Source: a bacterium (GTDB lineage: Bacteria > SZUA-182 > DTGQ01). Taken from it: a stretch of DNA of 26,785 nucleotides. Made by a program: the position numbers and the translations under genes. The notes beneath the pieces were generated by a model. The model did no database searches. It saw nothing but the letters and a program-made list of their open reading frames with translations, and was not told the origin of the DNA. Every line of letters begins with the position of its first letter. The first letter of the stretch is position 1. The DNA lies in the NCBI GenBank assembly GCA_040752695.1, contig JBFMGO010000085.1, positions 1 through 26,785 of the forward strand, written 5' to 3'. Below are positions 1-26,785 of this stretch, piece after piece.

Positions 1-1124
1 ATCTGTGGCAGCTTTATGCCGCTATTGTTGCAGCAGCTTATACCCGCGCTTTACTTGAGTCAATGCCTTCCCAGGAATCCAACGAGCATGAAGATATTGC
101 GGTCTACAACCAGCATAATGGAGGCCGCGAGAGATCCTTTGTAGATGAAATCTTCGCCAAAATGACCTGGCATCATCCCCTGATCCTCCTTGCCCAGGCG
201 GATATGGAACAGGAAAAGGTAATCGATGCCATTTTAGACAGGGCCAGGGAAAGCTTTGGAGCAAATAATACCTTTCGTTTTTCATTACCTTGCAGCTCGA
301 AAGCTGACCTTGAAACCTATTTTGCCTATGTTGGGAAAAGGTGTGGCTTCCCTCATTCTGTGACTGGACCCGTTCAACTCCAGGATGCCTTTACAGATCT
401 CATTTCAGCGGGGAAGCGATTATTTCTCCTTGTAGACGAGTTTGAAAACGGGCCAGAGGAAAGTTGCAGGGAATTGGCCGGCATCCTTCGAAACCTGAGC
501 GAAAAACATCATGACTATTTTAACATTGTTATGGCAGGGGGTGAAAAATTGGCTAATCTTAAATATCATCCCTCGCTAGAGCATTCACTGCTCAATAATG
601 CTGAAGTTATGGAGTGGCCTGAACTGAAGATTGAAGATGTCTTAGAAATACACCGCCTGCCTAACAATGGAGCCAGCGAAACACAGACCAGTACCAGTAA
701 TGGAACAGGCATTAATGATAATAGGACATGCATCAATAATAAAATAGACCTCAATGAGGCTAAGGCTGATTTCTTCCTTAAAATGAGCGGTGGACATCCG
801 CGCCTCCTCAGGTATTATCTGCAATTCTATAACCAACAGCCTGCCCTTAAAGAGAATGATTACTATCAAAAACTGCTTCAATATGACTTTCTCCGGCAAA
901 TTTTTCATCCATTTCTTAAGGACCGGAACAATGCTGACAGAATCCGTAAACTACTTGAAAAGGAAGAGGTCTGGCAGTACTATTTTCCTTATGTTGAAGA
1001 CCCTCTCATTCGAAAGTTATACTGGAAGAATCTAATTGTTAAGAAAATCGCTATAGGAGGAATGGTTCATTGGGTATGGCGCTGCGAGGCAATCCGTGAG
1101 GCGGGAAGACGGGTTTTGAGATGA
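1..1124 (+). CDS. Host P-loop NTPase-like protein (degenerate STAND/AAA type), probably 5'-truncated by the window edge
   Basis: Frame is open from base 3 through ATG63. Walker-B-like LFLLVDEFE, IVMAGG and SGGHPRLL (STAND-like GxP motif) are present; no intact Walker A is visible. Confidence 0.6.
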   Translation, partial: LWQLYAAIVAAAYTRALLESMPSQESNEHEDIAVYNQHNGGRERSFVDEIFAKMTWHHPLILLAQADMEQEKVIDAILDRARESFGANNTFRFSLPCSSKADLETYFAYVGKRCGFPHSVTGPVQLQDAFTDLISAGKRLFLLVDEFENGPEESCRELAGILRNLSEKHHDYFNIVMAGGEKLANLKYHPSLEHSLLNNAEVMEWPELKIEDVLEIHRLPNNGASETQTSTSNGTGINDNRTCINNKIDLNEAKADFFLKMSGGHPRLLRYYLQFYNQQPALKENDYYQKLLQYDFLRQIFHPFLKDRNNADRIRKLLEKEEVWQYYFPYVEDPLIRKLYWKNLIVKKIAIGGMVHWVWRCEAIREAGRRVLR

Positions 1125-2242
1125 AATACCCATGCGTCGAAGGGATGCAAAAGCGGGGGAGAATTCCACCCCTGCCATATTCTCATAAGGGGAGACGGAG
1201 GTATTTTCCGGCACAGGCAGGAAATTGGCTGATCGTTATATTCTGCCTTGTGCTTGTCTTGACAGGTACTGCCTGGGCTAACGATAATACGGCGTCTTCA
1301 TCCACATCCTCTTCCTCGACAGTCCTTGTACCTGAGGGTGAGATATTTCCTGAGTGGGAGAAGCTTCTCAAGAGCATTCCTAAACAAAATGGTTTTAAGG
1401 TTATTGCCTTCAGCCCGGATGGCGAAACCCTGGCCTCTGCCTCTCGTGATAACACCATACGCCTTTGGGATATTTCATCTGGCCGCCAGGTCAAAGTATT
1501 CGAGGGACATTTGGATGAAGTCAATTCAGTAGCTTTCAGCCCTGATGGCGAAACCCTGGCCTCTGCCTCTGGTAGTTCATTCAGTTCTGATAACACCATA
1601 CGCCTTTGGGAAATTGACTCTGGCCGCCAGGTCAAAGTATTTGAGGGGCATTCTAATTGGGTCAATTCAGTAGCTTTCAGCCCGGATGGCAAAATCCTGG
1701 CCTCTGCCTCTTTTGATAACACCATACGCCTTTGGGATATTTCATCTGGTTGCCAGGTCAAAGTATTTGAGGGGCATTCTGATTGGGTCAATTCAGTAGC
1801 TTTCGGCCCGAATGGTAAAACCCTTGCCACTGCCTCGTGGGATAAGATCGTGCGCCTTTGGGATATTTCATCTGGCCGCCAGGTCAAAGTGTTCGAGGGG
1901 CATTTGGATGAAGTCAATTCAGTAGCTTTCAGCCCTGATGGGAAAACCCTGGCCTCTGCCTCTGATGATAACACCGTTCGCCTTTGGGATATTGACTCTG
2001 GCCGCCAGGTCAAAGTGTTCGAGGGGCATTCTGCTCCAGTCTATTCAGTAGCATTCAGCCCGGCTGGAAAAACCCTGGCCTCTGCCTCTGGTAGTTCGTC
2101 CAGTTCTGATAACACCATACGCCTTTGGGATATTAGCGTTGGCCGCCAGGTCAAAGTATTTGAGGGGTATTCTGATTGGGTCAATTCAATAGCTTTCAGC
2201 CCGGATGGAAAAACCCTGGCCTCTGCCTCGTGGGATGGAACC
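1121..2242 (+). pseudogene. Host WD40-repeat protein with N-terminal hydrophobic segment, interrupted by the prophage insertion
   Basis: About seven GH..V.SVAFSPDGKTLASAS.D.TIRLWD repeats. The last repeat stops at ASASWDGT and the ORF ends in unrelated CQLSKC* read from the phage end (stop 2261-2263). Confidence 0.85.
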
Positions 2243-2292
2243 TGTCAATTGTCAAAATGCTAGTGCGAAAATTATCAAAATAGGTGAGAAAA
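2243..2292. repeat. Putative prophage right end with tandem transposase-binding-like sites
   Basis: Starts TGTC. AATTGTCAAAATGCTAGTGCGAAAA (2247-2271) and AATTATCAAAATAGGTGAGAAAA (2270-2292) are imperfect direct repeats about 23 bp apart, like Mu R1/R2. Confidence 0.7.
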
Positions 2293-2340
2293 AAATTGCC
2301 TGAGATGTTTTATTTTTGGAAAACCACCCCAGGCAATTTT
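2288..2340 (-). terminator. Intrinsic terminator closing the late transcript
   Basis: AAAATTGCCTG (2292-2302) / CAGGCAATTTT (2330-2340) inverted repeat. Inner mismatches become G-U pairs on the minus strand and a U tract follows. Confidence 0.65.
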
Positions 2341-2420
2341 GAGGCAGCCTTTAAATAATAGCTTTTACTGTGTATTATATGAGTAAAAATTAACGTCATT
2401 ATTACATCTGTGATGACGTT

Positions 2421-3179
2421 TTAATTGCTGATCAGCAATTCCTTCCCTTCGATCACCTTGTCTTTTGATACAGAATACTGGAGATTTACTGGTTTAATAT
2501 TGAATTGTTTAAAGGTATCCCTCATCTCTGGCCGGTCGTTGATGCTCAATATAAACTTACCCTTTATATTACCAAGCATATGAGCCAATTCCCGATAGTC
2601 TTCGATCTTGGTCATATTAAACTTATAGTACGGTGCTTTCCAGTAAGAAGGATCTAAGTAGAAGAAGGTTTCCGTGCGATCGTAATGAGCCACGAAATCC
2701 TGCCACGTCAGATTCTCGATAACTACCCTGACCAGCCTTAAATATGCATCGGAGAGCTCTTCCTCCAGACGCAAAAGGTTAATTCTCGGGCTTCTGTTTA
2801 CTTCGGTGCCGAATGTTCTGCCTTTAACACGGCCGCCGAAGCTGTGTCTCTGGCAGTAGTAATAGCGTGCAGCACGCTGGATGTCGGTAAGTCCGCCTGC
2901 CTCCTGCTGTCTTTTCCAGTCTTCGAACCATTCGCGCGAAGACAAAAGCCACTTGAATTGTTTCAGGAATTCTTCCAAGTGGTTTTGCAGAACACGGTAG
3001 AATGCGATCAAATCGCTGTCGAGGTCGTTTATGACTTCGAATTTTGACGGATCTTTCCGGAACAAAACCCATGCTGCACCTGCGAACACTTCGCAATAGG
3101 TTTGGTGTGGAGGAATCGATTTGATAATCGATTCCGCGAGCCTACTTTTGCCTCCAACATATACTAATGGGCTATTCAT
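2421..3179 (-). CDS. DNA adenine methyltransferase (Dam/D12 class)
   Basis: SPLVYVGGKSRL, YCEVFAGAAWV, EVINDL; motif IV reads YLDPSY. Confidence 0.92.
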   Translation of the reverse strand: MNSPLVYVGGKSRLAESIIKSIPPHQTYCEVFAGAAWVLFRKDPSKFEVINDLDSDLIAFYRVLQNHLEEFLKQFKWLLSSREWFEDWKRQQEAGGLTDIQRAARYYYCQRHSFGGRVKGRTFGTEVNRSPRINLLRLEEELSDAYLRLVRVVIENLTWQDFVAHYDRTETFFYLDPSYWKAPYYKFNMTKIEDYRELAHMLGNIKGKFILSINDRPEMRDTFKQFNIKPVNLQYSVSKDKVIEGKELLISN

Positions 3180-3214
3180 CCTTTTTTCTCCCCCCTATAA
3201 GTAGATAAAGTTGA

Positions 3215-6200
3215 TCACCCATGCTGTTTAGACAACAGCTCATCGTTTTTTTGCTTGAGACTATCGATCTGCTCTTTATGCAGGTCGATCTGCTCTTTAT
3301 TACGGTCGATCTGCTCTCTATTACGGTCGATCTGCTCTCTATGCAGGTCGATTTGCTCTCTATTATGGTCGATCAGGTCAGACAGCCGCCTGATAGCTCC
3401 CATACATAAGCTGATCATGGTCCTGAGCGATAGATACGGTTTATTGTCAGGGTCTTTCAGAATCTTTCCAGTTTTGTCCCTGGAAAGCAGCCATTCCGGT
3501 AGCGTATCGTCATCGATCAGTTCCATGCCGGTTTTCGGATCAAATACACCGCTCGGTTTGATGGCCTTAATCACTTCCACATCGTCAACAGGGACAATTT
3601 TTTCACCATCCTTCCGATGGTCCAGCCAGAAAAAATCTGCCACATTGTTCCAGTCATCGGCATAAGCATTATCCCAGGCTGCGGCCGCACCTCCCAGGTC
3701 GCAGGTTTTGTGATCAATAGGAGTAAATTTTGTATGCTTGAAGAGATATTGTGCGAGTGTCTGGCTTGTCTTGTCGTAGAGGGTAACGGTAATGACGGGT
3801 TCAGAATCCATTACATCGCCGTCCACTTCGATCGCTGCCCCGTTTACCGCACCTGTCCAGTCACCGCAGGCAATGAAGCCCTGTCGTTTCGCATAGAGCC
3901 GGATGTCACGAAACCGGGTGTCTTCTTCACCCCACCAGGCACCATTGATTCCGATGTGGCAATCGACGGCATTGTTCGTGTCTGGTTTAATCAGGAACCG
4001 GTTGCCGTCGGCATCCCCGCCGATCTCGACCGAATAGCTGGTGCCTGTGAATTTAACTCTGCCAGGGTCAGTATCGCTTCCTTCGAGGCTTATGTCTCCG
4101 CCTCCGCTAACGGATATTCCGCCGTCAGAATCGACTTTGACGGTCAGTTTGGCGGTTGACTGGTCCCATTTCACCCCCCTGCCATTATCGTAATCCCCGA
4201 TAATCACGTCTCCCTGGTCGGCTCCGGCGTAGACAGCCTTGAACCTCACCTGTCCGCTCGTGTTGTAGCAGGTAAGGTGTTCATTGGTGGCCTGGAACCC
4301 GCCTTGACCTGCCGGATTCGAATTCGTTGCCAGAATTCCGCCTGCACCTATCATAACGGTCTGGGTAATAACATTCGCCGTGTTTTCGCCTGCGGCCGCT
4401 GCCGTGGCGTCGGTCGGCCCCTGGTACACGGGGCTGACTCCGCGTTCGGTGTTGGCATCTCCAATGGTTATATCAGATGCCGTAACATCGTCCCAGTCGT
4501 CCAACTCATCGCTAAACTTCACGCACTCGACATCCACGCTCAAATCTTCTCTTATGAACATACGGGAAATCAGACAATCGTACGATGAGCCTTCAGCTCC
4601 GAAATTCTGGGGGCTGATGGTGATCACATCTCCTGGCTCAAGGGCAAGGATCTTGCTATTTGCTGTAAAAGTAATGGTTTTGTCCCTCAGCAGTATCCTT
4701 TGCAGAGCCAGTTTCCCGCTCTTTTGAGCTTTAATCGAATCCAGAATCCATTCCGCTTCGATGGTGGTATCGGAGCAGTCATCCGTGCTGCTCTTGACCG
4801 CCACCAGGGTTTTATTTACTTGATCAACCGGCTCATCGGATGTTTGCCAGTTCACGTATCCGGAATCTTTTTTCCTCCGGTCATAGGTCCTGCGGATCTG
4901 GAAGGAACCAGGATCGGCCATATCCTCGGTGATAGTCATCTGGCTCGTTGTAGTCAAAACCTTAAAGTTGATCTTGTCACGATAGACCGGGATCATGCCG
5001 GCCAGGGTGAACAATTTGGCAATAAACTTTTCGCGGGGCATGCGAAACCACAAAGCTATGTTCAGGCTGACTCCGCGTGCGGTAAACACGGCAGCGGCTG
5101 CAGCTCTTGAGGTATCGTCGATTTCACCCGACGGTATGCCCCAATCCTCGAATACCCATTTTGCGATGTCTGCCGGATTGGTTACGGCTGAAAGATCGCT
5201 TCTGGAGAAGCGTAACGGCATATCGTAGATCTCTTTGCCAATGATACCCCAAAAGCCATTGGCGTCATTGATTCCGTCTTTGTCGGCATCGTCACACAAA
5301 ACCTGTACGGCCCGGTAGCTTTCTCCATCTCTGCCAGTCAGAGAGTCCTGCTTGAAATCGTAATCTGCCGGCAGATAGGTTGTTTTAAAGTTGACTTCAC
5401 GGGGGGTTCGTGCCCGGTCTATGGTATAGGTTTTATCGGCAGGACCGAGCAGGTAATGATCTGTTTGAACGGAGACGAGATTACTGGTCAGCGCGCCGGA
5501 TGAGGCAGTGAGGGTGATCCGGGTAGATGGATCACCATGTCCGGGTGAAATAGACCCCATCCCTGCCAAATTTCCGACCGTCCAGTATAATGATTTATCC
5601 CCGTTAAAACCGCCATTCGTTAAAAGATTAGGGCCAAGAGACCAGTCTTCCTCTATTTTTTGTACCGCTGCATCGTCGAAAAAAGCACCATGCCCAAACG
5701 TAGAGGTCGAAACCATGAGCAAAACATACATAGTCGTCTGAGAAGCGACAACATCCATCGTCTGCAAGCCCCAACTGCTGGTGGCCTCCCAGGTATGGGT
5801 AGTTGCCCCCGCTCCTCCGGATGAGGTTGCAAACCACATAATCAGAGTAGCCTCTTCTTTCATTTTGCCGTATACCGATATTCGATATGTTTCGCCCACT
5901 TCGCAGGATACTGCCTGCCAGATGTAAGGGCTATTGCCTCCTTGATGAGACACCAAAACCCCTGAATTCAAAAGGCTGTTACTGCTTACCCATCCAGCCT
6001 TTATTCCGTCTGTACCGCAGTTTGCCAGAAGAAATTGGCCGATAGAAAATAAGGACCGCTGATCTCCTGGCACTGCAAAGGTATTGGAATCAACGTAATA
6101 TTCTACCTCCTGACGATTGATAATCCACCGCACAGGGAAAAAGGGAGTACCAAATATAAGAGGCACACATGCCCCATCATTTTTCATAATATCTGCCGGA

Positions 6201-6676
6201 AATAAATCGCAGATCAGCGATGTATTCGGATAATCGCCATCCATTTTAAGCGTGAACCAGTCCTGGCACTCCAGGGTTAAAACCTGGTCCACGGAGGTGG
6301 CCATAATCACCTGAAAGCGCCAGCTCATCAGTTCCGCCTCATCTGCACCTGCTGCGCAGACCAGGCGCACCATAATAGATGCGCCCTCGAAATCGCTGGC
6401 ATAAATTCCGCCAATATTGGAATTCTTGAAACTGGCCTGGATAGTTATCGTGGCAGGTGAGATGATGCCCAGTTCCGGATTCCCGCCGGTCAGGGTAAGC
6501 GGCGTAAAAGATATGATCCTGGCAGTATAGGTATGGCTGTCCCAGGTGCGGGTTTCGGTGGACCAGTAATAATCGACGGTGCCATCATTATCCCGGTCGA
6601 TCTCGAACAGCCAGGATGGTTTCTTGGTGCTGGCACTAATGATTGCGGTTTGGGTCGGCGTCAATCCTGTTCGCAT
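3215..6676 (-). CDS. Multidomain tail tip / host-specificity protein
   Basis: 1153 aa, last tail gene. TNPADIA and LALEPGDVITI are typical of tail-tip (gpJ-like) proteins; a galactose-binding-like insert and a C-terminal chaperone-like coiled coil are present. Confidence 0.75.
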   Translation of the reverse strand: MRTGLTPTQTAIISASTKKPSWLFEIDRDNDGTVDYYWSTETRTWDSHTYTARIISFTPLTLTGGNPELGIISPATITIQASFKNSNIGGIYASDFEGASIMVRLVCAAGADEAELMSWRFQVIMATSVDQVLTLECQDWFTLKMDGDYPNTSLICDLFPADIMKNDGACVPLIFGTPFFPVRWIINRQEVEYYVDSNTFAVPGDQRSLFSIGQFLLANCGTDGIKAGWVSSNSLLNSGVLVSHQGGNSPYIWQAVSCEVGETYRISVYGKMKEEATLIMWFATSSGGAGATTHTWEATSSWGLQTMDVVASQTTMYVLLMVSTSTFGHGAFFDDAAVQKIEEDWSLGPNLLTNGGFNGDKSLYWTVGNLAGMGSISPGHGDPSTRITLTASSGALTSNLVSVQTDHYLLGPADKTYTIDRARTPREVNFKTTYLPADYDFKQDSLTGRDGESYRAVQVLCDDADKDGINDANGFWGIIGKEIYDMPLRFSRSDLSAVTNPADIAKWVFEDWGIPSGEIDDTSRAAAAAVFTARGVSLNIALWFRMPREKFIAKLFTLAGMIPVYRDKINFKVLTTTSQMTITEDMADPGSFQIRRTYDRRKKDSGYVNWQTSDEPVDQVNKTLVAVKSSTDDCSDTTIEAEWILDSIKAQKSGKLALQRILLRDKTITFTANSKILALEPGDVITISPQNFGAEGSSYDCLISRMFIREDLSVDVECVKFSDELDDWDDVTASDITIGDANTERGVSPVYQGPTDATAAAAGENTANVITQTVMIGAGGILATNSNPAGQGGFQATNEHLTCYNTSGQVRFKAVYAGADQGDVIIGDYDNGRGVKWDQSTAKLTVKVDSDGGISVSGGGDISLEGSDTDPGRVKFTGTSYSVEIGGDADGNRFLIKPDTNNAVDCHIGINGAWWGEEDTRFRDIRLYAKRQGFIACGDWTGAVNGAAIEVDGDVMDSEPVITVTLYDKTSQTLAQYLFKHTKFTPIDHKTCDLGGAAAAWDNAYADDWNNVADFFWLDHRKDGEKIVPVDDVEVIKAIKPSGVFDPKTGMELIDDDTLPEWLLSRDKTGKILKDPDNKPYLSLRTMISLCMGAIRRLSDLIDHNREQIDLHREQIDRNREQIDRNKEQIDLHKEQIDSLKQKNDELLSKQHG
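3264..3374. repeat. 21-bp tandem repeat (5 copies plus partial) encoding IDxx(R/K)EQ heptads
   Basis: Units such as TCGATCTGCTCTTTATGCAGG and TCGATCTGCTCTCTATTACGG read directly. Confidence 0.95.
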
Positions 6677-6921
6677 TTTTCTCTCCCCTTTGCCAGCGCA
6701 TCATGAGGACGGCAGCCCCGCTGGCAGCCGATAACCTCTGCCATCTGGGCTTCTGCCACGGGGGCTTTCTGCGTCTGGTTATCGGCTACGATGGAATTCA
6801 ACTTTTGCGCTGCCCGATTCAAAAATGCCTCGATAATCCATTCATTGAGCCGGTTCCCGGCATTATCGGAGCAGAACTTTTGAAGAAAAAGGAAGAATTC
6901 CTTCTTTTGCTGGTCTGTCAT
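6661..6921 (-). CDS. Hypothetical tail-region protein (86 aa, MTDQQ start)
   Basis: ATGA overlap with the upstream stop at 6918-6921; also overlaps the start of the tail tip gene. Confidence 0.6.
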   Translation of the reverse strand: MTDQQKKEFFLFLQKFCSDNAGNRLNEWIIEAFLNRAAQKLNSIVADNQTQKAPVAEAQMAEVIGCQRGCRPHDALAKGREKCEQD

Positions 6922-7337
6922 ACTGGTTTTCTCCCCGCAACATAAAGCAAAAGGTTTGCTATCCCATAGTTTTTGTAATTCTGCATGAACGACTCCCACC
7001 GGCAATCGAACCGTACCACATAAACGTGGCTGGTCTCATACTGGGCAGGAGGCTGCCACCAGAAGGTTCTGCCCGTCCCGCACCCCTTGGCAGGATCGTG
7101 GTAGAAATCGAAGAGTGTGCTGTGGTCAGCCTCACTCAAGACCCGCCATTGCAGCTTGACCCAGAATCTCGATTGATCCGACAGGATAATCCGCTCTTCC
7201 GATCTGCCCCTGCCCCTGTGGATCTCGACTTCCTTCTCCCCGCTGATGGTGATAACGTCCTGCGGATCGACCGACAGGGTAGCCGAGTAATCAGCGGTAA
7301 CATCGGTAAGAAAATCATACATGGTCATGATTGGCAT
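6918..7337 (-). CDS. Distal tail protein (lambda gpM-like)
   Basis: Directly follows the tape measure gene; LFDFY...G.GRTFWWQPP...VVRF pattern. Confidence 0.7.
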   Translation of the reverse strand: MPIMTMYDFLTDVTADYSATLSVDPQDVITISGEKEVEIHRGRGRSEERIILSDQSRFWVKLQWRVLSEADHSTLFDFYHDPAKGCGTGRTFWWQPPAQYETSHVYVVRFDCRWESFMQNYKNYGIANLLLYVAGRKPV

Positions 7338-9901
7338 TAGACCCTGCTCCTCGTTTTCTGGACTACATCAGGATCGTCCAGGCTTTTCATTACTGTCTCC
7401 TTGATTATCTGACCGTCCACGACCATCTGAATGGTTACAGGTCCCAGAGATTCCTTGATGTCCAGCAGCATCGGGGACATCGCTTTGGCCACTTCCGTGC
7501 CGATATCGGCTGCCGTTGGCGTCAACCCCTGAGCTTCTGCCACCCAGGGCATGGCTTCGACCCCGGCCCGGATCGCTGCCACATCTTCACCATAACTCTG
7601 GCTGGTCGATTGCAGATATGGCAGCCAGGAGGATGTCATGAAATTGGCGTATTGCTGGAATTTCGAGGGGTCAGCAAAGGCATCGGTGTAGAATGAACTC
7701 TCAAGGTTCGCCATCCTGGCAATACTCTGCACCGGAGCCAAAGGCCCGGTATCAAGGCTGGCCAGGAAACTGTTGACTGGTCCCAGCACGGCGTCGGTGT
7801 TACTCTGAACTGCCGTCGTATTGAGCCCAAGTGCCTGCGTAAGACCCTGGAAGGCCGTGTTCAGAAGGTCCCAAACTGGCTCGAACCCCTGCAACGTTGT
7901 ATTCAGCTCACTAAATACCGAACCAAGATACCCTTGAGCCTGGTCAAGAGTAATATCCCCGGCCTGATATTGATCCAGTATCTCGGTAATAACCGGATGG
8001 CCGGAGCTCCCATAGAGCGGCTTGAAAATAATCGGGATAAGGTTCTGCTCGGCAAAGCTCTGGATAAGACTTTGCTCTACCGTTCCCATGATGCTCTTCT
8101 TGATATTCTGCTCGAAGGTTTGGAACGCCCCTGTTCCCAGCGAATCGGCAAACGCCTGGCCCATGCCGGTAGTGACCATGTTAAAAATGTCCGTAATCTG
8201 CTGATCGACACCGGTAAAAAATTCCGTCCAGGGCGTCTGGCTGTTCTCAGAACCCAGGGCAATTTGTCCCCGTGTAAACCAGCCCGGAACTGCCGTTTTG
8301 GCAAACTGTTCCAATTGCTGAAAAGTCTCCGGGCTGTTAAAATCTGCATCCGGATTGACTGACTGGAACAGGTCGAATATAGTGCTGGACCGTATTCCTG
8401 GCCTGCCAATAGGCGAGAAGATGGCCTGGCCAGCCATCCAATCTTCGAATGCCGCCATAGCCTCCTCTGGCGGCATGGAGGTAAACTGACCGAATTTCCA
8501 GTTCATATAATTTTGGAAAACTTCCCGGTCATTACCAAAAGCAAACATGCCTAGATTCTGGCCCAGGGTATTCATGAATAATGTCTGGATCTGCCGGTGA
8601 AACTCGGAGCCAAAGACCTCCTCAAGATTGCCCCATTCGCCAAAAACAGCCTTTATGACAGCCTGCGCGGTAGACTGATTTAAGATGCCTTTTATATCGT
8701 CTCCGATCCCATGCATACCGAACGTCCAATCGGGCATTTCCAATTCGCTATTGCCGGCAACGGTAGACAGCCGCTTAAAAAAGTCGGTCGTAGACTGCAC
8801 GAATTCCTGTGCGGCATTGAATACCTCATCGTTTTTGGCCATATGGCTCCAGGTATCAGCCACGTTTCTGACCTTACCGTCGATGACTTCCCAGAGCAGA
8901 TCGAAGGAAGGTATTTCAGGGTTTGATTTCCCTAACGCCTCCTCTAACTCACCTGATATTGCAGCAGCCATCATTCCTAATCCAAACCCACCCCCTGCGC
9001 CACCAAACGCAGTTCCAAGGCCAGCTCCTGCTGCACTCCAGGGACCGGAATACTGATACGCCAAAATACCGGCACCGATACCGGCCAGTGCTGATCCGGG
9101 GGTTATGAGGGGTTGCTGTACTATTTGATAGCCCAGGCCATTTTTGCCTGGATCGTCACCTATATACATATTGACAATATCTATACCGCTGCCTGTGCCT
9201 GCACTGCCGGCAGCGCCTCCAGCTCCGCCATAACCGAATACTCCGGACATCGAATTGATGAGCGGCATGATAAAAGGCTGGGTGACAAGCCGGTGGACCC
9301 ATCCCTCAAGAACCATTTTTACAAGGTTTTCTCCAAGATGCTTGAATGCGTCCTTATCTCCCATGATGCTATCGACGAACGTGTCGGTAAAGGAATGCCC
9401 GATAGAGGAGGAGATGGAGGCCCACTCTCTTTGTTTTGCTTCGAACGCTTCTATCGTATCTATTTGCTGTTTCAGTTTGGCATCGGTTTTATCCAAAAAT
9501 CCAAGATAACTATCAGCCAGACCATTGACGTTCGGTTTGATCGCTGTCACGATTTCATCTTGTTGCCTTAATTCGTTGTTTATCCCCTTCCAGTAGTCCA
9601 TGTAGGTTTCATACCCATGAAACCCTTCGGGATCATATGCCGGATTAGTTATTTTTTGTATCTCGTCATTGGCTTTTTTTACCGTCAGAAGACCGTAAGT
9701 GACCGCAATTTCACCGATTGTTTTTTTCAACGACGAAAACGATACCCCCAGACCTCCGGTTGTTTCCTCCAGTCCCTTCAGCTTACCCCGTGTTTCTTCG
9801 GTCTTCTTTCCGGTTTCGTCAATGGTCTGGTTAAAATTTCTGACTACTGATGAGGAGCCCTCATCAGTAGTCCTGATCCGTAGTCGTAACTCCTCGTCCA
9901 T
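7337..9901 (-). CDS. Tail tape measure protein
   Basis: 854 aa, helical with Gly/Ala-rich hydrophobic stretch; lies after the chaperone pair; C-terminal VTIQMVVDG. Confidence 0.8.
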   Translation of the reverse strand: MDEELRLRIRTTDEGSSSVVRNFNQTIDETGKKTEETRGKLKGLEETTGGLGVSFSSLKKTIGEIAVTYGLLTVKKANDEIQKITNPAYDPEGFHGYETYMDYWKGINNELRQQDEIVTAIKPNVNGLADSYLGFLDKTDAKLKQQIDTIEAFEAKQREWASISSSIGHSFTDTFVDSIMGDKDAFKHLGENLVKMVLEGWVHRLVTQPFIMPLINSMSGVFGYGGAGGAAGSAGTGSGIDIVNMYIGDDPGKNGLGYQIVQQPLITPGSALAGIGAGILAYQYSGPWSAAGAGLGTAFGGAGGGFGLGMMAAAISGELEEALGKSNPEIPSFDLLWEVIDGKVRNVADTWSHMAKNDEVFNAAQEFVQSTTDFFKRLSTVAGNSELEMPDWTFGMHGIGDDIKGILNQSTAQAVIKAVFGEWGNLEEVFGSEFHRQIQTLFMNTLGQNLGMFAFGNDREVFQNYMNWKFGQFTSMPPEEAMAAFEDWMAGQAIFSPIGRPGIRSSTIFDLFQSVNPDADFNSPETFQQLEQFAKTAVPGWFTRGQIALGSENSQTPWTEFFTGVDQQITDIFNMVTTGMGQAFADSLGTGAFQTFEQNIKKSIMGTVEQSLIQSFAEQNLIPIIFKPLYGSSGHPVITEILDQYQAGDITLDQAQGYLGSVFSELNTTLQGFEPVWDLLNTAFQGLTQALGLNTTAVQSNTDAVLGPVNSFLASLDTGPLAPVQSIARMANLESSFYTDAFADPSKFQQYANFMTSSWLPYLQSTSQSYGEDVAAIRAGVEAMPWVAEAQGLTPTAADIGTEVAKAMSPMLLDIKESLGPVTIQMVVDGQIIKETVMKSLDDPDVVQKTRSRV

Positions 9902-9903
9902 GA

Positions 9904-10260
9904 TTATTTCTCTTTATTTTCCCGATCCTTATTGCTGTTTTTCCGTAAAAAGGTTTCCACGCGGCTTATCTTTCGTATGATGTCCACTTGTTCTTCAGCT
10001 TCGATATCCATAAGGTCCATGACTTTTCCCAAAAAGCCGTAATCAAGGTTTCCGCTCAGGCCGCATCTGGCCTGGGAGCACAGGTCGTATACCTCCTGGC
10101 ATAATTCGTTCGCTATCCAGAGCTGCGGAGGTTGGCGTTTACACCCCTTGCACGGAGGATTACGGCTATCTTTCCGGAATTTCTTCCGGCAGGGCTCACA
10201 GTAGGCGGGGTTTTCTCCGTCCCGGTCCGTGCGCCACTGCCAGAAGTCGATCAGTTTTTT
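9904..10260 (-). CDS. Tail assembly chaperone frameshift extension (gpGT-like), Cys-rich
   Basis: Reached by a -1 shift at A AAA AAC; reads KLIDFWQWR...CEPC...CKGC...LDYGFL. Confidence 0.75.
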   Translation of the reverse strand, partial: KKLIDFWQWRTDRDGENPAYCEPCRKKFRKDSRNPPCKGCKRQPPQLWIANELCQEVYDLCSQARCGLSGNLDYGFLGKVMDLMDIEAEEQVDIIRKISRVETFLRKNSNKDRENKEK

Positions 10261-10634
10261 ATCTCCTCCTCCATCGCCTGCGCTGCCTTGACTTGAGCAT
10301 CCAAACAGGCAGATGCGACCAGGTTGGTGAAAACGGGGAATTGTTCGACCAGCATCTTTTTGTTTTCTTCCGTGAACGGGATCTGCCTGCCCTCCTCGTC
10401 CTTGAGCTCCCAGCCGAGGCAGCAATCCATGAAGATCTTCGGCATGGCGATATCATGATCGAAGCTCCTGGAGTCGGTTTCCGCTTCCCTGCGAACCTTG
10501 CGAAGCTCGGTTCTGGTCAAGGGTTTGATCTTGACCCGGAATTTGAGCCCCTCGAATTCCGACCGTTCAAAAACCCTGTGGCTGCCGTCGATCCATACTC
10601 CATCCTTTTGATTCAATGCGAGCAGTAAATCCAT
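10251..10634 (-). CDS. Tail assembly chaperone (gpG-like)
   Basis: Between tail tube and tape measure; GW.LKDEEG..IPFTEEN; ends IKN* on a slippery site; GGAGG RBS. Confidence 0.8.
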   Translation of the reverse strand: MDLLLALNQKDGVWIDGSHRVFERSEFEGLKFRVKIKPLTRTELRKVRREAETDSRSFDHDIAMPKIFMDCCLGWELKDEEGRQIPFTEENKKMLVEQFPVFTNLVASACLDAQVKAAQAMEEEIKN

Positions 10635-10740
10635 GCTTCTGTCCTCCTTAATAGAAATAGAGAATTAATGGTTAAGGTTAAGATTAAGGTCATTTTTGAC
10701 ATCGCGCCGCCCGCCATTTTTTGCTCGTGCAACCATGGTG

Positions 10741-10776
10741 GCCCTTGAATCAAATATAGGGATGGACGATGCCGAA
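10741..10776 (-). promoter_or_regulatory. Repeated late-region motif, copy upstream of the tail chaperone
   Basis: Plus strand GCCCTT-N16-TGGACGATGCCGAA; matches copies at 16481, 17036 and 24626. Confidence 0.7.
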
Positions 10777-10780
10777 ATAA

Positions 10781-11731
10781 TTACGCGTAGCTTGCCTGGC
10801 TGTTCGTGAGAACGACCCGAAACTCGCTGGCAGCGGACGCATTGTAATAAAAGCCGACGAAACTCAGGTTCAGGTAGGCACCTCCAGGGCCGTCAACGGG
10901 AGGAGATTCATGTGAATACTGCACTTCATCGCAGATGAATTCGATGGAGCTGGTTCCCGACTCGAGTAGAACATCAAGAGAACTCGTCGCGTGGTTCCTA
11001 CCCTTGGAGATAATGGTATCCACATCGAACATGCCCTTAATCGTCCCGGTAAGGGAAGGCTGGCCTTCCGATGCGATCGTGCCCTCTCCGTTTCCTGCCA
11101 GGCCGAACCCCATAACTGAATTATTGGCAAAGTTGATCTGCAACTGTTCGATAGTATCGGTCGGCGTTCCGCCTTCGCTTGCGACAGCATCGCAGTTATG
11201 AAAAATGGTGGCCGGCTTACTGACATCGCTCGTAGGTGTCTCCTGATACGAACTGCTGCTATACGCTTCCTTTGCACCGATAATCGGCACAGTGTAGACG
11301 AGCTGCCCATTGCCGCCGAATCCTATTTGCAGGCCCGTAGCTTTGCAGCCGTTATACAGGTAAAATTTGCTGTCATTAGGCCACCCTTTTTCCAGGAGAA
11401 AAGACGGAGCGCTGGCACCTATTTTAAAAGCATGCTCATACGGGCCTGTGCCGGTCGTAGTTGGTGTACCGAAAACCATTTTCAGAACATAGCCAATGGC
11501 TATCAGGTCAACAGGCCCGGACAGGTTTCCGGTTACGGGTTTATTGCCGTAGAATGGCTGGCCTGCATGCCTGCCAGCGCCAAGAGTAGCAGACTGCTGC
11601 GGCCGCTGGTCAACTTTCAGGTCGCAGGTGTTAAAGGGTAATTTGATGGCTGCCGCACTGACTGGATTTGTCTTGAACGCTGTTTCAAAATCCAACAGCA
11701 GTTGACTGTTAGCATTACTGATCCATGCCAT
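10781..11731 (-). CDS. Major tail (tube) protein, non-contractile
   Basis: 316 aa, beta-rich; PSFLLEKG...LYNGCK pattern; upstream of chaperones. Confidence 0.8.
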   Translation of the reverse strand: MAWISNANSQLLLDFETAFKTNPVSAAAIKLPFNTCDLKVDQRPQQSATLGAGRHAGQPFYGNKPVTGNLSGPVDLIAIGYVLKMVFGTPTTTGTGPYEHAFKIGASAPSFLLEKGWPNDSKFYLYNGCKATGLQIGFGGNGQLVYTVPIIGAKEAYSSSSYQETPTSDVSKPATIFHNCDAVASEGGTPTDTIEQLQINFANNSVMGFGLAGNGEGTIASEGQPSLTGTIKGMFDVDTIISKGRNHATSSLDVLLESGTSSIEFICDEVQYSHESPPVDGPGGAYLNLSFVGFYYNASAASEFRVVLTNSQASYA

Positions 11732-11743
11732 AGGTTCCTCCTT

Positions 11744-11795
11744 GTCAAAAAATATTGCGTGTATACTCCGTCAAAAAATATTGCGTGTATACTCC
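11744..11795. repeat. Perfect 26-bp tandem duplication
   Basis: GTCAAAAAATATTGCGTGTATACTCC at 11744-11769 and 11770-11795. Confidence 0.95.
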
Positions 11796-12220
11796 AAAAA
11801 GATCGTTTTTCTTTGAATTTTAGTTGTTTCGCCGATGATCATGATCTGACTGGCGGTTTCACCGATCGGAAAGACATTCATAACCTGCCCCGACCCTGTC
11901 AGAAAGCCGAGTCTGTTGCCGGTCAACAGGGTGTTGATAACTGCGGCGATAGCCAAAACCCCCTTGGTGCCCATAAGAGACTGCTCCGGCTGCATGACCC
12001 TCTGGTAGACGGTTATCTGCACCTGAGCATATTGAACATACCGTCCGCCGATCTGCTGGTCATTTTTAATCTGGCCATCCTTGATTTCTATGGCCGGATA
12101 CATGGTTGAGGGAGGAATCTCCGTTTCGTCCTCCGTGATGTAAATGTCCGCGTCCCGGATAGAAGCCAGGCTCTCTGCCTCCTGTAATGCCGTTTTTATT
12201 GCCGTCAGCAAATCTTTCAT
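11771..12220 (-). CDS. Putative tail terminator / completion protein
   Basis: 149 aa between gpG-like gene and tail tube; YPAIEI motif; ATGA coupling. Confidence 0.6.
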   Translation of the reverse strand: MKDLLTAIKTALQEAESLASIRDADIYITEDETEIPPSTMYPAIEIKDGQIKNDQQIGGRYVQYAQVQITVYQRVMQPEQSLMGTKGVLAIAAVINTLLTGNRLGFLTGSGQVMNVFPIGETASQIMIIGETTKIQRKTIFLEYTRNIF

Positions 12221-12864
12221 ATCATGCCTCCTGTAATTTGACTCTGAGAACTGCCTGATCCGGAAAATACATATCTGGCAATCGACCGCTTTAGATAAGC
12301 CGTATCGCTGGCCTGAACCATTAAAAAGCGTCTTTTGGGAATATCACCCCAGGGAACCTTCTGTTTCCTGGGGTGTTCTTTGCGCTCATGCCCCTTGACC
12401 GGCTTACCTTTTCGCAGGAAGGGCTTGACCGAATGAGTCCTGACCCTGGCCGTTACCGTGCCGAACGATCCTTTTTCCGCTCCGTACTGATGGGTTTTGG
12501 CGTATGGCACGTTAGTGGCGATCTCCAAAAAATCAGTGCCCGCGGTATAGGCTCCAGGTCCGGTTACGCTATTGAGCAGGATGCCTCTTTGGCGGAGCGT
12601 CTGGCCTGTTTTCCCGGCTCCGCGACCCCTGTTCAGTGCGCGTTTCGATGGCGGCCAGGGATCTGGACGCCCTCCTCGCTGGAAATTCAACCCGATGGAC
12701 CGCTGCATTCTGCCCTGAAAATCCTGAAAGACCGGACGCAGGTCCTGCAACCTGGCCGCTACCTGGGCAAACATGGCCTTTACTTCAGGGCAGTTGTCCG
12801 TGAGGCTGAACACCAGGGCACCCCTGCCACTGCCGGATGATCCTCCTCCTGCCTGTGATGCCAT
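12217..12864 (-). CDS. Phage virion morphogenesis protein (Mu gpG / P2 gpS family)
   Basis: NF..GGRP.PW, L..SV, TNVPYAKTHQYG, IPKRRFL. Confidence 0.85.
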   Translation of the reverse strand: MASQAGGGSSGSGRGALVFSLTDNCPEVKAMFAQVAARLQDLRPVFQDFQGRMQRSIGLNFQRGGRPDPWPPSKRALNRGRGAGKTGQTLRQRGILLNSVTGPGAYTAGTDFLEIATNVPYAKTHQYGAEKGSFGTVTARVRTHSVKPFLRKGKPVKGHERKEHPRKQKVPWGDIPKRRFLMVQASDTAYLKRSIARYVFSGSGSSQSQITGGMI

Positions 12865-13307
12865 TAAAACCCCTCCATGTTCGTGCGGGTGAAAAGCCCT
12901 GTATTGGATGTGATAGACACCTCGTTCGGCGGAGAATCTGCCACAGGGGTGGCTGCCCCAAGGGCCGCTTTTCCTTCCGTAACCAGTTTAAGATAGCTTA
13001 CGACCTGCTTGTACCTGTCAATCCTGATTTGAGGCGGATCGTTATCGCGTCTGGCATAGAGATGATAGATGGCCATGTCAACGGCATACTTTCTTATCAA
13101 TTCAGGCACGGGAGAGAGCGGGACCGTATACAGTTTCTGACAGTAGCCATCGATTTCAGAGCTTGCATCGGTTATCGCTTTGTCCACGATAGCCTCCAGG
13201 GTCGCATCCATTACCGTTTTTGTGCCGCTATCGTCGGAGAGTTTAATTACCTGATCAGTCGAGATCTGATCAGGGTAAATATCGGCTTTCGTACAATATG
13301 CAGACAT
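12864..13307 (-). CDS. Head-tail adaptor (Mu gp36 / DUF1320)
   Basis: YCT..D, AITDASSEIDGY...YTVPL..VP, DMAIYHLY; GGAGG RBS before MSAY. Confidence 0.88.
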   Translation of the reverse strand: MSAYCTKADIYPDQISTDQVIKLSDDSGTKTVMDATLEAIVDKAITDASSEIDGYCQKLYTVPLSPVPELIRKYAVDMAIYHLYARRDNDPPQIRIDRYKQVVSYLKLVTEGKAALGAATPVADSPPNEVSITSNTGLFTRTNMEGF

Positions 13308-13491
13308 TGCGTTTCCCTCCATTTAATACAGGCATTGTAATAAAAAACACTGGATTCTAAGCTCCCCGCTTAATGCCTGCTCAGGACAGGCTCCGCGGAA
13401 ATGACAATTGGATAATATCACAAATGATAGTACCCTCATTTTGCCCCCTCCTGTGTATCCTGCGACAGGAGAGAGCGGAATGAGAGGCCCC

Positions 13492-13995
13492 TTACCATGT
13501 AGATAAGGGGCACCGCTTCCAGTTATTGTTCGGATCGATGCAGACATAGATATAATTTGCATCCCAGCAGATATCACCCTTGTTGCCTGCGGCCGTTGCC
13601 GATGCGGGTGTTTTCGTCAGACGCAGCCGGATAACCTGCATATTGGCATCGAAATACGCGGTTGGTGAGGTTACGTTGATTCCGAGTTTCCCGCTCGTTT
13701 TCAGGATCATTTTCGTAGTCCAGCTCTGTACCGCTGTCCCGGAGCTTCCTGCATCGGAAGTTTTGAATATGATATCTCCGCCTGCTGCGCTGCCCGTGGC
13801 CCTGCCTCCTTCCAGTGTCAATGATGTGGCAGCCTGGTTGGTTCCGGCTTTCCCGTCTGGAGCATGGATCGTCGACGCCTTGAAACTCTGGGCATAGGCA
13901 GTGCCGTGAAACGAACGGGAGCCCCGCTGGCAGCCGTTAAAAAGAAGAAATACGATCAGGATACTGATAAACAATGAAAGAAGTTTAGCTTTCAT
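13492..13995 (-). CDS. Putative lipoprotein with fibre-like domain (167 aa)
   Basis: MKAK + hydrophobic stretch + FNGC lipobox-like; GKLGINVTSP and PASATAAGNKGDICWDANYIYVC...WKR resemble phage fibre segments. Confidence 0.65.
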   Translation of the reverse strand: MKAKLLSLFISILIVFLLFNGCQRGSRSFHGTAYAQSFKASTIHAPDGKAGTNQAATSLTLEGGRATGSAAGGDIIFKTSDAGSSGTAVQSWTTKMILKTSGKLGINVTSPTAYFDANMQVIRLRLTKTPASATAAGNKGDICWDANYIYVCIDPNNNWKRCPLSTW

Positions 13996-14287
13996 CTTTG
14001 GATTCCTTCCCCTTATCTTTTCCCTTTTTCTGTCCCGGAGCTGCTTTTCGTTCCGGATCGGCAGCCTCGCTATTGATGTCAGCACCTTCAGCCATTGCCT
14101 GCGTGGTTTCATCCTGGCCTGACTTCGGTTCGGGGCCCGGCATTTCAATGACAACCAGTTGCGGCTCTTCTTTCAACCTGCGAATCTGCTCATGGGTAAA
14201 CCTGCCGTCAGGATAATCGGTGGGGGTTGTGGAATGTCGGATACCGCACCGGTAAAAACCGTTTCGCTTGGAAATAATTCGAATCAT
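13985..14287 (-). CDS. Mu gp35-like (HI1506/FluMu N-terminal domain) protein
   Basis: IRIISKRNGFYRCG..H, FT.EQ...L.EEPQLVV; follows the capsid gene. Confidence 0.8.
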   Translation of the reverse strand: MIRIISKRNGFYRCGIRHSTTPTDYPDGRFTHEQIRRLKEEPQLVVIEMPGPEPKSGQDETTQAMAEGADINSEAADPERKAAPGQKKGKDKGKESKDES

Positions 14288-14339
14288 AGTGTCGTTTCTC
14301 CTTCCAGGTGATTTATGCCCTCACCTCATGGGTGTTTGA

Positions 14340-15230
14340 TTATGTCAGCCAGGGAACTACCAGCAATTTCGCTGTGTCGCGCCAGGTATTGGTTGCTCCG
14401 GCCTGGTTCCTCTCAGTGAGCAGTATCTCTCGTGCATTAGCTTCGAGGGATGGCGGTACTACCAGGAGATCAGGGACGATGCCCAGGGGCATCCCATTAT
14501 CGTTGGTGAAGGCCATCATGGCAGACCTGGCTGCCGAATAGTGACCAGCGTCCAGATCGTTCTTGCTGGCATAGGCCAATTGCCAGAATCCATAACCGAC
14601 ATTACCACGGTAATCCACTCCATAGCGGTATTTCTTGCGCATGAACACGTTCTCATCCGTTATGGAATCCATGGATACAAACTGTGGAGACTGCCGTTCC
14701 TGGTAGATCAGCGGCTTGATCGACCTGCCGGTACACATCAGGTACCAGGCCGTCCCAGACCCGGAATCATAATTGCTGACCGTGCTGCTTCCCACCGGGT
14801 GATCGGTGTCGAAAAAGTACTGCCCATCGTAACAGGCGGTAGTAAATCCGGCAGCCAGCAGGGTGAAGATAAGATAATCAGGGTGGGTTTTTGCGCTTCT
14901 CCCCAGTTCCTGAATCGGAGAGCGATAGACACCAAGATTATCATCCATGATGTCGTTGCGGTCGATTTCGATCGTGCCTTCAAAATCCTTGTTCGTAATG
15001 CTGTAGCCGTGCAGCAGCAGGTTTTGCAGCACCCTGTCTCCGATCCATTCTCTCAGCATCGGGAATGCACCGAGCCAGGCATAATCTTGCGTCTTGCTGG
15101 TCGATGGTGCCAGGCTGGCCACTTGCGGCCAGTAGACCTGGGCGCTTTCGAGCGCCTGATTGAATAATAGCGAGTTGCTCTTATACAGCGAAGCCAACAT
15201 GGCCGCTGTAATGGTTCCTTTAACGATCAT
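14340..15230 (-). CDS. Major capsid protein (Mu gpT family)
   Basis: YAWLG.FP.LREWIGDR, NKDFE.TI.I.RNDI.DD, CYDGQYFFDTDHPV, GYGFWQLA. Confidence 0.95.
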   Translation of the reverse strand: MIVKGTITAAMLASLYKSNSLLFNQALESAQVYWPQVASLAPSTSKTQDYAWLGAFPMLREWIGDRVLQNLLLHGYSITNKDFEGTIEIDRNDIMDDNLGVYRSPIQELGRSAKTHPDYLIFTLLAAGFTTACYDGQYFFDTDHPVGSSTVSNYDSGSGTAWYLMCTGRSIKPLIYQERQSPQFVSMDSITDENVFMRKKYRYGVDYRGNVGYGFWQLAYASKNDLDAGHYSAARSAMMAFTNDNGMPLGIVPDLLVVPPSLEANAREILLTERNQAGATNTWRDTAKLLVVPWLT

Positions 15231-15242
15231 TGCTTTCTCCTC

Positions 15243-15276
15243 TTGAACTATGACATGGGTGCCTTACCCTGTCTTG
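15243..15276 (-). promoter_or_regulatory. Conserved RNA hairpin just upstream of the capsid RBS
   Basis: 31/34 identical to 23024-23057; stem GACAGGGU/ACCC(A)UGUC. Confidence 0.65.
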
Positions 15277-15294
15277 TTAACTATGACGATGTTT

Positions 15295-15696
15295 TTATCT
15301 CTGGTCGATATCAACCCATACGGATGTCGAGCTTTCCACCTTGACAATTTTCCCTATCACTACGCCATTACCGGCTGTAGTGGTTACGGTGCCACCGTCG
15401 GAAGGATAAACGGTTTTTCCGATATCGGTTGCCGCTGCCGAGGCCATGGCGAAAAGGAAAACACCCTTACGCCGCACCTTGACGTTTATATCACCGTTAG
15501 ATCCGGAACTGTTATCAGCCGCTGCCAGCGACACCCCTGCCATAAGATAACTGGCAGTATTCACCGCTTCGACAGCATAGCCTGATGTGTTGGTAACTAC
15601 CAAGCTGCCAGCGTAAATCGTTGTAGACGCCGCAACCGGAATTTCCTCGTCAATACCCTCTTTTTGCAAAGTATTACGATCAGCGGTCAATGCCAT
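15295..15696 (-). CDS. Capsid cement / decoration protein
   Basis: MALTADRNT, PVAA...IYAG, DIGKTVY; between protease and capsid genes. Confidence 0.75.
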   Translation of the reverse strand: MALTADRNTLQKEGIDEEIPVAASTTIYAGSLVVTNTSGYAVEAVNTASYLMAGVSLAAADNSSGSNGDINVKVRRKGVFLFAMASAAATDIGKTVYPSDGGTVTTTAGNGVVIGKIVKVESSTSVWVDIDQR

Positions 15697-15750
15697 GAGT
15701 TCTTCTCCTTATCAGTCAAAAAAAACGGCCCCATCCAGTAATTAACGGCC

Positions 15751-16386
15751 TCAGCCGACAATTTTTTGCGCTAAAAACTCCTTGAATTCTTCCTCGCTGA
15801 TACCCATCTGCTTCATGACGATGCGGTCGGTTTCCGTGATCTGCTCTTTTGCAGGGGGCTGATCAGGTCCGGCTCCTCCGATTTCCTTCATAGTCACTAC
15901 CACCGGGGCCTTTTCGACGAACACCTTGAATCCGGCGGGATCGGCCTTGGCGTACTCCGTAGCCCATTCTTTCTGCGCTGCCGTGATTTTGCCTGCCTTC
16001 ATGGCCTCGGTGACCAGGTCGTTTGCGTCTCTCTGCGCCAGTTTTTCTTTCATGGCCTGGAATTCAGCTACCGAAATTCCCGTTACCTGGGTCTGTTTCA
16101 ATGCGCGGATAGTGGCAATGGCATCTGATTTGCTAGCTGCCGCAGACAGACCCAGTTCTGACATGACTTCCTGACAGGCCACGGTTGAAGAAGCCTCCTT
16201 CAGGGCATTGATGGCTCCCATAACCTCCTGGGAGGTGGCCGTAGATGAAACATTCAGCGCGGTTGCCAGTTGCGACTTCAGGGCCTCGTGGCCAGCAGCT
16301 ATGTGCATCCTGGCAGACATGACCTCGATGGCCTTTTCCTTCGATGTGCCCTCAGGTAATCCCAGTAATGTCAAAAACTCTTTCAT
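15751..16386 (-). CDS. Probable internally initiated scaffolding protein (gpZ-like)
   Basis: In-frame ATG at 16386 (MKEFL) preceded by AAGGAAGAAGGT after a low-complexity linker, as in Mu I/Z. Confidence 0.6.
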   Translation of the reverse strand: MKEFLTLLGLPEGTSKEKAIEVMSARMHIAAGHEALKSQLATALNVSSTATSQEVMGAINALKEASSTVACQEVMSELGLSAAASKSDAIATIRALKQTQVTGISVAEFQAMKEKLAQRDANDLVTEAMKAGKITAAQKEWATEYAKADPAGFKVFVEKAPVVVTMKEIGGAGPDQPPAKEQITETDRIVMKQMGISEEEFKEFLAQKIVG

Positions 16387-16971
16387 ACCTTCTTCCTTTC
16401 CGGTGAATGAATCATGATCTCCTTCACCTGATTTTTTGATATCGTTCGCACCGGCATCTTTTGCAAGGCCAGAACTGACTGCCCTTGTTTCAAATGGCTG
16501 GTTGGACGATGCTGAAGATTGTGCCTCCAGTGCTTTCATAACCAATGGCGTCAGGTTATGGCCCTTTGGCAGGTTAGTAAGCGCTATACTCTGGATGTTC
16601 ACCAGATGACGTTTCTTATCCAGCCCGACGACCGGGGAGAAATACCGGTATTCCCGGTTCTTGATAAATTCTTTTGCTTTCTCTGTCCAGTCAACCCGGC
16701 AGGCCAGGCCGCTGCCGTTATTGAAAAACCCCTTGATCCACCCGGCAGCCGGAGCTATGCCTCCGGTCAGAGTCTGGTGTTCGTAATCGATAACTCCATC
16801 CCTGCCTTTTGCCTGGTGATCTGCTCTGACCGATTCGATAGATGCAGCATCCACCGTAAAGGGCTCCATCCCGGTGCCTGTGACAGTGCCAAAGGGGAAA
16901 ATGAGAAATTCACCGGGGGCCTCCGGGGAGGCATCCATAATTACCGTAAAATACTCGTGTTCTCCACTCAT
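15751..16971 (-). CDS. Prohead protease I with C-terminal scaffold (Mu gpI/gpZ)
   Basis: IDYEHQT...APAAGWI, VDWT..A...I...EYRYFSPV, ALTNLP, GKITAAQKEWA. Confidence 0.92.
   Translation of the reverse strand: MSGEHEYFTVIMDASPEAPGEFLIFPFGTVTGTGMEPFTVDAASIESVRADHQAKGRDGVIDYEHQTLTGGIAPAAGWIKGFFNNGSGLACRVDWTEKAKEFIKNREYRYFSPVVGLDKKRHLVNIQSIALTNLPKGHNLTPLVMKALEAQSSASSNQPFETRAVSSGLAKDAGANDIKKSGEGDHDSFTGKEEGMKEFLTLLGLPEGTSKEKAIEVMSARMHIAAGHEALKSQLATALNVSSTATSQEVMGAINALKEASSTVACQEVMSELGLSAAASKSDAIATIRALKQTQVTGISVAEFQAMKEKLAQRDANDLVTEAMKAGKITAAQKEWATEYAKADPAGFKVFVEKAPVVVTMKEIGGAGPDQPPAKEQITETDRIVMKQMGISEEEFKEFLAQKIVG
16481..16516 (-). promoter_or_regulatory. Repeated late-region motif, copy inside the protease gene
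   Basis: Plus strand GCCCTT-N16-TGGACGATGCTGAA. Confidence 0.6.
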
Positions 16972-17035
16972 CTTAAGCCTTTCCTATTTTTCGATATCGT
17001 TCGTCCATTCATTACTTGCCCGTGCAATACTGCTT

Positions 17036-17071
17036 GCCCTTATATGGAATGCCGAGATGGCCGATGCCGAA
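17036..17071 (-). promoter_or_regulatory. Repeated late-region motif, copy upstream of the protease gene
   Basis: Plus strand GCCCTT-N16-TGGCCGATGCCGAA. Confidence 0.7.
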
Positions 17072-17090
17072 AAGAGCCTCTCAGAGGCCC
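17070..17090 (-). terminator. Possible intrinsic terminator
   Basis: Minus strand GGGCCTC-TGA-GAGGCTC-TTTT. Confidence 0.45.
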
Positions 17091-17200
17091 AATAACCTGT
17101 TTTTGTGTTAACCATATAGGAACCATGCTCCGCGCTACTGTAAATGCTTTTTCCCTTCTCTCGTGCGCGTTTTCCCTTCTGTTTTGAATATGGCTGCGGC

Positions 17201-17230
17201 TTGACAAGGCTTATTGCGAATGTGTATAGT
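17201..17230 (+). promoter_or_regulatory. Sigma70-like promoter antisense to the late operon
   Basis: TTGACA-N18-TATAGT. Confidence 0.55.
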
Positions 17231-17341
17231 AAAAACGGTCCAGAAATGAGGAGAACTATACCTTCGCATTTTTAAACATTGCGAAACTATTATTATTTCC
17301 AGACACTTAATAAAAAGTGCAAAAGCATAAAGGAGAAGATA

Positions 17342-17632
17342 ATGGACAGAAGCAAGATTCCTTTTTATGCTTCTCAAAAAGCTCAAAGCTTCATCAATTT
17401 TGAGTTGAGCACATACGAGAAGGAAAACATCACTACCGATCCAGGCATGGTCGAGCATCTCATGAAATCCGGCTATACCGTAGATGATATTGGGTTGCTC
17501 GATGCCGTAAACATTCTCTGTGCTCATAATGTCGGCAAGGCCAGACAGGCAGCCAGATCGATCCAGCATCAAAGTGCCAGGCAATCCGCCACGCGTTCCA
17601 TTCTTTGTTTTGAAGATCGCTGTATCCGCTGA
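17342..17632 (+). CDS. Hypothetical protein (96 aa), possible moron; coding strand ambiguous
   Basis: AAGGAG RBS before ATG17342 and an upstream promoter; codon-aligned with the antisense ORF 17135-17659. Confidence 0.45.
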   Translation: MDRSKIPFYASQKAQSFINFELSTYEKENITTDPGMVEHLMKSGYTVDDIGLLDAVNILCAHNVGKARQAARSIQHQSARQSATRSILCFEDRCIR

Positions 17633-17659
17633 TATTTTTGTCATCGGCCCATCATGCAT

Positions 17660-19129
17660 TTAAAGTATTTTCCCTTTATCTTTGCCCAATGCTTTCATAT
17701 GCTGACCGATAACATCCAGCCATTGTTCACATTTTTCCGAAACATTCATGCCTGTTCCTAATTTATCAGCCGGTAATGTCACACCGGGTACTAATTCCTG
17801 AATTTTATCCCGTATCAGCTTTTCATATTGGTCAGGATCATGCGACAGGTTTAAATTCCAGACCAGGTCAGATAACTGCTGCCGGTCCATACCGGCAGAT
17901 TCCATAAGCCGCATGAAATTTTTCACCATAGGCTGATAAAGGGAATCTCTTACCTGGAAAATCTGCTCCGCATATTGATCAACATCTTGCAGGTTCATGG
18001 CCTTACAAAAATCGGGGAAGAAAAACCGCTCCCAGACTTCGTTCACGATCTGGGACAGATTGCGGTAACTGGTGTCATTTCTGTCGTTATATCGCATGGT
18101 ATCGATCTGCACGCCCAGGCTATGACCGAATTCATGGCAGAGTGTAGCCAATGAATCCGCCTGCTCAAGCGAGGTGATCTTGCCTTCTTTCACTGCGGTT
18201 TCGACTTGGATATACCGGATGGGGTTTAATTTGATAATGCCATTAACCTGATCCCACTTGCCGTTAGCATCTGACTCGAACCCGAACTTTTTCACCGGTA
18301 CGGCATCCACCCCCATCAGCTTGAAATTTTCCTGCAAGCCGTTGAGCCGGTCATTCAACTGGCCCATGGTGCGCACCGGGCCGAACCGCTGTTCATAAGC
18401 CCGCTCGAAGAGCTTCCGCTCCTCGTCGGAGAGTTTGCTCAGGTCAGGCTCCCAGGCCACTTTCCCCGGATTGACTGCAAACCCTTCAGGCGGCATGAGC
18501 TTTTCCGGTTCGCTGGAAACGCTTCCATCCGGCAGGACCGGATAATATTCTGTCCCGGTGAGATCTTCGGTCAACGGTGTGATTCCTTCTTCTTCCAACT
18601 CGTCACGCGAGAGGTCATCCACTCCGGATCTTCACCCAAAATGATTAGGCGGGTAATACTTATCCCAGAATGGATGATCGTAACGGTAACATACGGCCGG
18701 TCTGCTTCCGTGTCCGCCCAGTTCGTAGCATAGAGGGGTGGTCCCCGAATCATCAATCGAGTTGTACACCCAAAAGGGCCGCAATTCGGCCCGCTCCGTC
18801 TGTTTCGCATAACGACCCACGTTGTAGGAGGTCTGGATATTCTGACGAAACACGATTTCAATATGACGAGGATTCGCCGGAGCATACCCCGAATTACGAA
18901 GAATGTCATTGAACGCCTCCTGGAACCCTTTCAGGGTCCCTCCATCGGTCAGCACTTTTTCAACCTCTGCGTGCAGGTCTTTCAGAACCCGCAGGGACGT
19001 GACATGAGACACGGAAAATGCCTTCACCCTGGCTTCGGCAGAAAGCCGATAGAATTTGTCCGGATGCAGGATCTCCTTGCCTGCAAAAAACCTGATAGCT
19101 TCCGTGAAGGCTCCCTTGTTACTCATCAC
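17660..19129 (-). CDS. MuF head morphogenesis protein with C-terminal HExxH domain; in-frame TGA at 18632-18634 (candidate selenocysteine)
   Basis: AFSVSHV, IVFRQNIQTSYNVGRY, D..T...C, HPFWDKYYPPNHFG*RSGV, PEGFAVNPGK, LCHEFGH. The two listed ORFs are in the same frame (489 aa if read through). Confidence 0.85.
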
Positions 19130-20766
19130 TTCACCGTTCTCCGTCCATACAATTCGGCCAGCAGCATACCCCTGGCAATCAGCAGTTCCATATCATCAGA
19201 AGCAATATCGCTGAATGCCAGATAGATCCGGTCTCTGATCTGGTCCAGAGAACCAGCACTCATCACGATGTTCGTAAGCTTCGCCTCCATATCAGGATAA
19301 AGCTTTGCGTACTCCTTCAGCAGGCTCCCGCCGATGTCCTCCACGCCCTGCTGCCTGGGGGAGAAACGACCAGAGTGCTCTGATATGATAGTCCCTTGTG
19401 CCATCTGTGACATGGCCACATAGGTACCGTCCGCATCCTGCTTCATGAGCACTGGTGTCCGTCCAGGAAGGATGACGATCTGTTCGTCTTTGGCAGGTTC
19501 CGGCAGGTTGTATTTTTGGCGGAAGTAGTTCACTCCGATCGGGACTCCGGTTTCCACCAGGGTTTTATCCCGCTGTGCTTCGGCAATGAGGTCTTCCGCC
19601 GGCTCGTAAGCGGTTTTATATCGCGGATAGACTGCCTGCGGTCCGAAGTTAAAGATAACGAGCGGGACCACGAGCTGCTGGGTGATGGTCTTGTCGAGGG
19701 CAATGCAATCCGCTTCGAGCAGATCCTGCCGAACTTTATCATGCACCTGAGCAGCGGCCCGCGATCCCTCTTTAACCTCTGTGGTCAGATTCTGACCCAG
19801 GATGACAATCGAAATTTCCTGGTTGACCATATCGATAAAGGTCTTATAGACATCGCCATTGGCCGCACCATTCAACGCGGAGACGAACTGGAGCTCCGTC
19901 GATTTGGAAATGATGCCTGCTCCGTCAGCGCCAATGGACTGCACTGCTGTTCTCAGAGCAGCCCGGTCTGCCTTCGTGGCCGAAGGATCGTATTTACCCA
20001 GACGCAATGGCATTCCGTAGACCTCGCAGAACCGTATCCAGTCCTTGATATTGTAGGACTTGAACAGATAGAACCAGGCCAGGGTACGCAATAATCCTGC
20101 CCTGGCAGGATATCCTGATCTGCCTTTATATTGGTGGATGATAAACTTGGCCGGATAATTGGCCAGAGACTCACCCTTACTCGGCTCTGCATCGGTGATC
20201 AGCCGCAACTCCGTCTGAGTGTCATTCCAAACGAAGCGCTTCTGATGTCTCCATTTGATCGCTGCAATGACGTTTCTACCATCCCGGATATCCCACATAA
20301 CCTCGACTACAGCATACCCTTTGCCTATGGCGTCGAGCAGATCAAGCTGCGCTTCCTGAAAATTGGATATACCAGACATTACTTCTTTAACGAATTCGGC
20401 CTGAGCGACTGAATTCCTGTCCTGCTCGTCCGCCGGGATAATGTCCCAGTCCAGGCCGATTACGGCCTGTTTGCGAGTCTGTAAACAGGAGAAAATGCGC
20501 GTGTCCTTTTCTTCGATTTCCTCGAACAGCTCCATCTGACGGTGCATGATTCCGGCATCCGCCTCTTTGAGGATGCTGGCCAGTTGTGTGACAGTCAGCC
20601 CCTGGCTGGGATATTCAGAATACACATCCTGGAGCCTGACCACCCCCACCTCTTCCATATCCGGCTTCACCGGCAGGTAGATTTTGTTGCCGTTGGCATC
20701 GTAAATGTATTTTCGTTCGATTGAACTCTGATATGGGTTCTTTACCCTATCTTGCTGGTCTGGCAT
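19126..20766 (-). CDS. Portal protein (Mu gp29 / DUF935)
   Basis: ELFEEIEEKD, LLDAIGKGY, GLLRTLAW.YLFK, FCEVYGMPLRLGKY, ILGQNLTTE. Confidence 0.95.
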   Translation of the reverse strand: MPDQQDRVKNPYQSSIERKYIYDANGNKIYLPVKPDMEEVGVVRLQDVYSEYPSQGLTVTQLASILKEADAGIMHRQMELFEEIEEKDTRIFSCLQTRKQAVIGLDWDIIPADEQDRNSVAQAEFVKEVMSGISNFQEAQLDLLDAIGKGYAVVEVMWDIRDGRNVIAAIKWRHQKRFVWNDTQTELRLITDAEPSKGESLANYPAKFIIHQYKGRSGYPARAGLLRTLAWFYLFKSYNIKDWIRFCEVYGMPLRLGKYDPSATKADRAALRTAVQSIGADGAGIISKSTELQFVSALNGAANGDVYKTFIDMVNQEISIVILGQNLTTEVKEGSRAAAQVHDKVRQDLLEADCIALDKTITQQLVVPLVIFNFGPQAVYPRYKTAYEPAEDLIAEAQRDKTLVETGVPIGVNYFRQKYNLPEPAKDEQIVILPGRTPVLMKQDADGTYVAMSQMAQGTIISEHSGRFSPRQQGVEDIGGSLLKEYAKLYPDMEAKLTNIVMSAGSLDQIRDRIYLAFSDIASDDMELLIARGMLLAELYGRRTVK

Positions 20767-20777
20767 TGAAAATCCCC

Positions 20778-22298
20778 CTAATAGGCTCCTCGTGTAGAAA
20801 AGCGGCCATAATCCCGGTCTTTCTGGCGACGTTCATCATCCCAATCACCTTCAAGATCCCTCCTGGACTCCACGGTTTCATACTCGATGGGCTGATATTT
20901 ATTCCCGCTCCAGGCATTTACCGACAGGGCTTTTGCCCAGAAGTGATCGGCGTGGCCGGTTTCCTCCGAGCGGTCTGCATCGAAACGGAAATGCCTGGTC
21001 GGTGACGGATACCGTTTGATGCTGTGCAGGCTCTCACGGATGACCTGGTCAACCGGGATCTCGGAGCCCCTGTCATCGAAGTTCTTTTTCAGGCCGCCGG
21101 CCATGACTTCTTTATTTTTTGTATTGAACTCTATGGCCTCTACTTTATATTCACCGAATTGCTCGATGGCTTCTTCCGCTATCTGGGCACCCAGACCTGT
21201 GGCATCGATGCAGGCCCGACGGCATGCAGGATGAGCCAGGATCGACCAGAGCATGCGCTGCTGGACGAAAAACGGCTGCGCTTTCAGGTTGATGACCGCC
21301 GCTGTTCGCAATCTGTTTTCCACCAGGTCATCGACCCAGATGATGGAAAAGTCCCTCTTTCTGGCGACATCGTAGCCTATGTACAGCTCATGAAATGGTG
21401 CCCCTTTCAGAATATCGAAAGCGTCCCACTCCGGCACTTTCTTGGTAGCCAGGTATATAGCGTGATGCAATTTGGCCATGGCCAGAAGCAATTCTATCCA
21501 GTCAGGATAAGGATCGATGGTTCCATCCTCGACGGAGTTGATCAGATCGTAGGTGAGATAGGCCGTAGCCTCGTCCAGGAATTCGCACATATACTCCTGC
21601 GCCCAGGCTTCATCGTCACCCAGTGCCTGGCGAAGGTCTTCCGGAGTGCAGATCGTTCCGTCTTCATTGTGTAAAATAAGCCCCTGTGATACGGCATCCA
21701 GGATAGTGGTCAGGTGCTTTGAGTATTTTTGATTGTTCCACAGCTCGTAGAACTTGTTTTTTTTGCCCTGGGGTGTGGATATGATCCGGATCTTATACCC
21801 CCTGGTTACGGTCGGGAAAAGGGCCGTCCAAATCTTGCGGGAATTCTGATGAAAGGCGAACTCGTCGAGCAGGATATTGGCCGAGTGCCCACGGGCCGTC
21901 AATGGATTCGCCGGTAACCCGATTATTTTTGATTTATTGGGAAAATTGATTTCGAGCTGCTTGAATTTTCTATCTTCGATCGTAAATTCATCTTCCAGGA
22001 TCTCACATGCCTTGCCATAGGCCAATGCGTGAATCTGCGCTTTAGCCATCAGCTCCTTCGACTGCCTCTCCCCGGCGGATAAAAACACCCACTTGGTGCG
22101 GGTCTCACAGCAATTATCAACAGCCTCCAGGGATGTGCCGAAGGATTTACCGGCCTGGCGTGACCACATGCCGATCTTGAACCGGGCAGGGTCCGTAATC
22201 CACCGCTTCTGATAATCGTAAAGCGGGACCGGGACTCCTCTCTCCAAGGAGTATTCAATCGCTGATTGTAATTTCAGATCTTTACTTGAAGATCCCAT
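20778..22298 (-). CDS. Terminase large subunit (Mu gp28-like)
   Basis: YQKRW, SRQAGKS (Walker A), ILLDEFAF (Walker B), ISTPQG, IGYDVA, IDATGLG, HADHFWA. Confidence 0.95.
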   Translation of the reverse strand: MGSSSKDLKLQSAIEYSLERGVPVPLYDYQKRWITDPARFKIGMWSRQAGKSFGTSLEAVDNCCETRTKWVFLSAGERQSKELMAKAQIHALAYGKACEILEDEFTIEDRKFKQLEINFPNKSKIIGLPANPLTARGHSANILLDEFAFHQNSRKIWTALFPTVTRGYKIRIISTPQGKKNKFYELWNNQKYSKHLTTILDAVSQGLILHNEDGTICTPEDLRQALGDDEAWAQEYMCEFLDEATAYLTYDLINSVEDGTIDPYPDWIELLLAMAKLHHAIYLATKKVPEWDAFDILKGAPFHELYIGYDVARKRDFSIIWVDDLVENRLRTAAVINLKAQPFFVQQRMLWSILAHPACRRACIDATGLGAQIAEEAIEQFGEYKVEAIEFNTKNKEVMAGGLKKNFDDRGSEIPVDQVIRESLHSIKRYPSPTRHFRFDADRSEETGHADHFWAKALSVNAWSGNKYQPIEYETVESRRDLEGDWDDERRQKDRDYGRFSTRGAY

Positions 22299-23010
22299 AA
22301 ATTTCTTCTCGAATCGTCTTGAGGGTTTCCGGATCGAGTCCCTGGTTATTACGTGTGGTTATTACTCCCAGGGACGAAAGGCCCGCGCGGATCTGATCGG
22401 GGCCGTAGTGCTCAAGGAGCGTGGCAAGCTGGCTTTCCAGTGCCTGATTTACTGCCAGCGGAGCTCCCGTCGTCATGGTGCCGGTGGCTTCCTTATCCTG
22501 CGCTGATCTCCGCACCTTTTCTTCCGCTTTTTGAAGTGCCTGCTTTACCCGTGACTCCCAGAGCAGCTTTTCCCGCTGATTGCTGACGCGGCCCATCTTA
22601 TAGACGATATCAGTCACTTTGTCGATAGGCAGTTCGTTCAGCCGCTCCTGCATATCGCAGGACGTAATGAATGACACCAAATCTCCTTCGATTAAATTCG
22701 TGAGCAGCTTGCCGGTATCGACCTCCGGATTTTCGCTGGCCGCTCCGACGATGGCCTTGGACCATTCCCTGGTTTTCTGCATACGTTCTGCGGCCAGGTC
22801 GAACTGCTCTTTCGTCATACGGTTATAGCGACAGATCGCGGCGCTCGATATCTTCTCCCCGTAGACCTCGGCAACAATCCTGGATATTTCTTTATAGGCC
22901 ACTCCCTGATTCATCAGCTCCAGGATTTTTTCTCTGACCTGAGCCGACATTTCGTCAACCCTAAACCCCCGCCGGCCTATGATTCTTTCCCCTTTTCTCA
23001 GCTTGCCCAT
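22282..23010 (-). CDS. Mu gp27 / DUF3486 protein (putative small terminase)
   Basis: VDEM...REKILE, ISSAAICRY HTH, C-terminal GLDPETLKTIREEIYGI; directly upstream of terminase. Confidence 0.8.
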   Translation of the reverse strand: MGKLRKGERIIGRRGFRVDEMSAQVREKILELMNQGVAYKEISRIVAEVYGEKISSAAICRYNRMTKEQFDLAAERMQKTREWSKAIVGAASENPEVDTGKLLTNLIEGDLVSFITSCDMQERLNELPIDKVTDIVYKMGRVSNQREKLLWESRVKQALQKAEEKVRRSAQDKEATGTMTTGAPLAVNQALESQLATLLEHYGPDQIRAGLSSLGVITTRNNQGLDPETLKTIREEIYGIFK

Positions 23011-23023
23011 GATAATCAGTCCT

Positions 23024-23057
23024 TTGAACTATGACATGGGTTCTTCACCCTGTCTTG
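23024..23057 (-). promoter_or_regulatory. Conserved RNA hairpin just upstream of the gp27 RBS
   Basis: 31/34 identical to 15243-15276; loop GAAGA. Confidence 0.65.
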
Positions 23058-23386
23058 CAGCGGGTCTTTGGAAGAGTAATTCCAGGATCTTCGCTTATGC
23101 TGGCCTCCAGAAGATCGATCCCTTTCGATGTAATTTCCGCCACGACAATCTTTTCATTGCATAGCCTGGTGTCACATATTTCCCGTACCTCTACATACCC
23201 CTTGGACTTCAGATAATTGAGCTGTGTAATCACGTCTGAATCCAGGACCGGCAGTCCGGCATTGCGGACAAAATCGGCAACGAGCAGGGCGTTTGAACCC
23301 TCCCCAGGGTAAAAATTTAAACATTTCAGAATGTACCCCCTGGCACGCTTGTGCATGGCGGCTTCAAGCTGCTCTTTGGCATCCAT
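23045..23386 (-). CDS. Mu gp26-like winged-helix protein
   Basis: RGYILKCL, QLNYLKSKGYV, ITSKGIDLLE...DPGI. Confidence 0.75.
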   Translation of the reverse strand: MDAKEQLEAAMHKRARGYILKCLNFYPGEGSNALLVADFVRNAGLPVLDSDVITQLNYLKSKGYVEVREICDTRLCNEKIVVAEITSKGIDLLEASISEDPGITLPKTRCKTG

Positions 23387-23736
23387 CAGTTTTTCTCTCC
23401 TCCCTTTGTACTGGTGAATAATTTTTCTATGAGTTCAGTAACCTCTCTGAACTTAAACTCCAGGCTCCCCATGATCCGGATTAAATCCGGTTTCGTGACA
23501 TAGTCTTTATAGACTTCACCTCTGAGAGCTGAAAGGCTTTCTTCGATTCTCTCGAACCGCTCTTCACCTTCCTTCATACGTTTTTCAACCGATGTCTTAT
23601 ATTCTTCTATCGTTTGCCTGAGCTGTTTGAAATAAAAAGCGCCGAGTGAAATAACAATGGTGAGAAGAAGCTGAAATACGATCAGCACTCCGCCCCAGAA
23701 CATGGTAACCATATTACCTTCCGGAATTATTGGCAT
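23386..23736 (-). CDS. Single-TM coiled-coil protein (Mu gp25 position)
   Basis: N-terminal TM, coiled coil, YVTK.D motif. Confidence 0.65.
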   Translation of the reverse strand: MPIIPEGNMVTMFWGGVLIVFQLLLTIVISLGAFYFKQLRQTIEEYKTSVEKRMKEGEERFERIEESLSALRGEVYKDYVTKPDLIRIMGSLEFKFREVTELIEKLFTSTKGGEKN

Positions 23737-24041
23737 CAGCAGGATTCCTTTGCTGCCAGCGAGGTTTCTGCCATAGCCACGGCCATAGTGATGATTTCAG
23801 GAGTGACCTTTATTCCCTGGCTGGTTAATAACTCGGTGATCGCGTGAATAAATACATCCTTTCTGCTTCGCTTCGGATCAGGATCTATAAGGAGTGCATT
23901 ATCGACGCACTGGCAGGCTACGGGCACCCATTTCTGAAGAGCCTCCATAATTACCCATGCCTTTTTGTTTCGGCGGCGCGACCATCCCCAAATCAAGGAT
24001 GCTGCCGGTACAATTAACGATGCAATAATATAGGGGGTCAT
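23736..24041 (-). CDS. Putative holin
   Basis: 101 aa with one N-terminal TM followed by a basic stretch; adjacent to the endolysin. Confidence 0.55.
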   Translation of the reverse strand: MTPYIIASLIVPAASLIWGWSRRRNKKAWVIMEALQKWVPVACQCVDNALLIDPDPKRSRKDVFIHAITELLTSQGIKVTPEIITMAVAMAETSLAAKESC

Positions 24042-24052
24042 GATTCGCTCCT

Positions 24053-24484
24053 TTATACAAACATCCGCCTGACCATATCCATATTGATGTTCGGGCAGGT
24101 CTTGTTACTGGTTAATTCATAGTGGCCGTAAATATCCTTTGGCTCCAGTTCGAACTGGAGCATCAATTCGACTAAAAGGTCCTGCAAGCTCTCCAGAAGC
24201 TGCTTAGCGGAAAACAGCCGCTGTCCGATCAGGCAGATGCCAATGGAATCATCGTTATACCCCACGCAATGAGCGCCGACCTCATTAACAGAACGGCCTG
24301 GCTGCAAAAGACCGTCCAGCTTTGGGTTGTAGATCCAGTTCGCCGGATCTGAATAGCCATTACAGATCACGAAGTGATAGCCAATCTTTTTGAACCCTCT
24401 CCTTTTATGCCAGTCATCGATGAGGTGTTTATCGCCTCCGCGACTGTCCGAACAGTGGAGAATGATTCTTTTTATATCTCGCAT
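24053..24484 (-). CDS. N-acetylmuramoyl-L-alanine amidase endolysin (Amidase_2)
   Basis: IILHCS, WH..RGF..IGYHFVI, GAHC.GYN..SIGICLIG, GH.EL...KTCP. Confidence 0.95.
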   Translation of the reverse strand: MRDIKRIILHCSDSRGGDKHLIDDWHKRRGFKKIGYHFVICNGYSDPANWIYNPKLDGLLQPGRSVNEVGAHCVGYNDDSIGICLIGQRLFSAKQLLESLQDLLVELMLQFELEPKDIYGHYELTSNKTCPNINMDMVRRMFV

Positions 24485-24625
24485 ATAAATCCTCCTTCGT
24501 TCTTCCCGCGAGTACTGAGGATACCATTATTTTTTGTTACCGTAACGGCTGTCCTTGTTCCGATTGACGGCTTCCTTCAACTTGGCTCAATTTGAGTCTA
24601 GTTGCAAGCTGTTGAATATGCTGGT

Positions 24626-24661
24626 TTCTTTCAATAATATGCCGAGGTGGACGATGCCAAA
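24626..24661 (-). promoter_or_regulatory. Repeated late-region motif, copy upstream of the lysis operon
   Basis: ATGCCGAGGTGGACGATGCCAAA matches the other three copies. Confidence 0.65.
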
Positions 24662-24789
24662 AAAATTGAGTTTAATGAAACTATAGCAGATTTAAAAATT
24701 CCATGTGTCCATGGTTGTCATACAAAATGCATGATGCATGATTTTTTTTGGGGGGGGAGACTTGACAAGAAAAAAGCGAAAGAGGGCAG

Positions 24790-24832
24790 AAAAAGCAAAA
24801 GGGGACAGGTTTAATAACCCTGTCCACCTTTT
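24790..24832 (-). terminator. Intrinsic terminator (possibly bidirectional) ending the middle genes
   Basis: AAAAGGGGACAGG...CCTGTCCACCTTTT with A/T tracts on both sides. Confidence 0.65.
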
Positions 24833-24902
24833 ATTGCTATTCTTTTATTGCTATTGCCTTCGCTCTTATGTATAAGACAACACACCAAGGGCTTCAAATT
24901 CC

Positions 24903-24993
24903 GTCATTCCCGCGAAGGCGGGAATCCAGAAGCCCTGGTATACTGGATTCCAAGCGATTCTCGGGGCCTTCGACGAGCCTTCGCGGGAATGAC
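24903..24993. repeat. REP/MITE-like palindromic element (ATTCCC-N8-GGGAAT type)
   Basis: Perfect 17-bp inverted repeats GTCATTCCCGCGAAGGC (24903-24919) and GCCTTCGCGGGAATGAC (24977-24993); inner GGAATCCAG/CTGGATTCC. Confidence 0.85.
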
Positions 24994-25034
24994 AAAGAAC
25001 AGTTGTGATGGCTACTATATATGAGCGATTGCCT

Positions 25035-25247
25035 TTATTGCCGATCGAACAACGGCAATTGCTCAGAAGTTGATTTCTTCCTAGATTGACAGATTCGATG
25101 CAGCCCCTTGGTGTAAACAGTGATGTCGCCGGACGCATCCTCAAAGCTTACCAGAACCTTTTCACCTACATGCAATCCAAGGGTTGGATGGCAGTAGATA
25201 TTACCAGCTATACAGATTCTTCCTTTATTTACTTTCCTTCTCAGCAT
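25035..25247 (-). CDS. 70-aa protein resembling the Mu transposase C-terminal beta-barrel
   Basis: RKV..GRI...G..Y....L...VGEKV.V......ITVY......IC; ends EQLPLF; GGAAGGG RBS. Confidence 0.6.
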   Translation of the reverse strand: MLRRKVNKGRICIAGNIYCHPTLGLHVGEKVLVSFEDASGDITVYTKGLHRICQSRKKSTSEQLPLFDRQ

Positions 25248-25261
25248 GGTTCACCCTTCCA

Positions 25262-25471
25262 TCAATTCGGCATAGCCAGGGGGTTTACTCCTGCTATAGT
25301 AACCGGTTCTATGGTGACCGGGGCCAGATTAACATCGTGGTGGAGCAATCGCGCCAGATCGCGGATTCTTAAGTTCCGTAAGGATATAAGCTCCTGTATT
25401 GCATCCTCGATCCGGGCAATGTCATTGATGATTTCCTGCTTTTGCTGCTGTTGACCAGTGTTTTCCTTCAT
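25262..25471 (-). CDS. Hypothetical coiled-coil protein
   Basis: GGAGG RBS; ATGA overlap with the upstream gene. Confidence 0.6.
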   Translation of the reverse strand: MKENTGQQQQKQEIINDIARIEDAIQELISLRNLRIRDLARLLHHDVNLAPVTIEPVTIAGVNPLAMPN

Positions 25472-25698
25472 GGGTTACTTCCTCCATCGTTTTGCACCGG
25501 ACCATTTTCACGCCGCAAGATGGCGACTTTCTTCGATAACCCCTCCAGCCTGGCCCGGATTTCGAGCAGGAAAATCTGAAACGCTTCCGCTCTGCTTTCA
25601 TCCGACATGAGAAGGAATAATGACTTGTAATATTCCAGATCTCTATCGATCGCATCCTGGAGAGCCAGAAGCTTAAGCTGCATACGCTGATCTGCCAT
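25468..25698 (-). CDS. Hypothetical helical protein (MADQ start, 76 aa)
   Basis: AGGAGG RBS before ATG25698; coupled to the next gene. Confidence 0.6.
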   Translation of the reverse strand: MADQRMQLKLLALQDAIDRDLEYYKSLFLLMSDESRAEAFQIFLLEIRARLEGLSKKVAILRRENGPVQNDGGSNP

Positions 25699-25867
25699 CG
25701 GCCCTACCTCCTGTGATATGTGCAATATCATCCCCATGGAGCCTGTCCTTGTTATTCCTGCTCTTCTTTCTCCTGCGGTCTGTAAGGGCCTCGGCGTGCG
25801 CATCCTCACGCGCACGCTTGCGATAAAAGTATACGTCCTTGTGCCTGATCCTCTTTGTCCTACTCAT
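25673..25867 (-). CDS. Small basic hypothetical protein (MSRTK start, 64 aa)
   Basis: AGGAGG RBS before ATG25867; overlaps the Bro-N stop and fills the operon gap. Confidence 0.5.
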   Translation of the reverse strand: MSRTKRIRHKDVYFYRKRAREDAHAEALTDRRRKKSRNNKDRLHGDDIAHITGGRADGRSAYAA

Positions 25868-26690
25868 GGGCGGGGTCCTCCTGTGCTCTGTCAAGGGTGT
25901 TGATTTTTTCCGCTCCCTTTTTCTTTTGTAATACCAGCCTGTTATAACGGCATAAGGCAGCACCGGAAATTTTTTCATCGTACTTCTGCAATATAATTTC
26001 CGCCACCTTTTTATAGGCCATTCCCTGCTGAAGCAATGTTATTGCTTCAGCTTTGGCCTCTTCGGAGAGCTCATCAATTTTGAATCCGCATCGGCCAGGT
26101 ATCCTTTGCCCTGTTGGAAGATCATCGGAAGACGACAATATCTTGCTCCGGATCTTGATCTTGGAAGTGCTCTTGGAAAATGATATCTCAACTTCAAAAC
26201 CAGAATACTGCATCACTTCTCTGACGACCTCGATGGCTGTTTTCTCCGGATCAGGATTGAGCGGCGTACTCTTCTTTGCACCAGGCATGGTATAACTGCC
26301 GGTTTTGCGAAGCGAGGGGAGAACTTCGGATGTGACCCATTTCCGGAAAGGTTTGGCTTGCGGTTTGTTTGAACGAAAGATGAGTGTATAGAGGCCGGAT
26401 TCATTGATGACCGCCATTTCCTGGGGACCACCAAGGGTGTGTATCTTTAGCGACTCCCTTTCATCATCATCTAATTTTTCAATGGCATGTCTATATTGAG
26501 ATATTTCCAATATCGCACATACGTCCTTTGCCACCCACCAGGGATTGCCATGCTCATCAATTGCTGTCCTTACTGCATGCTCTCCATAGTTGAAACATAT
26601 TAACGAGAAGTTATCATTATTGGTGGATTGCTGTGAAAAAGGTGAGTTAGAATCGTGCCCGTTTCCGGACGGAATGGTTTGTATAGACAT
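25860..26690 (-). CDS. Bro-N family (antirepressor-like) protein with C-terminal gp27-like HTH
   Basis: VRT......PWWVAKDVCAIL, INESGLYTLIFRSNKPQAKPFRKWVTSEVLPSLRKTGSY. Confidence 0.92.
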   Translation of the reverse strand: MSIQTIPSGNGHDSNSPFSQQSTNNDNFSLICFNYGEHAVRTAIDEHGNPWWVAKDVCAILEISQYRHAIEKLDDDERESLKIHTLGGPQEMAVINESGLYTLIFRSNKPQAKPFRKWVTSEVLPSLRKTGSYTMPGAKKSTPLNPDPEKTAIEVVREVMQYSGFEVEISFSKSTSKIKIRSKILSSSDDLPTGQRIPGRCGFKIDELSEEAKAEAITLLQQGMAYKKVAEIILQKYDEKISGAALCRYNRLVLQKKKGAEKINTLDRAQEDPAHE

Positions 26691-26765
26691 GGCTACACCT
26701 CCGTTTAGTTGCGAGAATGACCGCCAAAAGAGAAAGCCTGAGTGTTTGTCACGACCCTAAACGGA
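26691..26765 (-). promoter_or_regulatory. Structured leader able to sequester the Bro-N RBS
   Basis: Minus-strand TCCGTTTAG (26765-26757) pairs with CTAAACGGA (26708-26700), which overlaps GGAGG. Confidence 0.6.
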
Positions 26766-26785
26766 CGGCCGCCCCGGACCTCGCG

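Follow-up and report, generated by a model that had tools for sequence, protein, structure and literature searches.

A candidate selenocysteine codon at the invariant cysteine of a prophage MuF minor head protein

The MuF gene and its in-frame UGA

The window, i.e. the whole stretch of 26,785 nucleotides analysed here, carries a Mu-like prophage with the gene order terminase, portal, MuF, protease gpI and capsid gpT, so that MuF lies in the head module and adjoins the portal gene. The MuF/gp30-type minor head protein gene occupies positions 17660..19129 of the minus strand and amounts to 489 codons plus TAA if its in-frame UGA is decoded. It is preceded directly by a Mu-type portal gene (19126..20766, minus strand; PF06074, E 8.9e-108) and followed by a Mu gpI-type head protease/scaffold gene (15751..16971, minus strand; PF10123, E 1.6e-69). 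Translation may start at GTG 19129 or at ATG 19126, the latter overlapping the TGA of the portal gene. Gene callers cut this frame into two ORFs, of 165 and 320 aa. The N-terminal part (18635..19129, minus strand) encodes residues 1-165 with the Phage_Mu_F domain and ends in PPNHFG. The in-frame UGA (18632..18634, minus strand), the candidate selenocysteine (Sec) codon, then stands at residue 166, the first Cys of the CR[C/S] motif. The post-UGA part (17660..18631, minus strand) includes PEGFAVNPGK of the conserved MuF tail (18490-18461, minus strand) and the HEFGH motif of a C-terminal alpha-helical domain (18136-18122, minus strand). A first-pass annotation had read the minus strand around the TGA as CCG CCT AAT CAT TTT GGG TGA AGA TCC GGA GTG, i.e. 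PPNHFG*RSGV, with some 320 open codons beyond it, PEGFAVNPGK among them. We confirmed the sequence, the position (18634-18632) and the reading, and found 323 codons up to a TAA at 17662-17660.

Judged from profile matches, the two ORFs are a single gene for a MuF minor head protein of the phage Mu gp30/F and SPP1 gp7 type. The Pfam family PF04233 matches residues 52-168 with 38.7 bits (cut-off 29.6), and the profile phrog_220 ('minor head protein and DNA pilot') covers residues 7-312, across the TGA, with E 3.4e-53. The protein scores under the cut-off of the narrower family TIGR01641 (26.9 vs 39.65). Aligned over 126 MuF domains, C166 and R167 prove invariant and conservation reaches at least 90% at C168, V170, G216 and N220; this bears out the earlier placement of the TGA at the Cys of a PPxHxxCR[C/S] motif; the second Cys is a Ser in the clade of the window. 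The structure predicted for the MuF domain from 126 sequences is confident (pLDDT 91.6). A full-length prediction from nine sequences has pLDDT below 50 in the MuF part and about 90 in the C-terminal domain. Foldseek returned no match to the MuF-domain model at E ≤ 0.001, and VIA-align matched its N-terminal helices alone, with Z ≤ 5.8, which is within noise. The C-terminal domain, whose HEFGH is kept in most relatives, has no Pfam or NCBIfam match. Its best Foldseek rows (DPP III, MATCAP and collagenase, E 0.2-0.6) are non-significant, as are all rows of a PDB sequence search (E 0.07 or worse).

Elsewhere in the phage TGA is an ordinary stop, as had been noted before. Among the 27 minus-strand ORFs of the window, 13 stop at TGA (including the N-terminal piece of MuF and the portal gene, whose TGA overlaps the MuF start), 12 at TAA and 2 at TAG. 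A phage-wide reassignment of TGA is ruled out: it terminates 12 other prophage genes and is the true stop of three other genes with TGA at a MuF cysteine (TGA forms, described below). Hence, any recoding is confined to one site.

Distribution of TGA in close relatives and across the family

The eight closest relatives (31-72% identity) are seven full-length proteins with 52-72% identity, together with a paralogue of 31% identity that the same genome encodes. All eight carry Cys at the TGA column, which leaves the window's TGA as the only one in this clade. The orthologue in a genome of the same genus (G002) is a single ORF of 486 aa with 72% identity, which reads PPNHFGCRSGV with a TGC codon. 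It is 84% identical to the N-terminal part (residues 1-165), and the dN/dS of the downstream part against it is about 0.14. The two prophages are collinear from 3215 to 26690, and that of the window is otherwise stop-free in every real (minus-strand) gene. When close relatives were searched at the protein level for further MuF pieces, be they N- or C-terminal, the window's own were the only ones returned.

The main rival to selenocysteine supposes that one MuF copy was broken, either by a nonsense mutation (TGC to TGA) of recent date or by a sequencing or assembly error, that its frame is still undecayed, and that the hairpin next to it is a coincidence. We regard this as rather unlikely. The unique TGA among eight relatives and the TGC of the orthologue are what it predicts, and the change takes a single transversion. 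Broken MuF genes do exist: 2 of 150 cluster representatives look frameshifted, and one locus (L024) has two stops. Against this, the remaining genes shared by the two prophages are all intact. Moreover, across 245 other MuF loci (56,700 aligned codons) the conserved core holds one stop only, the TGA of L030 at the Cys column; core stops outside this column number zero, yet TGA is found there in many lineages.

To retrieve further cases, we scanned viral contigs with the DNA pattern YPPNG..TGA-R and tested the matches as MuF by tblastn. The 33 matches included 12 MuF genes (11 distinct sequences), plus one probable. A pattern with TGA at the second Cys gave 2 MuF genes in 3 matches, and locus L280 has TGA at both cysteines. 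Altogether, distinct viral or metagenomic loci have TGA at the first Cys (12), the second (2) or both (1). The controls gave no MuF gene, be it with TGA in place of the conserved Trp that lies five codons upstream (1 match), with TAA at the Cys column (11 matches) or with TAG there (5 matches); nor did YPPNH..TGA-R in viral contigs (10 matches). A protein-level search free of any DNA pattern revealed that 4 of the 150 best cluster representatives stop exactly at a CRC cysteine (P0021, P0033, P0142 and P0156), these ends being known from the protein sequences alone. P0142 comes from a 712-nt contig, and its protein end may be the contig end. Two contigs, of 28 kb and 339 kb, carry the truncated representative P0156/P0171, which is like the window in type (PPNHFN); the 27 relatives of P0156 at the DNA level all encode Cys, with at most 37% identity. 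In the best 40 of 400 matching GenBank phage records (including Mu, D108, BcepMu, SuMu and FP_Mushu), MuF is annotated as a single gene.

Past the TGA, the frames of the other TGA forms run on without a stop over lengths between 54 and more than 300 codons, and three of these genes end at a genuine TGA. From their sequences, which give a dN/dS of about 0.26-0.30 when TGA forms are compared pairwise, these downstream frames are translated and under purifying selection. A tree built from 249 MuF domains places the 15 TGA forms at scattered points among Cys forms (13 parsimony changes), and one clade of three is entirely TGA (support 0.95). The first-pass annotation had proposed to look for TGA at this column in independent phages with intact downstream coding, and had held that Cys in all close homologues would speak against selenocysteine. 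The former is what we found, in the wider family and nowhere in the clade of the window (at least 52% identity); the latter applies to the eight closest relatives but not to the family.

The UGA might also be functional without selenocysteine, either by low-level leak through a near-cognate tRNA (Trp or Cys) or as the end of a split gene that restarts at GTG 18622. This GTG lies 9 nt past the UGA. Reinitiation is thus possible for the copy in the window, the restart codon being only four codons away, and MuF is a low-copy protein in the virion, for which a leak may suffice. Yet this GTG is the codon of the conserved Val170 and is present in Cys forms too, and the GGAG upstream abuts it, with no spacer. 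In 6 of the 13 first-Cys TGA forms the equivalent codon is GTA, GTC or ATC. Since these six have no start codon there, reinitiation is not a general mechanism. A split could use any stop and any linker site, whereas we found TGA only and at two cysteines only, and Trp is unlikely to work at an invariant Cys. Overall, we consider a non-selenocysteine function very unlikely.

The downstream hairpin and the host machinery

The stretch CUCUCGCGUGACGAG (18613-18599, minus strand) can fold as CUCG/CGAG with the loop CGUGA, as previously proposed. An outer CC/GG extends this SECIS-like hairpin to 18614-18595 on the minus strand (CC.CUCG[CGUGA]CGAG..GG), with the stem pairing 18611-18608 with 18602-18599 and the loop at 18607-18603. 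The loop begins 24 nt past the UGA, in agreement with the 23-24 nt first estimated. We compared it with a published bSECIS model, which calls for (i) a loop of 3-9 nt, (ii) an upper stem of 4-16 bp, (iii) a G in the first two loop positions and a UGA-to-loop spacing of 16-37 nt, and (iv) an MFE of at most -7.5 kcal/mol (PMC13188914). The 5-nt loop CGUGA, the 4-bp stem and the 24-nt spacing agree with (i)-(iii), but the energy of -5.3 kcal/mol falls short of (iv), so that the bSECIS check suggested by the first-pass annotation came out in favour of the hairpin for loop, stem, G and spacing and against it for stability. The extended hairpin has a z of -0.47, and 60 of 200 shuffles fold equally well or better; the 4-bp hairpin alone has -3.0 kcal/mol (z 0.25), and shuffles of the 60 nt past the UGA fold better than the original (z +1.36). 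Rfam gave no match to a SECIS family, with two chance-level rows only; BSepDB reports a canonical SECIS for 87.4% of its entries.

A hairpin that is no stabler than shuffles is what a chance mutation would leave, and one at least as good lies 16-37 nt downstream of the Cys codon in 45 of 244 Cys-form genes (about 18%). Its weakness also suits a leak or a split gene. The generic energy of the best hairpin is nearly the same in TGA and Cys forms (-12.5 vs -12.3 kcal/mol, p = 0.57), and we dropped it as a discriminator because the two are alike. Differences appear in loop and spacing. With the strict G[GU] loop under the bSECIS model, 9 out of the 15 other TGA forms have candidates, compared with 38 among the 244 Cys forms (p = 2e-4, by a Fisher test that treats related sequences as independent). 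At a spacing of 22-26 nt, a range set after the data had been seen, hairpins of SECIS type occur in 8 of 13 TGA forms vs 12 of 244 Cys forms (p = 3e-7, with the same treatment of related sequences). The hairpin of the window belongs to this spacing-restricted G[GU]-loop class, and the enrichment suggests SelB rather than a function without selenocysteine.

The detail of the hairpin likewise argues against coincidence. Its loop is identical to that of another TGA form (L283), and it falls on the same Leu-Ser codons as the hairpins of other TGA forms, where 5% of Cys forms have one. From lineage to lineage the stems move by 1-2 nt, whereas the codons stay fixed. No candidate hairpin is present in the Cys orthologue (L022). 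The hairpin is built by synonymous changes that this orthologue lacks (Ser AGT to TCG and Leu CTA to CTC), plus an Arg which is Asp or Glu in all seven closest full-length relatives. Similarly, a switch of Ser from AGC to UCC is found on comparing L031 and L033 with the two TGA forms whose nearest Cys relatives they are, L283 and L303.

The host is capable of decoding selenocysteine, which also counts against a mere mutation or error; about one in four bacteria have this trait. We looked for selA, selB, selC and selD, as had been advised, and all are present in the host genome, a metagenome-assembled genome (MAG) of 239 contigs. It has two tRNA-Sec (69.9 and 58.9 bits) with the anticodon TCA (ARAGORN), two selB genes above the cut-off and a selA with 535.8 bits. 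Several of its genes contain UGA themselves: selD carries one in-frame TGA, and four fdhA-like genes carry one each, with a hairpin after it whose loop is GGUCU, GGC or GGG. The hairpin of selD is as weak as that of MuF (-5.9 to -6.8 kcal/mol) and likewise misses the -7.5 cut-off in our implementation. The G002 genome has two selB as well. The prophage is linked to this host by MAG binning, by the related prophage in the second MAG of the genus, by WD40 paralogues and by tetranucleotide composition (r = 0.92). Beyond free phage contigs, the window thus adds a host genome that encodes selA, selB, selC, selD and selenoproteins of its own.

Proposed recoding and comparison with known systems

The UGA of MuF is probably read as selenocysteine (we put the probability at roughly 70%), because it stands at an invariant Cys, the host has the complete machinery and unrelated phages have the same arrangement. 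The idea of the first-pass annotation that a virion protein takes up selenocysteine via the host SelB gains support from the comparison with relatives, which makes it likely. Recoding of the window's own copy is likely by analogy with bacterial selenoprotein genes, and by the same analogy SelB may read its weak hairpin. During late expression of the prophage, SelB and Sec-tRNA(Sec) of the host would bind the mRNA hairpin with its CGUGA loop about 24 nt after the UGA. SelB would bring selenocysteine, and the ribosome would continue for 323 codons. The full-length product would unite the head-targeting MuF domain, the conserved tail and the C-terminal HEFGH domain, which may be zincin-like. If recoding failed, for lack of selenium or of a compatible SelB, a stub of 165 residues would result, devoid of CR[C/S] and everything beyond.

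Cys and putative Sec interchange freely at either position of CRC, which suggests a redox or nucleophilic role of the (seleno)cysteine rather than a purely structural one. More broadly, MuF may be a widespread and previously unlisted phage Cys/Sec family, with a redox-active or nucleophilic CRC, Sec at either or both positions and a complete MuF that needs a Sec-decoding host and selenium; we hold the odds of this wider reading to be even. Should the UGA indeed be read as selenocysteine, a structural component of a bacteriophage would be a selenoprotein, the Cys kept throughout the ubiquitous MuF head proteins would have a chemically active role, and completion of the virion would hinge on the Sec machinery of the host and on selenium. 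Phages with the UGA form would complete MuF and package its C-terminal cargo only in Sec-decoding hosts supplied with selenium; therefore, the Sec trait and selenium supply would be determinants of host range or productivity. Such recoding would also account for one class of MuF entries, those annotated as 'split' or 'truncated' in the records of phages and prophages, and short weak hairpins with CGUGA, GGUC or CGGGC loops would extend the range of bacterial SECIS. Among such cases, the prophage described here would be the first whose Sec-competent host is identified.

We found no report of a bacteriophage selenoprotein in the open-access PMC and bioRxiv literature or in selenoprotein catalogues, in line with the first-pass annotation, which knew of no described case. 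Phage, head, capsid and MuF go unmentioned in the available sections of a 2026 selenoprotein review, in the main text and supplement of BSepDB, and in deep-Sep. Selenoproteins are known from eukaryotic viruses, for example from poxviruses, whose homologues of glutathione peroxidase are antioxidant enzymes captured from the host, with a eukaryotic SECIS in the 3'-UTR. Like them, MuF would be a virus gene relying on the Sec machinery of the host; unlike them, it is a structural protein of a bacteriophage with a bacterial hairpin inside the ORF. Some phages have reassigned a stop genome-wide, with TGA or TAG as sense and in-frame stops in late or structural genes, whereas recoding in the window would concern one site in a prophage where TGA ends 12 other genes.

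The protein resembles the MuF of Mu gp30 (F) and SPP1 gp7 in its domain match, its position between portal and protease, the motif PPNxxxCR[C/S] and a C-terminal add-on domain; it differs in the UGA at the motif Cys and, with its clade, in a Ser for the second Cys. MuF is described as a head component in the accessible part of PMC5512222. The MuF-fused effectors and polymorphic toxins treated there and in the accessible part of PMC9503650, along with polyvalent proteins, similarly have a MuF domain followed by a variable, enzymatic-looking C-terminal domain, which would be packaged and injected, whereas the HEFGH domain of the window has no significant family or fold match. Those parts of the two papers describe no recoding signal between MuF carrier and cargo. 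The closest parallel in decoding is with bacterial selenoprotein genes (prototype E. coli fdhF; model in PMC13188914). As in these, the UGA aligns with the Cys of homologues and recurs as TGA in homologues elsewhere, a small hairpin follows 3' of it at 24 nt, the second and third letters of its loop being G and U, and the host is Sec-competent. The hairpin of MuF differs in its energy (-5.3 kcal/mol, against -7.5 in the model), and MuF differs in being a phage virion protein and not a cellular oxidoreductase.

The split MuF gene of a Mu-like prophage

The host metagenome-assembled genome (MAG) spans 6.05 Mb in 239 contigs, one of which is the window in its entirety. A Mu-like prophage occupies 3.2-26.7 kb of the minus strand with its late region. 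Its head module is ordered as small and large terminase, Mu portal (19126-20766, minus), MuF, Mu gpI protease (15751-16971, minus) and gpT capsid (14340-15230, minus), followed by genes for the connector, the tail and the tail fibres; the right end has an amidase and an anti-repressor. MuF is split into an N-terminal ORF of 165 aa (18632-19129, minus; Pfam Phage_Mu_F, 38.7 bits for a cut-off of 29.6) and a C-terminal ORF of 320 aa (17660-18622, minus). They share one frame and are separated by TGA AGA TCC GGA, with the TGA (18634-18632) at residue 166 of 489. Re-reading of the minus strand confirmed the codons that the first-pass annotation gave around this TGA, its PEGFAVNPGK motif (18490-18461) and the position of its downstream hairpin (18613-18599). 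It had also taken TGA for an ordinary stop elsewhere in the phage, and 12 other prophage genes, the portal among them, do end in TGA, which rules out a global reassignment.

The profile phrog_220 ('minor head protein and DNA pilot') covers residues 7-312 and spans the TGA (E 3.4e-53). A second MAG from this genus (G002) has a collinear prophage that encodes the MuF orthologue as a single ORF of 486 aa (72% identity), reading PPNHFGCRSGV with TGC where the window has TGA. Cysteine occupies this column in all seven full-length relatives (52-72% identity) and in a 31% identical paralogue that the host genome carries on contig C189. When 126 MuF domains are aligned, C166 and R167 do not vary, and V170, G216 and N220 are conserved columns downstream of the TGA. 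Hence, a 165-residue product would miss conserved parts of the family. The two ORFs therefore make up one gene.

Between MuF and the protease, a 117-aa plus-strand ORF (17279-17632; no Pfam or PHROG match) is 57% identical in G002, without stops, against 35% for the overlapping 174-aa minus-strand ORF (17135-17659). This better conservation suggests a small putative opposite-strand gene inside the head module. Upstream of an 854-aa tape-measure-like gene, two overlapping ORFs (10251-10634 and 9904-10425, together 9904-10634, minus), the first with a weak match to tail assembly chaperone and tape-measure PHROGs, resemble the tail-chaperone pair that is commonly made by programmed frameshifting. 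In the left flank (63-2263, plus), a protein of 353 aa that weakly matches AAA_22 is translationally coupled to a seven-bladed WD40 protein; the two could be a STAND-like NTPase/WD40 pair. The paralogous MuF gene (C189:1352-2593) is a Cys form with a C-terminal domain of the same type, and contig C92 (5308-6060) encodes a D12 methyltransferase 75% identical to the prophage copy. These two loci suggest that the host carries at least one further Mu-like prophage.

Recurrence of TGA at the CRC cysteines

The TGA is unique within the window's close clade, where eight relatives have Cys, and protein searches for other split MuF pieces among close relatives returned the window's own pieces only. This is what a fresh TGC-to-TGA mutation would look like, and the first-pass annotation regarded Cys in all close homologues as an argument against its proposal. 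The pattern holds in the clade but not in the wider family, where TGA recurs at the same column, and we regard a recent nonsense mutation or base error in the window's copy as rather unlikely. Among 245 other MuF loci (56,700 aligned codons) from metagenomes, genomes and viral contigs, the conserved core is interrupted by a stop just once, by a TGA in this column of a 41% identical metagenomic relative (L030). These loci were retrieved by patterns, some of which included the Cys and biased the sample towards Cys forms; 27 more loci, retrieved with patterns omitting it, all have Cys.

The pattern YPPNG..TGA-R has 33 matches in 2.9 million viral contigs; tblastn identifies 12 of these (11 distinct sequences) as MuF (E 1e-18 to 1e-54), and one more is probably MuF. 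With TGA at the second cysteine of the CRC motif (CR[C/S]), two of three matches are MuF. One viral contig, L280 (motif at about 901-930), carries TGA in place of both cysteines (U-R-U), and a 7-bp hairpin (loop GGA) follows. No MuF was found in the controls, i.e. TAA (0/11 matches) or TAG (0/5) at the Cys column and TGA in place of the conserved Trp five codons before that column (0/1). The recurrence that the first-pass annotation proposed to look for is therefore present in L030 and 11 distinct viral sequences, with open frames downstream. In a pattern-free search (phmmer, 165-aa piece against 1.84 billion cluster representatives), four of the best 150 representatives end exactly at a CRC Cys (three at the first, one at the second), where stops are deduced from protein ends and one may be a contig end; two others look frameshifted. 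One of the four, P0156 (second cluster member P0171), is of the PPNHFN type like the window and comes from contigs of 28 and 339 kb.

The frames of TGA forms run on for 54 to more than 300 codons past the TGA, and three of these genes have a genuine TGA terminator. Between TGA-form pairs, dN/dS is ~0.26-0.30 after the TGA and similar before it. Such forms are live genes. In a FastTree phylogeny built from 249 MuF domains, TGA forms (15 in all) are interspersed with Cys forms, requiring 13 changes by parsimony; one clade of three is all-TGA (support 0.95). The conserved Val codon four codons after the TGA is GTA, GTC or ATC in 6 of 13 first-Cys TGA forms, so that translation restart is no general explanation. 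For the window's copy, readthrough with another amino acid, or termination followed by reinitiation, is improbable. The case for MuF as a Cys/Sec (selenocysteine) family is strong.

Host decoding capacity and the downstream hairpin

The first-pass annotation presumed decoding by the host, and the host genome encodes selA, selD, two selB above the curated cut-off and two tRNA-Sec (anticodon TCA). One selB forms a selB-selA pair (C80:2554-5909), the second selB-like ORF (C9:23157-25609) adjoins a tRNA-Sec, and the other tRNA-Sec is at C23:23986-24079. In selD itself, a TGA lies in frame at the canonical position, and four formate-dehydrogenase-alpha-like genes each have one, followed by a hairpin (loop GGUCU, GGC or GGG). 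With this gene content, the host can read UGA as Sec, and the two parallel decoding sets might read different SECIS classes. G002 likewise has two selB above the cut-off; the phylum is small (20 species genomes in the comparison set). The prophage is linked to this host by binning and by the related prophage in G002, with support from paralogues of the left-flank WD40 gene on other parts of the host genome; the tetranucleotide correlation between window and host is low (0.92), yet inside the range of the genome's contigs.

The window hairpin has an energy of -3.0 kcal/mol (4-bp stem), or -5.3 kcal/mol with a CC/GG extension. The extended form has a z of -0.47, 60 of 200 shuffles fold as well, and the 60-nt stretch following the UGA does less well than its shuffles. 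The hairpin does not stand out if energy is the only measure. The bSECIS model has four criteria, the fourth being MFE <= -7.5 kcal/mol (PMC13188914, Fig. 2 legend). Under our own implementation of the model, the SECIS likeness claimed by the first-pass annotation stands for three of them (size of loop and stem, a G within the first two loop nucleotides, 16-37 nt spacing) but fails for energy.

The energy of the best hairpin of any kind does not separate TGA from Cys forms. They are separated by a specific kind of hairpin, not by stability. The bSECIS model with a G[GU] loop required is matched in 9/15 TGA forms and 38/244 Cys forms (p = 2e-4), at the window's energy (-5.3) in 11/15 and 45/244 (p = 1.4e-5), and with the loop 22-26 nt after the codon in 8/13 and 12/244 (p = 3e-7; 4e-5 with 20-30 nt, the narrower range being picked post hoc); the window is excluded throughout, and these p-values are overstated because related sequences are counted as independent. 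Stems mostly fall in conserved Leu-Ser codons and the loop in the next codon. The window hairpin belongs to this class and shares its loop, CGUGA, with L283, another TGA form. It reads CTC TCG CGT GAC GAG, and the Cys orthologue, which has no hairpin, reads CTA AGT GAT GAC GAC; they differ by a switch of Ser codon family, a synonymous Leu change and one replacement to Arg, at a position that is Asp or Glu in 7/7 closest full-length relatives. L283 and L303 have CTG TCC GTG ... CAG, and their nearest Cys forms CTG AGC GAC ... and CTC AGC GAA ...; L299 (CAC CGG TCG GTG, loop GGUC) and L304 (CAC AGG TTT GTG, loop GGUU) have nearest Cys forms with CAC AAA TAC GTG. These sister comparisons point to probable selection on the RNA at this site. 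The host selD hairpin is equally weak (-5.9 kcal/mol, loop CGGGU).

Given the right codon, a competent host, a family-type hairpin absent from the Cys sister and a prophage otherwise intact, the UGA of the window's MuF is a good candidate for a Sec codon (probability of roughly 0.7).

Function of the residue and known MuF systems

The model of the MuF domain is confident (pLDDT 91.6) and matched no solved fold in structure comparison. The apparent replacement of either CRC cysteine, or of both, by Sec, together with the retention of the first alone in the window's clade, suggests a reactive rather than purely structural role for this residue. The C-terminal HEFGH domain (17660-18400, minus; residues ~250-489) has a pLDDT of about 90 and does not significantly match any family or fold; MuF is followed by the same domain (WHEI[LT]HN) in the TGA form L300 and in the C189 paralogue.

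We found no report of a bacteriophage selenoprotein in the open-access literature, and none pairing selenocysteine with a minor head protein; the co-mention of 'selenocysteine' and 'head morphogenesis' there concerns integration into selC. The terms 'phage', 'MuF' and 'capsid' are absent from the available text of a 2026 review of prokaryotic selenoproteomes, from BSepDB (main text and supplement) and from deep-Sep, in which 'head' refers to neural-network attention heads. MuF domains have been described as head-targeting carriers of injected C-terminal effectors (PMC5512222, PMC9503650). As a consequence, recoding at the UGA would determine the joining of the MuF carrier and its C-terminal cargo.
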